Shown here piece by piece: positions 1 to 64,000 of a stretch of 64,000 nt of DNA (positions are counted from its first letter, which is position 1; each line of letters begins with the position of its first letter). The notes below the pieces were generated by a model. The model saw only the letters and a list, made by a program, of their open reading frames with translations, did not search any database and was not told where the DNA came from. The stretch is from Bacteroidales bacterium (GTDB lineage Bacteria > Bacteroidota > Bacteroidia > Bacteroidales > P3). The position numbers and the translations under genes are program-made. The stretch covers positions 28,419 to 92,418 of the forward strand of contig JAFZFU010000026.1 in assembly GCA_017555745.1 (NCBI GenBank), read 5' to 3'.

Positions 1-1124
1 GCAAGGTATTCCAATATGCGTTCTTTTACTTTCTCGATACCATAGTGATCCTTATCCAAAGTTTTTTGGGCATGTTTTAAATCTAAATTGTCTTTGGTAC
101 ACTCGTCCCATGGAAGGTCGAGCATTGTGTTTAAGTAGTTTAGTTGAGTGGAGTAATCTGGCGATTGTGGGTGTAAACGCATTAGTTTGTCCAATTCTTT
201 GTCGAATGTTTCTGCCACATTTTTACTCCATTTTTTATGAGCTGCTTTATAGTTGAGTTCGTCGATTTCTTGTTCGCCCGGATTGCCCCCAAGTTCTTCT
301 TGTATGGTTTTTAGTTGCTGAGTCAGAAAGTATTCTCTCTGCTGCTTGTCCATATCAACTTTTACTTTTTTCTGTATTTGGTTTTTCACTTCCAAAAAGT
401 CCAACTCTTTGGTAAGGTGTGACAATACTTTCTCGGTACGTTTTCTAAATGATACGATTTCTAACAAATGTTGTTTTTCGTATGTCGATATTTCAAGGTG
501 AGAGGCTACAAAGTTTACTAATAGTTTCGGACTTTCGATATTCTTTATTGCTATAGTGGCTTCGGAGGGTAGATTTGGCGAGTTTTTTACAAACTGCTCA
601 TACATATCTCTTATGCTTTCGATAGCAGCAGTGTCTTCTGAAGTGGCAGTGTTTTTGTCAAACTCCATTTCTTCGGGCGACTCAACTACTTCACCTTTTA
701 AATATGGAGTAGTGCTAACAAGCGATGTAAGTCTTATACGACGTGTACCTTGTAATATACCTAACACGTTTCCGTCGGGCATTTCCAATATTTTAAGTAC
801 TTTGGCTGCAGTACCTATACAATTTAAGTCTTCGTATACGGGGTCTTCAGCATCAGTGCATTGCGCTACTGCTCCTATTAAGAAATTCTTTTTATATGCT
901 TCTTTCAATAATTTTATAGACTTCTTTCGTCCTGCTGTTACCGGTAGAATTACTCCCGGAAATAGCACATTGCCACGCAATGCCAATATCGGCATTGCGT
1001 TTGGTATCTCGTTTTCATCAAGCAAAATATCCTCGTCTACATCCGATATAATAGGGATAACTTTTGTCTTGGCACTTATCATGTCATCAAATAATTCGTT
1101 CAATTCGCAAAATCTTTCTTTCAT
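1..1124 (-). CDS. lon: Lon protease, N-terminal part (gene continues beyond the left window edge)
   Basis: Absent from the ORF track because it is open at the edge. Manual minus-strand translation from ATG at 1124 gives MKERFCELNELFDDMISAKTKVIPIISDVDEDILLDENEIPNAMPILALRGNVLFPGVILPV... and ends ...LDKDHYGIEKVKERILEYL at base 1. That is the Lon N-terminal domain plus the conserved motif preceding the AAA+ module. ORF 556..1239(+) is its antisense shadow. Confidence 0.85.
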   Translation of the reverse strand, partial: MKERFCELNELFDDMISAKTKVIPIISDVDEDILLDENEIPNAMPILALRGNVLFPGVILPVTAGRKKSIKLLKEAYKKNFLIGAVAQCTDAEDPVYEDLNCIGTAAKVLKILEMPDGNVLGILQGTRRIRLTSLVSTTPYLKGEVVESPEEMEFDKNTATSEDTAAIESIRDMYEQFVKNSPNLPSEATIAIKNIESPKLLVNFVASHLEISTYEKQHLLEIVSFRKRTEKVLSHLTKELDFLEVKNQIQKKVKVDMDKQQREYFLTQQLKTIQEELGGNPGEQEIDELNYKAAHKKWSKNVAETFDKELDKLMRLHPQSPDYSTQLNYLNTMLDLPWDECTKDNLDLKHAQKTLDKDHYGIEKVKERILEYL

Positions 1125-1425
1125 TTTTCTTTGGTTTCGTATCTATACTAATATATTTTCGCCGTACATAAATACGAGAATAATCAAATTTTGTTGCTAT
1201 TTTACTCTCTTTTTCTCAAAATATTTTATACATTGTTGAAACAGAAATAGAACTATTGTTAGAAAAATATAGTTTCTCAAAAAAGAAATTTCATTATATT
1301 GCGTTATCTATTCGAAACTATCTTTTGTGGAATATCGTGGTAATTGATATTTAGGTGTAAATGATGTCACGAAACCTATCAGCCACTATATTTATGTTTT
1401 GCAACAAGATGTGTAAACGTAATAA

Positions 1426-2991
1426 ATGATGAAAAAATATATTGTATTGACATTTGCATTGTTGGGTAGTGTAATTAGTAATGTATCTGCACAGATTATA
1501 GATGTGGTGGATGATTTTTCGGATGGAGATTTTGTGTCGTCACCATCTTGGAAAGGAGATACTGCAGATTTTATGGTATATGATTTGCAGTTGAGACTCA
1601 ATGGAAGTAAGGCAGATACTTCTTATCTTTCCTCTACCTTGCGACTTATGCCGACAGACACTTTGAAATATGGCTTTTGGCTAAAGCACAATAGTCTGAC
1701 ATCCAATAATAGTTATTTTCGATTTTATTTTTATGCCGATAATGTCAATCCCGAGTATTCTACTGAGGCATTGTTTTTAGAGATAAAGCCACGCACTATA
1801 GCTCAAGTTGCAGTGTGCAAACAGTATGCTGATGGTGAGATAGTGACACTAATAGAACAACCCTATAAGTTAAGCCCCACTAATGCAGGACAGATGAGAT
1901 TTAAGGCCTTGAGATATCCTGACGGAAGATGGCAGTTGGATGTAGATACTTCGGGAGGAGTAGCGTTTAGGACTATGTTATCGTTTGTGGATTTGACAAA
2001 TGATGTCCTTGTCTCTGAGTGTTACATATCTCTATGGTGTAAGTATACTTCGGCCGACAAAAATAAGTTTTTTATTGATGATATCGAAGCCACTGCTTTT
2101 GCACGCTCACAAGATGGGAACGAAGATAGTATTATGCGGAGTGCTATTATGCCAAACGATTTGCTTATCAATGAGGTCTTGTTTAATCCTTATTTGGGTG
2201 GTGATGATTTTGTGGAAATATATAATAATACCGATTCGATTGTGGTATTGAATAAATTGTGTCTTGCAACTTGGGACGAAGTGGGTGACCATGTGAAAAC
2301 GTTGATACCTCTGCCCGGCAACGCTGTTATTCATCCTCGAGATTATGTGGTGATATCGTCGAATATCGACTTTTTGCGGACTAACTATGATGTTAAGTTT
2401 CCTGACAAGATGTATGCTATAAGCAAAATGCCATCCTATCCAAATACCTCCGGTTCTGTGATGCTAGTTTTGTCTGATAGTACTATTATCGATCGCTTCG
2501 ATTATAATGAGGATATGCATTACCGATGGCTCAACGATGTGGAGGGCGTATCGCTTGAAAGACGGTCGTTACAGCATCCCACCGATATGGAAGATAATTG
2601 GCATTCTGCGGCTAAATCGGTAGGTTGGGCAACACCGACTTGTCGCAACTCGCAAGCTGCAGATATACTTGTTCCTAACGATACTTTTATAGTAGATCCC
2701 GATGTGTTTTCGCCGGACAACGATGGATACAATGATTTGTTGAATATCAGTTATGCTACTCGTCAAGGAAACTTGCTTGCTAATGTCTATATCTTCGATC
2801 AACGTGGCAGATTGGTAAAAACTTTACACCAGAATGCATTGTTAGGTACTAACGGAATGATGATATGGGATGGTAGTGCCGATGATGGCAATAGATGCAG
2901 GATGGGAAACTATGTGGTTAAAATAGAAGTTTTCGATACTTCGGGTAGTGTTCAGACTATAAAGAAAGTTGTGGCTATAATGATGAAATAA
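1426..2991 (+). CDS. Secreted lamin-tail-domain (LTD) protein with T9SS type-B-like C-terminal domain
   Basis: Signal peptide MMKKYIVLTFALLGSVISNVSAQ. LLINEVLFNPYLGGDDFVEIYNNTD matches the LTD signature. The C-terminus FSPDNDGYNDLLNISY... resembles the gliding/T9SS type B sorting domain. Confidence 0.6.
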   Translation: MMKKYIVLTFALLGSVISNVSAQIIDVVDDFSDGDFVSSPSWKGDTADFMVYDLQLRLNGSKADTSYLSSTLRLMPTDTLKYGFWLKHNSLTSNNSYFRFYFYADNVNPEYSTEALFLEIKPRTIAQVAVCKQYADGEIVTLIEQPYKLSPTNAGQMRFKALRYPDGRWQLDVDTSGGVAFRTMLSFVDLTNDVLVSECYISLWCKYTSADKNKFFIDDIEATAFARSQDGNEDSIMRSAIMPNDLLINEVLFNPYLGGDDFVEIYNNTDSIVVLNKLCLATWDEVGDHVKTLIPLPGNAVIHPRDYVVISSNIDFLRTNYDVKFPDKMYAISKMPSYPNTSGSVMLVLSDSTIIDRFDYNEDMHYRWLNDVEGVSLERRSLQHPTDMEDNWHSAAKSVGWATPTCRNSQAADILVPNDTFIVDPDVFSPDNDGYNDLLNISYATRQGNLLANVYIFDQRGRLVKTLHQNALLGTNGMMIWDGSADDGNRCRMGNYVVKIEVFDTSGSVQTIKKVVAIMMK

Positions 2992-3034
2992 TTAATAAAA
3001 GTAGAATTGTGGCGGAAGTTTGAAAAATAATTGC

Positions 3035-3042
3035 TACCTTTG
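3035..3042 (+). promoter_or_regulatory. Bacteroidota sigma-A -7 box (TAnnTTTG) for dxs
   Basis: TACCTTTG lies 10 nt upstream of the ATG at 3052. Confidence 0.5.
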
Positions 3043-3051
3043 CAAATTAGT

Positions 3052-4959
3052 ATGATGAATATGGAAAAGATACAATATAATGTTTTAGAGAAGGTTAATA
3101 CGCCTGATGATTTGAAGAAATTATCGTGTGACGAGCTAAAAACGTTGTGCGACGAAATTCGAGCATATATAATAGATGTATTGGCAAACAATCCCGGACA
3201 TTTAGCATCGGGGTTGGGTACTGTGGAACTTTCGGTGGCTTTGCATTATGTTTTCAATACACCCGACGATAAATTGGTTTGGGATGTGGGCCATCAAGCT
3301 TATCCACACAAAATTCTTACGGGTCGCAAAAATCTTTTTCATACCATACGAACCTACAAAGGTATAAGTGGCTTTCCCAAAATGGAGGAAAGCGAATATG
3401 ATTCTTTTGGCACAGGACATTCGTCTACCTCTATATCGGCAGCATTGGGTATGGCCATGGCATCGCGATTGCAGGGTAACAACACCCGCCAACATATTGC
3501 AGTTATAGGCGATGGCTCTATGACCGGAGGTATGGCCTTTGAAGGCCTAAATCATGCCGGAGATTCCAAAGCCAATATTCTTGTGATACTAAACGATAAT
3601 GGTATAGCCATTGATAAGAGTGTGGGCGCATTGAGTAATTACCTTACTACGATCACCACATCATCGGCCTATAACAGACTAAAAAACAAAATATGGGACT
3701 TATATGGAGAAGGTAAAGGAAAGAAACACAAAAACTTCTTTAGAAAGATAGGTTTAATTACCAAGTCTGCATTAGTGAAGCAAAGCAATCTTTTTGAGGC
3801 ATTGAACTTTCGCTACTTTGGTCCAATAGATGGCCACGATGTAGAAAACTTGATAAAGATACTAGGAAAACTAAAAGATATACAAGGACCTAAATTACTG
3901 CACATAGTTACTCGTAAGGGAAAAGGCTTGGAAGAAGCCGAAAAGAATCCTATTGCCTATCATGCGCCGGGATTGTTTGATGCCAATACGGGTAAGCAGG
4001 TGGTGAACAATAGTGGCAATAAACCATTGCGATATCAAGATGTATTTGGATATACCATAGTGGAGTTGGCTGAACAAAATGAAAAGATATTAGGCATAAC
4101 ACCCGCTATGCCTACAGGCTGTTCATTGAACATAATGATGGAAAAAATGCCTCATCGTGCTTTTGATGTAGGTATTGCCGAACAACATGCCGTCACACTT
4201 GCTGCCGGAATGGCCGTCCAGGGTATGGTGCCGTTCTGTAATATATATTCTTCCTTTATGCAACGTGCCTACGATCAAGTGATACATGATGTGGCATTAC
4301 AAAATCTAGATGTGGTATTTTGCTTAGATAGGGGAGGTCTTGTGGGCGAAGATGGTGCCACTCATCATGGAGTGTTCGACTATGCTTATTTCCGACCTAT
4401 ACCTAATATTACTATAGCGTCGCCACTTGACGAACATGAGTTGCGAAATATGATGTATACAGCACAATTGGGAAGTAAAGGAACTTTTGTTATTCGTTAT
4501 CCAAGGGGTGGATGTGTAAATCTCGATTGGCAAAACCCTATGGAAGAGATAGTCATTGGCAAAGGTCGTTGCTTGAGAGAAGGCGACAATATAGCCATAT
4601 TATCGATTGGTCATATAGGTAATGCCGCTTTGGAAGCTGCTGCTATTGCCGAAGCTAAGGGAATAAATGTGGCAGTGTACGATATGAGATTTCTTAAACC
4701 ATTAGACGAGGATTTGGTACGTCAAGTAGCCTCAAAGTATACTGATATCATTACTATCGAAAATGGTGCATTGAAAGGTGGATTAGGTTCGGCAGTAGCT
4801 GAATTTGTGGTCGACAATAATCTTAAGGTGAATTTGCATCGAATGGGTATACCCGACTACTTTGTAGCTCATGGCAGTCTCAAAGAATTACACAAAGAAT
4901 GTGGAATAGATACCGATGCGGTGGTGGAAACGATAATGAATATAGTAGCTAAGCAATAA
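3052..4959 (+). CDS. dxs: 1-deoxy-D-xylulose-5-phosphate synthase
   Basis: Full-length match to Dxs: GHLASGLGTVELSVALHYVF, WDVGHQAYPHKILTGR, IGDGSMTGGMAFEGLNHAG, transketolase-like C-terminal half. Start moved to the first ATG (3052) after a TAccTTTG box; the track start at 3031 is TTG. Confidence 0.95.
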   Translation: MMNMEKIQYNVLEKVNTPDDLKKLSCDELKTLCDEIRAYIIDVLANNPGHLASGLGTVELSVALHYVFNTPDDKLVWDVGHQAYPHKILTGRKNLFHTIRTYKGISGFPKMEESEYDSFGTGHSSTSISAALGMAMASRLQGNNTRQHIAVIGDGSMTGGMAFEGLNHAGDSKANILVILNDNGIAIDKSVGALSNYLTTITTSSAYNRLKNKIWDLYGEGKGKKHKNFFRKIGLITKSALVKQSNLFEALNFRYFGPIDGHDVENLIKILGKLKDIQGPKLLHIVTRKGKGLEEAEKNPIAYHAPGLFDANTGKQVVNNSGNKPLRYQDVFGYTIVELAEQNEKILGITPAMPTGCSLNIMMEKMPHRAFDVGIAEQHAVTLAAGMAVQGMVPFCNIYSSFMQRAYDQVIHDVALQNLDVVFCLDRGGLVGEDGATHHGVFDYAYFRPIPNITIASPLDEHELRNMMYTAQLGSKGTFVIRYPRGGCVNLDWQNPMEEIVIGKGRCLREGDNIAILSIGHIGNAALEAAAIAEAKGINVAVYDMRFLKPLDEDLVRQVASKYTDIITIENGALKGGLGSAVAEFVVDNNLKVNLHRMGIPDYFVAHGSLKELHKECGIDTDAVVETIMNIVAKQ

Positions 4960-4986
4960 TCGTATTTAATTAATCTAAAAACAGAT

Positions 4987-6732
4987 ATGATGAAATATAG
5001 ATATATAATTTGGGCGATGCTTATTAGTGTGTCGCTATCGTCGTTTGCTCAAAACAACAAAATTAACTCGATAATGTACCAATCTTATCGTCAGGGTGTG
5101 GATAAACAGGATACTTCTTATACCATGGTTCATAACTACAATAAACAGATAGTTATTGCCGATAAAGATAAGGATATGACCAATGCTATTCCCGGATTAC
5201 CCAAGTCTGTTACATATGTGGACTACGATAGTATGACAGCCTTTTTGCAACTAAATTATTCCGAAAACGAAAGTTACTATGCCAAATCAAAGATTGGTAG
5301 TAAACATATCAAGTATACTACCGAAGGCACCGAAACTATGTTGGGGTTTGAATGCACAAAGTATACTACTAGCATAAATTCCAATCGTATAGAGATATGG
5401 ATGACAACGAGTCTTGGCTACAATGCCACTCCCATGGCTCAGTTTGCCGATCTCGAAGGTGTGTTGGTAAAATTCGTCAGAAATGGAAGTTCTACAATTG
5501 AAATAATGCCAAAATCTATTGCTTCTCAAAAAGTGAAGAATTCAAAGGAATATAAGCAATTGATTTCGGATAATTTGGGAGAAGAAACAACATCTCGCGA
5601 ACTAGATAATATTCGTCGCAATAAGATGATAATAAACACCAAAGTGTTTGACAACGACCGAATACATTGGGGCGATACTTCGCATTGGACAACAGATATG
5701 CCTATGGATACCGTAATCCATTTCGCAGGTGGTACTCTTATACTTAAACGATTGTCGATGCCTCAGTTACCGGTCCATTATCAAGTATATGCCGAAGTGT
5801 ATGCTCATTCTGAAGGTGATGCCTACGATCGCACCGGTTCTATATTTGTGATACCCACTTCACGTGAGTTGAGCCTTTATGATGCCCTTACCAAAGGTAT
5901 ATCGCAAGTGCCGGGTTTTTACTCCAAAGTCAATGAAGAGTATCGTGGTATGAAAATCGAAGATAACTATTTGCCCGTGATAGAACTGATGCGATTCTTT
6001 ACTCCTTTTGGGGTAAGACACTTCAACGATCGAGTGCAAATAGATGGTTTGGAATGGGATGATGAAGTATATTATAAACAAGATATTACCGATTTGGCTG
6101 CGGCATTGGCCGGAGATGTGATAATAGGGGCTTTTATAGGTAACTACGATGGAGGTGGACACAAACTGAGTATGGATATAAAGGCATATCCAGGTGCTTA
6201 TGAGTGGAATATCGAAGAAGAAACAACTAAACAATGGATATTGCCGATATTCAACACTTGCAATGTGATGGAGATGGCCGGACAAAATTACCCTCGATTT
6301 TTTGACACAGATAGTCTTACCGTGACGTTCGAGATACCAGAAGGTATCGAAAATCTCGAACTGAGATATATTACCACGGGACATGGAGGATGGGGAGGCG
6401 GCGATGAGTTTAACCCCAAAGCTAATACTATTATAATAGATGGACAGGAAGAATTTATATATACTCCTTGGCGTTCGGATTGTGGTACTTTCCGTGAGTT
6501 GAATCCGGTGTCGGGAAACTTTTGGAATGGAGTATCATCGTCGGATTATTCGCGTTCGGGTTGGTGTCCGGGTACTGCCACTCAACCTACATATTTCGAC
6601 CTATCGCATCTCGCACCGGGCAAACATACCATTACCATTGCCATTCCGCAAGGCAAGGCCGAAGGAGGTAGTTTTAGCGCTTGGAGTGTATCGGGAGTGC
6701 TGATAGGCACAGCAAAGAAGATGGAAAAGTAA
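4987..6732 (+). CDS. Secreted protein with C-terminal PNGase F-like domain (putative peptide-N-glycosidase-related)
   Basis: Signal peptide MMKYRYIIWAMLISVSLSSFAQ. The C-terminal half carries RTGSIFVIP, ITTGHGGWGGGDEF and YSRSGWCPG, which I recall as PNGase F-type signatures. The N-terminal ~230 aa has unknown function. Confidence 0.45.
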   Translation: MMKYRYIIWAMLISVSLSSFAQNNKINSIMYQSYRQGVDKQDTSYTMVHNYNKQIVIADKDKDMTNAIPGLPKSVTYVDYDSMTAFLQLNYSENESYYAKSKIGSKHIKYTTEGTETMLGFECTKYTTSINSNRIEIWMTTSLGYNATPMAQFADLEGVLVKFVRNGSSTIEIMPKSIASQKVKNSKEYKQLISDNLGEETTSRELDNIRRNKMIINTKVFDNDRIHWGDTSHWTTDMPMDTVIHFAGGTLILKRLSMPQLPVHYQVYAEVYAHSEGDAYDRTGSIFVIPTSRELSLYDALTKGISQVPGFYSKVNEEYRGMKIEDNYLPVIELMRFFTPFGVRHFNDRVQIDGLEWDDEVYYKQDITDLAAALAGDVIIGAFIGNYDGGGHKLSMDIKAYPGAYEWNIEEETTKQWILPIFNTCNVMEMAGQNYPRFFDTDSLTVTFEIPEGIENLELRYITTGHGGWGGGDEFNPKANTIIIDGQEEFIYTPWRSDCGTFRELNPVSGNFWNGVSSSDYSRSGWCPGTATQPTYFDLSHLAPGKHTITIAIPQGKAEGGSFSAWSVSGVLIGTAKKMEK

Positions 6733-6741
6733 AAAATAAAA

Positions 6742-6770
6742 AGGGTAGAGACATTGAGGTTTCTACCCTT
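6742..6770. terminator. Bidirectional hairpin between convergent genes
   Basis: agggtagagac-attgag-gtttctaccct forms an 11-bp stem (one G-U), with A/T runs on both sides. Confidence 0.7.
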
Positions 6771-6792
6771 TATTATTTCAAAACAAATTGTA

Positions 6793-8925
6793 TTATTTTA
6801 TTCCTTTCATGGTAAAGGATATACGATTTCGTTTTACATCTACTTCGGTAACTTTCACTTTCACATGTTGATGCAACTTTATTACCTCGTTAGGGTCTTT
6901 TACAAATTTATCGGTCATCTGGCTTACGTGTACAAGTCCATCTTGGTGTACACCTACATCTACAAAGGCCCCGAAAGCGGTGATATTAGTAACAATACCG
7001 GGTAATATCATACCTTCGCGAAGGTCGTCGATGCGACTTACATTTTTATCGAATTCAAATACTTCGAACTTGGTACGAGGGTCTAAACCGGGTTTATCTA
7101 ATTCTTTAATTATATCTTCCAAGGTAGGTAAACCGCATTCGGGCGATACAAAGTCGGCGATGTTTATCTTTGCTCGCAACTCCTTATTGTCAACAAGTTC
7201 GGCTACCGATGCTCCTACTTTTTTAGCCATACGCTCTACAAGTTCGTAGCGTTCGGGGTGCACAGCACTGCGGTCCAAAGGATTGGAGGCGTTGCGTATT
7301 CTTAAGAAACCAGCGCATTGTTCGAATGCTTTTTCGCCCAAGCGATCTACTTGGAGCAGTTCTTGTCTCGAGACAAAAGGGCCTTTTTTTGTGCGGTAAT
7401 CTACTATCTTTTTGGCCAGTACCGGGCCTATTCCCGATACATAGCTTAGGAGTTCTTTGCTGGCAGTATTCAGTTCCACTCCCACATTGTTTACACAACT
7501 TACCACCACATCGTTGAGACTTTCGTGCAAAAGACTTTGGTTTACATCGTGTTGATATTGTCCTACACCTATTGATTTGGGGTCTATCTTTACCAATTCC
7601 GACAAAGGATCCATCAATCTTCTGCCTATAGATACTGCACCACGTACCGTAACATCGTAATCGGGGAATTCTTGACGGGCAATATCCGAAGCCGAATATA
7701 CCGAAGCACCGTTTTCGCTTACCATTACGGCTATCACTTTGGTTTTGAATCGAGCACGTTTTACTATTTCTTCTGTTTCGCGCCCTGCCGTGCCATTACC
7801 TATGGCTATGGCTTCTATCTTAAAGGCTTCAACAAGGTTTTCGAGTTTTTTTACCGAATCTCGTTCTTCCCTTACCGAAGAGAATGGATATATGGTTTCG
7901 TTGTGTATAAGATTTCCTTGAGCGTCGAGGCATACCACCTTGCAACCGGTTCGGAAACCGGGGTCGATAGCAAGCACACGTTTCTGTCCCAGTGGCGATG
8001 CCAACAATAATTGACGAAGGTTTTCGGCAAACACTTTGATGGCATCGGCATCGGCTCGCTCTTTAAGGATGTTGTAAAATTCGGTTTCCATCGAAGGGGC
8101 AAGCAAACGTTTATAACTATCCCTCACTGCCATTTTAACCTGTTGCGAGCATTCCGAATTAGATTTAACCCATTGACGTTCGAGTTGTTCTATGGCTTCG
8201 CTATCATCATCGGGTTGTATCTTGACCTTTAGAAAACCTTCGTTTTCGCCACGAAACATTGCCAATATTCTGTGCGATGGCGCTTTCATCATATTTTCTT
8301 GCCAATCAAACCACGAACTATATTTGGCTCCTTCCTCTTCTTTGCCCTTAGCTACTTTGGCGGTAAGCATGGCCGAGCGACGATATAGGTTGCGCATACG
8401 ATTGCGAGCTGTGGGATCTTCGTTGATACGCTCGGCAATTATATCTCGTGCTCCGGTAAGAGCATCATCTATGTTCGATACCCCTCTTTTAGTATCTATA
8501 TACTTGACTGCCAATGTCTCGATATCTATGTTTTGCTGCAACATAATGGTGTTGGCCAATGGCTCCAAACCTTTTTCGATGGCCATCGAAGCACGTGTTT
8601 TACGTTTGGGTTTATATGGAAGATATAAGTCTTCGAGTTCGGTCATATTGTCGGCGGCAAGCAGTTTCGCTTTAAGTTCGGCGGTAAGTTTTCCTTGCTC
8701 GTCGATGGATTGCACTATGCTTTCGCGGCGTTTATCCAATTCTTTGCATTTGATAAGCATATCGCGAATGGCGGCAATCTGCACCTCGTTGAGGCTGCCG
8801 GTAGCCTCTTTGCGATAACGTGCTATAAAAGGAACAGTGGCACCCCCTTCGAGCAATTCGATGGTTTTCTCAACTTGGCGTGGCGACAGATTGAGGGTTT
8901 CGGCTATCTTGGTAGAATAATTCAT
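6793..8925 (-). CDS. tex: Tex-family transcription accessory protein (YqgF/HhH/S1 domains)
   Basis: 710 aa. N-terminal TVPFIARYRKE motif, central YqgF-like and HhH regions, C-terminal S1 domain (GIVTNITAFGAFVDVGVHQDGLVHVSQM). Confidence 0.95.
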   Translation of the reverse strand: MNYSTKIAETLNLSPRQVEKTIELLEGGATVPFIARYRKEATGSLNEVQIAAIRDMLIKCKELDKRRESIVQSIDEQGKLTAELKAKLLAADNMTELEDLYLPYKPKRKTRASMAIEKGLEPLANTIMLQQNIDIETLAVKYIDTKRGVSNIDDALTGARDIIAERINEDPTARNRMRNLYRRSAMLTAKVAKGKEEEGAKYSSWFDWQENMMKAPSHRILAMFRGENEGFLKVKIQPDDDSEAIEQLERQWVKSNSECSQQVKMAVRDSYKRLLAPSMETEFYNILKERADADAIKVFAENLRQLLLASPLGQKRVLAIDPGFRTGCKVVCLDAQGNLIHNETIYPFSSVREERDSVKKLENLVEAFKIEAIAIGNGTAGRETEEIVKRARFKTKVIAVMVSENGASVYSASDIARQEFPDYDVTVRGAVSIGRRLMDPLSELVKIDPKSIGVGQYQHDVNQSLLHESLNDVVVSCVNNVGVELNTASKELLSYVSGIGPVLAKKIVDYRTKKGPFVSRQELLQVDRLGEKAFEQCAGFLRIRNASNPLDRSAVHPERYELVERMAKKVGASVAELVDNKELRAKINIADFVSPECGLPTLEDIIKELDKPGLDPRTKFEVFEFDKNVSRIDDLREGMILPGIVTNITAFGAFVDVGVHQDGLVHVSQMTDKFVKDPNEVIKLHQHVKVKVTEVDVKRNRISFTMKGIK

Positions 8926-9014
8926 TTTTCTATATTTTGTTTATGTCGCATATTTGCTGTAAGAAACATTTTTATCAGCGTTTTGCAATGATTTTTTTTA
9001 TTCGAAATGTACTG

Positions 9015-9022
9015 CAAAAATA
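9015..9022 (-). promoter_or_regulatory. -7 box for tex
   Basis: Minus-strand TATTTTTG about 90 nt upstream of the ATG at 8925. Confidence 0.4.
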
Positions 9023-9202
9023 CTTTATTTCCTCAAATAAAAGAACTATTTCTTCTATTTTTTATCTATGCGATTAAAATAATAATAATTTACATTCCAT
9101 TCATGGTTGTAATATTATTTTGTATTTCAATACATTAATAATTGATCTTGTTTTTTTTGTTCAAAATATATTTTTTTAAATCTCTAATTGAAAAAAAATG
9201 TG

Positions 9203-9210
9203 TACTTTTG
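9203..9210 (+). promoter_or_regulatory. -7 box for the T9SS cargo gene at 9260
   Basis: TACTTTTG about 50 nt upstream of the ATG. Confidence 0.45.
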
Positions 9211-9259
9211 TGCTTCGAATGAAAGAAAATAATTTATAAATAACTAAAAGAAAATCATT

Positions 9260-11158
9260 ATGAAAAAAACTTTATTATTTGTAATGGCAGCGATAATATC
9301 GGTTGCTGTTAATGCACAAACAATTTTCTCGGAAAATTTTGATGGTGTGCAAGTAGACGCTAACGGAATGGGAACTGTTCCTTCAAGTTGGACAGTGTAT
9401 AGCGACAACCTAATTAACACAACTCAACTTCCCGGTTTTTCGCAAGGTTGGGACATCGTAGCAATGGGTGAACCCTATGGCAACATGGTAATGAGTGTTT
9501 CTTGGACCGAGCCTGAAGGCAATATGTGCAATCGTTGGTTAGTTACTCCTGCTATACCTATAACTGATTCCGGTATGTTTTTACGCTTCGATGCATACGG
9601 ATATACCGATGGTACATACGCCGAAAAAATGGAAGTGAAAATTTCTACTACCAACAATAGTAAAGAAAGTTTTACTACTTCTTTGTTAGACATTCCTGCT
9701 GTTCCCGGCGGACTTAGCACTCAACTTGTTGATTTGTCGGCATACGTAGGTCAAACAGTATATTTATCTTTCATAAACAAAGGAGATGGATATTATTTGA
9801 TACTTGACAATATTACTATTCTTAGACCTGTAGAAAACGAAGTAGAGCTAAGCAGTGTAAACGCTTCTGCCTATGCAAGAGTAAACACCGACTTTGATGT
9901 TAAAGGTGTTGTTGTAAACAAAGGTACTGCCGCTTTGACTTCGTTCGACGTAACTTACAATATTGATGGTGGCGAAAATGTAGCTACATACACTGTATCA
10001 GGAATCAATGTTCCTTACAATGGAACTTATACATTTACACACAATGTACCTGCCAACATAGCCACTACAGGCAATCATACAATAAACGTAATGGTATCTA
10101 ATCCTAACGAAGTAGCTGATGATGCTACAAATAATACTGCAAACGGAACAGTAACTATCTATGAAAATGGCACACAACGCACTGTATTGTTCGAACAATT
10201 CACTACAGCTAAATGCCCTAACTGTCCTCCTGCTCACACTTATTTGGATGGAATAATAGAACCAAGAGAAGAAAATATAGTATGGATGGCTCACCATGCC
10301 GGTTATTATACCGACAATTTGACTATTCCTGAAAACGAAGCAATGTTGGTATTCTACAACAGTAATGGTACATATGCTCCTAGTGCAATGGTAGACAGAA
10401 CTTATTTCCCTGAATCGGGTAAACCCGGTCCTGTAATGAATGCTTATGTTGAAGCATCATTCCTTGATAACCAAATTTCAAAACCTTCGGATGTAACCGT
10501 AAATATTTCAAATATTGTTTACGACACAGTTTCTCGTCAATTATCTGTAACTGTATCGGGTGAGGTAGTTGCTGATATTTCGGCATACAACTCTCCTCGC
10601 GTATCGTTGTACATAAAAGAAGACGGTATAAAAATGTCTCAATCGGGTGGTTCGTCTAACTATATCCACAACAATGCTATGCGTGATGCTGTATCTGACG
10701 TATGGGGTGATGCTGACGTAATAACATCTACTACTGTAGGTAGCACTTTCAGCAAAACATATAACTACACTATTCCCGGAACTTGGAAACCCAAAAACTT
10801 GGAATTGGTGGCTTTCGTAACAGAATACAACACAAACGTTAATCAACGTAGCGTATTGAACGCAACAGAAGTTCGTTTGGCCGACTCGGTACAAGTAAAC
10901 ACAGTAGGCATCGTAGAAGCATCGGATGTAGAATTGGTTGTATATCCAAATCCTGCTACCGACTATGCTATGGTAAGTTCTAACGCTGTTATAACCGAAG
11001 TTGCTATCATCAACACTTTGGGTCAAACAATTGCTACAATTCCTGCTAACGCAGAAAACGTACAAATCAACACTCAAGATTTGGCAAAAGGTATATATAT
11101 GATTTCTATTACCACTGCCGAAGGAAAAGCAGTTAAAAAACTTACTGTAACTAAATAA
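9260..11158 (+). CDS. T9SS-secreted surface protein: N-terminal adhesin-like (choice-of-anchor J type) domain + Omp28-related CxxC domain + type A C-terminal sorting domain
   Basis: Signal peptide. RTVLFEQFTTAKCPNCPPAH is typical of Omp28-related proteins. The C-terminus LVVYPNPATDYAMVS...GIYMISITTAEGKAVKKLTVTK is a T9SS type A CTD. Confidence 0.65.
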   Translation: MKKTLLFVMAAIISVAVNAQTIFSENFDGVQVDANGMGTVPSSWTVYSDNLINTTQLPGFSQGWDIVAMGEPYGNMVMSVSWTEPEGNMCNRWLVTPAIPITDSGMFLRFDAYGYTDGTYAEKMEVKISTTNNSKESFTTSLLDIPAVPGGLSTQLVDLSAYVGQTVYLSFINKGDGYYLILDNITILRPVENEVELSSVNASAYARVNTDFDVKGVVVNKGTAALTSFDVTYNIDGGENVATYTVSGINVPYNGTYTFTHNVPANIATTGNHTINVMVSNPNEVADDATNNTANGTVTIYENGTQRTVLFEQFTTAKCPNCPPAHTYLDGIIEPREENIVWMAHHAGYYTDNLTIPENEAMLVFYNSNGTYAPSAMVDRTYFPESGKPGPVMNAYVEASFLDNQISKPSDVTVNISNIVYDTVSRQLSVTVSGEVVADISAYNSPRVSLYIKEDGIKMSQSGGSSNYIHNNAMRDAVSDVWGDADVITSTTVGSTFSKTYNYTIPGTWKPKNLELVAFVTEYNTNVNQRSVLNATEVRLADSVQVNTVGIVEASDVELVVYPNPATDYAMVSSNAVITEVAIINTLGQTIATIPANAENVQINTQDLAKGIYMISITTAEGKAVKKLTVTK

Positions 11159-11185
11159 GAAATTTAGTGTTCATGATTATATTTA

Positions 11186-11215
11186 GGGGTTCTTTGCAAA
11201 GAGAGCCCCTTTTTA
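11186..11215 (+). terminator. Rho-independent terminator of the T9SS cargo gene
   Basis: ggggttcttt-gcaa-agagagcccc stem followed by TTTTTATT. Confidence 0.75.
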
Positions 11216-11230
11216 TTACCAAATAGAGAG

Positions 11231-11422
11231 CCTCGCGGCGGATATAAATTCCCTCACGAGGGAAATATAAAATCCTCGCGATGTTGTTGCAACTTCCTCG
11301 CGAGAAAAATCTGACAACATCGAGAGGAATTTTTTATCCCCCCGTGATATATTATCCGTTTATTTATACCCTATCATCAGCGTCGTCACAATAGGGTGTG
11401 AATGAATTGACGGTATACTGTC
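11231..11422 (+). repeat. Phased-palindrome/hairpin element, copy A
   Basis: 10-mers cctcgcggcg, cctcacgagg, cctcgcgatg, cctcgcgaga, catcgagagg and ccccgtgata start at 11231, 11252, 11274, 11296, 11318 and 11340 (period 21-22). They are followed by accctat...atagggtgtgaat (11368..11403) and gacggtatactgtc (11409..11422). Confidence 0.85.
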
Positions 11423-11554
11423 AAAATTAGACAAAGATATACCGCTACTATTGTATGTCGAAAATAAAAAAACTAAACAATAAATACGAAATACAAAAAG
11501 CCGTCAATGAAAAAAAATGTAGACAAAAATATTCCATACTTGCGAAAAAAGATG

Positions 11555-11562
11555 TAATTTTG
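11555..11562 (+). promoter_or_regulatory. -7 box for pth
   Basis: TAATTTTG immediately downstream of repeat copy A. Confidence 0.5.
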
Positions 11563-11639
11563 CAATTTTGTTTGTTAATATGAAATGGCTTAAAAATATT
11601 TTATCGTTCTGTAAAACAGAGAAAAAGATTGATAACGAA

Positions 11640-12203
11640 ATGAAATACTTAATAGTAGGATTGGGCAATATAGGTAGCGAATACGAAGATACACGCCACA
11701 ATATTGGCTTTATGGTTTTGGATAGGTTGGTAAAAGGTACCGATTATAAATTTGAAATTAAACGTCATGCCTACACAACCGAAATGCGATACAAAGGACG
11801 TACACTGCTACTGATAAAACCTACCACATATATGAACCTCAGTGGTAAAGCACTTAATTATTGGATGAAAACCGAAAAGATACCCATCGAAAATGTGTTG
11901 GTTATTGTTGACGACATAGCTTTACCCGTTGGTACAATACGCATAAAGAAAAAAGGTAGCGCCGGTGGACATAATGGACTTGGCAATATCGAAGAAACTT
12001 TAGGTCATGCCGACTATGCTCGTTTGCGTTTCGGTATAGGCGACAACTTCTCGAGAGGCAGACAGATAGACTATGTTCTTGGAAAGTTTACAGCCGAAGA
12101 ACTTGCTACAATAGACCCTCAGATAGACAAGGCTTGCGAAGCAATAAAAAACTTTGCGGCTATGGGAATAGACAAAACAATGAATTTCTTCAATAATAAG
12201 TAA
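11640..12203 (+). CDS. pth: Peptidyl-tRNA hydrolase
   Basis: MKYLIVGLGNIGSEYEDTRHNIGF... is the canonical Pth N-terminus, and GHNGLGNI is present. An in-frame ATG at 11580 is an alternative start; the track start 11568 lies inside or too close to the promoter box. Confidence 0.9.
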   Translation: MKYLIVGLGNIGSEYEDTRHNIGFMVLDRLVKGTDYKFEIKRHAYTTEMRYKGRTLLLIKPTTYMNLSGKALNYWMKTEKIPIENVLVIVDDIALPVGTIRIKKKGSAGGHNGLGNIEETLGHADYARLRFGIGDNFSRGRQIDYVLGKFTAEELATIDPQIDKACEAIKNFAAMGIDKTMNFFNNK

Positions 12204-12216
12204 TATCTACAATTCT

Positions 12217-12942
12217 ATGAATTTGATTATAGATATAGGAAATACTCGTACAAAGGTTGCGGTGTTTGACGGCGATACCCTTATGGAACAATGGGTATAC
12301 GAGCGTATTACACCCGAATGTATATCGAGCATAACCAAGATGTATTCTATAAGCAAAGCCATAGTGTCGTCGGTGGGCAAAGATGTAGATTGTAAAAACT
12401 TACTGTCGGGAATACCCCGATACTTTGAATTATCGTCGCAGCTAAAACTTCCTATAACCAATATGTATAAAACCCCCAATACCTTAGGTGCCGACAGACT
12501 TGCCGGGGCGGTGGGGGCCACAGTATTGTTTCCCGACGAAAATAATTTGGTTATAGACATGGGTACATGTATCACATTAGACTTTGTGAACAAAGATGGC
12601 GAGTATAAAGGCGGTGCCATATTGCCGGGAATTTCGATGAAATTTAAAGCCCTACATACTTTTACGAACAAACTTCCGTTATTGTCTACTGAAAATTTAG
12701 TTGATACCGCTAATATTATAGGCAACGACACACAGTCGTCGATAATTTTGGGAGTGATTAATGCAACGTGCTATGAATTGGAAGGTTTTGTAGATAGATA
12801 TATCGATACTTTTGGGCCGATAAACATAATATTTACGGGAGGAGACGCTATTTATTTTGAAAAACGAGTAAAATTTCCGAACTTTGTCAATTCAAACTTA
12901 TTATTGATAGGTCTTAATAAAATATTGAACTATAATGAATAA
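12217..12942 (+). CDS. coaX: Type III pantothenate kinase
   Basis: MNLIIDIGNTRTKVAVF, GADRLAGAVGA, IDMGTCITLD and TGGDA motifs of CoaX. Confidence 0.9.
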   Translation: MNLIIDIGNTRTKVAVFDGDTLMEQWVYERITPECISSITKMYSISKAIVSSVGKDVDCKNLLSGIPRYFELSSQLKLPITNMYKTPNTLGADRLAGAVGATVLFPDENNLVIDMGTCITLDFVNKDGEYKGGAILPGISMKFKALHTFTNKLPLLSTENLVDTANIIGNDTQSSIILGVINATCYELEGFVDRYIDTFGPINIIFTGGDAIYFEKRVKFPNFVNSNLLLIGLNKILNYNE

Positions 12943-14263
12943 CAAGAAAAATAAAGGTATATTATTACTGCTATTATTCAGTATAATTATGCCCGTAGTA
13001 GGTCAAAATGGTATAAATTCGCCATTTTCGCAGTTTGGAATAGGCGAATTAAAAACATTTTATTCCCATCCATATACCGGATCGATGGGCGGCTTGTCGT
13101 ATACCATACGAAAAAACAATATTATTAATTTTGCCAATCCTGCATCATACACCGCTTTCGATAGCAACTCGTTTGTGTTTGATATGGGGATGGGATTCGA
13201 TTTTATAAGCTTAAAAAATAATGATAATAAATTTAGAGATGCTGATGCCGCTCTCAGTCATATAATGATTGGTATGCCACTTACCAAATGGTGGCGCACA
13301 AGTGTGGGAATACTTCCATTGAGCGAAGTAAGTTACATAACTACCAAAAATTTATATACTATAGAGAATGGTGACTCGCTATTTTCGCAAAGTGTGTTCG
13401 ACGGTACGGGTGGAATAACAAGACTGTATTGGGGTAATGCTTTCAAAATAACCAATAATTTATCGGTCGGTGTTAATGCCAACTACTTGTTTGGACAAGA
13501 AACAAGAGCCATCACATTCCTTTTCCCCGACTCGGCTGCGATGCTCAATTCCCGCAAATTAAAAGAAACGGATATACGCAATTTTACTTTTGATTTTGGC
13601 TTGCAATACACTCAAAGCCTCGGCAAAAATTATACACTTGGAGTGGGTATGACCTATTCGATGCCGATGAATTTGAAAGTGAAAGACAGATCGGTGTTAT
13701 ATACTTTTGCACGCAAAGGCGAAAACGAATATCCTCGCGATACCATTTTTCCAGTAAAAGAATACGAAAGTACGCTTACAATGCCTACCGTTGTTGGTTT
13801 TGGATTATCGCTCACCCGCAACGAAAAATGGATGGTAGGCATAGATGCAACCTACTCGGAATGGTCGATGCCCAAATATATCGAAAATGAAGACATAAAT
13901 ATACTCGGAGATTGGGATGCTTTTGAATATAGCAATAGCCTTCGCTTCGCTTTGGGCGGCGAAAAAATGGGCGACTTGTTATCGACCAAATATTTTGAAA
14001 GAATGTCGTTCAGAGCCGGAGTTCATTTTGAACAAGGTAAGTTAAGTGTACTAAATCAAGCCACCAATCAATTTGAAACAATGAATGATTTCGGCATACA
14101 CGTAGGTATGTCGGTGCCTGTACGAAAAATGAAATCGCTCATCAACATCTCATTTCAATGGGGATGCTATGGCACGAAGGATATATTGAAAAAGAACTAT
14201 GCTCAAATAGGCTTGTCGCTATCGACCAGCGATACATGGTTTAAGAAACAAAAATACGATTAG
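12935..14263 (+). CDS. Putative outer-membrane beta-barrel protein (function unknown)
   Basis: Signal peptide. Alternating aromatic/hydrophobic beta-strand pattern throughout, with an aromatic-rich C-terminus. Overlaps the coaX stop by 8 nt. No family name can be supported. Confidence 0.4.
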   Translation: MNNKKNKGILLLLLFSIIMPVVGQNGINSPFSQFGIGELKTFYSHPYTGSMGGLSYTIRKNNIINFANPASYTAFDSNSFVFDMGMGFDFISLKNNDNKFRDADAALSHIMIGMPLTKWWRTSVGILPLSEVSYITTKNLYTIENGDSLFSQSVFDGTGGITRLYWGNAFKITNNLSVGVNANYLFGQETRAITFLFPDSAAMLNSRKLKETDIRNFTFDFGLQYTQSLGKNYTLGVGMTYSMPMNLKVKDRSVLYTFARKGENEYPRDTIFPVKEYESTLTMPTVVGFGLSLTRNEKWMVGIDATYSEWSMPKYIENEDINILGDWDAFEYSNSLRFALGGEKMGDLLSTKYFERMSFRAGVHFEQGKLSVLNQATNQFETMNDFGIHVGMSVPVRKMKSLINISFQWGCYGTKDILKKNYAQIGLSLSTSDTWFKKQKYD

Positions 14264-14295
14264 AAATAATAAATATAGAATAATAAATAACAGAA

Positions 14296-15612
14296 ATGAA
14301 AAAAATGACAAAAATAGGATTAGCCATAATGGTAACAGCTATGGCTTTTTCTGCAAATGCTCAAAAAACAGGTAAAACACCTGAAGACAGTGTAAAATGT
14401 ATCGAAAACTTGTCTTTGTATCAAGAGGCATACAAAATGAAAAATTATGTTGATGCCTACAAACCATGGAAAGAAGTATTGCAATACTGCCCCGGATATA
14501 ACAAGAATATATACATCAGAGGTGGTAACATACTAAAAACTATGATTGTAAATGCCAAAACAGCCGAAGAACAATCAAAGTACATTGATGAATTGATGGC
14601 AATGTATGATTTGAGAATACAATATTTTGGCGAAGAAGGTTTGAACAAAGCACGCAAAGCCTTGGATTTGGAACAACTTAGAGGCGAAGCAGCTATAGAA
14701 GATTACTATAGATTATACGAAGAAGCTGTGAAATTAGATGGCGAAAGTTTGGAACCTTCGTATATTTATAAATTCTTCGAAGCTACAATATTCTATGTTC
14801 ATTCAAAGAAAGTCGATCCTACTTTGATTATCGACAACTATGATTTGGCGTCTACTTTGTTAGAAAAAGCGCTAAAAGCAAAACCGGGCGATGCTGATAC
14901 AAAAACAGCTATCAGCAATGTGGAAGCAGCATTCTCGCCATACGCTTCTTGCGAACAATTGGTAGATATATTCACCAAAAAATACGAAGCCAATCCAGAT
15001 GATTTGGAATTAGTAAAGAAAATATCTAATCTATTGGAAAGCAAAGGCTGTACAAAAACAGAGTTGTTCTTTAACACTACCGAAAAGCTACATGCTATGC
15101 AACCAAGTCCCGAATCGGCTTATATGATGGGTAACTTGTGTTTGACCAAACAACAATATGCCAAAGCTGCCGAATACTTAAAAGAAGCAGTAGCCGGTGT
15201 AGAAGAAGATAAAAAATATCAAGCTAACATTCGTTTGGCTTATGCATTGCAAGGTGCTAAGAGCTATGCTGCATCAAGAAGTGCTGCTTACGAAGCCGCA
15301 AAATTGGATCCTACCAAAGGTGAACCATATATGATTATAGCTTCATTATATGCCGAAACTGCCGGTAGCTGTTGTGGTAGTGGTCCTGTTATGAGCCGTG
15401 TGGCTTATTGGGCAGCTGTCGACAAAGCTATACGTGCCAAAAACGTAGAAGATACTCCCGAAATGGTAGAACGTGCCAATAAGTTCATTAATACTTATTC
15501 GCGTCACTTCCCAAGTCAAACCGATGCTTTTATGGAAAATATCATCGATGGTAATTCGTTTACAGTTGGCGGTTGGATTGGAGAAACAACAACAGTTAGA
15601 ACGGTAAAATAG
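14296..15612 (+). CDS. Secreted helical-repeat (TPR-like) protein, function unknown
   Basis: Signal peptide MKKMTKIGLAIMVTAMAFSANAQ. All-helical, A/K/E/Y-rich repeats. The coaX - OMP - TPR - lptC order is common in Bacteroidota. Confidence 0.4.
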   Translation: MKKMTKIGLAIMVTAMAFSANAQKTGKTPEDSVKCIENLSLYQEAYKMKNYVDAYKPWKEVLQYCPGYNKNIYIRGGNILKTMIVNAKTAEEQSKYIDELMAMYDLRIQYFGEEGLNKARKALDLEQLRGEAAIEDYYRLYEEAVKLDGESLEPSYIYKFFEATIFYVHSKKVDPTLIIDNYDLASTLLEKALKAKPGDADTKTAISNVEAAFSPYASCEQLVDIFTKKYEANPDDLELVKKISNLLESKGCTKTELFFNTTEKLHAMQPSPESAYMMGNLCLTKQQYAKAAEYLKEAVAGVEEDKKYQANIRLAYALQGAKSYAASRSAAYEAAKLDPTKGEPYMIIASLYAETAGSCCGSGPVMSRVAYWAAVDKAIRAKNVEDTPEMVERANKFINTYSRHFPSQTDAFMENIIDGNSFTVGGWIGETTTVRTVK

Positions 15613-16190
15613 TGAATACTATCAAAAACATAATACGGCAAACATGCCTGCCACTGCAAGTGGTGGGTATGTTTGTTTTTATATTCTTTATGTCGGCATG
15701 TTCCAACGATATTAAGGAAATACAATTTTTCGACCCATCCAATCAACCGGTGCAGGTAGTAAAAAACGCCCATATAGTACAAAGTAAAGGCGGAGATATA
15801 CAACTTAAACTTGATGCTCCCTCCATACAAAAATTCGATGGCGAAGAGCCAAAAACAGAATATCCCGACGGAGTGTTTGTGCAATTTTTTAATTCCCAAA
15901 ATGAAGTGTCGACATCGCTGTCGGCAAAATATGCCATTTCGTATGATGCACAAAATATCATGGAAGCCCGAAACGATGTGGTTATTATCGATTATGGCTC
16001 GGGCGATACCACATACATGGAATCGATAGTGTGGAACAAAGACGAAAAAAGGATATATTCAAACAAACCAATAAAGTCGGTAAACGGAACTCGAATAACG
16101 TACGGCGATGGTTTCGAATCCGACGACAAATTTAAAAATCCTAAAATCTTCAACCAACGAGGTACACTCGAATGGAAGGAGGATGAATAA
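15612..16190 (+). CDS. lptC: LptC-like LPS export periplasmic lipoprotein
   Basis: GTG start overlapping the upstream stop. Lipobox FFMSAC. ~190 aa with an OstA/LptC-like beta-jellyroll pattern (VVIIDYGSGDTTYMESIVWNKDEKRIYSNKPIK). Confidence 0.5.
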   Translation: MNTIKNIIRQTCLPLQVVGMFVFIFFMSACSNDIKEIQFFDPSNQPVQVVKNAHIVQSKGGDIQLKLDAPSIQKFDGEEPKTEYPDGVFVQFFNSQNEVSTSLSAKYAISYDAQNIMEARNDVVIIDYGSGDTTYMESIVWNKDEKRIYSNKPIKSVNGTRITYGDGFESDDKFKNPKIFNQRGTLEWKEDE

Positions 16191-16235
16191 CACTTTTTAC
16201 TTATCAGCCTTTATTTATTGACTATTACCAATATA

Positions 16236-16315
16236 GATAACTTCTAAAAATTCCACGTTTTAGATATACACTGCACTATCTTTTTAATTTTAGCAGACCT
16301 TGCTTTTTTTATGTC
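16236..16315 (+). repeat. Head-family repeat copy, 'ccac' subtype
   Basis: aacttctaaaaattccacgttttagata...ttagcagaccttgcttttttt aligns with 31193..31265 (aacttctaaaaattccacattttggata...cttttgcctgctttgtgtttttt). Confidence 0.7.
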
Positions 16316-16408
16316 TATATACCCTGCTAACAATAAGGATATTGATAGCGGGGAATATTTTATTTCTTAAAAAAAGAAAAAACTATTTGTTCATTGGAAA
16401 ATTATTTG

Positions 16409-16416
16409 TAAATTTG
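16409..16416 (+). promoter_or_regulatory. -7 box for ackA
   Basis: TAAATTTG with a TTTG about 20 nt upstream (16386..16389). Confidence 0.5.
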
Positions 16417-16474
16417 AGGACTTAAAATAAACTTGATAATATTAATAAAGTACAATAAATAAATAAGTTATACG

Positions 16475-17680
16475 ATGAAGATTTTAGTATTAAACTGCGG
16501 AAGTTCGTCTATAAAGTATCAATTGATTGATATGTCGAACAATGCTGAGGTTATGGCAAAAGGATTATTGGAGCGTGTAGGATCTGAAATGGGAGAGTTT
16601 ACACACCGCCCGGCTGGAAGAGACAAACACTACGAACAACGTCCCATAGCCAATCACACCGAAGGTATAGACCTTGTGTTGCACACTCTTACCGACCCTA
16701 AATTAGGTGTGATAAAAGACTTAAACGAGATAGGCGCTTGTGGTCATCGTGTTGCACATGGTGGCGAAGTTTTCAAAGACAGTGTAATCATCGATGATGC
16801 AGTAATAAAACATATCCAAGATTTGTCGGAGTTGGCACCATTGCATACCCCTGCTATCTTGAAAGGGATATATGCTACCGAAGAGTTGCTTCCCAACATC
16901 AAAAAGGTAGCCGTTTTCGATACTTCGTTTCATCAAACTATGCCTGCCGAAGCTTATTTGTATGGCCTTCCTTACGAACTTTACGAAAAATATAAAATCC
17001 GTCGTTATGGTTTCCATGGTACAAGCCATAAATTTGTAGCCGAAAAAGCCGCCAAAATGATTGGTAAAGATTGGCACGATTTAAAAATTATCACTTGCCA
17101 CTTGGGTAGTGGTGCTTCTATTGCTGCTATCAAAAATGGACAATCGGTTGATACCACTATGGGATTCACCCCTCTTGAAGGTTTGGTAATGGGTACTCGT
17201 TGTGGCGATTTGGATCCGGGAGTATTGTTGTACATAGCCGAAAAAGAAAACATGACACCCGATCAATTGAACACTATGCTTAATAAGAAATCGGGACTTG
17301 TGGGATTGTGTGGCCGCTCGGATATGAGAGATGTACGCGCAGGTCGCGACGAAGGCGATCCTCGTTGCACCGACGCTTTCAACGTTTTTGCTCATCATGT
17401 AAAAAAATATATCGGAGCATATTCTGCTATAATGAATGGTTGCGACATATTGGTAATGACAGGTGGTATTGGCGAAAACGCCTGGTTTATGCGCGAACCA
17501 ATACTTTCTAACATGGAATTCTTAGGTATCGAAATAGACACAGCTTTGAACGCTACTATAATGGGTGAAGACAAAATAATATCTACACCTAATTCGAAAG
17601 TAACCACTATGGTGGTAACTACCGACGAAGAATTTGTAATAGCAAGCGATACCGACCGGTTAGTAAATGGTTGCAAATAA
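16475..17680 (+). CDS. ackA: Acetate kinase
   Basis: MKILVLNCGSSSIKYQL, GHRVAHGG, RRYGFHGTSH and TGGIGENA motifs. Confidence 0.95.
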   Translation: MKILVLNCGSSSIKYQLIDMSNNAEVMAKGLLERVGSEMGEFTHRPAGRDKHYEQRPIANHTEGIDLVLHTLTDPKLGVIKDLNEIGACGHRVAHGGEVFKDSVIIDDAVIKHIQDLSELAPLHTPAILKGIYATEELLPNIKKVAVFDTSFHQTMPAEAYLYGLPYELYEKYKIRRYGFHGTSHKFVAEKAAKMIGKDWHDLKIITCHLGSGASIAAIKNGQSVDTTMGFTPLEGLVMGTRCGDLDPGVLLYIAEKENMTPDQLNTMLNKKSGLVGLCGRSDMRDVRAGRDEGDPRCTDAFNVFAHHVKKYIGAYSAIMNGCDILVMTGGIGENAWFMREPILSNMEFLGIEIDTALNATIMGEDKIISTPNSKVTTMVVTTDEEFVIASDTDRLVNGCK

Positions 17681-17751
17681 TATATCAGCCATCGATTATT
17701 GACTATCCAAAAAGATAGAACGAGAAGTCTGATAACTGAAATAAATATATC

Positions 17752-17792
17752 GAGAGTGGATTTGTTTATATACAAATTCACTCTCTTTTTTT
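17752..17792 (+). terminator. Rho-independent terminator of ackA
   Basis: gagagtggatttgt-ttatat-acaaattcactctc forms a 14-bp stem, followed by TTTTTTT. Confidence 0.85.
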
Positions 17793-17815
17793 ATTCACTC
17801 CCTTAGAGTTGATAG

Positions 17816-17935
17816 AAACCCCTGTGGTTTGCCATTCAAAAGTGCCATACTTTTGACCCGTAACTATGGGAGTTACGACCCCTAAACATGGGAGTTACGG
17901 GTGATAAACCACATAGTTTGTAATAGTAATATTAC
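17816..17935. repeat. Array of five to six unrelated short hairpins on a ~22-bp lattice
   Basis: aaacc/ggttt (centre 17823), caaaagt/acttttg (17846), cgtaact/agttacg (17868), a degenerate repeat of atgggagttacg (17890), aaac/gttt (17912.5), gtaatattac (17930.5). Confidence 0.7.
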
Positions 17936-18112
17936 AGACTATTTATCCAAATACCGACTTTAAGGTGATAACACCCGACAACTATATTGAGTTTGTGAAT
18001 ACTATATTGTAGCAATAGGGGATACTATTTCTTGTTTGTTGCATAAAAAGTACCACCGTTGAACAATGAAAATACTTTTTTGTGGTTTATATATACAGAA
18101 ATATAAATAGTA

Positions 18113-18826
18113 ATGGAATTAAAAATATTTTTATACCGCTTATCGTTGGCACTACTGCTTGGTGCCTGTATAGGCTTAGAGCGACAAATAAAGCAACGTA
18201 GTGCAGGACTTGTTACCAATTCGCTTGTGGCATTGGGTGCCTGTATATTTATATTGATATCCGAAAGTGCAGGCATTAGAGGTAGTTCCGACAATTTGCG
18301 TGTGCTGGGACAAGTGGTTACAGGTATCGGTTTTTTGGGTGCCGGTGTTATAATGCGTGATGGTTTTACCATTCATGGCTTAAATACTGCTGCCACTTTG
18401 TGGTGCTCGGCGGCAATAGGCTCCTTATGTGGCTTCGGACTTTATTTGGAAGGAGCAATTGCAGCAGCCTCTATAATTGCCACACATCTACTGCTAAAAC
18501 CCATTTCGGACTACTTCGACCGTCGTACTCAAAAGCCTATCGAGATAAAAAATGTAGGTTTTTCGATAGAGGTAATAACCGATTTGAAAAACGAGATGTC
18601 GATACGCTCGTTGTTTGTAGAAATGATAAGCAATTACGACAATATGCAGTTGCAAAAGATGAAATCGTCGCAAAACACTGCATCAGGATATGTGGAACTG
18701 AAAATGGATATACTTACCTACGACAACGACCAAACATCCAAAAATCATCTGTTGCAAGATATGTCGAAGATACAATGTATAAAAGAAATAACATCAACCA
18801 CACTTACAAAAAAGATAGAACGCTGA
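18113..18826 (+). CDS. mgtC: MgtC/SapB family membrane protein
   Basis: ERQIKQRSAGLVTNSLVALGAC, TGIGFLGAGVIMRDG..IHGLNTAATLWCSAAIGSLCGFG, followed by a soluble C-terminal domain. Confidence 0.85.
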   Translation: MELKIFLYRLSLALLLGACIGLERQIKQRSAGLVTNSLVALGACIFILISESAGIRGSSDNLRVLGQVVTGIGFLGAGVIMRDGFTIHGLNTAATLWCSAAIGSLCGFGLYLEGAIAAASIIATHLLLKPISDYFDRRTQKPIEIKNVGFSIEVITDLKNEMSIRSLFVEMISNYDNMQLQKMKSSQNTASGYVELKMDILTYDNDQTSKNHLLQDMSKIQCIKEITSTTLTKKIER

Positions 18827-18836
18827 TAAGATAACG

Positions 18837-20591
18837 ATGAACATTACACAACAAATAGCACGAAACATAGCATTTACTTTACTTACAATACTATATACCC
18901 CGATATTTTCGCAAAACGACAGTTATCCACAAAACTATTTTCGTTCGCCCGTTAATATACCTCTTGCCACTTCAGGTATCTTTGCCGAGATAAGAAGTAA
19001 CCATTTTCATTCGGGGATGGACTTCAGAATAGGAGGGGTGATAGGCGAACCTGTATATGCTGTGGCCGACGGATATGTATCGAGAATTAAAGTCTCGGCA
19101 TACGGCGGCGGAAAAACCTTATACATCACTCACCCCAATGGATATAAAAGTGTGTATATGCACCTCAATAACTTTGTGGGTGCAATAGCCGAATATACCA
19201 AGCAGTGCCACTACAAACAACGTGCTTTTGAGATAGATGTAGAGATAGCCGACAGCATGTTGATGGTTAAGAAAGGCATGCTGATAGCCAATGCCGGCAA
19301 TACGGGCGGCAGTGGTGGTCCGCATCTGCACTTCGAACTGCGACATGCCCACAACGACAAAACCATAAATCCTCTATTGTTTGGAATGCCGTTTGCCGAC
19401 AATATAGCACCGGTTATACACAACATAAGGGTATACCCCGCCGGAGAAGGTTCGACAATAAATGGACAAACAATACCTTTGATGATAAAAGACACACGTA
19501 CCGACAAGAAGACAAAGAAAAAACACACCTTTGTTCACGATACTGTATATGTAAGTGGACGAATATATACAGGCATATATGCCACCGATGCCGCGCCAAA
19601 CTCGACACAAAAAAACGGAGTCTACGAAATAAAACTATATGTAGACGACGAGTTGATATTCCACTATTCGCCCACCGAGTTTATGTTTGAAGAAACACGT
19701 GCAGCCAACTCGATGATAGACTACGAATGGTACAAGAAAAATCGCCAAGCATACATACTGTCGAGAAAACTGCGAGGCAACAAAAGCCAAACATGCCGTG
19801 TGTATAAAAACAACGGCTATATATCCTTTGCCGACAATGGTTGCCACAAAGTGGAATACAGAGTAACAGACTTTTCGGGCAACAGCGCCAAAATGTCGTT
19901 TGTGGTAAAAAACACTTTGGCTACTCCGGTTGCTGTAGCCACTCCTTCGGCAGCGAAATATAATATTCCCATAGCCTACTATTTAAAAAACAGATACAAA
20001 ACCGACGGATATGCTGTATACTTCGATGAAAACACCTTTTACGAAAATGACCTTATGTGCTATCAAAAGCACCCCGCCAAATATCGCTCGATACTTACCG
20101 ATGTGCATACTTTGACATTTAAAAACCACTCGTTGCCACCACATATAACCTATACCGCTAAACTAACGATACCCGACAGCCTGATGGCTTTAAAACAAAA
20201 ACTTGTGCCCGTAACCGTAGCCGGAAAAACGATAGTGGCACAACCATTTACAATAAATGCCGATACCATGGTGGTAAAACTTAGAACGTTTGATGGCCTG
20301 GCAATATCCATCGATACTATAGCACCCAAAGTATCTCCTTCGAACTTTAAAGAAGGGAAAAAGATAACCACAAAAACTTTGAAGGTAAAAATATCCGATA
20401 ACCTTTCGGGGATAACCAAATATGACTGCTACCTAAACGGAGAATGGATATTGGCCGAACACGATGGCAAAACAGCTACACTGACTATAGACACCGTCGG
20501 AGCCACTGCCACAGGCAAAAATATACTGAAAGTAATAGTTACAGACCGTATAGGAAATACCACCGTAAAAGAATGGGTGCTTCTGTTTTAG
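18837..20591 (+). CDS. M23 family metallopeptidase with long C-terminal extension
   Basis: HFHSGMDFRI and GGPHLHFELR zinc-binding motifs of LytM/M23. Signal sequence present. ~380 aa of beta-rich C-terminal extension. Confidence 0.85.
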   Translation: MNITQQIARNIAFTLLTILYTPIFSQNDSYPQNYFRSPVNIPLATSGIFAEIRSNHFHSGMDFRIGGVIGEPVYAVADGYVSRIKVSAYGGGKTLYITHPNGYKSVYMHLNNFVGAIAEYTKQCHYKQRAFEIDVEIADSMLMVKKGMLIANAGNTGGSGGPHLHFELRHAHNDKTINPLLFGMPFADNIAPVIHNIRVYPAGEGSTINGQTIPLMIKDTRTDKKTKKKHTFVHDTVYVSGRIYTGIYATDAAPNSTQKNGVYEIKLYVDDELIFHYSPTEFMFEETRAANSMIDYEWYKKNRQAYILSRKLRGNKSQTCRVYKNNGYISFADNGCHKVEYRVTDFSGNSAKMSFVVKNTLATPVAVATPSAAKYNIPIAYYLKNRYKTDGYAVYFDENTFYENDLMCYQKHPAKYRSILTDVHTLTFKNHSLPPHITYTAKLTIPDSLMALKQKLVPVTVAGKTIVAQPFTINADTMVVKLRTFDGLAISIDTIAPKVSPSNFKEGKKITTKTLKVKISDNLSGITKYDCYLNGEWILAEHDGKTATLTIDTVGATATGKNILKVIVTDRIGNTTVKEWVLLF

Positions 20592-20634
20592 GCAATTCTT
20601 AAAAATTGCTTCGCAAGTGATTTGCGGAATTTTC
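20591..20634 (+). repeat. Head-family repeat copy (GGCAATTCTTAAAAATTGCTTCGCAAGTGATTTGCGGAATTTTC)
   Basis: Near-identical to the reverse complement of 31341..31384. A weaker second copy lies at 20798..20826 (ggtttaaaaattgtatagcaaatgatttgcgga). Confidence 0.8.
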
Positions 20635-20689
20635 GGGAGAAATCCAAAACCATTACATTCTTCCGAAAAAGGATGGTAATGCTTTTCAA

Positions 20690-20776
20690 AAAAGGGGTAG
20701 GGGCTTGCCATAAAAAGGGATAGGGGGTTTATATCAAAAGGGGTAGGGTTAAATTTTAAAACCCCTTCCCCTTTTG
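20690..20776. repeat. 23-bp-spaced AAAAGGGGTAGGG direct repeats (x3) plus an inverted fourth copy
   Basis: The TA of GGGGTAGGG falls at 20698, 20721 and 20744. aaaaccccttccccttttg (20757..20776) is the near-complement of unit 3, so the two can form a long hairpin. Confidence 0.8.
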
Positions 20777-20853
20777 CAGAATATATTCCATGGTTTAAAA
20801 ATTGTATAGCAAATGATTTGCGGAGCTTACCTTTAAAACATCTAACAAAAAAA

Positions 20854-20882
20854 AGGTGTGGAACTAATCCACACCTTTTTTT
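20854..20882. terminator. Bidirectional terminator (M23 peptidase / BspA-like gene)
   Basis: aggtgtgga-actaa-tccacacct flanked by A8 and T7 runs. Confidence 0.85.
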
Positions 20883-20899
20883 GACTATCGTTGATATTG

Positions 20900-23053
20900 T
20901 TAGTTACGCACCACTTTGCGTATTGCCACACCTCTATCTGTAGTTACACGTAATGTATAGTAGCCTTTGCTTAGTTTGGATAAATCTATAATATAACTAT
21001 CGTTGTATACTGCCACCATTCTACCCATGGCATCCATTACTTCTACTTTGCGGATATCTGTGCTGTTGAAAGTAATAGTTCCGCTTGTTGGGTTGGGATA
21101 TAAACGAAGTTCATCTAATTCGCTAGCAGTTTCTATTCCTATTTCTTCCTCGAAAGTAGCAATATATGTAGCCTCTGCTTCTACTACAATGGTACGAGGA
21201 TTCTCGGTATTGCCATCGTTCCAACTTACAAAGCGATAGCCTTGCTTAGGAGTAGCCGTTATTGTAACCTCTGAGCCAAAGAGATATTCTCCGCTACCCG
21301 ATACAGTACCCATGTTTTCGTTTGCCGAAATAACGGTTATAGTTATATTGTCGCAAATTTCTTCTATACTGATAAAATACTCACCCCATTTGGCAGTAGG
21401 AGCACTATAGTATGCAGCACTTCCACAAGGCACTTTTAATATAGCTGTTGCCGAGAAAATATTAGAGCCAAGTGTAGGAGGAAAACTTGCCAACGATTTA
21501 ACATTATGCAAATTATTGCAACCATAAAAAGCTTTGTTTCCTATAGAAGACATATTTTCACCAATAACAGCATAAGCCAAATTATTGCAGTTTTCGAACG
21601 TAGATTCCTCGATAGTTGTAATACCATTTGGTATAATAATTGTATCTAAACCGCTACAACCATAAAATGCACTATTCCCAATAGATGTAACTCCGTTAGG
21701 AATGATTATCTCCGATATAGCAGTTTTATTGTATACAAAATATGCCGGAATGCGTTGCACACTATCTCCTATAGTTATTGTAGAAATAGGACTATCACTA
21801 AAAGGATAATTTGAATAACTAAAATCACTGCAATTTACTGCATTAAAGTTTAGAGTAGTTAAATTATTGCAACTAGAGAATAGAGAAGAATTAATAGAAG
21901 TAATACTCCGTCCAATTGTCAGAGTTGTTAAAGAAGTTTTACTATATACAAAATTTCCCGGTATACGTTGTACACTATCACCTATGTTTATTGTAGAAAT
22001 ATGACAACCAGAAAATGGATTTAAACTACCAGAAATAAAATTACTGCAATTTACTGCATTAAAGTTTAAGGTAGTTAAACTTGTACAGTTATAAAAAGCA
22101 GACACTCCAACAGACGTAACCGAATTAGGAATAGTAACCGATGTTAGACCGCTACAACCGCTAAAAGCATCACTTCCAATAGAAGTAACCGAATTACCGA
22201 TGGTTACTGAGGTTAACCCGCTACAATAAGCAAAAGCAAAATTTCCAATAGTAGTAACCGAATTGGGGATTGTTACCGAGGTTAGACTGCTACAACCCTC
22301 AAAAGTAGAAATTCCAATAGTAGTAACCGAATTAATAATGGTTACATTTGAACTGCTACCTATATATGCTGTTAATGTAGTTTTTGTACTATCTCTATAT
22401 ATAAAATCGCCATCAATATACCCATTTACATTAAATGCTCCCCATGGGCTACCTGATGCAGTACCGCTATAAACGATATTTTTTACTAAGTAAAAAGCAT
22501 AACTTCCAATATAAGTAACCGAATTAGGAATAGTTACCGAGGTTAACCCGCTGCAATTATAGAAAGCAGAATATCCAATAGACGTAACCGAATTAGGAAT
22601 AGTAACCGATGTTAAACCGCTACAACCGCTAAAAGCAGAATTTCCAATAGAAGTAACCGAATTAGGGATGGAAACCGAAGTTAAACCTGTACAATCTCTA
22701 AAAGCACAACTTCCAATAGAAGTAACCGAATTAGGGATGGTTACCGAAGTTAAACCGCTACAACTTTCAAAAGATCCATAAGGATAACTATCGGGACCAA
22801 TACCTCTTAATTCTGTCACGTTGTAAGTTGTGCCATTGTAAGAAACTGTAGCGGGTATAACTACATTGCCGGAAACATAGTTGTTATATGTGTTGCCTTC
22901 TCCCGGTCTTACAACTCCTACATTTGTAGTTCCGCTAATTATTTCATAATACAGAGTGTGTCCACTTGGGCTTGTTGCACTAAAGTCGTAGGCCCATACA
23001 GTCGATAGCATTGTACTAACTGTAATAATTAAAGATAATAATAATCTCTTCAT
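20900..23053 (-). CDS. BspA-family leucine-rich-repeat surface protein with T9SS type A C-terminal domain
   Basis: Many 23-aa units (LTSVTIPNSVTSIGNSAFSGCSG). C-terminus LRLYPNPTSGTITF...GYYTLRVTTDRGVAIRKVVRN. Start set at MKRLLLSLIITVSTMLSTVWA (23053), a signal peptide; the 57-aa extension to 23224 in the track has no signal-peptide character. Confidence 0.85.
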   Translation of the reverse strand: MKRLLLSLIITVSTMLSTVWAYDFSATSPSGHTLYYEIISGTTNVGVVRPGEGNTYNNYVSGNVVIPATVSYNGTTYNVTELRGIGPDSYPYGSFESCSGLTSVTIPNSVTSIGSCAFRDCTGLTSVSIPNSVTSIGNSAFSGCSGLTSVTIPNSVTSIGYSAFYNCSGLTSVTIPNSVTYIGSYAFYLVKNIVYSGTASGSPWGAFNVNGYIDGDFIYRDSTKTTLTAYIGSSSNVTIINSVTTIGISTFEGCSSLTSVTIPNSVTTIGNFAFAYCSGLTSVTIGNSVTSIGSDAFSGCSGLTSVTIPNSVTSVGVSAFYNCTSLTTLNFNAVNCSNFISGSLNPFSGCHISTINIGDSVQRIPGNFVYSKTSLTTLTIGRSITSINSSLFSSCNNLTTLNFNAVNCSDFSYSNYPFSDSPISTITIGDSVQRIPAYFVYNKTAISEIIIPNGVTSIGNSAFYGCSGLDTIIIPNGITTIEESTFENCNNLAYAVIGENMSSIGNKAFYGCNNLHNVKSLASFPPTLGSNIFSATAILKVPCGSAAYYSAPTAKWGEYFISIEEICDNITITVISANENMGTVSGSGEYLFGSEVTITATPKQGYRFVSWNDGNTENPRTIVVEAEATYIATFEEEIGIETASELDELRLYPNPTSGTITFNSTDIRKVEVMDAMGRMVAVYNDSYIIDLSKLSKGYYTLRVTTDRGVAIRKVVRN

Positions 23054-23363
23054 ATTTATAATTTTATTAGTGAGCTTTCGGCAGATATTCCGTAAATAAG
23101 GGGTATAAAGAAAGGCGTGAAATCTTTCGGTAGCCTTCTTGTTCAAGCATGGGATGTCTGGTAATATCCTTGTAACAAATAATAAGTACACGAAAATCCA
23201 CGCCTTATTAGGCGTGAATTCCATGCATTCTTATTCTTGTTACCTTTTTAGTTTACCAGACTATTCATGCGATAGAATAAGAGCATCAAGCTCTATGTTT
23301 ACACTATGTTTATTATATTTATTTCTACGTTGTTACATATTATTTACTGTTTGTTTGAAAGTG

Positions 23364-23371
23364 CAAAGTTA
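23364..23371 (-). promoter_or_regulatory. -7 box upstream of the BspA-like gene
   Basis: Minus-strand TAACTTTG about 310 nt upstream of the ATG at 23053. Confidence 0.4.
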
Positions 23372-23502
23372 CACATATTTTCGGAATAAAACATAGTTTT
23401 CCAAAAACTTTTTATTTTTAGGTAGTTTCTAAAAAGTTCTCACTCGTAGTTTAAAATTCATTTTAGCCCTATAGAAAAGTTGTTATACCCCGTTGTATTT
23501 CT

Positions 23503-23586
23503 ATATTCCAAAGTTTGGAACGAATATTTCAAAGTTTGAAATATATATTCCAAAGTATGAAATAAATATTCCAAACTTTGGAATAT
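23503..23586. repeat. 4 x 21-bp tandem array of palindrome ATATTCCAAAGTTTGGAA
   Basis: Units start at 23503, 23524, 23545 and 23566. The first and last have the full TTCCAAAGTTTGGAA / TTCCAAACTTTGGAA palindrome; the middle two are degenerate. Confidence 0.9.
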
Positions 23587-23719
23587 ACTTTTGGTATGGG
23601 AAAAAAGAAGTTCTGGTATAGATGTCGGAAACTTTTTTGTAGGGATTAAAAAAATTATAACCATAGATTAGAAACTGAAGAATATAACTGCCACAGAAAA
23701 GAAACAGCGGTAAACAAAC

Positions 23720-23755
23720 AAAAAAAGCCGTCGAAACTCGAATGTTTCGACGGCT
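23720..23755 (-). terminator. Terminator of the SUI1-family gene
   Basis: agccgtcgaaac-tcgaat-gtttcgacggct. On the minus strand a T7 run follows. Confidence 0.85.
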
Positions 23756-23760
23756 TTAAT

Positions 23761-24093
23761 TTAGCATTTATATCCTTCGGCAGTAAGTATCTCTTTCACT
23801 TTTGGCACACAGTCGCCTTGTATTATAATAATTCCGTCTTTGGCGGCTCCGCCTACTCCACATTTGGTTTTCAGTTTTTTGGCTAATGCTTCCAAATCAT
23901 CGGTGGTGCCCACAAAGCCTTTTACCACTGTGGCTACCTTGCCACCACGATTTTTCTTTTCGATATTTACATTTAGTTTTTGTTGGTGTGGAGGTAATGT
24001 TTCCACCAAATCTTGTTCATCATCTTCGTAAGTGTACTGAAAATCGGGGTTGGTAGAGTATACCACACCTACTGCTTTATTTTTCTTTCCCAT
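23761..24093 (-). CDS. SUI1/YciH-family translation initiation factor
   Basis: 110 aa. NRGGKVATVVKGF...LKTKCGVGGAAKDGIIIIQGD matches the SUI1 fold family. Overlaps the upstream gene by 17 nt. Confidence 0.85.
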   Translation of the reverse strand: MGKKNKAVGVVYSTNPDFQYTYEDDEQDLVETLPPHQQKLNVNIEKKNRGGKVATVVKGFVGTTDDLEALAKKLKTKCGVGGAAKDGIIIIQGDCVPKVKEILTAEGYKC

Positions 24094-24982
24094 GCGGACA
24101 AATTATGTTTAGTTTTTTGTTATTGATGTTTATGTCTATTTCTTTACCCATCTTTACGGCTTCGCCATCAAGGTTTACCCATTCGTAGTCGTTGTTGTAT
24201 ATCTTAATGCTTTTGGCTTTTATGATCTCTACATGTTTCGAAAGGTCGAACTTACGAGCCAACACCAAATGTGCTATTATCGGCAAATGTATTATGGGTA
24301 TCAGGTCTACAATGCATACATCTATCAGGCCGTCGCTCAGGTTTGCCGATGGCGCCACTACGGTATTGTAGCCAAATTGGTTAGAGTTGGCAAAGCTTAT
24401 AAACAAAGCCTCGCGTTCCATCTCTTTTCCATCGATGTTTAGTTTATACAACGATGGCTTATAAAAAGGATATTCCGAAAGTATAACTTCGGTATAAGCT
24501 TGCAGTCCTCGTGTTTGTGTGGTGCTAAACTTATGCGCCACCAAGGCATCAAAACCTATACCGGCAATGCTTACGTATGTGTGGTCGTTCATGGTTATGG
24601 TATCTATCTTTTGGCAATATCCTACGTTTATCACTTCGATAGCTTTTCTTACCGAAAGCGGTATCCGCAAATGTCTTGCCAAGCCGTTGCCCGATCCGCA
24701 AGGTATTATTGCCATAGGCATATCCGATTGTGCCGCCACTATGCCCGATGCTACATCGTTTACAGAGCCGTCGCCACCTACGGCCACTATAATATGGCAT
24801 CGCCCGCTTTCGCATGCTTCTTTGGCAATGCTTTGTGCATGATGGGCATATTGTGTGTATTCTATTTCGTAGTCATAAGAGTTGTGGTCGAGGTATGAGG
24901 TCAAAGCCTTTTCTACGGTGCGTTGTTTGCCAACGCCCGATATAGGATTGATTATTACCAGTAGTTTTTTCTTCCCGTTCAT
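24077..24982 (-). CDS. Diacylglycerol/lipid kinase family protein (YegS/BmrU type)
   Basis: INPISGVGK, VAVGGDGSVNDV and IPCGSGNGLARHL motifs. Confidence 0.8.
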   Translation of the reverse strand: MNGKKKLLVIINPISGVGKQRTVEKALTSYLDHNSYDYEIEYTQYAHHAQSIAKEACESGRCHIIVAVGGDGSVNDVASGIVAAQSDMPMAIIPCGSGNGLARHLRIPLSVRKAIEVINVGYCQKIDTITMNDHTYVSIAGIGFDALVAHKFSTTQTRGLQAYTEVILSEYPFYKPSLYKLNIDGKEMEREALFISFANSNQFGYNTVVAPSANLSDGLIDVCIVDLIPIIHLPIIAHLVLARKFDLSKHVEIIKAKSIKIYNNDYEWVNLDGEAVKMGKEIDININNKKLNIICPHGKEK

Positions 24983-25016
24983 AAGTGTTTGGTCGTTTTA
25001 TGGTATATTATATAAC

Positions 25017-26978
25017 TTATTTATTAGGTAATAGTTTGTTACTTATAAGTCGGTTGTTATATTGTTGTATAACAGCTTTTATATAGTTTTTGAGATGTTG
25101 TATTTTATTGTCGTCGGCCATTTGGTCGGCAATGTCGTTGGTAAGTAATGGGTCGTCTGCCACATTGTATAGCTCAAACTTCTCGAGGTTAAAGCGTAAC
25201 AAATAGCCGTCTTTCAATAGTTGATAGCATCCGTTGCGGTAAGCCAGATGGTATCCGCCATCGGTTTGATATATGCTTTTGCCAAATCCAAGCGACGGCT
25301 CGGCAATATTTAAATAGTCGATAATGGTAGGCATCAAATCTATCTGTTGCAATATGTGGTTACTGCTATAGGCTGTGTCGGCGCCGGGATAATAAAATAT
25401 CATAGGTATTTTGTATATTCCGCAGTCGGTTTTGTAATATTTATCCATGGCTTGAGCGGCGTGGTCGGCAGTTATAACAAACAAGGTATTGGCGTACCAA
25501 TCGGTTTGTTGTGCCTTTTCGAAAAACTTTTGCAAAGCGTAGTCGACATACATTACCGGCTCCAATATTGGGATAGGTCCTTTTGCAAAACGACCGATAT
25601 GTTGTCGGGGTATGGTATAAGGATGATGCGATGAAAGAGTAAACACACCCGTAAAGAATGGCTGTGGAAAATCCGAAAGTTTGTCGACCATAAACTGTAA
25701 GAAAGGCTCATCGAATATGCCCCAATTGCCATCGTAATCTTTGTCGTCGTTATATTCGTTCATGCCGTAATAGTTGTCTACGCCTATGGTTTTTACAAAG
25801 CTGTCGAAGTTCATAGAGCCGTTGTAGGCGCCATGGAAAAAAGAAGTATGATAATTATTACGTTTAAGTATTTGAGGCAAACCCTCTATTTTGTTCATCG
25901 AATAGGACGAAGTGATATATGGCTCGTCCATAAGAGTGGGCATGCCTGCCAAGCAAGCCGGTATTGCCTCGATGGAACGTTTGCCATTGGCCATGCCCTG
26001 ATATACTATACTGCGTTGGATAAGCGAGTCCAAAAACGGAGTGTAGCTTACAGCCGAAGGCAATGGATTTAATGCTCCGATATATTCTTCCGAAAAACTT
26101 TCGAGGATGATAAGTACCACATTCTTTGGAATGGCAGCCACAATGGAGTCTGTCGCCGCCAAAGTGTCTACAACCGGTGGCAAAGGATACGACAACGGAC
26201 TAAAAACTTTTTCCAACTCTTCGTCGCTGCCATAAAACTCCATCTTGTTTACACTATTATCTTTATTGAAGGTCTTTATTATCGAGAACGGAGTATTGAT
26301 GATAAGCGGAGTGTTTTCGGCCGAAGTGTATTTGCCTGCATCGATAGGCGACAACGGACGATACTGTAAAAACAGACCGCCGCGTATGGCCACTATAACT
26401 ATCGCTGCAAATATTGCAGAAAGCAAGCTGTCCTTAAACAATGTCTTGGGATAAGGCTTGCGAGGCTGCAACTCTATCTTGCGCGACAGCACCACCAACA
26501 ATACTATCAATACCACAAAGCCCACTACGTACATCCAAAAGTCCGACAAAAACTGAGGTACAAGATTTCCCATATCGCCACCTACGGTAAGATATTTGAA
26601 TATATCGCCCGTGGTACGGCGTAAAGTCCATTGGAAATATATGGTGTCTATAAGGTTGCCCGCCATCATAAGCGACACCAATACGATATACAATACTTCC
26701 GATACCTTTTTGTATGTGGGTTTCCATCGCAATCCTATAGGCAATATATACATAATAAAATATGGCACCAACACCATGGCAGTGGTGGATATGCCAAAAT
26801 GTATATTGCCCAAAAGCACCATAAGCGCATCGCCGACACTATTTATGGAAAACAACGATGCGTTAACTATGTAAAATACCGATTGGGTGATAAATAAGAA
26901 AACAAATGCCAATAGGTATTTTGCTATTACGTAAGGAAATATCTTGTATGTACTGAATATGCAGCGTTTTTGTATCAT
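25017..26978 (-). CDS. LTA synthase / sulfatase-like phosphoglycerol transferase family membrane protein
   Basis: Five N-terminal TM helices plus an extracytoplasmic alkaline-phosphatase-superfamily domain (ILESFSEEY, TADHA). Confidence 0.75.
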   Translation of the reverse strand: MIQKRCIFSTYKIFPYVIAKYLLAFVFLFITQSVFYIVNASLFSINSVGDALMVLLGNIHFGISTTAMVLVPYFIMYILPIGLRWKPTYKKVSEVLYIVLVSLMMAGNLIDTIYFQWTLRRTTGDIFKYLTVGGDMGNLVPQFLSDFWMYVVGFVVLIVLLVVLSRKIELQPRKPYPKTLFKDSLLSAIFAAIVIVAIRGGLFLQYRPLSPIDAGKYTSAENTPLIINTPFSIIKTFNKDNSVNKMEFYGSDEELEKVFSPLSYPLPPVVDTLAATDSIVAAIPKNVVLIILESFSEEYIGALNPLPSAVSYTPFLDSLIQRSIVYQGMANGKRSIEAIPACLAGMPTLMDEPYITSSYSMNKIEGLPQILKRNNYHTSFFHGAYNGSMNFDSFVKTIGVDNYYGMNEYNDDKDYDGNWGIFDEPFLQFMVDKLSDFPQPFFTGVFTLSSHHPYTIPRQHIGRFAKGPIPILEPVMYVDYALQKFFEKAQQTDWYANTLFVITADHAAQAMDKYYKTDCGIYKIPMIFYYPGADTAYSSNHILQQIDLMPTIIDYLNIAEPSLGFGKSIYQTDGGYHLAYRNGCYQLLKDGYLLRFNLEKFELYNVADDPLLTNDIADQMADDNKIQHLKNYIKAVIQQYNNRLISNKLLPNK

Positions 26979-26984
26979 GGTTTT

Positions 26985-27998
26985 TTATTTGCGTTTAGGT
27001 TTGTAGCCCGAATCGGTAAGTATCTTTTGCGAATTGGTATTTTTAAATAGTTCTTCCATTGAAATATCTTTCTTGTTCATATATCTGTCTACTATCTTCC
27101 AACCTATAAAGTCGGTCATGCGTGGTGCCGAATTTTCGAAAGCCGAAGTATTAGGCGCTTCGTTTACAAAAGGACGAATCTTGGCATAATCGTTTTCATA
27201 TAATAGGTTTTTCTGCACAAAATATCCCCACACATTACCCTCGTTGGCTTCAGCCCACTGCATCTGTTGCGAGGTGTAGCGCAGCTTAACACTATCGGGT
27301 GTATTGGGTAACACTTTGTCGAGGAAATACAATATCTTACCATTAAATATCATAAGGTCGAGCATAGATTGGTCGGCGGTATTGCTTTGCGGTATCTTGT
27401 TTATAGCATACGAGGCCATACAGTCGACAGGCATATACACGCTATCCAGCAAGTTTACTATGTACATAGGCATACCAAAGTAGGCATTAAAATATTTCAT
27501 ATTCTTTACGGAATATTGGTCGATGTTTATAGCCATAAACGAATCTGTGCATATTACGCGGTCGTAATATGCAAAAGTTCCGGTTATAAGAGTGTAATAG
27601 TTTTTTATGCTATTGCCCGGCAACAGTTTATGACTTCTACTCATAGCCTCTGCCAATTCTTTTTCCAACCACGAAAGGTCGGGGTAGGTGGTGTGTACCA
27701 CATTGTACACTTTCTGCATCAAAGTGTCGGTGGCAAAATATTTTATTTCTTCGAAATAGACGGGATTATTCACGTTGGTATTAAATAAGAAACGATAGTC
27801 GTAGCTATTGCTTACCAAGGTTTGTTGGAGTTCTTCTATAGGAGTGCCGAATACGATATCTTCGAAACGGTTTATCTTTATTACCTCCTCCGACTCGGCT
27901 ACGGTACTACTACCATTAGATCCGCCACCACACGATGCCACACTTAGCACCACTGCTGCCAATAACAGATATTTTACGATTTTCATTATTGTTGACAT
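26985..27998 (-). CDS. gldB: GldB-like gliding-motility lipoprotein
   Basis: Lipobox LSVASCGG. INRFEDIVF lies near the N-terminus. The C-terminal ...GWKIVDRYMNKKDISMEELFKNTNSQKILTDSGYKPKRK resembles my recollection of Flavobacterium GldB. No alignment could be run. Confidence 0.5.
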   Translation of the reverse strand: MSTIMKIVKYLLLAAVVLSVASCGGGSNGSSTVAESEEVIKINRFEDIVFGTPIEELQQTLVSNSYDYRFLFNTNVNNPVYFEEIKYFATDTLMQKVYNVVHTTYPDLSWLEKELAEAMSRSHKLLPGNSIKNYYTLITGTFAYYDRVICTDSFMAINIDQYSVKNMKYFNAYFGMPMYIVNLLDSVYMPVDCMASYAINKIPQSNTADQSMLDLMIFNGKILYFLDKVLPNTPDSVKLRYTSQQMQWAEANEGNVWGYFVQKNLLYENDYAKIRPFVNEAPNTSAFENSAPRMTDFIGWKIVDRYMNKKDISMEELFKNTNSQKILTDSGYKPKRK

Positions 27999-28642
27999 TA
28001 AAACCAGTATCCCAATTGAAAAATAAATGCACGAACAGTAGTGGAAATAGATTCTTCGCGGTCGCGACGATGGCGAGTGGCTATTACCACCGAATGATCT
28101 ACAACATCATAATTTAGACCTTGTATATCCATACCAAAAGATAGTTCGATACGGCGATACGATATCCCCATCAAAATACTCGAATATAAACCATGACCGG
28201 ATATGAATCTGAAATCTTCGCCTGTACGGTATTGACTTAGCATGTCTACAGTTATTTTGTTGCCAAAGCGATAACCGATTTTGGCATCGAAAAATATACC
28301 GCTCTTTTTTTCTTCTCCAAAGAAGTAGCGTGCTGCGGCATATATTGGTACATTAAAATATTTATTGTCAAATTTTCCTTCGCCTTCTAAATCGTAGTTC
28401 CATGTGCTGACACCGATACCACCACCTAAGAATAGATTGGGATTGATGGTAAAGAATGCTGTACCACTTAGCATCGGACGATTGTTTATTTGAAAATCTT
28501 CGGTGCCCGTAGAGAATGCCCCTAAATTGGCATTAACTGCAATTGACAATGGGAAACTGTATTCATTCGAAAACGAATCTTGAGAATACACATTAGAGTT
28601 TATAGCCCAAACTACTAATACGATAGATATGATTTTCTTCAT
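27998..28642 (-). CDS. Small outer-membrane beta-barrel protein (OmpW/porin-like, unnamed)
   Basis: Signal peptide. Alternating beta-strand pattern. C-terminal aromatic residues (FQLGYWF). Confidence 0.4.
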   Translation of the reverse strand: MKKIISIVLVVWAINSNVYSQDSFSNEYSFPLSIAVNANLGAFSTGTEDFQINNRPMLSGTAFFTINPNLFLGGGIGVSTWNYDLEGEGKFDNKYFNVPIYAAARYFFGEEKKSGIFFDAKIGYRFGNKITVDMLSQYRTGEDFRFISGHGLYSSILMGISYRRIELSFGMDIQGLNYDVVDHSVVIATRHRRDREESISTTVRAFIFQLGYWF

Positions 28643-28654
28643 GATATATTGGTT

Positions 28655-29065
28655 TTAAATGTTGGTATTTTCATAATTTTTGATGGCTGTTTTTATGCTT
28701 TCGGGTATCACTGCCGACGAGTTGTGTATGCGATTATAGCCTGACATTACAGTTTTGCATGTCGCTTTTATTTGGTCGCCACATATGATGTGTTGCAATA
28801 CTTCCAAACTTTTGTTGCCAAACCTTGTTACTTTTGTGCATACTTCGGGATTGTCGTTACGTGTTATTTGTCCCAAGAAGTCCACTTCATAATGCACTAT
28901 CACAATGGTAGTTTCTTCTTTTTCTACATATATTTTGGCAGCATCAAAGTACTTCATTTTGCCATAATCAAAGAATTCCATTATAACAGCATTATTTACA
29001 TGCCCCATCATATCTATGTCGTTGAAGCGTAGTTGAAGTGGCAATTTATGCGTAAATGTTTCCAT
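28655..29065 (-). CDS. 4HBT/YbgC-type acyl-CoA thioesterase
   Basis: 136 aa hotdog-fold pattern: RFNDIDMMGHVNNAVIMEFFDYG. Confidence 0.7.
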   Translation of the reverse strand: METFTHKLPLQLRFNDIDMMGHVNNAVIMEFFDYGKMKYFDAAKIYVEKEETTIVIVHYEVDFLGQITRNDNPEVCTKVTRFGNKSLEVLQHIICGDQIKATCKTVMSGYNRIHNSSAVIPESIKTAIKNYENTNI

Positions 29066-29074
29066 CGCTATAGT

Positions 29075-30106
29075 CTATTTATTCTGTTTCAATTGTTTTT
29101 CCAATTCGGATATACGTTTCTCCATATCTTCGAGTTTGCGCTCGTATACGTATATCTTTCTCATTTTATTCACTTCCTGAGCCGGCGAGCCAAGTATTGT
29201 TATATCCGATTTTATATTACGTGTTACTCCTGATTGGGCTCCTACAATTACTCTGTCGCCCACTTCGATGTGGCCTACCACACCTACTTGTCCTGCCAAT
29301 ATACAGTTTTTACCCACTTTCGACGAGCCTGCCAATCCGGTTTGAGCAGCCATGGCAGTGTTTTCGCCTACTACCACATTATGGGCTATTTGACACAAAT
29401 TGTCTATCTTTACACCTTGGCGTATAATGGTAGAGCCCAAAGTGGCACGGTCGATACAAGTATTGGCACCCACTTCCACTTTGTCTTCTATTATCACGTT
29501 ACCTATCTGCGCCACCTTACTGTAGACGTCTTCTCCGCCTTGCGGAGCAAAACCAAAGCCGTCAGCACCTATTACAGCACCGGCATGTATTATACATTCG
29601 TTGCCTATAAGGTTGTTGGAATAAACTTTAACACCGGCAAACAATGTGGTTTTGGCGCCTATGCGACTATTATCGCCAACATAGCATTGCGGATATATTT
29701 TAGTGTTGTCGCCTATAACCACATTTTCGCCTATGTAGGCGTATTCTCCAACATAGCAGTTTTGGCCTATCTTGGCAGAGGGATGTATAAAGGCTTGCGA
29801 TGATATACCTGTTTTGTTGAGTTGTATTTCGTTGTATACCGACAATAATTGAGCAAATGCCATATAAGGGTTGGCAACACGCAACAAAGTGGTGCTTACC
29901 TCACGTTCGGCCACAAAATCGTTGGCTACTATCACTAACGAAGCCTTGGTGTCATATATATAATGTGTATATTTGGGATTAGCCAAGAAAGATAATCCTC
30001 CTTCTTCGCCTTCTTCTATCTTGCAAAGTTTGTCGACAAAAATATTTTCGTCGCCTTCTATGGTACCTTGCAGCATTTGAGCTATTTCTTTTGCAGCAAA
30101 TTTCAT
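29075..30106 (-). CDS. lpxD: UDP-3-O-(3-hydroxyacyl)glucosamine N-acyltransferase
   Basis: N-terminal LpxD domain (ELAQML-like [12 protein letters not shown]), long left-handed beta-helix hexapeptide repeats, C-terminal coiled coil. Confidence 0.95.
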
Positions 30107-30193
30107 TATTTACAATTTATTTATCTATATTATTAACCACAATTGTCTATATACAAATATATTATCTAATTGTGTTATATTTTATTTCATATG

Positions 30194-30201
30194 CAAATAT
30201 A
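30194..30201 (-). promoter_or_regulatory. -7 box for lpxD operon
   Basis: Minus-strand TATATTTG. Confidence 0.4.
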
Positions 30202-30209
30202 CTTTATAA

Positions 30210-31112
30210 TTACCGAACAGACAAGTATGGTTTTATTTTTTCGTAAGTATCGTTGTCTATTATCGTAATATTTTTCAAATCAACCACGTTGTCAAATGTA
30301 TTCCCAAGGTCGCGATACTTTATTATCGCCTTGGCTTGATAGTAGTTTAAGTATGGGTGATGGTTTAGTTGTTGCAGTGTGGCAGTATTGATGTTTATGG
30401 TTGTAAGTATATCAGAATCCACTATTATATGCTTGCTTATTTTGGAGTATAATTCCTCGGTCATTCCATATACTTCCAACAACTGTTCCTTATGGTGAAA
30501 ACCACCCAATAAGTTGCGGTATTTTATTATCCTTGCAGCGAATACCGAGCCTATTCCACGTAACTCTTTTAGGTCGGTGGTGTCGGCAGTGTTTAGTTCT
30601 ACCACATAAACATATTCTTTACGGACAATACTATGGCTCCGATTTATATGCGATGGAAGTGAGTCGGTAGATTTTATCTCGATATATGGCTCTATTATTG
30701 TGTATTCTTCTTCGCCTATGAAAAATATTTTCTTTACATCTTCTTTCGTTTTAAACACAGTGCCTGCTTTGCGATAGTTGTCCAATGCTTTGGCTTGCTT
30801 TGGGCTAAAGCCCATCTTTACCCATCCTTCTGTCGGTAAAGTATTAGGGTCGAATGTGAATGGTTTTATGCGATTGGCAGTATGTTGAGACGAGTATTTA
30901 AAATCATTTTTCGTATAAACACTATCGGTAAGCAATACTTGTTCGTATTCTTTTATCGAATCAATAAAAGCAGTATATTTCGTAACGTCAGGTCGGCGCA
31001 GAGGCAAGAGAGCAACAATGGATAACACTATCAGCAGTATTACCATCAGTAAGACGAAACCTCTCCGCTCCGTTTGAGTAAACGAATAAAAATATTTACC
31101 TTCAGTTGCCAT
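30210..31112 (-). CDS. Membrane-anchored helix-hairpin-helix (ComEA-like) DNA-binding protein
   Basis: TM anchor followed by repeated HhH units (LKELRGIGSVFAARIIKYR, LNYYQAKAIIKYR). Start set to ATG 31112, just downstream of a TAccTTTG box at 31135..31142(-). Confidence 0.6.
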   Translation of the reverse strand: MATEGKYFYSFTQTERRGFVLLMVILLIVLSIVALLPLRRPDVTKYTAFIDSIKEYEQVLLTDSVYTKNDFKYSSQHTANRIKPFTFDPNTLPTEGWVKMGFSPKQAKALDNYRKAGTVFKTKEDVKKIFFIGEEEYTIIEPYIEIKSTDSLPSHINRSHSIVRKEYVYVVELNTADTTDLKELRGIGSVFAARIIKYRNLLGGFHHKEQLLEVYGMTEELYSKISKHIIVDSDILTTININTATLQQLNHHPYLNYYQAKAIIKYRDLGNTFDNVVDLKNITIIDNDTYEKIKPYLSVR

Positions 31113-31134
31113 AAAATATGCATATTTCGATTTG

Positions 31135-31142
31135 CAAAGGTA
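31135..31142 (-). promoter_or_regulatory. -7 box for the HhH protein gene
   Basis: Minus-strand TACCTTTG about 23 nt upstream of the ATG at 31112. Confidence 0.5.
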
Positions 31143-31189
31143 CAAAATTATTTTGATATCACAACTTTATAGTCAATTTTATTATTAAA

Positions 31190-31384
31190 GGCAACTTCTA
31201 AAAATTCCACATTTTGGATAATTAGAAGAATATTCTTTAAAACTTTTGCCTGCTTTGTGTTTTTTCTTGAAATATTTCTATTTCTTTTTCAATCGCATAG
31301 CCCGCTATGCTCAATCAAAAGAAAGTAAAAATTTTTTCAAGAAAATTCCGCAAATCAGTTGCAAAGCAATTTTTAGAAATTGCC
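31190..31384. repeat. IR-flanked ~195-bp palindromic (MITE-like) element, head motif GGCAAYTTCTAAAAATT
   Basis: The left end ggcaacttctaaaaatt matches the reverse complement of the right end aatttttagaaattgcc. The inner arms ttttcttgaaatatttctatttctttttcaatcgcatagc / gctatgctcaatcaaaagaaagtaaaaattttttcaagaaaa pair around a centre near 31302. Confidence 0.8.
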
Positions 31385-31491
31385 TAAATTGTATATCGGG
31401 TAAAGCGATAATGAAAAAATAAAGGATAATTTCGGATACGATTTAGGGCGATACTTTGATGTTTTTTTATGAGATGTTTACTGATTTTATT

Positions 31492-31700
31492 CATCGGCCG
31501 GTTTGTGGGAAATCTGCATCACGATGTTGTGAGATTTTCCTCACGAGGATTTTTGTACTTCATCGCGATGCTGTTTTATCGTCATCGGGAGGGAATTTTT
31601 ATGCCATATATGGGCATAAAATTGATGGTATACCATCGTGCTCGTGAAACCCTATTGTGAAGTAAATGACAATAGGGTGTGAATAAAACGATACTCTATC
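31492..31700 (+). repeat. Phased-palindrome/hairpin element, copy B (best preserved)
   Basis: Palindrome centres at 31521.5, 31543.5, 31565.5, 31587.5, 31608.5 and 31630.5 (catcacgatg, cctcacgagg, catcgcgatg, catcgggagg, ccatatatgg, gatggtataccatc). A perfect 10-bp stem accctattgt/acaatagggt lies at 31649..31678. Confidence 0.9.
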
Positions 31701-32009
31701 ATCATTTATCTGCCAAAGCGCAAGAACAAAAAAAAGATTTTCGTTTTACTAAAAACGGGTCTAAAATCTACGTTTCAAAGGAAGTTTTTCTATTTAATTA
31801 TACGAAACGCAAAAATTTTAGAAGTAGCCTTAAAATAGTATTTAGTTTTGTATATTTTATTTTATATTTATTTGAATTTCAATGTTAATACTCCGAATAG
31901 ACAATCCATTATTTCAACCAAATAAAAATACCATACAATAAATAAAAGGTTGATGCGTTAGATAATTTTCGAAAGACAACGCATGCCTATGGGTAACGAA
32001 AAGAACAAA

Positions 32010-32175
32010 GGCAATTTGTAAAAATTACTTTGGCTATGATTTGCGGAATCTTATTGAAAAAGAAATAGAAATAGAACAACTCCAATATAGTAGCAACTAA
32101 TCAGGCTGTTTACAAGACTTAATAGTTTAAAATTGACGCTATTTGTAGGAGAGTCGGATTTCTTAGAAATTGCCA
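32010..32175. repeat. Second IR-flanked element of the same head family (~166 bp)
   Basis: The left end is ggcaatttgtaaaaattactttggctatgatttgcggaatc. The right end atttcttagaaattgcc is an inverted head. The internal attgaaaaagaaatagaaata matches the arm of the 31190 element. Confidence 0.65.
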
Positions 32176-32203
32176 AAACGACAAACAACCTATACTGACA
32201 ATT

Positions 32204-32896
32204 ATGAAAAAAGTAGTAGTACTGACAGGAGCCGGCATAAGTGCCGAAAGTGGAATAAGCACCTTTCGCGATTCGGGAGGTTTATGGGAACAACATCGTG
32301 TAGAAGATGTAGCCTCGATAGATGGTTGGCACCGCAACGCTGAATTGGTACAAGAGTTTTACAACCAACGTCGCAAAGCTATGCTTAATGCCGAGCCAAA
32401 CGAAGGTCATCGACAATTGGTACGCTTGGAAGAATATTACGATGTACATATCGTTACCCAAAACGTAGACAATCTACACGAACGCGCCGGTAGCAAAAAC
32501 ATAATACACCTGCACGGGGAACTAACAAAAGCTTGTAGCGAATATAACCACAATTACATAATAGACATCGATGGTTGGGAATTGAAACATGGTACTTTGG
32601 CACCCGATGGAGGGCGGTTGCGTCCTTACATAGTATGGTTTGGTGAAGCAGTGCCTATGATAGAGCCGGCCATAGACCTATGCGAGCAAGCCGACATATT
32701 TATAGTGGTGGGCACTTCGCTAAACGTATATCCGGCTGCAAGTCTTATACACTATGTTCCTCCAAAGGCTGAATGTTATTTGGTAGACCCAAACGAAGTG
32801 GTCGTAAACCGAAAGATAACCACTATAGCCGAAAAAGCCGGAACGGGTGTAAGAAAAGTGATAGACTTACTTATCGATAAAGCAATTACAATGTAA
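32204..32896 (+). CDS. cobB: NAD-dependent protein deacylase (Sir2 family)
   Basis: VVLTGAGISAESGISTFRD, QNVDNLHERAG, HG and GTSLNVYPAA motifs. The zinc-ribbon cysteines seem reduced. Confidence 0.9.
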   Translation: MKKVVVLTGAGISAESGISTFRDSGGLWEQHRVEDVASIDGWHRNAELVQEFYNQRRKAMLNAEPNEGHRQLVRLEEYYDVHIVTQNVDNLHERAGSKNIIHLHGELTKACSEYNHNYIIDIDGWELKHGTLAPDGGRLRPYIVWFGEAVPMIEPAIDLCEQADIFIVVGTSLNVYPAASLIHYVPPKAECYLVDPNEVVVNRKITTIAEKAGTGVRKVIDLLIDKAITM

Positions 32897-32919
32897 ACAA
32901 CAAACTATAATTAGATATT

Positions 32920-33990
32920 ATGGAATCATTACTATATCCAATGAAACTAAAACCCATATTTAAAGATAAGATATGGGGAGGTAATAAGATAAAAACACAT
33001 TTGGGCTACGATTATGGTGCGCTTGCTAATTGTGGCGAACTATGGTCGCTATCGGGAGTAGAGGGCAACGAAACCGAAATAGAAAATGGTTTTTTGGCCG
33101 AAAACAATCTCAACGAGGTGTTGGAAATATATATGGGCGACCTTATTGGCGAACGCAACTATGAACGTTTCGGCAACGAATTCCCGATACTGATAAAAGT
33201 AATAGATGCCAATGATAATCTATCGGTACAAGTACATCCCGACGATGTTTTGGCACAAGAACGAGGACTTGGAAACGGCAAAACCGAGATGTGGTATGTG
33301 ATGGATGCCGACCAAAATGCCGAACTCATCGACGGATTTAACAAAGACATAACACCGGAATATTTCCAAAAAGTATTGGAATCGGATAAACTGATGCAAT
33401 GCCTCAATGTAGAAAAAGCCGAAAAAGGCGATGTGTTTTTTATACCTGCCGGACGTGTACACGCGCTTGGAAAAGGTTTGCTGATAGCCGAGATACAACA
33501 AACTTCGGATACTACCTATCGAATATTTGACTACAATCGTACTGACAACCAAGGCAACCCTCGAGAACTACACACACAAGAGGCATTGGCAGCCATGGAT
33601 TTTAATGCAACCACCAATGCAAAAACACAATACGAATACAAGAAAAACACTACATTAAAAATAGCCGAATGTCCCTATTTTAATACCAATATGATAGTAT
33701 TGGATCAACCATTGAAGAAGGATTTTACCAGTTTGGATTCGTTTGTTATATATTTTTGTGTAGAAGGAATATGTGCCATACGTTGCCTCGATACCATAGT
33801 GCCTATGCGTGCCGGCGAATGTGTGTTGGTACCCGCAGTAGCCGACAAGGTGGAAATGTTTCCGGAAAACGATGCCAAACTGATGGAGATATATATCGAC
33901 ACACCTGATGATATGAAATTTGAATCGAAAATACACGACAACGATATCTTTGTATCATTTGATCAAAATATGACCGGAGAAACAATATGA
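32920..33990 (+). CDS. manA: Class I mannose-6-phosphate isomerase
   Basis: KDKIWGG, LSVQVHPDD, KTEMWYV, IPAGRVHALG and YDYNR-like (IFDYNRTD) motifs. Confidence 0.85.
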   Translation: MESLLYPMKLKPIFKDKIWGGNKIKTHLGYDYGALANCGELWSLSGVEGNETEIENGFLAENNLNEVLEIYMGDLIGERNYERFGNEFPILIKVIDANDNLSVQVHPDDVLAQERGLGNGKTEMWYVMDADQNAELIDGFNKDITPEYFQKVLESDKLMQCLNVEKAEKGDVFFIPAGRVHALGKGLLIAEIQQTSDTTYRIFDYNRTDNQGNPRELHTQEALAAMDFNATTNAKTQYEYKKNTTLKIAECPYFNTNMIVLDQPLKKDFTSLDSFVIYFCVEGICAIRCLDTIVPMRAGECVLVPAVADKVEMFPENDAKLMEIYIDTPDDMKFESKIHDNDIFVSFDQNMTGETI

Positions 33991-34070
33991 TATACTGAAC
34001 GTTGAACAATAAATAACACAATATGTGCAAAGAAAACGAACATTTTTTTTGGATAGATGTATATTTTGTG

Positions 34071-34078
34071 TATTTTTG
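34071..34078 (+). promoter_or_regulatory. -7 box for the mrp-nifU-pduO cluster
   Basis: TATTTTTG about 27 nt upstream of the ATG at 34105. Confidence 0.5.
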
Positions 34079-34104
34079 CAAACGCTTATAAAAAGAGATA
34101 GACG

Positions 34105-35172
34105 ATGAAAATAACTAACACTCAAGTAGAAATAGCATTATCGCATGTTGATGATCCCGACTTAAAACAGAGTTTGACACAGTTGGGAATGATACAAAAC
34201 ATAGTTACCGGCGACAATACGGTAGCTTTTGATTTGGTGCTTACAACACCGGCATGTCCGATGAAGCAAAAAATGAAAGACGACTGCATTGAAGCAATAC
34301 ATAACTATATAGACCCTGCTATCGAGGTAACAGTAAATTTTAAAGCCAAAGTACTACCTGCCATAAATAAGAACGATATGTTTCCGGGAGTGAAAAATAT
34401 TATAGTGGTAGCTTCGGGAAAAGGTGGCGTAGGCAAGAGCACTGTTGCTGTAAATTTGGCAATAGCTTTGGCAAATAGTGGAGCAAAAGTGGGTCTTGTT
34501 GATGCCGACTGCTACGGTCCTTCTATACCTATAATGTTTGACCTAAAACGCGAAGATATTATGGGCGAAGAACATAATGGTAAAATGTATATGTTACCTA
34601 TCGAAAAATATGGTATAAAATTAATGTCGATAGGCTTTATGGTTGACCCCAACAAAGCTCTTGTATGGCGTGGGCCTATGGCATCTAATGCTGTTAAACA
34701 AATGCTTACCGATACATATTGGGGCGAAATAGATTACTTGGTAGTTGACATGCCTCCGGGAACCGGCGACATACAACTAACTATAGCACAAGTATTGCCG
34801 GTATCGGGTGCAGTGATAGTGAGCACTCCACAACAAGTAGCTCTTGCTGACGTGGTAAGAGGTGTGGAAATGTTTTTGAACAACGATATAAAAATACCTG
34901 TATTGGGCTTTGTAGAAAATATGGCATACTTTACACCTGCCGAACTACCAAGCAATAAATATTATATCTTTGGCAAACAAGGTTGTCGTGCCTTAGCCAA
35001 CGAGATGAATATTCCATTGCTTGGCGAAATACCTTTGGTGCAATCTATAGCCGAAAATGGCGACAAGGGAACACCAACAGCCCTCGATATACAATCGCCC
35101 GAAGGTAAAGCATTTACAGAATTGGCTCAAAATGTAGCTAAAGAACTTTCGATTATAAACGCTAAAAAATAA
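34105..35172 (+). CDS. apbC: Mrp/NBP35/ApbC iron-sulfur cluster carrier ATPase
   Basis: N-terminal DUF59-like domain, P-loop SGKGGVGKST, and the CYGPS and DMPPGTGD motifs. Confidence 0.9.
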   Translation: MKITNTQVEIALSHVDDPDLKQSLTQLGMIQNIVTGDNTVAFDLVLTTPACPMKQKMKDDCIEAIHNYIDPAIEVTVNFKAKVLPAINKNDMFPGVKNIIVVASGKGGVGKSTVAVNLAIALANSGAKVGLVDADCYGPSIPIMFDLKREDIMGEEHNGKMYMLPIEKYGIKLMSIGFMVDPNKALVWRGPMASNAVKQMLTDTYWGEIDYLVVDMPPGTGDIQLTIAQVLPVSGAVIVSTPQQVALADVVRGVEMFLNNDIKIPVLGFVENMAYFTPAELPSNKYYIFGKQGCRALANEMNIPLLGEIPLVQSIAENGDKGTPTALDIQSPEGKAFTELAQNVAKELSIINAKK

Positions 35173-35184
35173 AACACATAAGAT

Positions 35185-35436
35185 ATGACATTAGAAGAAA
35201 AAATAACCGTAGTAGAACAAGTAAAGAATGGTATCGACCAATTACGCCCTTACCTACAAGCCGATGGTGGTGATGTGGAATTTGTGGAAATGACCGACGA
35301 AGGGGTGGTATACGTAAAACTTAAAGGACACTGCGGCTCGTGCCCTCACGCTCTTATGACTTTAAAACAAGGTATAGAAGCTGCTTTGCGTGAAGCCATA
35401 CCTCAAGTAAAATCGGTAGAACGAGTAATGGAATAA
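35185..35436 (+). CDS. NifU C-terminal-domain (Nfu-type) protein
   Basis: LRPYLQADGGDVEFVE...LKGHCGSCPHALMTLK is the CxxC Nfu signature. Confidence 0.85.
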   Translation: MTLEEKITVVEQVKNGIDQLRPYLQADGGDVEFVEMTDEGVVYVKLKGHCGSCPHALMTLKQGIEAALREAIPQVKSVERVME

Positions 35437-35448
35437 CACTCAAACGCT

Positions 35449-36000
35449 ATGATATATACAAAAACAGGCGACAAAGGAACAACATCGTTGGTGGGAGGTA
35501 CCCGGGTGCCTAAATATGATATACGTATCGAAACCTATGGCACTGTAGACGAATTGAACTCGTATTTGGCTGTAATGGCAGAGCATATATTGCCTATAAG
35601 CGACACTTACTACAATCAGTTGAAAAAGATACAACGCGAACTATTTGTAGTGCAAACCTTGTTGGCCACCGAAGATCGTGAATTATACTCCAAACTACCT
35701 CAACTTCCTCAGTCGGCAATAGCCGATATGGAAGCGGCAATTGATGGTATGGAAAGCACTTTGCCAAGATTGCAATCGTTTGTGTTGCCCGGTGGGAGCA
35801 TAGCATCGGCACATTGCCATGTGGCTAGATGTATTTGTCGTCGCAGCGAACGACTATGTGTAAAATTGGCCGACAATGAAACCATAGCTCCCGAAATTTG
35901 TATATACTTAAACCGCTTGTCAGACTACCTATTCTTGCTGTCGAGAATGATACTTAGTATAGAAGGGAAGCAAGAACAGTATTGGCATAGTGGCGAATAA
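35449..36000 (+). CDS. PduO-type ATP:cob(I)alamin adenosyltransferase
   Basis: MIYTKTGDKGTTSL N-terminus, FVLPGGS, LNRLSDYLF. Confidence 0.85.
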   Translation: MIYTKTGDKGTTSLVGGTRVPKYDIRIETYGTVDELNSYLAVMAEHILPISDTYYNQLKKIQRELFVVQTLLATEDRELYSKLPQLPQSAIADMEAAIDGMESTLPRLQSFVLPGGSIASAHCHVARCICRRSERLCVKLADNETIAPEICIYLNRLSDYLFLLSRMILSIEGKQEQYWHSGE

Positions 36001-36056
36001 TTTGGATAACAAATAAAATAAATCTATATTTATCAAGTAATAGAAAGGGAAAGAAG

Positions 36057-36278
36057 ATGTATTGGACATTAGAACTTGTAACAAAATTGGAAGATGCTCC
36101 ATGGCCAGCAACCAAAGAAGAACTTATAGACTATGCACAACGCACAGGAGCACCACTCGAAGTTATCGAAAACCTTCAAGAAATCGAAGACGAAGGTGAA
36201 ATGTACGAATGTATTGAAGATATTTGGCCTGACTATCCTTCGAAAGACGACTTTTTCTTCCAAGAAGATGAATATTAA
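36057..36278 (+). CDS. DUF2795-like small protein
   Basis: LEDAPWPATKEELIDYAQRTGAPLEVIENLQEIED matches the DUF2795 pattern as I recall it. Confidence 0.55.
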   Translation: MYWTLELVTKLEDAPWPATKEELIDYAQRTGAPLEVIENLQEIEDEGEMYECIEDIWPDYPSKDDFFFQEDEY

Positions 36279-36377
36279 TAGAGTGTAAGACAATACACTT
36301 AACGCACAACCTTGTCGCAGAAACGCCTATAGTAGAGGTATTTTTTGCGACAAGTGCGTTTATATATATGTAAGACT

Positions 36378-37184
36378 ATGAATAAGAGCAATCGTAAAAC
36401 AAACATTGTGCAAGGTAAACAAATAGTAGTAATAGGTGCAGGAAATGTGGCAACACATTTTGCTCACGCTTTTTCGGCTAATGGCGATAAAATAGTACAG
36501 GTATACTCGCGAACCATAGACGCAGCACAAAGTCTTGCCGAACAATTTGGAGTAGGGTATACCAACAACCTTGCACGTCTCAAAACCGATGCTGACATAT
36601 ATATATTTGCCATATCCGACGATGCTCTTTTTGATGTGGCCCTCGACCTAAAGCTAAAAGATAAGATATGCTTTCATACTTCGGGAACTGTTGCTATGGA
36701 AGTGTTGGCTCCTATAACCCAAAACTATGGTGTGGTATATGTGCCACAAACCTTTGTGAAACACATAGCCATGGACTATTGTCGTTTGCCATTTTGTATA
36801 GAAGCGGCCAATACCGCAACATTGGAAAAGCTACAAAAAATGGTTGCCAATATTTCGACTAAAGTGTATACACTCGATGGTGAGCAACGAAAATACCTAC
36901 ATCTGGCTTCGGTGTTTGCCAACAACTTTGGCAACTGCATAAATGCCATGGCACAACAGATAATGGAACAAAACAATCTACCCTTTGAGATAATACATCC
37001 TTTGATAGAAGAAACAGCAAAAAAAATACAATACGGAAATCTTTGGAGGCTGCAGACGGGGCCGGCCAAACGTGGCGACAGTGGAACACTAGACAAGCAT
37101 CGACGCTTGCTGGCCGACAACCCGAAATACTTAGAAGCATACAACATCCTAACTCAAATAATAGAAGACAACACTCATAAATAA
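36378..37184 (+). CDS. Rossmann-fold / DUF2520-type putative oxidoreductase
   Basis: [17 protein letters not shown] dinucleotide-binding motif and a C-terminal [10 protein letters not shown] motif typical of DUF2520 proteins. Start set to the first ATG; the track start is TTG. Confidence 0.6.
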
Positions 37185-37804
37185 TGGATACACTACCCTC
37201 GAAAATATTGGAAAATGTAGTCAACGAACTATCGAAACTACCCGGAATAGGCAAACGCACAGCATTGCGCTTTGCACTACATCTGCTTAAACAACCGATA
37301 AAAGAAACTGAAACATTGGCAGCGGCACTCACAAGTTTGGTAACAGAGATAAAATATTGCTCAAGATGCCATTGTATATCAGACAGCGAAATATGTCCTA
37401 CATGTTCCAATCCCAAGCGCAACAACACTATAGTGTGTGTGGTGGAAAATATACAAGACGTAATGGCCATAGAAAATACGGGACAATTTAACGGACTATA
37501 TCACGTATTGGGTGGAGTGATATCACCAATAGATGGGATAGGAATCAACGACTTGAATATTGTCAACCTTATAGAACGGGTAGAAAGAGAAAATATAAAA
37601 GAAGTGATATTGGCACTGCCCACCACCATGGAGGGCGACACGACCAACTTTTACCTTAACAAACAATTGCAAAAATACGATATAACTATAAGTACTATAG
37701 CCCGTGGTATAGCCATAGGCGACAATCTTGAGTATGCTGATGAGATAACACTCGGACGCTCGATACTAAACCGTGTACCATTCGATAATGTATTCAAACG
37801 ATAG
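37184..37804 (+). CDS. recR: Recombination protein RecR
   Basis: [17 protein letters not shown] HhH, C4 zinc finger ([16 protein letters not shown]), Toprim domain. Its ATG overlaps the upstream stop. Confidence 0.95.
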
Positions 37805-37862
37805 GCACAAATAGCACGAAAAAATATTTTCGATAAAATTTGGTCAATTGAAAATTTAGATG

Positions 37863-37870
37863 TAAATTTG
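37863..37870 (+). promoter_or_regulatory. -7 box for kamA
   Basis: TAAATTTG with a TTTG about 22 nt upstream. Confidence 0.5.
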
Positions 37871-37946
37871 CAACCTAGTGTATAAGCATACTATGATATG
37901 TAGCACACTGAAAAACAAAGATAAAGTATATAAATAAATAAGATAT

Positions 37947-39194
37947 ATGCAAGTAAATAGAAGAGCTGAACTATTTCCAAATGTTACCGACGAACAATGG
38001 AACGATTGGAAATGGCAAGTAAAGAATCGTATAGAAACTTTGGAAGAGCTTAACAAATACGTTAACCTTACCGAAGAAGAACAAGAAGGAGTACGCAAAT
38101 CGTTGCAAACATTGCGTATGGCAATCACCCCATACTATTTGAGTTTGATAGATCCTAACGACCCAAACGATCCCGTTCGTCGTCAGGCTATACCTACCGA
38201 AGCTGAAACTCATATTTCGGCTGCCGATTTGCAAGATCCTTTGCACGAAGATGAAGACTCTCCAACTCCCGGTCTTACTCATCGTTACCCGGATAGAGTA
38301 TTGTTGTTAATCACCGATATGTGTTCGATGTATTGCCGTCACTGTACTCGTCGCCGTTTTGCAGGACAAAACGACTGCGAATCACCATCGGAACGCATAC
38401 AAAAAGCTATCGACTATATAGCCAAGACTCCTACAGTACGCGACGTACTATTGTCGGGGGGCGATGCTTTGATGGTAAACGACGAAATGTTGGAATCTAT
38501 TATCAAACGCTTGCGTGCTATCCCTCACGTAGAAATTATCCGCATAGGTTCGAGAACTCCTGTGGTATGTCCTCAACGTATCACCGATAAACTCGTAAAC
38601 ATGCTTAAACAATATCACCCAATTTGGTTGAACACTCACTTTAACCACCCCAACGAAATGACTCCCGATGCTTCGGCTGCTTTGGCAAAACTTGCTAACG
38701 CAGGTATTCCTTTGGGTAACCAAACAGTGCTTTTGCGTGGTGTAAACGACTGCGTACATGTAATGAAACGTTTGGTACACTTGTTGGTTAAAAACAGAGT
38801 TCGTCCATATTACATCTACCAATGCGACCTATCGATGGGATTGGAACACTTCCGTACTCCTGTATCGAAAGGTATCGAAATCATTGAAGGTTTGCGCGGA
38901 CACACTTCGGGATATGCCGTTCCTACATTTGTAGTTGACGCTCCGGGCGGTGGTGGTAAAACTCCGGTAATGCCTAACTATGTAATATCGCAAAGCCCAC
39001 GCAAAGTGATATTGAGAAACTTCGAAGGCGTTATCACTACTTACACCGAACCTGAAAACTATGTAGACGAATGCCACTGCATAGATTGCCAAAACAAGAA
39101 ACAGATAGACGAAGGCGTATGCTCGCTTTTGGAAACTGACCGCATGGCTTTGGAACCCGGTTATTTGGCTCGTAAAGAAAGAAACAAAAAATAG
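37947..39194 (+). CDS. kamA: Lysine 2,3-aminomutase (radical SAM, KamA type)
   Basis: CSMYCRHCTRRR radical-SAM cluster motif, SGGDAL, and PYYIYQCDLSMGLEHFRTP. At 415 aa it has the long KamA-type C-terminus rather than the short EpmB type. Confidence 0.9.
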   Translation: MQVNRRAELFPNVTDEQWNDWKWQVKNRIETLEELNKYVNLTEEEQEGVRKSLQTLRMAITPYYLSLIDPNDPNDPVRRQAIPTEAETHISAADLQDPLHEDEDSPTPGLTHRYPDRVLLLITDMCSMYCRHCTRRRFAGQNDCESPSERIQKAIDYIAKTPTVRDVLLSGGDALMVNDEMLESIIKRLRAIPHVEIIRIGSRTPVVCPQRITDKLVNMLKQYHPIWLNTHFNHPNEMTPDASAALAKLANAGIPLGNQTVLLRGVNDCVHVMKRLVHLLVKNRVRPYYIYQCDLSMGLEHFRTPVSKGIEIIEGLRGHTSGYAVPTFVVDAPGGGGKTPVMPNYVISQSPRKVILRNFEGVITTYTEPENYVDECHCIDCQNKKQIDEGVCSLLETDRMALEPGYLARKERNKK

Positions 39195-39203
39195 TACTTG
39201 ATA

Positions 39204-39236
39204 AAAGTCTGCTGCCTTGTGCAGTGGACTTTTATT
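39204..39236 (+). terminator. Terminator after kamA
   Basis: Imperfect stem aaagtctgctgc-cttg-tgcagtggacttt followed by TTATT. Confidence 0.55.
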
Positions 39237-39309
39237 GCATTTGTAAATATATAAAGGAGAAGTCGAAAACCTTGATCAGAGTAGACACTTAAAATAACAC
39301 TGATGGATT

Positions 39310-39507
39310 ATGAAGAAAGTAATGTTGACATTGGCAGTGGTAGCTTTCGCAGTCTCGTTGACTTCTTGCAAAAAAACTTGTATGTGTTCATATTCAGCAG
39401 ACAATGGTGACCAAATAGTTGTAGAAATGGAATTAGTGGGAGGTTGCTGGGATTTGAACACTTCTGTAACGATAGACGGAACCACCAGAACTGTAGAATG
39501 CGAATAA
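39310..39507 (+). CDS. Tiny Cys-rich lipoprotein (paralog 1)
   Basis: Lipobox LTSC. The mature ~46 aa has the pattern C-x2-T-C-x-C...C...ECE-stop. A paralog lies 124 bp downstream. Confidence 0.6.
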   Translation: MKKVMLTLAVVAFAVSLTSCKKTCMCSYSADNGDQIVVEMELVGGCWDLNTSVTIDGTTRTVECE

Positions 39508-39630
39508 TCCGATAGTCAAAATAGATATTTGATGTATCGACAAAAACAGAAGAAATCTAAACAATAAAGATATATGGGAGAAGCCGAAAACCATTAACAG
39601 AGTAGGCAATAACATTAAACACTTAATCAA

Positions 39631-39837
39631 ATGAAAAAAGTATTTTTAACTTTAGCAGTAGTTGCTTTCGTGGCATCGTTGGCATCTTGCGACAAAACTT
39701 GTACTTGTAAATCTTACGTAGCCGGAGTTTCTGCTACTTCAGAAGTAGAATTGGAAGAATTAGATGTAGATAAATGTAGTGACGTGAACACTGTTGTTGA
39801 AGTAGCCGGTATAAAATCAGGTACAGAATGCGAATAA
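39631..39837 (+). CDS. Tiny Cys-rich lipoprotein (paralog 2)
   Basis: Lipobox LASC and the same Cys pattern and ECE C-terminus as 39310..39507. Followed by a rho-independent terminator. Confidence 0.6.
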   Translation: MKKVFLTLAVVAFVASLASCDKTCTCKSYVAGVSATSEVELEELDVDKCSDVNTVVEVAGIKSGTECE

Positions 39838-39850
39838 TTCGATAAGCTAA

Positions 39851-39881
39851 AGAGAGAGGCATTGTGCTTCTCTCTTTTTTT
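39851..39881 (+). terminator. Terminator after the second small lipoprotein gene
   Basis: agagagaggc-attgt-gcttctctct followed by TTTTTT. Confidence 0.8.
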
Positions 39882-39893
39882 GTGTAAAACAAT

Positions 39894-39925
39894 AAAGGGT
39901 AGAAACACCGATGTTTCTACCCTTT
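39894..39925 (-). terminator. Terminator hairpin of the HU-like gene
   Basis: aaagggtagaaac-accgat-gtttctacccttt. The stem sequence is nearly identical to the hairpin at 6742..6770. Confidence 0.65.
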
Positions 39926-39944
39926 GTTTTAAGTGCCGAAAAGT

Positions 39945-40454
39945 TTAGCCGGCAAAGCCTCCACCGCCGGAAGTATCTCCGCCTTGGTTGCCTTGTTCGT
40001 TGTTTGTAACGTCGTCTTCCTCAATGTCGCCATCTTCAGCGTCGCCTTTGGCCGATGGCAAATAAGTCCACTCAATATCATCGGCAATAAGAGTGTTGAT
40101 TTTCTTGCCTTTCTGTGCACCAACAGCCGATTTCATTGCGGGGCGAAACTGCACTTTGATGTTCGTAACCTGGTCCATCGATACCTCTTCGGGGGTGTCG
40201 ACACCGGTTTTCTTACACTCGAAATTCAAGAAAAACGAGCCTATCCCATCTAATTTCACCGAATGACCTTCGGCCAAATAGCGAGTCATCACTGTGGGGA
40301 TTGCCGTTAGCACCGCCATTACATCGGTCTGACTTACGGTGCTTTCCTTTTCGATGTCTTTTGCCAAACGTTTGGCATCATAGGTGCTTACTGTTTTAGG
40401 TCTGGGTATCCACTTACCTGTAAGCTTCACGAATTGTTTGCTAAAGAATGCCAT
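39945..40454 (-). CDS. Bacteroidales-type HU-related DNA-binding protein with acidic/Gly-rich C-terminal tail
   Basis: The N-terminal ~120 aa has the HU/IHF-like pattern of the HU_rel family (LAKDIEKESTVSQTDVMAVLTAI...LAEGHSVKLDGIGSF). The tail is DAEDGDIEEDDVTNNEQGNQGGDTSGGGGFAG. Confidence 0.7.
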   Translation of the reverse strand: MAFFSKQFVKLTGKWIPRPKTVSTYDAKRLAKDIEKESTVSQTDVMAVLTAIPTVMTRYLAEGHSVKLDGIGSFFLNFECKKTGVDTPEEVSMDQVTNIKVQFRPAMKSAVGAQKGKKINTLIADDIEWTYLPSAKGDAEDGDIEEDDVTNNEQGNQGGDTSGGGGFAG

Positions 40455-40530
40455 GATTTTTTGATTTTAAATAGTTAATAATTTTAAAAATTACGCTTTC
40501 TAAAGAAAGATGTTTCGAAGTTGTGTTTTT

Positions 40531-40680
40531 GACCTTAAAAGGAGGATTTTTTGACCCTCCAAGGTTCTTTTGTGAACCTTCCAAGGTTCAGACGTGAACC
40601 TTTAAAGATTCAGACGTGAACCTTCCAAGGTTCGCAAAAGGGGTCTCCAACACTCTCCGAGCACCTCTCCAAAGGTTTTT
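40531..40680. repeat. 22-bp tandem array with palindromic core GAACCTTCCAAGGTTC
   Basis: Three well-conserved units gtgaaccttccaaggttcagac start at 40572, 40594 and 40616. Degenerate in-phase units flank them on both sides (40531, 40551; 40638 onward). Confidence 0.85.
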
Positions 40681-40804
40681 CCGTAACGATGAAAAATTGG
40701 TTTTTAGTATATGGAACGTTCAAAAAAAATCTTAAAATAATTTTTCAGGAAAATCTGCATTTATCCCTCCCGAGCATTCATGATTTGTGTCGAAACATTG
40801 CCCC

Positions 40805-40837
40805 CAAAAAAAAGACGATGCCAAAAGCACCGTCTTT
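40805..40837 (-). terminator. Terminator of glmS
   Basis: aagacgatgc-caaaa-gcaccgtctt. On the minus strand a T8 run follows. Confidence 0.8.
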
Positions 40838-40871
40838 ACCAAATTATTATTTATAAAAAGATAGTTTCAAT

Positions 40872-42716
40872 TTATTCCACCGTTACCGATTTGGCAAGGT
40901 TGCGAGGTTGGTCCACGTCGCGGCCTTTGGCAATGGCTATGTAGTACGAAATAAGTTGCAACGGCACAATGGTAAGCAACGGAGTAAAGCAATCCATTGT
41001 GCTTGGTATTTCGAAATAAAGGTCCGAAAGTTCCTTTATGGCGGTGTCGCCTTCGGTAACGATGGAAATAATCTTACCTTTACGAGCCTTTATTTCTTGT
41101 ACGTTGCTGAGGATTTTTTCGTATTTCGAATGTGCGGGTGCTATCACCACCACGGGCATTTCTTCGTCGATAAGGGCTATGGGTCCGTGTTTCATTTCGG
41201 CCGACGGATAGCCTTCGGCGTGGATATACGAGATTTCTTTCAACTTCAATGCGCCTTCCAACGCTATGGGGTAGTTGTAGCCACGTCCGAGGTAGATAAA
41301 GTTTCGTGCGTATGTGAATATTTTCGAATACTTGGCTATCTTGTCGTTAAGTTTCAAGGTCTTTTTTATCTTTTCGGGAATGGTTTGCAATTCGTCGACA
41401 AGTTGTTGGAAATATTCCTTGCTTATGGTTTGTTTTTCTTTGGCAATGGCCATTGCTATAAGCATAAGGGTTGTAACCTGAGCAGTGAAGGCCTTGGTTG
41501 ATGCCACACCTATTTCGGGTCCTATGTGTAGGTAAGAGCCTGTATCAGTAGCACGTGGTATCGACGAGCCTACCACGTTGCATATACCGTAAAGGAAAGC
41601 TCCTTTTTCTTTGGCCAATTGTATAGCTGCCAATGTGTCGGCTGTTTCGCCCGATTGCGATATGGCTATAACGATGTCTTTGTCGGTAACCACCGGGTTG
41701 CGGTAGCGGAATTCCGACGAGTATTCCACCTCTACCTGTATGCGGGTGAGTTCTTCGATAATGTATTTCCCTATCAGTCCGGCATGCCACGAGGTTCCGC
41801 AAGCACATATTATTATGCGTTCGGCATTCATTATGCGTTCGCGATGGTTGATGATGGCCGATAGCAATACGTCTTTTTCTTCTATATTCAAACGTCCTTT
41901 CATGCTGTTGAGCAGGGCTTCGGGTTGTTCGAATATTTCTTTAAGCATATAGTGGGGGAAGCCTCCTTTTTCGATGTCGTTGAGGCTCATCTCCAATGTT
42001 TTTACAAGATGTGTTTGGGCTACGTTTTCGAGGTTTACAACCTGTAAGTCGCCTTCGCGTGTCATCATGGCTATCTCTTCTTCGCCAAGATATACCACTT
42101 TGTTGGTGTATTCGATAAGAGGGGTGGCGTCGGAGCCTATGTAAAATTCGTTTTCGCCCACGCCTATTACCAGCGGGCTGCCTTTGCGTGCTGCTATAAG
42201 GCGGTTGGAGTTGCTTTTGTCTATAACCACTATGGCGTATGCTCCTATCACGTTTTTAAGTGCCAATTGTACGGCGGTGAATAGGTCGCAATCGTGTTCT
42301 TCTTTTATGTATTCGATAAATTGGATAAGCACCTCGGTGTCGGTTTCGCTTTGAAAAGTGCGTCCATGATTCATCATTTCTTGTTTCAATGGCTTATAGT
42401 TCTCTATGATACCATTGTGTATCAATGCTAGGTTTCCCGACTGCGAGTAGTGGGGGTGTGCATTGGTGGTATTTGGTTCGCCATGAGTGGCCCAACGTGT
42501 GTGTGCCACACCTATGGTTCCGCTTATATCTTTATCTTCGATATGTTTTTCCAAATCTGCCACTTTGCCTTTGCTTTTGTATACCGAAAGGTTGCCATTG
42601 TTGTTTATCAATGCCACACCGGCACTGTCGTAACCTCTGTATTCCAAACGATGCAGACCTTTTAATAAAATATGACAAGCGTCTTTAGGTCCGATGTATC
42701 CAACTATTCCACACAT
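40872..42716 (-). CDS. glmS: Glutamine--fructose-6-phosphate aminotransferase
   Basis: MCGIVGYIG Ntn nucleophile, two SIS domains, C-terminal LAKSVTVE. Confidence 0.97.
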   Translation of the reverse strand: MCGIVGYIGPKDACHILLKGLHRLEYRGYDSAGVALINNNGNLSVYKSKGKVADLEKHIEDKDISGTIGVAHTRWATHGEPNTTNAHPHYSQSGNLALIHNGIIENYKPLKQEMMNHGRTFQSETDTEVLIQFIEYIKEEHDCDLFTAVQLALKNVIGAYAIVVIDKSNSNRLIAARKGSPLVIGVGENEFYIGSDATPLIEYTNKVVYLGEEEIAMMTREGDLQVVNLENVAQTHLVKTLEMSLNDIEKGGFPHYMLKEIFEQPEALLNSMKGRLNIEEKDVLLSAIINHRERIMNAERIIICACGTSWHAGLIGKYIIEELTRIQVEVEYSSEFRYRNPVVTDKDIVIAISQSGETADTLAAIQLAKEKGAFLYGICNVVGSSIPRATDTGSYLHIGPEIGVASTKAFTAQVTTLMLIAMAIAKEKQTISKEYFQQLVDELQTIPEKIKKTLKLNDKIAKYSKIFTYARNFIYLGRGYNYPIALEGALKLKEISYIHAEGYPSAEMKHGPIALIDEEMPVVVIAPAHSKYEKILSNVQEIKARKGKIISIVTEGDTAIKELSDLYFEIPSTMDCFTPLLTIVPLQLISYYIAIAKGRDVDQPRNLAKSVTVE

Positions 42717-42769
42717 AATCAGTTAATTTAGTTAAACATTTTGTTCTGTTAATCTTTTAAATTGAACTG

Positions 42770-42777
42770 CAAAGTTA
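42770..42777 (-). promoter_or_regulatory. -7 box for glmS
   Basis: Minus-strand TAACTTTG about 55 nt upstream of the ATG at 42716. Confidence 0.5.
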
Positions 42778-42840
42778 CACTTTTTATTTACCAATTAAAA
42801 ATATTTATTCTTAAAATTTCGACAAAAATCAATAAAGTTG

Positions 42841-42848
42841 TAATTTTG
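42841..42848 (+). promoter_or_regulatory. -7 box for prmC
   Basis: TAATTTTG in the divergent intergenic region. Confidence 0.45.
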
Positions 42849-42916
42849 CATTTGGTTATCATAAAACAAAAAATATATAATTGATTATAATACAACAAAA
42901 TTAAACGAAAATAGTT

Positions 42917-43777
42917 ATGCGGATACCCTCAAATAAAGTTTGCGATATAGAACGATTTGCTTACCAAGAATTGTCTAATCTTTATAGCCGAAACGAAATA
43001 CGATGCTACTTGCAGATGTTGTTCGAACATTTTTTGGGTTGGAGTATGGCGCATTTTTTGATATCTAAAAGCAAAACCATAAACCAATCGGACCTCTTGA
43101 AGTTTAACTTTGCCATTAAGGACTTGCGTAACGGCAAGCCCATACAGCATATAATAGGCAGCGTAGATTTTTGCAACACCAAACTATCGGTATCGAAAGA
43201 TACTCTTATTCCACGACCCGAAACGGCCGAGTTGGTATACCTCATAAGGCAAAACGAAGAGCCTGCAACCATACTTGATATATGTACCGGCAGTGGATGT
43301 ATAGCCATAGCATTGGCCAAGACCTTAGGTGGCTCTAAAGTATTTGCTTGTGATATTTCGCCCGAGGCTATGTCTGTAGCAAAAAAGAATGCCGATGCCA
43401 ATCATGTGGATATAAACTTTGCCTCTGCCGATATACTGCAAGAAATCAATCCTTTCGAACAAGAGGAGTATGATATTATAGTGAGCAATCCTCCATACGT
43501 TAGAGAATCCGAAAAGGAACAAATGCATCGCAATGTACTCGACTACGAACCTCATATTGCATTATTTGTATCCGATAACGACCCTTTGCTTTTTTATCGA
43601 CATATAGCATCGTTTGCAGCTAAACATCAACGCAAAGGTGCTAAACTCTATTTCGAAATTAACGAGGCTTTTGGAAACGAAACGGCAGCCCTACTCCAAG
43701 AGCAAGGCTACCATAGCATTATTCATAAAGATTCGTTTGGCAAAGACCGCATGATAGAGGCTGTTAAACTTGCCTAA
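42917..43777 (+). CDS. prmC: Release factor glutamine N5-methyltransferase
   Basis: LIPRPETE-like (LIPRPETAE), DICTGSGCIA and NPPY motifs. Confidence 0.9.
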   Translation: MRIPSNKVCDIERFAYQELSNLYSRNEIRCYLQMLFEHFLGWSMAHFLISKSKTINQSDLLKFNFAIKDLRNGKPIQHIIGSVDFCNTKLSVSKDTLIPRPETAELVYLIRQNEEPATILDICTGSGCIAIALAKTLGGSKVFACDISPEAMSVAKKNADANHVDINFASADILQEINPFEQEEYDIIVSNPPYVRESEKEQMHRNVLDYEPHIALFVSDNDPLLFYRHIASFAAKHQRKGAKLYFEINEAFGNETAALLQEQGYHSIIHKDSFGKDRMIEAVKLA

Positions 43778-43779
43778 AG

Positions 43780-44859
43780 TTATCTGATTTTAATAGTCTC
43801 TACGGGTTGTGAGTCTTTTTTGTCTAACTCGTGATATTGATATTTTACCTTTTCGAAGTCGATATCTGCCAATGCTATCCTGCGAATGCTGTTGTTGTAA
43901 AAGGTTTTGTAGTATATTTCTCTGTGAGTTAAATCGATTACCGAAGTCCATTGTGTGGCACTTGGCAAGTCTGGAATTTCTCCTTTTGGATATTCCATGC
44001 CTATTGGTATATCAAAGTTATTTAATATGGTAAAGCATTGTAGCATGGTTTCTCTGGCAGTTTTTAGTGTTGGAGCAGTGGCCTTAAAGAATGCTATACG
44101 TACAAAGCGAGAAGGAGGACTGAAGTCGCCCGGCAATCCTAAAAAGCCTGAGCCATAACTAAACGGAAACACATCGATAGGACCCATCGGGTGACGTTTC
44201 GGATTTTCCGGAGTAAGGTTGACATAGTTGTTGAGATTGGTAATATGCCATTGATAGTTGGGGGCATTGGTAAGCACTCCCAAAACATTTTCGTGTATAT
44301 GCACCACGCCTTCTTCTATTTCTATTACTATCTGCTTGCCAGTTTTGTCGCCTACGCGCCAGTGTATGGCATTGGCCGAACTTGGACCGGGTTGTATAGA
44401 TACTATTCTTACATCGTTTACGCCTTGCATTACTTCGTCGACCGATGAAAATTGCGACAATATCCAAGCCACAAATTGTAAATCGGCAAGGGTAATGCTA
44501 TTGTACGCAGGATTGTAGTCCAAATAGCTACCATAGTTGGGGTAATAAAACAATCCGGCCGATAGCCCGACTTCGTTTATACCTTCGGCTATAAATTCTT
44601 TTTGCGACACTGCCATGCCTACATAGCCGTATTTTGATTTGAAAGTCAAACCATTTTCGCCGGTAGGAGTAAGTGATGTTTGTGAAAAGTGGCGAGGCAC
44701 CACAACGTACATGCTATTTAGGTTGGTGCCTCCCCATTCTATGGTACGAGCCTGAAAATAGCTTCCATCGGCGGATCTGAGGGATATACCAGTACATGCC
44801 TCCGACGAAAAATAATGCGTTGTAAATAACAATGCAAACAACAATAATTTCTTTTTCAT
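43780..44859 (-). CDS. Choloylglycine hydrolase family (Ntn linear amide C-N hydrolase; bile-salt hydrolase/penicillin V acylase-like)
   Basis: Signal peptide ending ...SSEA followed by the nucleophile CTGISL. Family-typical length of ~340 aa. Confidence 0.8.
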   Translation of the reverse strand: MKKKLLLFALLFTTHYFSSEACTGISLRSADGSYFQARTIEWGGTNLNSMYVVVPRHFSQTSLTPTGENGLTFKSKYGYVGMAVSQKEFIAEGINEVGLSAGLFYYPNYGSYLDYNPAYNSITLADLQFVAWILSQFSSVDEVMQGVNDVRIVSIQPGPSSANAIHWRVGDKTGKQIVIEIEEGVVHIHENVLGVLTNAPNYQWHITNLNNYVNLTPENPKRHPMGPIDVFPFSYGSGFLGLPGDFSPPSRFVRIAFFKATAPTLKTARETMLQCFTILNNFDIPIGMEYPKGEIPDLPSATQWTSVIDLTHREIYYKTFYNNSIRRIALADIDFEKVKYQYHELDKKDSQPVETIKIR

Positions 44860-44989
44860 AGTTCCTTTTTTTAAGTTTTACTACAGAAAAACAAATTATA
44901 GTTCGAGATGTTCACCTCGTTATACTTCTAAATTTATTTCCGCTTGTCCTATTGTCGGTAACCAGATAATTTGAGTATATTAAACCACT

Positions 44990-45020
44990 AACGCTCGAAA
45001 TATTAGTCATTTCGAGCGTT
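44990..45020 (-). terminator. Hairpin after the GSCFA gene
   Basis: aacgctcgaaat-attagtc-atttcgagcgtt forms a 12-bp perfect stem, but the T tract is weak. Confidence 0.5.
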
Positions 45021-45046
45021 ATTAGTGCGATAATCATTACAGATGA

Positions 45047-46003
45047 TTAGTATTTGCTTATCTTTTTGGGTTCTATCAGTTCGTTTAGTTTTAGTTCTAT
45101 TTGTTTTATTTTCTCTTGATGTGCTTTGTATTCATCGCTATCGGGGTAGAAAGGGCGATGCTGTTTCATTTTTTTATATTTGTCCATAATGTTACAAATA
45201 TCTTTTGTACTTTCGTTGGTGTAAGTATCCAATAATTTTTCCCAAATTATTTCTATGGCAACACCATTTGGGTGTAGCATGTCTGACTCAAAAAAACGAT
45301 AGTCTCGCAATTCGTCCATCACTATTTCGTATGATGGGAAGTAATGAAACACATCGGTATTTTGTTGTAATTTATTTATCGCCAAATGTAATGTTGATTT
45401 GCTTAGTTGGTTTTCGCGAAATCCTTCTTTCCAATGTCGTATGGGACTTACTGTTAGTATTATTTTTGCTTTAGGATTGTATGAGTGTAGTTTTTCGTTT
45501 AATGCCATATAGCGAGTGTATATTTCTTCTACCGACGAAAGTTGTCTGTCGAAGTTAGCCCCCGGCCATTTATGACAATTGCCTACTACTATGTTTCTTT
45601 CTTTCAAAGTGTATGTAAGTGCTGTTCCCCATGTGATGAAGATATAGTCCACCTCTTTCAAAAAGGCATGAGCTTGGTATATTGTGTTGTTGCAATTTTG
45701 GAGACATTGCTCTTTCGATATGTCAGAAAATTTGCTATGGTGGTGCCACGAATGCCAAAGATGATTGTTGTAAACCATATCGTTGTCGCATATTGCCTTG
45801 TTGTCGATACAGTGTTCTAAACAAGAGGCTATCGAAAATGGATTGTACAAAATTCCGAATGGATTTCTCATACATTTAAATCCAAAATACTCCATCTTTT
45901 CGCCTATCGAGTCGGTGAAACAAGAGCCTACAAGCATCACATTGTGAGTATGAGACAATGTGATGCCGTCTTTTTGAGGTAATACTATGGTTTGTAGTTT
46001 CAT
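45047..46003 (-). CDS. GSCFA-domain protein
   Basis: The eponymous motif is present (VMLVGSCFTDSIGEKM), with an SGNH-like layout. 4-nt overlap with the dnaE stop. Confidence 0.7.
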   Translation of the reverse strand: MKLQTIVLPQKDGITLSHTHNVMLVGSCFTDSIGEKMEYFGFKCMRNPFGILYNPFSIASCLEHCIDNKAICDNDMVYNNHLWHSWHHHSKFSDISKEQCLQNCNNTIYQAHAFLKEVDYIFITWGTALTYTLKERNIVVGNCHKWPGANFDRQLSSVEEIYTRYMALNEKLHSYNPKAKIILTVSPIRHWKEGFRENQLSKSTLHLAINKLQQNTDVFHYFPSYEIVMDELRDYRFFESDMLHPNGVAIEIIWEKLLDTYTNESTKDICNIMDKYKKMKQHRPFYPDSDEYKAHQEKIKQIELKLNELIEPKKISKY

Positions 46004-49000
46004 CGGAACTTTATTTCAATTGTATTTTTTATTTTATCTATCTTTTGCAGTTCTCGCAATATATCGGCCTTTACTTTCTTTTCACAAACCATTAGCAACG
46101 ATATTTTTTCTGTCATATCTTCCAATACAGACGATAATATTACGTTGCCCTCATTATACTTTTGAGTTAATTGTTCGATGGTGTCGCAAAATTCTTTATC
46201 TATCTCGTTCGATTTTATCTTAAACATAATTTCCTTAACGTATGTGCCTAATACATTTTCGAGCAACATGATACCATTTATTTGTAGTTCCAAAGCATTG
46301 GTTTCTCCTTCTTTTGGCCATCGCTTTTCTTTTACCGAGCCGGTGCAGCAGATAAAGTAATCTTTTCTTATATAGTCTTTAAATTTTGCACAGTTATCGC
46401 CAAACAAACTTAGCGTGTGTGAACCATCGTAGTCTTCCAATGTAAATCTAACAAATGGTTTGTTCGTTTTACCAATACCCTCTGTAACATCTGTTACCAC
46501 GCCGGCAAACCTTAGTTGCGAACGTTTTTGTAGCTCTATTAAATTGCTTAAATCTGATACGTTGGTGTTCATTATACGCGTCATCTCTAACTTGTAGTCG
46601 TCCAATGGATGTTTCGACATATAAAAACCTATCACCTCTTTTTCGTAGTTGGCTTGTTCGCGACATGTCCATGGTTCAGTATCGGGTATTTGAGGATAGT
46701 CTTCTTGTTTGAGTGATTCGCAAGTGTCGAACAGCGATACTTGGGCGGCATCACCGTAATTTTTGTTATTTATCCACTTTAGCAATCTACCCAAAAAGTT
46801 TGTGCTATCGCTATCTTTTTTGAAGAAGTATTGAGCACGATGGATGTCTTTAAAAGTGTCAAATGAACCCGACTTTGCCAACGATTCCATATTCTTGCTG
46901 TTTATGCTTTTGAGGTTTATGCGTTCCATAAAATTGAATATGCTTTTAAACTTTCCGTTGGCTTCGCGTTCGGCTATAAGTTCGGCGGCGGCATTTTCGC
47001 CCATACCTTTTATGGCTCCCAATCCAAAACGTATCTCTCCCTTGTCGTTAACCATAAAATGTATATCACTTTCGTTTACATCAGGTCCTAAAACCGGTAT
47101 CTTCAATCGTTTACATTCTTCTATAAAGAAGGTTATCTTTTTTATATCGTTAAGGTTGTGTGTAAGTACTGCCGACATATATTCAGCCGGATAATGGGCT
47201 TTGAGGTATCCTGTTTGATATGCCACAAACGAATAGCAGGTGGCATGTGATTTGTTGAAGGCATATTCAGCAAACTTTTCCCAGTCGCCCCATACCTTTT
47301 CCACTTTGTCGTCGGGAAGTTCTTTTTTTCTACAACCGTCTACAAATTTTACTTTGAGTTCGGCCATTTTGTCTTTCAGTTTTTTACCCATGGCTTTACG
47401 CAATCCGTCGGCTTGTCCTTTGGTAAAACCAGCCATCGATTGCGATAGTAGCATTACCTGCTCTTGGTATACGGTAATACCATAGGTTTCATCGAGGTAT
47501 TCGCTCATCATAGGTATATCGTACTCTATTTTTTCGCGACCATGCTTACGGGCAATAAACTGAGGTATATATTGCATTGGACCCGGACGGTACAAGGCGT
47601 TCATGGCTATAAGATCTTCGAAACGAGTCGGCTTAAGATCTCTAAGGTGTGCCTGCATTCCTTCCGATTCGAATTGGAAGGTGCCTATGGTGGCACCCTT
47701 TTGATATAGTTCGTATGTTAGTTCGTCATCGAGAGGTATGGCATCCATGTCAAGGACTATTCCGTGTCGTTTCTTTATGTTTTGGCACGCTGTTTTTATT
47801 ATCGATAGGGTTTTCAATCCAAGGAAATCCATCTTCAACATACCCACCGATTCTATCAGTTTGCCTTCAAATTGTGTTACCATAAGATCGGAATCTTTTG
47901 CCGATGCTACCGGTACAAAGTTGGATATATCTTGTGGACCGATAATTACACCGCAGGCGTGAACTCCGGTGTTTCGTATCGAGCCTTCAAGTTCTACGGC
48001 GTATTTCAGTACCTTTTGTTCCAATTCGGTACCATTGTCTCTACGTTCGCGAAGTTCCGGCACTTCTTCAAACGCTTTTTTCAATGTGGTGCCGGGTTTA
48101 TCAGGTACGAGTTTCGCTAAAAGGTTGGATGTGGATAGGTCTAAATTCATTACGCGTGCCACGTCTTTTATAGCCGATTTGGCAGCCATGCCACCAAAGG
48201 TAACAATTTGTGCCACATGGTCGGCACCATATTTATCCATTACATATTGTAGGGCCTTTTCGCGTCCTTCGTCATCAAAATCCACATCGATATCGGGCAT
48301 GCTTATACGTTCTGGATTTAAAAAACGTTCAAACAGTAGTTTGTATTTTACCGGGTCGATGTTGGTGATGCCGATACAATATGCTATTACCGAGCCTGCA
48401 GCAGAACCACGTCCCGGACCGATGATAACGCCTAATTCGTTGCGAGAAACATTGATGAAGTCTTGAACGATAAGGAAATATCCCGGGAAACCCATCTTTT
48501 CGATAGTGTCTAACTCAAATTGTATACGTTCGCGTATCTCGTCTGTCATTTCGGGATAGCGTTTGGCGGCACCTTCCCATGTTATATGGGTAAGATATTG
48601 CATTTCATCGAAACCGTCGGGTAATGGAAATTTCGGCAACACTATGCTACGTTCCAATTCGAAATGTTCGATTTTATTCACTATTTCCTGAGTGTTACTG
48701 ATCGCTTCAGGGCATTCGGGAAATAATGCAAGCATCTCTTCTTCGCTTTTTATGTATTCTTCGCCGGTATATGCCATTGAAGTGTCTTCATCAATCTTTT
48801 TGCCTGTATTTACGCATAGCAGAATTCTATGTGCCATACGATCTTCTTTGTATACAAAGTGGGTATCGTTAGTGGCTATAAGTTTTATGTTATGTTTTTT
48901 CGATAATTCTATAAGGGCTTTGTTAACTTTCTTTTGGTCTTCATGGCCATGGTTTTGGAGTTCTAAGTAATAGTCCTCGCCAAACATGCCTTTAAATTCT

Positions 49001-49479
49001 TCTATTATATCTGATGCAGCGTCTAATCCTTTATGCAAAATAGTTTGAGGTAGTTCGCCACCTAAGCAGGCTGAACAACATATCAAGCCTTCGGTATATT
49101 GTTTTAATAGCTCTTTGTCGATGCGGGGTTTGTAATAAAAGTTTTCTTTTAGAAAACCCATCGAGCATAGTTTGATAAGGGTGCTATAACCTTTTTCATT
49201 TTTTGCCAACAGTATAAGGTGGTATCCGCTTCGGCTTTCGGAGCCACTTTTGTTGTGCCTATCTTCGGCAACATACATTTCACATCCCAATATCGGTTTT
49301 ATACCAACCTTTTTGGCTGTATTAAAAAATTCCAATACTCCGTACATGTTGCCGTGGTCGGTAATGGCCAACGACTCCATGCCAAGTTCTTTTACTCGTT
49401 CGAGCATTACTTTGATATTTGCGGCTCCATCCAAAATGGAATACTGCGTGTGTACGTGTAAGTGCGTGAAATTAGACAT
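46000..49479 (-). CDS. dnaE: DNA polymerase III alpha subunit
   Basis: PHP domain FTHLHVHTQYSILDGA, MPDIDVDF, polymerase core, OB fold. 1159 aa. Confidence 0.97.
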   Translation of the reverse strand: MSNFTHLHVHTQYSILDGAANIKVMLERVKELGMESLAITDHGNMYGVLEFFNTAKKVGIKPILGCEMYVAEDRHNKSGSESRSGYHLILLAKNEKGYSTLIKLCSMGFLKENFYYKPRIDKELLKQYTEGLICCSACLGGELPQTILHKGLDAASDIIEEFKGMFGEDYYLELQNHGHEDQKKVNKALIELSKKHNIKLIATNDTHFVYKEDRMAHRILLCVNTGKKIDEDTSMAYTGEEYIKSEEEMLALFPECPEAISNTQEIVNKIEHFELERSIVLPKFPLPDGFDEMQYLTHITWEGAAKRYPEMTDEIRERIQFELDTIEKMGFPGYFLIVQDFINVSRNELGVIIGPGRGSAAGSVIAYCIGITNIDPVKYKLLFERFLNPERISMPDIDVDFDDEGREKALQYVMDKYGADHVAQIVTFGGMAAKSAIKDVARVMNLDLSTSNLLAKLVPDKPGTTLKKAFEEVPELRERRDNGTELEQKVLKYAVELEGSIRNTGVHACGVIIGPQDISNFVPVASAKDSDLMVTQFEGKLIESVGMLKMDFLGLKTLSIIKTACQNIKKRHGIVLDMDAIPLDDELTYELYQKGATIGTFQFESEGMQAHLRDLKPTRFEDLIAMNALYRPGPMQYIPQFIARKHGREKIEYDIPMMSEYLDETYGITVYQEQVMLLSQSMAGFTKGQADGLRKAMGKKLKDKMAELKVKFVDGCRKKELPDDKVEKVWGDWEKFAEYAFNKSHATCYSFVAYQTGYLKAHYPAEYMSAVLTHNLNDIKKITFFIEECKRLKIPVLGPDVNESDIHFMVNDKGEIRFGLGAIKGMGENAAAELIAEREANGKFKSIFNFMERINLKSINSKNMESLAKSGSFDTFKDIHRAQYFFKKDSDSTNFLGRLLKWINNKNYGDAAQVSLFDTCESLKQEDYPQIPDTEPWTCREQANYEKEVIGFYMSKHPLDDYKLEMTRIMNTNVSDLSNLIELQKRSQLRFAGVVTDVTEGIGKTNKPFVRFTLEDYDGSHTLSLFGDNCAKFKDYIRKDYFICCTGSVKEKRWPKEGETNALELQINGIMLLENVLGTYVKEIMFKIKSNEIDKEFCDTIEQLTQKYNEGNVILSSVLEDMTEKISLLMVCEKKVKADILRELQKIDKIKNTIEIKFR

Positions 49480-49612
49480 AATAACGATTTTTTATTTGAC
49501 AAAAAGATTTTGCGAAGTTACACTTTTTTATTCAAATAACAAAGCGTTTTTTGCAGCAAATTTAAAAAAGTGTAAGGTTGTTGAAAACTTATAGAATTGG
49601 CCTATAAATTTC

Positions 49613-49688
49613 TCTCGCGATGATGATAAAATTTCATCACGAGGAAAATGTTGCAATTACGTGATGTTGACAAATTTTCATCGTGATG
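49613..49688 (+). repeat. Phased-palindrome element, copy C (array only)
   Basis: tctcgcgatg, catcacgagg, ttacgtgatg and catcgtgatg are centred at 49617.5, 49639.5, 49661.5 and 49683.5, an exact 22-bp spacing. Confidence 0.8.
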
Positions 49689-49714
49689 TTTTTTATGGGT
49701 TTCTTATATATCTA

Positions 49715-50170
49715 TTATTCCTTCTGTTTAGAATCTATCCAAATGGTTACCGGTCCGTCGTTTGTTAGATTTACTTGCATATCGGCACCAAAAGTTCCTG
49801 TTTGTATGGGCTTGCCAAAAAGAGTTTGTAAACGTGCTATAAATTTTTCGTACATAGGTATCGCAAAATCCGGTTTAGCAGCTTTTATATATGATGGACG
49901 GTTCCCTTTTTTAGTGCTGGCATGTAGTGTAAATTGGCTTACCACAAGTATATCCAATCCAGGTGCGTCTGAAATGGATAAGTTCATTACTCCGTTGTTG
50001 TCGTCAAATATTCTCAGTTTCACTATTTTGCTGCATAACCATTCTATATCTTCGTCTGTGTCGGAATCCTCTATTCCTACAAGTATAAGCATGCCGCCGT
50101 TTATGGCACTTTTTAGTTTCTCATCGATTGTTACACTTGCTTGTTTAACCCGTTGTATAAGTATGCGCAT
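49715..50170 (-). CDS. dtd: D-aminoacyl-tRNA deacylase
   Basis: MRILIQRV..., SQFTLHA..KKGNRPS and GADMQV motifs. Confidence 0.95.
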   Translation of the reverse strand: MRILIQRVKQASVTIDEKLKSAINGGMLILVGIEDSDTDEDIEWLCSKIVKLRIFDDNNGVMNLSISDAPGLDILVVSQFTLHASTKKGNRPSYIKAAKPDFAIPMYEKFIARLQTLFGKPIQTGTFGADMQVNLTNDGPVTIWIDSKQKE

Positions 50171-50181
50171 AATTGTCTACA

Positions 50182-50688
50182 TTATTTCTTTCTTTCGTAT
50201 TCGCAATAACTAAATTCTAATCCCGATTTTTCGTCATACATGCGTTCCGAAATATTTGTTTGAATAAATTGTTCTGGATCTATTTCGGGGAAAAAACAAT
50301 CGGCGTCAAAGTCTTGGTATACCCATGTTATATATAACCTGTCCACCATTGGCATCATTTGCTTATATATACTGCTGCCACCTACCACAAAAGTTTCTTC
50401 GTCGGGATTGCATAGTGCTATAGCCTCGTTGATAGAATTGGCCATCTCGCAGCCTTCCAATTGTAAATCTTTTTGGCGTGTTATTACCACATTTCTGCGT
50501 TTGGGAAAAGGGTGTACGGGTAACGAGTCGTAGGTGCTCTTGCCCATTACAACGGTATGTTCCAATGTTAGTTGTTTAAAACGTTTAAGGTCGGCCGATA
50601 TGTGCCATAATAAATCATTGTCTTTACCTATGGCACCATTTTGAGCCACAGCAGCTATTATAGATAGTTTGGGTTGTTGGTTCATCAC
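50182..50688 (-). CDS. folA: Dihydrofolate reductase
   Basis: IIAAVAQNGAIGKDNDLLWH, VVMGKSTYDSL, and VVGGSSIYKQ (GG motif). Confidence 0.93.
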   Translation of the reverse strand: MMNQQPKLSIIAAVAQNGAIGKDNDLLWHISADLKRFKQLTLEHTVVMGKSTYDSLPVHPFPKRRNVVITRQKDLQLEGCEMANSINEAIALCNPDEETFVVGGSSIYKQMMPMVDRLYITWVYQDFDADCFFPEIDPEQFIQTNISERMYDEKSGLEFSYCEYERKK

Positions 50689-50693
50689 TATAA

Positions 50694-51908
50694 TTATTTT
50701 TGTTTAAAAACTTTTATTGCTCTGTCGAATATTCCTGTCATATATGCAATGGCCAATCCGTAGTTTGATACTGGAACACCGGCATTCAATGCGCCTTGTA
50801 ATCTGTTGGCCAATTGTTTTGGTGTAACTACACATCCTCCGCATTGTATTACCATGCGATAATCGGTAATGGGGCGGTCGAGTGCTGTAAGTCCCGACAC
50901 ATGTTCGAATGTGATGTCGCGTCCCGAATATTTGCGTATAAGATTGGGAAGTTTTACTCTGCCGATGTCTTCGCACGATGCTTTGTGTGTACACGATTCG
51001 AGCATAAGTATGTGGTCGCCATCGCATAGGTCGTCTAACGTGGGGGTACCTTCGATATATTCATAAAATAACCCTTTGGCATGGGCCAACACTATGCTGA
51101 AACTTGTAAGTGCTATATCGTCGGGAACTATTTGCGACACTTGTTTAAATACTTGACTATCGGTTACAACAAGCGAAGGCTTCGGACTCATTTGTTTTAG
51201 ATGTTGTTCTAAATGGTTTTCTTTGCATACCACAGCAATGCATTCGTTGTCTAATATGTCGCGAATGGTTTGTACTTGAGGCAGTATCATGCGTCCTTCG
51301 GGTGCCGAAGAGTCGATAGGGGTGACAAGTAATATGGTTTCACCGGGGTTTATTATTTTCCCTAATAGCGATTTCGGAGTATATGCCGTTTCGGGCAAGG
51401 CAGTGCGAATAGTGTCGAGTAATAGGTTTTGAGATTCAGTATTGTGGGTTGATATTTGCAACACTATGGTACCATAGCGTTTTTCTATCTGTTGTATCAG
51501 CAATTCATCGGGTACATACACATCGCTTTTTGAATAAACAAGCACAAACGGTATCTTTAAATCGGAGCAATTGGCTATTAGTTTTTCTTCAATGTTGCCA
51601 AAGCTATTGTTGGTAAAAACTATCAATGCCAGGTCGACATGTTTCAAGGCTTCGTAACTTTTTTCTGTCCTCATCAGTCCCAATTGTCCTTCGTCGTCTA
51701 CTCCGGCTGTGTCTATCCATACCACAGGCCCGACACCTTTTATTTCCATGGTTTTCTTTACCGGATCGGTGGTGGTGCCGGCAGTGTCCGATACTATTGC
51801 TATGTTTTGACCTGTTATAAGGTTTATCAAACTACTCTTGCCGTAGTTGCGGCGGCCAAAAATACCTATATGTGGTTTTAGTTCGTTTCCTTTCATAATT
51901 TCTTTCAT
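50694..51908 (-). CDS. hydF: [FeFe]-hydrogenase maturation GTPase HydF
   Basis: N-terminal GTPase (GRRNYGKSSLINLITGQ, DTAG). The C-terminal domain has CTH..C and QCGGC cysteine motifs characteristic of HydF. 404 aa. Confidence 0.75.
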   Translation of the reverse strand: MKEIMKGNELKPHIGIFGRRNYGKSSLINLITGQNIAIVSDTAGTTTDPVKKTMEIKGVGPVVWIDTAGVDDEGQLGLMRTEKSYEALKHVDLALIVFTNNSFGNIEEKLIANCSDLKIPFVLVYSKSDVYVPDELLIQQIEKRYGTIVLQISTHNTESQNLLLDTIRTALPETAYTPKSLLGKIINPGETILLVTPIDSSAPEGRMILPQVQTIRDILDNECIAVVCKENHLEQHLKQMSPKPSLVVTDSQVFKQVSQIVPDDIALTSFSIVLAHAKGLFYEYIEGTPTLDDLCDGDHILMLESCTHKASCEDIGRVKLPNLIRKYSGRDITFEHVSGLTALDRPITDYRMVIQCGGCVVTPKQLANRLQGALNAGVPVSNYGLAIAYMTGIFDRAIKVFKQK

Positions 51909-51961
51909 ATATTACGGTAATACAAACACAAACATATTTCTTTGTGTTGAGTTAGTGTTTG

Positions 51962-51969
51962 CAAAGATA
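51962..51969 (-). promoter_or_regulatory. -7 box for the hydF-folA-dtd operon
   Basis: Minus-strand TATCTTTG about 55 nt upstream of the ATG at 51908. Confidence 0.5.
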
Positions 51970-52411
51970 CAACTTTTTTTTGAATTAGAAATTGGCTTTA
52001 TCCCAAATCGCTCGTTAGAATTTTAGTGAGATTATGATGATATGTGACGATAACATTCTGTAAATTCTTTTCGCCATTCTCTGCCAAACTCTATTTCGAA
52101 AGACCACAGAATTTAAATGTTTAGATATGTTAATAATATTTAAAATAATGCCTTCTGAAGAATGAAATTATGAGTCTTTTTACCTTTAGTGATAAGTGCT
52201 TGATTTTTAGATATTGTATTCTTCTCTTTTTGAGAGTGCACTCTCAAGAAGCTGACATTGGAGTCTCAAGAAAAGGACTCTGCAATCTTCTTCAAATACC
52301 GCTCCAAAGGACCTTTTTTAGCATATGATAATCTCTAAAAATATCATAAAATGAAGCGATGGTTTTTCTTTGTGTTTTTACCTATAAAAACGAATGAAAC
52401 GGCCGTTTTTT

Positions 52412-52545
52412 CCTCGGGATGGTTTATTGTCGTTTCTCGAAGAACGACAAAATAATTTGGTAAGAAATTTCCGATTATATATATGTTTAAATTCACGGTA
52501 TATCATCAATTCCATAACACCCTATTGTGAAACGAATGACGATAT
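52412..52545 (+). repeat. Phased-palindrome/hairpin element, copy D (degenerate)
   Basis: cctcgggatg (52412); the long hairpin ttgtcgtt-tctcgaag-aacgacaa (52427..52450) lies 22 bp further on; then aattt/aaatt, atatatat, cacggtatatcatc, and accctattgtga (52519..52530) whose right arm is deleted. Confidence 0.65.
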
Positions 52546-52605
52546 ACTGTGAAATGAGTGATACCCGGCTGTTGTTTTTGTAATAGTTAATGAGCAATGC
52601 TTCAG

Positions 52606-55600
52606 CTAAATCCATTTAAGCAGAGGAAGGTCTTGTCTGTGGGGAAGGAGAGGATGCTTTGGGTATATACGAAACGCACATTGGTATACGCCCGATAGTA
52701 TGGCCCGCGATGTTTTGATATATGTGGTTCGACCTTGTTTTTCTTCCACCATATCTAATTGCATAGTCTTTATAAACTTGTAAGAGTTGTCTTCCTTCTT
52801 ACAAACCACAAGTTCTACGCCAAGATCGTTAGGGGATATCCCCGTAAGTTGAAGTACCACTTTCATTGTATATTCTTGGCCAAGTGTCAGAGGAAATTTT
52901 TCTGTGTCGGGATATTCCAAATCTATGAGTTCTATGGTATCCCATGCCTGACGTATCTTTCGTTTCCACGCCACTAATTCTTTTAGTTTTGCAGACTTGT
53001 TTTTTGTAAGTAATTGTACTCGTGCATATAGTTTGTTATAATATTCGACATAGTAGTCGTTTAGTTGACGTTCCATGGTGTAGTGTGGGGCTATGCCGGC
53101 TATGGTGTTTTTCATATACGAAATCCATCGTTTGGGTACGTTGTTTTCGCGGTAGTTGTAGTATGCCGGTATTATCTTTTCTTCTAATATCGAGTATATT
53201 GTTTCGGCATCTAATTGGTCTTGGTATTCGTTGTTTTGATACATATTGTCTTTTGGCAAAGCCCATCCTGCATCTTCGCGATAGCCTTCAGCCCACCAAC
53301 CGTCTAGAACACTGAAGTTTGGTATGCCGTTCATAACTGCTTTTTCGCCACTGGTTCCAGATGCTTCCAATGGTCGTTGCGGTGTGTTGAGCCATACATC
53401 CACTCCGTGTATAAGATATTTTGCAAGGCTCATATCGTAGTTTTCGAGGAATATTATCTTGCCCACAAAATCAGGCTGTTTTGATATTTCTATTATTCGG
53501 CGTATCAAATCTTTGCCACCTTGATCGTTGGGGTGCGCTTTGCCCGCAAATATAAATTGTATGGGGTGGTCGGGATTCGACACTATGCGTTTAAGCCGCT
53601 CGATGTTAGAGAATATAAGATTGGCTCGTTTGTAGGTGGCAAATCTTCGTGCAAAGCCTATTGTTAGAGCGTTGTAATTTATATTCTCCACTGTGTCGAG
53701 CCATAGGCGGGGTTCTTCGGCACGTTGCAAAAAGTCGGTTTTCAGTCGTTGTTTTATATAGTCGAGCAGTTGATGTTTTTGTTGTACGTGGGTATGCCAT
53801 ATTTTATCATCGCTCACATTATGTATCTTCAGCCAATATTGTTCGTTTGACTGATTGTGTAAAAACTCTTCGCCAAAGGTTTCAACATATAGTTTGAGCC
53901 ACGAATTAGCAACCCATGTGGGGAAGTGTACGCCATTGGTAACGTGTGATATAAATATTTCTTCGGGAAAGTAGCCCTTAAACAGAGGAGCAAACATACT
54001 GCGACTTACGGCTCCATGTATTTCGCTTACACCATTTACCTCTTGTGAGAAGTGTATTGCCAACACGCTCATCGAAAATTTTTCTTTGTTATCTGTAGGG
54101 TTGAAACGTCCAAACGCCATAAACTCGTTCCACGAGATGTTTATAGTTGAACAATAATGAGAGAAGTACACACGCATAAGTTCCTCGTCGAAAGCATCGT
54201 GACCTGCCGGTACCGCTGTGTGTGTGGTATATAATGTAGATGCGGTAATGAGTTCGCACGCCTCATCTACGGCTATCTTATTATCTGTAACATAATGTTG
54301 TAAACGTTCCAAACACGAAAATGCTGAATGCCCTTCGTTGTTGTGATATATATCGGGATGGATATCCAACGCTTGCAATAATCTTATGCCTCCTATACCC
54401 AACACTATCTCTTGTTTAAGACGCATTTCGGGATTTCCGCCATATAGTTGTGCAGTTATAAGGCGGTCTTGTTCGTTGTTTTCTTCGATATCGGTATCCA
54501 ATAAATAAAGTGGCACGCTTCCTACTTGGCACAGCCATGCTTTGGCATACACTATACGTCCAGGTAGTGCTACTGATATTTTCTGCCAGCCTCCCTGTTT
54601 GTCTGTTACCGATGATATAGGTAACTGTGAGAATTTTTGTGGTACGTAGTTTGATATCTGTTCTCCGCTTTTGGTAATATACTGAACAAAGTATCCGTTG
54701 CGGTATAGTAGACCTATGCCAACCATGTTTTTGTTGGAGTCGCTGGCTTGCTTTAAGTAGTCGCCTGCCAACATTCCCAAACCTCCCGAATATATTTTAA
54801 GAGAGTCGTGTATACCAAACTCCATACTGAAGTATGCCACACAATAGTCCTCTGCCACATGTGGGCGGTTGATATAGCTGTCAAACTGATTAATCACATT
54901 GCTTAAACGATTGATAAAAGCATGATTGGCTGATAGTTCGTCTATCTTCTGGGCCGATAGCATTGCCAACATCTTGTTGGGGTCGCGTTGGCATCGTTCG
55001 AACAATGCTGCATCAATAGATTCGAACAGTGCTATGGCGTTCCCGTTCCATGACCACCATAGATTTTGTGCCAATCGTTGTAAGCCTTCGAGATTGTGGG
55101 GCATTACCGGACGCACAAACACCTTGTGCCATTCGGCTTCGTTGCCCCACTTTACCACTATAGGATTTTTTTCGATATATGGTATTTTGTCGTTGTATAG
55201 ACTTATGCGTTGACGGGATTTGCCAAGGGCTACATTATACAATGTATGGTAGTGGGTTATAAAGTTTTCCCACATTGTTTGTTGAGATATGGTTATTGCT
55301 TGTTCTTTTAGTTGCTCGAAATCGCTTTCACTCATATTGCAACCACATAGAAGTCGTGCAGCCGTTTCTTTCACTACGTCGTTGTAGTTGGTGTCGTTTC
55401 GTTGTATTACACCTAATGGTACATTGTTTGAGGTAATTTTGTTTTGTAGCCACGAACCGTAGCCTGCCAGCGAGGTGGTAAGGGTGGGAACCCCCAATGC
55501 CATACTTTCCATGGGAGTATATCCCCAAGGTTCATAGTAAGAAGCAAATACAGTAATATCAAAGGCTGTAAGAAAATCAAAATAATTATAATTTATTATT

Positions 55601-56832
55601 CCATCGTCGCCGTTGAGATACGATGGAATAAATATTATTTTTACCTTATCGGTAGGCGAGTTGTTGAGTTTATTCTTTTTTATATATGTTATTATAGGGT
55701 CGGAATCGTAGTTATACAGACTATGAGTGGTGTATTGTTCGGGCGCAGGGTTGTTATAGTTGGGCTGTATGTTAGTGTCGGTCAGATACCAATAAGGCTC
55801 TGTGATATGGGCCGGTACAGCTATCACAGCCACTACCTGACGTGTAAGTGTAGTGGTGTTATTCAGTTGTCCCAGCGTGTCTATAAATACATCTATCCCC
55901 TTGTTATGGAATTCGTAACGTCCGCTTGTGAGTACATATAGAGCATTGTCGTCTATTTTTTGATTAATCATTTTTTCCACTATTGAGGCTAAATGTTTTC
56001 GTATTTGTAGACGAGTGATATGGTGGATAGCTTTGTTGTAAGATATTTCTTTGGCGAAGCCGTTAGGCGTAATTTCGTCGGCCGAACGACCGAGGAATTG
56101 TACACATTCGAGATTGGTTATCTCGCTTACCGTCGAAAAAGCATCGCACTGTATGGTTGCAATACTTTCGAGTGATTGCTTAGCCTCTACTCCAAAATTG
56201 GTTGCTACGGTCTCGGCTATATAATGTTTCATGTCGCGATATAGTGGCAAACCATTGCCGGCTATGCAGCGTCCAAGCACAGTGGCATGAGTGGTAAACG
56301 CAGTGGCTATCTGTGGACAATGTTCTTTAAGATATAATATTCCGCTACCTGTCATCCATTCATGAAAATGAGCCACCACATTGTGGGCCGACGATATATA
56401 ATATTCGTAGTAACATTCGATAACTCGTGCAGCGGCATAGCCAAACAGCATGGGTTCTATGTAATCCCATTGTCCGCTGAGGCTATTGAGCTTATATTTT
56501 TCCCAATAGTGCGAAAATATGGTATTCTTTTGTTGAAATAAGTTCGAAAAATCAACCAAAAAAACTACAGGTTTCCCTTCGATATTCCATCTGCCTATTT
56601 TTATGTGTAAACCCTTGCCGGCTGTGTATAATTTAAAGCCTTTGTATAGAGAGGTATCGTCGATAAATTCGGCATTGCCCTCCACATTTCTACACACATC
56701 GGGACCTATAAGTATGTAGTTGTCGTTCAGTTCTTTTATTAAACTATTTGCTTTGGTGGATAATACAGTGTGTATGCCTCCCACTTTGTTGCATACTTCC
56801 CAACTTGTTTCGAACAAAAAATCAGCTGTCAT
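52606..56832 (-). CDS. Fusion protein: GT3 (eukaryote-type) glycogen synthase (N-terminal ~555 aa) + GT35 alpha-glucan phosphorylase (C-terminal ~850 aa)
   Basis: N-terminus [24 protein letters not shown] is the GT3 glycogen synthase signature. C-terminal half has [32 protein letters not shown] and [14 protein letters not shown], the alpha-glucan phosphorylase motifs including the PLP-lysine region. Single uninterrupted ORF. Start set to ATG 56832 (MTADFLFE). Confidence 0.9.
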   Translation of the reverse strand: [1408 protein letters not shown]

Positions 56833-56982
56833 AATAAATCTTTTTCTACAAAACATTATTGTATGATGTTTGGTTTTAGAAGAACAAAGAAATATTAGAC
56901 GACTAAATATAATTTTTTCATCTAAGATACGTTATTAAATGCGACAATATTAAACATAAACATTACATAAATAGATACGACA

Positions 56983-57660
56983 ATGAATATTTGGATAATT
57001 TTTGGTGTTTTTGCCTTAGTAAGTTATCTTATCAGTAATAGATTGGAATCTAAGTTTAAAAAGTATTCCAAAATACCCATGAATTATGGTATGACCGGTA
57101 GAGAAGTGGCCGAAAAGATGCTTCGCGACAATGATATTTACGATGTAAAAGTGGTGTCGACACCGGGTACTCTTACTGATCATTACAATCCTGCTACCAA
57201 AACTATCAATCTCAGCAACGGAGTGTATAATAGTAATAGTGTTGCAGCTGCTGCGGTGGCAGCACACGAAACAGGACACGCAGTGCAACATGCCACTGCT
57301 TACTCGTGGTTACAAATGCGTTCGTCGTTGGTGCCGGTAGTAAGTTTTGCTTCACGTTGGGTGCAATGGGTATTGTTGGCTGGCATACTGCTGATAGGTA
57401 TCTTCCCAAAGTTACTATTGGTAGGTATATGTCTTTTCGCCGTTACTACACTATTTAGTATTATTACTCTTCCCGTGGAAGTAAATGCTTCAAAACGAGC
57501 ATTGGTATGGCTTAATACTCATAATGTTACTTCACCGAATACTCACGGATATGCCGAAGATGCTCTGCGTTGGGCTGCATACACTTATTTTATAGCGGCA
57601 CTTACTTCGTTGGCCACATTGGTGTATTACATAATGATATACTTAGGCAGAAGAGATTGA
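56983..57660 (+). CDS. Membrane zinc metallopeptidase (Zn_peptidase_2 / YpfJ-unrelated neutral peptidase family)
   Basis: HETGHAVQH zinc motif. N-terminal TM helix plus C-terminal TM helices. ~225 aa, typical of the family. Confidence 0.8.
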   Translation: MNIWIIFGVFALVSYLISNRLESKFKKYSKIPMNYGMTGREVAEKMLRDNDIYDVKVVSTPGTLTDHYNPATKTINLSNGVYNSNSVAAAAVAAHETGHAVQHATAYSWLQMRSSLVPVVSFASRWVQWVLLAGILLIGIFPKLLLVGICLFAVTTLFSIITLPVEVNASKRALVWLNTHNVTSPNTHGYAEDALRWAAYTYFIAALTSLATLVYYIMIYLGRRD

Positions 57661-57739
57661 TTTTTGTTTCAAATTAAGCTTCGGGCAATAGCCCTTTTAA
57701 ATAAAGAACTTGACACGAAGAAATGAAAGTTTTTTCGAT

Positions 57740-57901
57740 ACCCTATTGTCGTTTGTTTCACAATAGGGTCTTACGAGCGTGACGGTATACCATGAATTTT
57801 GCCACTGTATACGACCTTAATTTTTCCTCACGATGAAGATAAAACAACGTCGTGATGTAGCACAAAAAACATCGCGAGGAAAATTCCACAACATCGCGAG
57901 G
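57740..57901 (-). repeat. Phased-palindrome/hairpin element, copy E (inverted orientation)
   Basis: Hairpin accctattgt/acaatagggt at 57740..57769. Palindrome centres at 57786.5, 57808.5, 57830.5, 57852.5, 57874.5 and 57896.5, exactly 22.0 bp apart. The last two units are identical (catcgcgaggaaaatt). Confidence 0.9.
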
Positions 57902-58095
57902 AAAATTTTGACTACAAGCAAGCTTAGAGTCAATACTTAATATGTGTCTCCGTTACAGATAGAGACGGCAAATCATTAAGAAGGGTTATACAATACCTGC
58001 TTGAAAATAAGGTAAACGGATTAAAACCAACCATCAATATAGCATTCAATCTTATTTTTTATAACATAGGGTGCTGTAGTTTGGAAAAATATGCG

Positions 58096-58103
58096 TATTT
58101 TTG
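58096..58103 (+). promoter_or_regulatory. -7 box for gldF-gldG
   Basis: TATTTTTG about 95 nt upstream of the ATG at 58197. Confidence 0.45.
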
Positions 58104-58196
58104 CAATATGATTTTTTAGTTTGGCTATACAATTATATTATTGTTATAGCGTTTATTATGTATTTAATAGGATAAAAGAATAAAACAAATATAGAT

Positions 58197-58934
58197 ATGT
58201 ATACATTGTACAAAAAGGAATTGGGTAGTTTTTTTTCGTCGCTAATGGGTTACCTTACCATTATAGTGTTCCTCCTCTTGAATGGTTTGATGCTATGGGT
58301 ATTTAATTCAGATTTTAATATTATGGACTATGGTTATGCCGGTTTAGATGGTCTTTTCCTTATCGGACCTTTTTTGTTTTTGTTTCTCATACCGGCTATT
58401 ACCATGCGTATGTTTTCCGAAGAAAAAAAGAACGGCACCATCGAATTGCTATTTACAAAACCTCTTAGCGAATATCAGATAATATTTGCCAAGTTGTTGG
58501 CAGGTATTACATTGGTGTTTATATCAATATTACCCACTATTGTGTATTATATAAGCGTGTACATGCTTGGTGATCCTATTGGTAATGTGGATACCGGTAG
58601 TGTGATTGGCTCATATATAGGCCTATTGTTTTTGGGTAGTGCTTTTGTGGCTATAGGTCTTTTTGCATCTGTGCTCACAAACAATCAGATAGTGGCATTC
58701 ATTATAGCCATACTATTATCTGTATTTTGTTATCTTGGATTTGAAACATTGTATAATATGGATATTTTTGGTTCGTTGAGTCTTTTTGTACGCTCGCTAG
58801 GCATACGTTACCATTACGAATCGATAAGTCGTGGAGTTATCGATACCCGCGATGTGTTGTATTTCCTAAGTGTGATAGCATTGTTTGTCATGCTTACACG
58901 TGTAGTGTTACTATCAAGAAAATGGCAAAAATAA
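58197..58934 (+). CDS. gldF: Gliding-motility-associated ABC transporter permease GldF
   Basis: ABC-2 type six-TM permease (FSEEKKNGTIELLFTKPLS) located immediately upstream of a GldG homolog. Confidence 0.75.
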   Translation: MYTLYKKELGSFFSSLMGYLTIIVFLLLNGLMLWVFNSDFNIMDYGYAGLDGLFLIGPFLFLFLIPAITMRMFSEEKKNGTIELLFTKPLSEYQIIFAKLLAGITLVFISILPTIVYYISVYMLGDPIGNVDTGSVIGSYIGLLFLGSAFVAIGLFASVLTNNQIVAFIIAILLSVFCYLGFETLYNMDIFGSLSLFVRSLGIRYHYESISRGVIDTRDVLYFLSVIALFVMLTRVVLLSRKWQK

Positions 58935-58969
58935 TCAATTATTAATCAGACATCACGAAAATATAGTAT

Positions 58970-60763
58970 ATGAAACTTAAAGATATAAAACTTTTCAAGA
59001 GAAAAGATGCCGATAGCAAGCAAAAACGCAGTCTCAAACGTTCGCACCTTATCGAACTTTTTGCCGGTATTTTTGTAATCATATTCCTGAATGTAATAGG
59101 TAATTATATATATACTCGTTTTGACCTTACATCTGAAAAACGCTATACCCTATCCAAAGCGACTAAGCGACTGCTTAAAGATATCGACGAAACGGTATTG
59201 GTTCGCGTATACTTGGAAGGTAACGAACTTCCGCCCGACTTTGTTCGGTTGCAAAACGAAACTAAAGAAATGCTCAATCAATTTAGAGCATACAATAAGT
59301 ATGTAGAATACGAATTTGTAAATCCAACCGATTTCGACGATCCAAAGGAGCAACAAGTGTTCTATCAAAAACTTGCACAAAAAGGCATACAGCCAAGCCA
59401 GGTAGAAATAAAAACACCCGATGGTATTAAACAACAATTGGTAATACCCGCTGCCGATGTAATGTATAAAGGTCAGGAAACATCGGTACAGTTGTTGTTG
59501 GGTCAGCGTTACGTGTCTGACGTAGAATTGATAAATAATTCGGTGCAAGCTTTGGAATATACCCTTACCGATGCAATACGCCGACTTAGTCGTGTTGAAA
59601 AACAGCGTATAGCATTCTTACAAGGACATGGCGAATTGGAACGACATGCCATATATGACATACAGTTGGCTCTTACCGACTATTATGCTATGGAGAATAT
59701 AACTTTAGATGGAAATATAAACTCGTTGACCGAACGTGTTATAAATCCTAAAGATTCTACAAGTATCAGTTTTAGAAATAAATTCAAATTATTGGTAGTG
59801 CCCAAGCCAACCAAGCCGTTTAGCGATGAAGATTTGTATATAATAGACCAATTTGTGATGTACGGAGGTCGAGTATTATGGCTCATCGACGGTTTGGATA
59901 TAGAGATGGATAGTTTGGCAAATCGTAGCCAAACCATGGCAATGAGAATGGATTTGGGATTGGGATTCGACGAAATGATGTTTACCTATGGTGTGCGTGT
60001 AAATTCCAATCTTATAATGGATATACGTTGTATGCCCGTACCTATGGCCGGCGGCTCTATGGGCAACAATCCTCAGATAGAGTTTAGACCATGGTATTAT
60101 TTCCCCGAAGTTGTGCCTCTCTCAAAGCATCCTATAGTAAAGAACTTAGATGTGATAAAAAGTGAATTCGTAAATAGTATAGATATTATTGACAACGAAA
60201 TACGTAAAACAGTACTTCTTACCACATCGGAATATACAAGAGTGGTAAATGCTCCGGCAGTTGTCGATCTTAATGTGGCACAAACCGAACCTGATCCACG
60301 CTTGTTCAACAAGGCTAATTTGCCTATAGCTGTTTTGTTAGAAGGTGCTTTCAAGTCGCCGTGGAAAAATCGTTTATCGCCTACGTTTACAGATATACCC
60401 GAAATGGGCTATCGTGGCGAAGGAGATACTACTAAAATGATAGTAATATCAGATGGAGATATAATAAAGAACGCTTTCAATTATCGACAAAATTATCCAT
60501 ATCCATTGGGGTACGACAAGTATACCAATACTATGTATGCAAACAAAACATTTATACTTAATGCTATAAACTATCTTTGTGGCGACGAGGATTATATGGA
60601 ATCAAGGTCGAGAGAGATAAAGATACGAAAATTAAATGTAGCTCAAATAAAAGAAAATCGTTTGGCATATCAAGTGATAAATGTTGTTGTACCCATAGTA
60701 ATAGTGATAATTAGTGGTGTGACAATATTGTTGATACGCAAAAACAGATATAAGAAAAAATAG
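58970..60763 (+). CDS. gldG: Gliding-motility-associated ABC transporter substrate-binding/auxiliary protein GldG
   Basis: N- and C-terminal TM anchors, RFDLTSEKRYTLS motif, ~600 aa. The gldF-gldG pairing is conserved. Confidence 0.75.
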   Translation: MKLKDIKLFKRKDADSKQKRSLKRSHLIELFAGIFVIIFLNVIGNYIYTRFDLTSEKRYTLSKATKRLLKDIDETVLVRVYLEGNELPPDFVRLQNETKEMLNQFRAYNKYVEYEFVNPTDFDDPKEQQVFYQKLAQKGIQPSQVEIKTPDGIKQQLVIPAADVMYKGQETSVQLLLGQRYVSDVELINNSVQALEYTLTDAIRRLSRVEKQRIAFLQGHGELERHAIYDIQLALTDYYAMENITLDGNINSLTERVINPKDSTSISFRNKFKLLVVPKPTKPFSDEDLYIIDQFVMYGGRVLWLIDGLDIEMDSLANRSQTMAMRMDLGLGFDEMMFTYGVRVNSNLIMDIRCMPVPMAGGSMGNNPQIEFRPWYYFPEVVPLSKHPIVKNLDVIKSEFVNSIDIIDNEIRKTVLLTTSEYTRVVNAPAVVDLNVAQTEPDPRLFNKANLPIAVLLEGAFKSPWKNRLSPTFTDIPEMGYRGEGDTTKMIVISDGDIIKNAFNYRQNYPYPLGYDKYTNTMYANKTFILNAINYLCGDEDYMESRSREIKIRKLNVAQIKENRLAYQVINVVVPIVIVIISGVTILLIRKNRYKKK

Positions 60764-60789
60764 TAGTAAAATATATAAAAAAAGAAATA

Positions 60790-61875
60790 ATGATGAAGAA
60801 AAGAAACGTAATATTAATATGTGCTGTGGCGATATTAGGTATAGTTACCTTTGCGGTAGTACAAACAAAGTCGAAGTCGGCAACGATAGAGCAAAACTAC
60901 CATGTGGCCGATGTTGATGCTGTTACCAAACTATACCTTTCCAACAAGCTTGACGTAAATCTTTTGTTGCAACGTGTAGGAAAAGAAGGTGATGATACTC
61001 TTTGGCTTGTAAATGAAAAATACCCTGCCAATCAGCCTTTGGTAGATATATTGTTAGAAACTTTACATGATATGCGCATACGTCAACATGTAAATCGCAA
61101 TGCAGTGCCCAATATTATCAAAAACCTTTCTGTAAACAGTATAAAGGTCGAAGTATATCAAAAGGTATATTTTATTGATTGGTTTGGAGGTAAACTAAAA
61201 CTATTTCCTTCAGAAAAACTTACATCAACTTATTTTGTCGGTAGTGAAACTCAAGACAATACGGGAACTTATATGTTCCGCGAAGGCGACAAAGAGCCAT
61301 ATATAGTATATATTCCCGGATTTAGAGGATTCCTAACTCCTCGTTTCAATCCCAATCCTCCGTTGTGGCGTAGTCGCAAGATTGTACACTGCGATGTTCA
61401 AGATCTTAAATCTGTACGTGTAGAAATACCATTGGTACCCGAAGAGTCGTTTGAGGTGTTACGCAATGGTGAAACATTCGATCTTAGACTATTACAGTCC
61501 AATACAACGGTGTCGCAATTTGATACAGCCCGAGTTGCACAATTATTATCCTCGTTTTCCAATCTTAACTTCGACGAATATGCTTCGGTTGTTCCTAAGG
61601 TTGAGATGGATACTACGTTTTCGCGTCCTCCGGGATTCGTACTGACAATTACTGATATGAACGATCGTGTACGTTACCTAAGAACTTATGTAAAATTCGC
61701 AGATCCTGAGCTAATATCAGAAATAGAAACTGGCAATTTATCCGAAATATTTGACGTAAATCGTCAATATGCTATACTCGATGATATTGATACGGTGCTT
61801 ATACAATATTATGTATTTGACAATATATTGCAACCTGCAAGCTATTTTTTGGGGAACACGTCTTCGACAAAATAA
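60790..61875 (+). CDS. DUF4340-like protein commonly following gldG
   Basis: N-terminal TM anchor and ~360 aa. The call rests on position after gldG and overall pattern only. Confidence 0.4.
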   Translation: MMKKRNVILICAVAILGIVTFAVVQTKSKSATIEQNYHVADVDAVTKLYLSNKLDVNLLLQRVGKEGDDTLWLVNEKYPANQPLVDILLETLHDMRIRQHVNRNAVPNIIKNLSVNSIKVEVYQKVYFIDWFGGKLKLFPSEKLTSTYFVGSETQDNTGTYMFREGDKEPYIVYIPGFRGFLTPRFNPNPPLWRSRKIVHCDVQDLKSVRVEIPLVPEESFEVLRNGETFDLRLLQSNTTVSQFDTARVAQLLSSFSNLNFDEYASVVPKVEMDTTFSRPPGFVLTITDMNDRVRYLRTYVKFADPELISEIETGNLSEIFDVNRQYAILDDIDTVLIQYYVFDNILQPASYFLGNTSSTK

Positions 61876-61893
61876 AGCATAGAGATACAACAA

Positions 61894-61928
61894 CAAAAAA
61901 AGCGACAGATAATTCTATCGCTTTTTTT
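61894..61928. terminator. Bidirectional terminator between the DUF4340-like gene and the Nfn-like gene
   Basis: agcgacagat-aattc-tatcgct stem flanked by A7 and T7 runs. Confidence 0.75.
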
Positions 61929-61961
61929 ATTTTGGTTAATGGTAATAGGCTATGCAGTCTA

Positions 61962-64000
61962 TTACTTATTGCGTATATATTCGTCTATAGCTTTTGCTGC
62001 TTTTTTACCGGCACCCATTGCCAATATTACAGTGGCAGCACCGCTTACAGCATCGCCGCCGGCAAATACGCCTTGACGCGATGTTTGTCCGCTTTCTTCG
62101 TCTGCTACTATGCAGTTCTTTTTATTTATCTCCAATCCCGGTGTTGTACTATATATAAGAGGATTGGGCGATGTGCCTATCGACATGATAATCATATCTA
62201 CATCTAATATAAATTCGGAATTAGGTATTACTACCGGTTTTCTGCGTCCCGAAGCATCGGCTTCGCCAAGTTGCATGCGGTTACACTTCATACCATTTAC
62301 CCAACCATTCTCGTCGCCAAGTATTTCGATGGGATTACATAATAGATGAAATTCTACACCCTCTTCTTTTGCATGATGTACTTCTTCGGCACGTGCCGGA
62401 AGCTCTTCTTCCGAACGACGATACACTATCTTAACATCGGCACCAAGTCGCAACGCAGTGCGTGCTGCATCCATTGCTACATTGCCACCACCTACTACTG
62501 CTACTTTTTTACCCACATAATTTGGTGTTTCGTAACCTTCTTTGTAGGCAAAAAGTAAGTTGTTGCGAGTCAAGAACTCATTAGCCGATACCACACCGCA
62601 AAGGTTTTCGCCGGGTATATTCATAAAGTTGGGCAATCCTGCACCCGAGGCTATATACACAGCTTCGAAACCTTCTTTATCCATCAAATCATCGATAGAT
62701 ACAGTGCGACCTATTATTATATCTTTTTCGAAATGCACACCCATCTTTTGAACGTTCTCTATCTCGTAGCGTACCACAGTTTCTTTTGGCAAACGGAATG
62801 CCGGAATACCATACACCAATACTCCACCATATTCGTGCAATGCTTCAAATACAGTAACATCATAGCCCATCATCATAAGGTCTTTGGCACATGTTATTCC
62901 CGAAGGACCACTGCCTATAACAGCCACTTTGTGTCCGTTGTTTTGCACAGGCTTGTCGAATACTATTTTGTTTTCTCTCACCCAATCTCCCACAAAACGT
63001 TCAAGTTTGCCGATAGCTATAGGATCGGACTTTTTACCCATCACACAGTTACCTTCGCATTGTTTTTCTTGTGGACATACACGTCCACATACTGCGGGCA
63101 ATGCCGAATCGCGGTTGATTACCTTGGCAGCTTCCATAAAATTACCTTCGGCAACATATTTTATGAATTCAGGTATGTGTACATTAACCGGACAACCTTT
63201 CACACATTGTGGATTTTTGCAATTAAGGCAGCGTTGTGCTTCTAGTATAGCTTCTTCAGCATTATAGCCAAGACATACTTCGTTGAAGTTTTTGGCGCGT
63301 ACTTTTGGGTCTTGTTCTCTGACCGGTATGCGATGTTTTTTGTCGCGAACTTCGTCAGCGATGCCTCCCACATGGCATATGTGTCCTTCGGCTTCTTCTT
63401 CGGCTTCCATTTGTTTTTTACCTTCCACAGTGTTGTACATTGCTTGGCGTTTCATTGCCAAATCGAAGTCTACCAATGAAGCATCAAATTCGGGACCATC
63501 GACACAAGTAAACTTGGTTTCGCCTCCTATGCTTACGCGGCAAGCACCACACATGCCGGTGCCATCCACCATTAGAGAGTTGAGGCTGACTGTACATTTA
63601 ATGCCATAACTTTGTGCTGTTTGAGCAACGAATTTCATCATTATCATGGGTCCGATAGCTACCACTTCGTCGTAGTGTTTGCCATTTTCGACAAGTGTTT
63701 TCAATACTTCGGTTACTACTCCCTTGTATTCTGATGAACCATCGTCGGTTGTAACATATAGGTTGCATACGCTACGTAATTCTTCTTCAAAAACCAAAAG
63801 CGAACGAGTGCGGGCTCCTATTATGCAGTCTACCTCTACACCATGATTGTGAAGCCATTTCACCTGAGGATATATAGGTGCTATACCTACACCTCCTCCT
63901 ACAAACACAAATTTCTTGCTCTTTAATTCTTCTTGGCTTAGCGAAACAAATTCCGATGGACGACCAAGAGGTCCTACCACATCACGGAAACTTTGGCCAA
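61962..64000 (-). CDS. NfnAB/SudBA-like fusion: PyrK-type FAD/NAD/[2Fe-2S] domain + GltD-type NADPH-dependent oxidoreductase (5' end beyond window)
   Basis: The N-terminal visible part has GGGVGIAPIYP and CGACRV (PyrK-like). The C-terminal part has two 4Fe-4S Cys clusters, VAVIGSGPSGITCA and VVGGGNVAMD (glutamate synthase small-chain family). The frame stays open to base 64000. Confidence 0.85.
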   Translation of the reverse strand, partial: GQSFRDVVGPLGRPSEFVSLSQEELKSKKFVFVGGGVGIAPIYPQVKWLHNHGVEVDCIIGARTRSLLVFEEELRSVCNLYVTTDDGSSEYKGVVTEVLKTLVENGKHYDEVVAIGPMIMMKFVAQTAQSYGIKCTVSLNSLMVDGTGMCGACRVSIGGETKFTCVDGPEFDASLVDFDLAMKRQAMYNTVEGKKQMEAEEEAEGHICHVGGIADEVRDKKHRIPVREQDPKVRAKNFNEVCLGYNAEEAILEAQRCLNCKNPQCVKGCPVNVHIPEFIKYVAEGNFMEAAKVINRDSALPAVCGRVCPQEKQCEGNCVMGKKSDPIAIGKLERFVGDWVRENKIVFDKPVQNNGHKVAVIGSGPSGITCAKDLMMMGYDVTVFEALHEYGGVLVYGIPAFRLPKETVVRYEIENVQKMGVHFEKDIIIGRTVSIDDLMDKEGFEAVYIASGAGLPNFMNIPGENLCGVVSANEFLTRNNLLFAYKEGYETPNYVGKKVAVVGGGNVAMDAARTALRLGADVKIVYRRSEEELPARAEEVHHAKEEGVEFHLLCNPIEILGDENGWVNGMKCNRMQLGEADASGRRKPVVIPNSEFILDVDMIIMSIGTSPNPLIYSTTPGLEINKKNCIVADEESGQTSRQGVFAGGDAVSGAATVILAMGAGKKAAKAIDEYIRNK

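What the first reader, a model, noticed from the sequence alone, without database searches (positions are those of the whole stretch)
31492..31700. Best-preserved copy of a five-copy intergenic element: 22-bp-phased palindrome array plus a conserved 10-bp-stem hairpin
Six short palindromes sit on a 21-22 bp lattice: catcacgatg, cctcacgagg, catcgcgatg, catcgggagg, ccatatatgg, gatggtataccatc. Their centres are 31521.5, 31543.5, 31565.5, 31587.5, 31608.5 and 31630.5. A perfect hairpin ACCCTATTGT-(10 nt)-ACAATAGGGT follows at 31649..31678, then GTGAAT. Recognisable copies occur at 11231, 49613, 52412 and 57740, so there are five in 64 kb and all are intergenic. The 3' module (ggtatacc box plus hairpin) is conserved in sequence. 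In the 5' array, what is conserved is palindromy and phase. A 22-bp spacing is about two helical turns, which puts every site on one DNA face. That is the geometry of iteron or operator arrays for a dimeric binding protein, or of a nucleoprotein scaffold. I know of no described Bacteroidales element with this architecture.
Basis: seen in the sequence. Interest (0 to 1): 0.7.

Follow-up and report, generated by a model that had tools for sequence, protein, structure and literature searches.

The report
Phased-palindrome intergenic repeat element family
This is a real, apparently undescribed family of roughly 200-300 bp non-coding repeat elements scattered between genes of an uncultured ruminant-gut Bacteroidales bacterium and its relatives, built from short palindromes spaced exactly 22 bp apart plus a conserved hairpin module; its palindrome array usually faces a neighbouring gene's promoter, and no reader protein is known.

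Summary
CMTCNNGAKG palindromes sit on an exact 22-bp lattice at five intergenic window sites: 13 motif pairs at 22/44/66 bp against 0 in 300 shuffles.

The 10-bp-stem hairpin and the GGTATACC box recur in about 40 copies from related Bacteroidales MAGs and ruminant-gut metagenomes. Family architecture is an optional promoter-bearing leader, 1-6 units of 22 bp (CATCRCGAKG-nAaTTTtAtCTa), a CCATATATGG-type palindrome, a 16-bp box TGACRGTATAYYRTCA, 11 nt, ACCCTATTGT-N10-AYRATAGGGT, and often a mirrored second box. Lattice phase relative to the box holds within ±2 bp across independent copies.

- Flanking genes are unrelated housekeeping genes.
- The array side faces the 5' end of a divergent gene at about 21 of 25 independent sites.
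- Half-sites vary independently, with no base-pair covariation.
- Metatranscriptomes show no abundant RNA from the module.
- Rfam, phage and plasmid searches found nothing.

Best reading: a dispersed mosaic repeat of the BrickBuilt/BOX/BIME kind that works on DNA as a one-face docking lattice upstream of promoters. The binding protein and any regulatory effect are inferred, not shown. It lacks BrickBuilt's IS5-type terminal repeats. Many other 22-bp arrays with different palindromic cores occur in these genomes.

The parts
31517..31592 (+). Site I (the finding): array of four 22-bp units with cores CATCACGATG, CCTCACGAGG, CATCGCGATG and CATCGGGAGG
31604..31613 (+). Site I: CCATATATGG palindrome on the lattice node 22 bp before the box. 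The family consensus is GAGGcyrTATATtGgC.
   Evidence: I2, I7
31623..31638 (+). Site I: 16-bp box TGATGGTATACCATCG (family consensus TGACRGTATAYYRTCA)
31649..31678 (+). Site I: perfect 10-bp-stem hairpin or inverted repeat, ACCCTATTGT-gaagtaaatg-ACAATAGGGT
31613..31714 (+). Site I: 102-bp imperfect palindrome (46-nt arms, 72% complementary) centred on the hairpin. It comprises box, 11 nt, arm, loop, arm, 11 nt and a degenerate second box (GATACTCTATC at 31690-31700).
   Evidence: I1
31428..31500 (+). Site I: probable decayed leader module (tttcggatacgatttagggcgatactttgatg...) with its -7 box destroyed. The boundaries are tentative.
   Evidence: read directly from the sequence and compared with the leaders
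11231..11423 (-). Site E copy. Five cores at 11231, 11252, 11274, 11296 and 11318; a degenerate box at 11346; hairpin 11368-11397 (ACCCTATCAT/ACAATAGGGT); intact box TGACGGTATACTGTCA at 11408-11423. Orientation is set by the intact box, and the array lies on the far side of the hairpin.
49613..49712 (+). Array-only copy. Cores at 49613, 49635, 49657 and 49679, plus a degenerate TATATA node near 49705. The copy is truncated at the dtd stop codon and faces the 5' end of dnaE.
52412..52552 (+). Site H copy. Core at 52412, TATATA node at 52476, box at 52497, left arm ACCCTATTGT at 52519. A second box (GATATACT at 52541) replaces the right arm (type-2 core).
57740..57901 (-). Site G copy, inverted. 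Hairpin 57740-57769, box at 57784, GTATAC node at 57807, cores at 57826, 57848 (CGTCGTGATG), 57870 and 57892.

Best explanation
The finding is one copy of a dispersed, non-coding, modular intergenic repeat family of an uncultured ruminant-gut Bacteroidales lineage. It is a mosaic element of the same general kind as BrickBuilt, pneumococcal BOX and E. coli BIMEs.

A full copy has these modules, all held in one 22-bp register (about two helical turns):
1. A leader of about 75 nt carrying an outward-facing Bacteroidetes-type promoter.
2. A minisatellite of 22-bp units, each with a dyad-symmetric core T.CMTCRCGAKG.A.
3. A TATAT-centred palindrome.
4. A 16-bp palindromic box.
5. A 30-bp inverted repeat.

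Proposed mechanism (inferred): the element acts as double-stranded DNA. The in-phase dyad sites form a one-face docking lattice for one or more dimeric DNA-binding proteins, architectural or regulatory. The lattice sits upstream of, and acts on or insulates, the promoter that the array side faces.

Shown here: the family, its architecture, the lattice, its intergenic dispersal, the orientation bias, the independent variation of half-sites, and the lack of an abundant RNA product.

Inferred: protein binding, and any effect on transcription.

The dispersed copies also appear to act as substrates for genome rearrangement.
For: **Family and lattice**
- Exact 22-bp phasing at five window sites is far beyond chance.
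- The same modules in the same register occur in about 40 copies from MAGs RGIG9913, RGIG7670 and RGIG5581 and from two metagenome assemblies.
- Core spacing is 22 bp in 65 unique adjacent pairs, against 6 pairs at 21 or 23 bp.

**Indels come in lattice quanta**
- Arrays differ by whole units.
- Type-2 cores duplicate a block of about 43-44 bp.
- One strain carries a 22-nt arm duplication after 57737.

**DNA level rather than RNA level**
- Core positions 2 and 9 vary independently.
- The box shows non-Watson-Crick combinations of both strand types, 20 against 29.
- Hairpins found through synteny, not through my search pattern, show both G.U-type and A.C-type mismatches.
- Metatranscriptome contigs give zero coverage at sites I and E. 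At site G coverage is only a continuation of the contig of the upstream gene.
- Rfam has no match.
- A period of 22 is not a multiple of 3, so the array is not coding.

**Link to promoters**
- The array side faces the 5' end of a divergently transcribed gene in 29 of 35 copies. After I collapsed orthologous loci using the flank clusters, that is about 21 of 25 independent sites (one-sided binomial about 5e-4).
- It holds in 6 of 7 further copies judged from called genes.
- A homologous leader carrying TAnnTTTG on the bottom strand precedes the array at 5 or more sites that have different downstream genes.

**Constraint**
- In orthologous copies the box-linker-hairpin is nearly invariant. The array turns over but keeps its consensus and its lattice.

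**Not a regulon or a replicon**
- Flanking genes are functionally unrelated.
- There are no phage or plasmid matches.
Against: - No binding protein is identified, and no expression or reporter data exist.
- The exact 22-bp spacing could simply record duplication by slippage rather than selection for helical phase.
- The lattice nodes have at least three or four unlike sequences, so several proteins or a loosely specific one would be needed.
- Cores change at least as fast as spacers between close orthologs (L042 against L043: about 5 changes in 40 core positions and 1 in 36 spacer positions on my by-eye alignment; the gapless count gives 8/51 and 11/60).
- One strain tolerates a 12-bp deletion that destroys a core.
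- Some copies are decayed or truncated (49613, 52412, L061).
- A minority of copies sit where the array side faces no 5' end (for example L061:2508).
- The orientation bias could come from insertion preference, or from purifying selection against harmful orientations.
Confidence: 0.45

Rival explanations
1. The element is a selfish or neutral non-autonomous mobile element, MITE-like and carrying an internal minisatellite. The 22-bp lattice is a by-product of unit duplication by slipped-strand mispairing. The dyad units may be subterminal binding sites for a transposase supplied in trans. Any promoter association reflects where insertions are tolerated.
For: - Copy density is high: 5-6 copies per roughly 70 kb.
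- Copies are diverged, decayed and truncated.
- Presence or absence differs at the same gene junction: Zn-peptidase|GT87 is 545 bp with the element in L067 and 115 bp without it in L071.
- At the orthologous comEA|SIR2 site the element has the opposite orientation in a relative whose SIR2 is 82% identical.
- Synteny breakpoints coincide with copies.
- The same genomes hold a classical MITE bounded by terminal inverted repeats.
- The closest analogue, BrickBuilt, is classified as a MITE (PMC4596501).
Against: - I found no terminal inverted repeats. The only flanking inverted repeat is a 9-mer that does not recur in other copies.
- No target-site duplication could be defined, because the flanks are too diverged.
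- No transposase lies next to any copy.
- No two copies in a genome are near-identical, so there is no sign of recent transposition. Copies are stable within the species.
- The lattice phase is kept between unlike modules, which slippage alone does not explain.
- The orientation bias is strong.
Confidence: 0.3
2. The element works at the RNA level. The box plus hairpin module would be a small RNA or a UTR structure (a stabiliser, a terminator or a processing site), with the array as its upstream control region.
For: - The box-linker-hairpin, including the loop, is nearly invariant among orthologous copies.
- The loop has an asymmetric consensus, GAAnAGATTG.
- The region folds well, with z-scores of -4.2 and -5.6.
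- At site G the element lies inside a metatranscriptome contig that continues from the upstream gene.
Against: - Both strands fold equally well, as expected for palindromes.
- The apparent 29:2 excess of G.U-type pairs was produced by my own search pattern, which fixed the left arm. Copies found through synteny show A.C-type mismatches as well.
- The box shows no strand bias.
- No U-tract follows the hairpin on either strand.
- Four metatranscriptomes give zero coverage at sites I and E, while a neighbouring MITE reaches a depth of about 1000.
- Rfam has no match.
Confidence: 0.1
3. The element is a site-specific recombination or inversion substrate (an inverton or att-like site), or a set of replication or partition iterons of an integrated element.
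For: - 22 bp is a classical iteron length (my own knowledge, for example R6K and pPS10).
- The orthologous site shows the element inverted.
- The core is a 102-bp palindrome.
Against: - No inversion joints appear across the element in any of the 8 runs laid on it. The only 'opposite strands' joints lie in the MITE or point to another copy.
- No recombinase, rep or par gene is adjacent.
- Dozens of chromosomal copies lie next to housekeeping genes.
- Nothing matches in plasmid or phage collections.
Confidence: 0.05

Closest known systems
BrickBuilt MITE/minisatellite of Porphyromonas gingivalis (Klein et al. 2015, PMC4596501)
   Same: - It belongs to Bacteroidales and is strictly intergenic.
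- It is modular: leader, tandem repeats, tail.
- The repeat unit is 23 nt, against 22 here, and has dyad symmetry.
- The unit number varies, and many copies are partial.
- About 19 copies lie next to unrelated housekeeping genes.
- A promoter in the leader faces outward.
- It has no Rfam match.
   Different: - BrickBuilt ends in IS5-like terminal inverted repeats (GAGACCTTTGCA). These are absent from the ends of this element.
- BrickBuilt arrays reach about 23 units; these have 1-6.
- BrickBuilt has no reported equivalent of the box plus 10-bp hairpin core.
- It has no reported fixed register between unlike modules.
- It is restricted to P. gingivalis and P. gulae.
- Sequence homology could not be tested, because the paper gives logos only.
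Pneumococcal BOX elements (boxA-boxB(n)-boxC); from my own knowledge, not tested here
   Same: It is a dispersed intergenic modular repeat with a variable number of internal tandem units between conserved end modules that can pair. It is often near promoters or terminators, and no transposase is known.
   Different: The boxB unit is 45 nt and is not a short dyad on a helical lattice. The phylum differs (Firmicutes), and there is no sequence relation.
E. coli BIMEs / REP (PU) mosaic elements; from my own knowledge
   Same: These are high-copy extragenic mosaics of palindromic units and other short motifs in fixed arrangements. They are bound by architectural proteins (IHF, gyrase) and serve as substrates for rearrangement.
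   Different: - REPs carry a GTAG tag and are linked to RAYT transposases.
- They mostly lie between convergent or co-directional genes, within transcripts.
- They have no 22-bp lattice.
- The hairpin here has no GTAG tag.
Plasmid iteron arrays (for example the 22-bp iterons of R6K and pPS10) and phased operator arrays; from my own knowledge
   Same: Tandem units of about 22 bp place the binding sites on one face of the helix.
   Different: - Iterons are direct repeats, not dyads.
- They lie next to a rep gene, an AT-rich region and DnaA boxes.
- They occur once per replicon.
- The copies here are dispersed through the chromosome and have no linked gene.

Membership tests
BrickBuilt (P. gingivalis) | IS5-like terminal inverted repeats GAGACCTTTGCA / TGCAAAGGTCTC at the leader and tail ends | tested here: not met
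   The window has 3 matches at 2 mismatches, against 3.96 expected by chance. None lies at an element end.
BrickBuilt (P. gingivalis) | [quoted passage not shown] | tested here: met
   The units are 22 bp with a dyad core, flanked by a leader and a box/hairpin 'tail', and are all intergenic. This shows an architectural match only.
BrickBuilt (P. gingivalis) | Sequence homology of the repeat unit, leader and tail | not testable with these tools
   The paper gives logos only, and no P. gingivalis sequence was on hand.
MITE (general) | Terminal inverted repeats at both ends | tested here: not met
   No inverted repeat is shared by the element ends. The 9-mer pair TTTTATTCA/TGAATAAAA at site I (I8) does not recur in other copies.
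MITE (general) | Target-site duplication and clean filled/empty sites | tested here: inconclusive
   A filled junction (L067) and an empty one (L071) exist, but their flanks are too diverged to place the boundaries.
MITE (general) | Small, non-coding, multicopy | tested here: met
   The element is about 190-300 bp. A period of 22 breaks any reading frame. There are 5 copies in 64 kb and dozens in relatives.
REP/BIME | Imperfect palindrome of 20-40 nt tagged by GTAG/CTAC, with an associated RAYT (Y1 transposase) | tested here: not met
   The hairpin arms are ACCCTATTGT/ACAATAGGGT and carry no GTAG tag. I did not search for a RAYT.
Plasmid/phage iteron origin | Direct repeats next to a rep gene, one locus per replicon, of plasmid or phage origin | tested here: not met
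   The units are dyad-symmetric. There are at least 5 chromosomal loci next to housekeeping genes. No plasmid or phage matches were found.
Single-regulon operator | Sites upstream of functionally related genes | tested here: not met
   The neighbouring genes include pth, comEA-like, SIR2, dnaE, hydF, ABC-2, recA, panC, PorV, CutC and lysine aminomutase.
Described structured RNA (Rfam 15) | A match at or above a family's gathering score | tested here: not met
   There are 0 matches in the whole window at the gathering threshold. The permissive search gave only chance-level hits, none on the element.
CRISPR array | Repeats of 24-48 nt alternating with unique spacers of similar length, with cas genes nearby | tested here: not met
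   The cores are 10 bp. The 12-nt 'spacers' follow a consensus. I did not scan for cas genes.

The most novel reading that the evidence does not exclude
The finding may be the most abundant member of a broader, lineage-wide class. In these Bacteroidales, intergenic tandem arrays overwhelmingly have a 22-bp period: 36 of 108 arrays in 479 kb, against 0 of 37 in 170 kb of unrelated bacteria. Many carry quite different dyad cores (AACCTTccAAGGTT, TTCCAAAgTTTGGAA, CCCAAAgggTTTGGG, AAAAACGATcaATCGTTTTT, CCAAAGtCTTTGG). BrickBuilt's 22-23-nt dyad repeats could be the same phenomenon in Porphyromonas.

The novel reading is that this is a Bacteroidales-specific cis-regulatory or chromatin architecture. 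Phased dyad arrays would be read by a family of dimeric DNA-binding proteins that assemble one-face nucleoprotein filaments upstream of the order's unusual sigma-AB promoters, and these arrays would be spread around the genome on promoter-bearing cassettes.
Probability: 0.2. Interest if true: 0.8.

Novelty: new variant of a known kind. Interest (0 to 1): 0.5.

Why it matters
- **Scale.** If the density seen here holds genome-wide (about one copy per 10-13 kb), the family would supply roughly 200 or more copies. That would be a noticeable share of the intergenic DNA of an abundant, uncultured group of livestock-gut Bacteroidales.
- **Regulation.** A repeat that carries or abuts promoters, and keeps a strict two-turn register between unlike palindromes, is a testable candidate for a cis-regulatory or nucleoid-organising platform. 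Promoter architecture and global regulators are poorly known in this phylum.
- **Generalising BrickBuilt.** It would turn BrickBuilt from a species-specific curiosity into one example of an order-wide design.
- **Practical consequences.** Such repeats break MAG assemblies and mark synteny breakpoints. Gene callers also mistake them for small ORFs: a 51-aa 'gene' was called over the array in L061.

Tried and rejected
1. **Strand-specific RNA pairing.** An apparent 29:2 excess of G.U-type over A.C-type pairs in the hairpin looked like evidence for an RNA. I rejected it because my search pattern had fixed the left arm. Copies found through synteny carry A.C-type mismatches as well.
2. **Small-RNA gene.** Rejected as the main model. 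Sites I and E have no metatranscriptome coverage, Rfam has no match, and no terminator U-tract is present.
3. **The 'RNA' runs X25 and X26.** Their depth is flat across genes and spacers, so they are probably DNA or too shallow. They were uninformative.
4. **A sigma-70 or Bacteroidetes promoter inside the box/hairpin module.** Reading the sequence by eye, I found no convincing -33/-7 pair.
5. **Leader motif as a general promoter feature.** The first ~40 nt match the clade's common promoter consensus and hit many promoters without arrays. The exact 12-mer TTATTTTGATAT is not enriched in the window, with 29 matches against 26.8 expected. Only the second half of the leader is specific to the element.
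6. **BrickBuilt membership.** The terminal inverted repeat is absent.
7. **Phage or plasmid origin.** No BLAST hits and no box+hairpin pattern in viral contigs. One viral contig has an unrelated perfect 22-bp repeat.
8. **Inverton.** No inversion joints across the element.
9. **Exact element boundaries from a filled and an empty site.** The alignment was too diverged.
10. **Literature.** Word and sequence searches found nothing beyond BrickBuilt.
Full report
**1. Checking the observation**

The sequence at 31492-31700 is as described.
- Four 10-mers of the form CMTCNNGAKG start at 31517, 31539, 31561 and 31583.
- CCATATATGG is at 31604-31613 and GATGGTATACCATC at 31624-31637.
- A perfect hairpin, ACCCTATTGT-N10-ACAATAGGGT, is at 31649-31678.

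A loose core pattern hits 18 times in the window. All 13 hit pairs that lie within 120 bp are exactly 22, 44 or 66 bp apart. None of 300 dinucleotide-preserving shuffles produced a single such pair. The hairpin pattern has three matches at up to 3 mismatches, against none expected.

- 11231 has five cores, a hairpin with two arm mismatches, and its intact box beyond the hairpin.
- 49613 is an array only, cut off at the dtd stop codon.
- 52412 has one good core, a box and the left arm, with a second box in place of the right arm.
- 57740 is a complete copy on the minus strand.

All are intergenic. A contig from a related strain shows a further, very similar inverted copy about 6.5 kb right of the 57740 copy, just beyond the window end.

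**2. Source organism and spread of the family**

The window comes from an uncultured Bacteroidales bacterium of ruminant and animal guts.
- Near-identical DNA occurs in bovine, pig and other gut metagenome runs.
- An exact-pattern scan of one genome per species found the hairpin, with the neighbouring box and array, in MAGs RGIG9913 (yak rectum), RGIG7670 (buffalo rectum) and RGIG5581 (sheep colon). The other hits were isolated chance palindromes in unrelated phyla.
- A box-plus-left-arm pattern found 31 metagenome loci, 28 of them genuine copies.
- An nhmmer profile of the core module recovered these and a few diverged copies.
- Nothing similar is in the phage or plasmid collections, and the box+hairpin pattern is absent from IMG/VR.
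- Rfam has no match at the gathering score. The permissive search gave only chance-level hits, none on the element.

**3. Anatomy**

Aligned copies give a common plan. In what I call the canonical orientation it reads as follows.
- One to six 22-bp units, with consensus CATCRCGAKG nAaTTTtAtCTa from 79 distinct units. The dyad extends to T.CMTCRCGAKG.A.
- A TATAT-centred palindrome, GAGGcyrTATATtGgC.
- A 16-bp box, TGACRGTATAYYRTCA.
- An 11-nt linker.
- The inverted repeat ACCCTATTGT, a loop with consensus GAAnAGATTG, then AYRATAGGGT.
- A tail, GTGTAAAATTTAA.
- Often a mirrored 11-nt linker and a second box. The core then becomes an imperfect palindrome of about 100 bp. At site I this is 31613-31714, with 46-nt arms that are 72% complementary.

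The register is the striking feature.
- Core centres lie 42-46, 64-68, 86-90 and 108-112 bp from the box centre in independent copies.
- Adjacent cores are 22 bp apart in 65 distinct pairs, 21 bp in 4, 23 bp in 2 and 44 bp in 14.
- The two hairpin arms and the second box continue the lattice at +23, +20 and +23 bp.

Structural variants also come in lattice quanta.
- Arrays differ by whole units.
- 'Type-2' copies (52412, L036, L053, L056) repeat a box-linker-arm-loop block of about 43-44 bp.
- One strain carries a 22-nt duplication of arm plus loop after 57737.
- One strain has a 12-bp deletion that removes a core, leaving the flanking cores 32 bp apart.

**4. DNA or RNA?**

The palindromes make both strands fold equally well, so folding does not discriminate.

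In the cores, the symmetric positions 2 (A/C) and 9 (T/G) vary independently. The counts are A-T 20, A-G 29, C-T 16 and C-G 15, with Fisher p=0.37. This is a dyad consensus with independently degenerate half-sites, not base-pair covariation. The box shows mismatches of both strand types, 20 G.U-type and 29 A.C-type.

For the main hairpin I first saw 29 G.U-type against 2 A.C-type pairs. My search pattern had fixed the left arm, which biases this count. Copies found through gene synteny instead carry A.C-type mismatches as well: ACCCTACCAT/ACAGTAGGGT in L068 and ACCCTACTGT/ACAATAGGGT in L070. Two copies (L063, L068) carry C-G where the consensus has T-A at stem position 7. That fits either symmetry maintenance or shared arm alleles.

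Four true metatranscriptomes from a gut study contain this organism or close relatives. At site G, the element lies inside contigs that continue from the Zn-peptidase gene. One ends at 57833 and one spans 56902-58243. At sites I and E coverage is zero while neighbouring genes are covered at low depth, about 4-10. A neighbouring MITE reaches depths of hundreds to about 1000 in the same runs. Contigs carry no strand and only crude depth, so this argues against an abundant small RNA but does not exclude low-level transcription.

**5. Context and orientation**

Flanking genes are unrelated housekeeping genes.
- In the window they are an Omp28/T9SS protein, pth, a comEA-like protein, a SIR2 deacylase, dnaE, dtd, hydF, glycogen synthase/phosphorylase, a Zn-peptidase and an ABC-2 permease.
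- In other loci they include recA, panC, PorV, CutC, lysine aminomutase and a YhcG nuclease.

With simple ORF calls, the gene on the array side points away from the element in 29 of 35 copies, so its 5' end faces the array. I collapsed orthologous loci by hand using the flank clusters. That leaves about 21 of 25 independent sites, with a one-sided binomial of about 5e-4. Six of seven further copies, judged from called genes, agree.

At five or more independent sites with different genes, the array is preceded by a homologous leader of about 75 nt. These sites are L042/43/58, L045 (panC), L028 and L067 (GT87), and a solo leader sits at L042:238. The first half of the leader carries the Bacteroidetes -7 box TAnnTTTG on the bottom strand, correctly placed to drive the adjacent gene. 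That first half resembles the clade's general promoter consensus. Only the second half (…catgttttgtcctaa…) is specific to the element. At site I the leader looks decayed, and a separate MITE has been inserted between it and the comEA-like promoter.

**6. Evolution**

Within the species the copies are stable, with a few SNPs and one 12-bp deletion across eight metagenomes.

Among orthologous copies in related species (group L033/L034/L040/L057), the box-linker-hairpin is nearly invariant, with 0-2 differences in about 60 nt. The arrays are rebuilt unit by unit yet keep their consensus and register.

At the orthologous comEA|SIR2 junction, results differ between relatives.
- A relative with 82% SIR2 identity has the element in the opposite orientation, with an extra arm.
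- Another has an intact array but a decayed box and hairpin.
- A third lacks that gene order altogether.

The Zn-peptidase|GT87 junction is 545 bp with the element in L067 and 115 bp without it in L071. The flanks were too diverged to define ends or a target duplication.

Gene order in these relatives is heavily rearranged, and breakpoints coincide with element sites. In L068 the comEA-like gene, the element and the glycogen-synthase 3' end are joined. That equals the left half of window site I joined to the right half of site H.

**7. A wider class**

Tandem Repeats Finder over 479 kb of these Bacteroidales loci gives 108 arrays, 36 of them with period 22 and 8 with period 21. Over 170 kb of unrelated bacterial loci it gives 37 arrays, none with period 22. 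The Bacteroidales loci were selected for carrying the family, so part of that excess is circular. Even so, at least a dozen arrays have quite different dyad cores.
- In the window: 40532-40633, where TGAACCTT half-sites alternate in orientation about every 11 bp; 23502-23587 (TTCCAAAgTTTGGAA, period 21); and 17855-17899 (GTAACTcccatAGTTAC).
- Elsewhere: CCCAAAgggTTTGGG repeated five times directly after a family copy in L034; AAAAACGATcaATCGTTTTT in L039; CCAAAGtCTTTGG in L056; and a 450-bp patchwork of several 22-bp arrays in L061.

**8. Interpretation**

It is securely shown that this is a dispersed, non-coding, modular repeat family.

I favour action at the DNA level, as an in-phase lattice of dyad sites for dimeric DNA-binding protein(s) positioned upstream of promoters (confidence about 0.45). 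Four lines of evidence support this:
- half-sites vary independently;
- the register is held between unlike modules, and indels come in 22-bp quanta;
- the array side points at gene 5' ends, and some copies carry a promoter-bearing leader;
- no abundant RNA is detectable.

Protein binding and any effect on transcription are inferences.

The main rival (about 0.3) is a selfish or neutral MITE-like element whose lattice only records slippage. It is supported by decay, presence/absence differences and rearrangements. It is weakened by the lack of terminal inverted repeats, target duplications, a transposase or any recent copies. An RNA-level role (about 0.1) and a recombination-site or iteron role (about 0.05) are less likely.

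**9. Comparison with known systems**

The closest described system is BrickBuilt of Porphyromonas gingivalis. It is intergenic and modular (leader, 23-nt dyad-symmetric minisatellite, tail), is often partial, lies next to unrelated genes, and has an outward-facing promoter in the leader. Its defining IS5-like terminal repeat is absent here, and sequence homology could not be tested. I therefore do not file this element as BrickBuilt.

Pneumococcal BOX elements and E. coli BIMEs are functional and architectural analogues. That comparison rests on my own knowledge. Literature searches found no description of this family or of its motifs.

**10. Verdict**

The element is a new variant of a known kind (mosaic intergenic repeats) rather than something categorically new.

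Its unusual points are the strict two-turn register shared by different palindromes, the link to promoters, and its membership of a wider set of 22-bp dyad arrays in this lineage. Interest 0.5.

Noticed in passing
window 31189-31386: A classical MITE-like element of about 198 bp sits between the comEA-like promoter and the finding. Its terminal inverted repeats are about 18 bp (AGGCAACTTCTAAAAATT / AGGCAATTTCTAAAAATT). Metagenome contig depth over it is 300-2000x against about 13x for the flanks. Its centre (about 31270-31336, ...caatcgcatagcccgctatgctcaatcaaaagaaag...) reaches a depth of about 1000 in a true metatranscriptome, so it may encode an abundant RNA. Rfam has no match.
   Followed up: partly
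window 16236, 20590-20642, 20786-20838, 32009-32061: These are solo or partial copies of the same MITE's terminal module (aggcaaYttctaaaaatt...gatttgcggaatttt). There are 22 and 17 further matches in the related loci.
   Followed up: partly
window 40532-40633: A 22-bp-period array unrelated in sequence to the finding. TGAACCTT half-sites alternate in orientation about every 11 bp (AACCTTccAAGGTT and AAGGTTCAgacgTGAACCTT). It lies immediately upstream of the promoter region of the minus-strand gene 39945-40454.
   Followed up: partly
window 23502-23587: A 21-bp-period array with four units and the palindromic core TTCCAAAgTTTGGAA. It lies about 140-225 bp upstream of the leftward promoter of the repeat-rich gene 20900-23224.
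   Followed up: partly
window 17830-18030 and 20681-20748: - 17855-17899: two 22-bp units with the core GTAACTcccatAGTTAC. The module is also seen in the RGIG7670 loci L009 and L027, next to a box-hairpin core. A degenerate hairpin-like sequence sits at 17990-18020.
- 20681-20748: a 23-bp direct array rich in GGGGTAGGG, between convergent genes.
   Followed up: no
window 21500-22820 (inside ORF 20900-23224, minus strand): 69-bp and roughly 213-bp coding repeats occur in a 774-aa protein, probably tandem protein repeats of the leucine-rich-repeat type.
   Followed up: no
L066 1130-1250 (IMGVR_UViG_3300043411_002004, 251-kb viral contig): About six near-perfect tandem copies of a 22-bp unit, GCCTCACGATGAGTTCGGCAAA, lie just downstream of an ORF stop. 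The core resembles the family's CCTCACGATG. The rest does not, so this is probably coincidence.
   Followed up: partly
L061 17650-18100; L034 1750-1859: - L061: a patchwork of about 450 bp made of several different 22-23-bp arrays laid end to end (AAAGTnnnnnACTTT cores, then others).
- L034: five units of CCCAAAgggTTTGGG directly downstream of a family copy.
Arrays of different types cluster together.
   Followed up: partly
L068 3553-9253 compared with window sites I (31.5 kb) and H (52.4 kb): Gene order among relatives is heavily rearranged, and the breakpoints coincide with element copies. L068 joins the comEA-like gene, an element and the glycogen-synthase 3' end. This suggests recombination between dispersed copies.
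   Followed up: partly
window 57737 (strain in run X36); window 31545-31556 (strain in run X12): Two strain-level indels lie inside copies. One is a 22-nt insertion, ATACCCTATTGTCGTTTAATTT, which duplicates arm plus loop. The other is a 12-bp deletion that removes the second core at site I.
   Followed up: yes
L042 238-308: A solo copy of the roughly 75-nt promoter-bearing leader occurs without any array or core. The leader is therefore itself a repeated module and a candidate mobile promoter.
   Followed up: partly
L061 9629-9784; window ORFs 31456-31647 and 31469-31660: Small ORFs of 51-63 aa are called or callable across the arrays. They are almost certainly spurious, since a 22-bp period cannot keep a reading frame.
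   Followed up: yes
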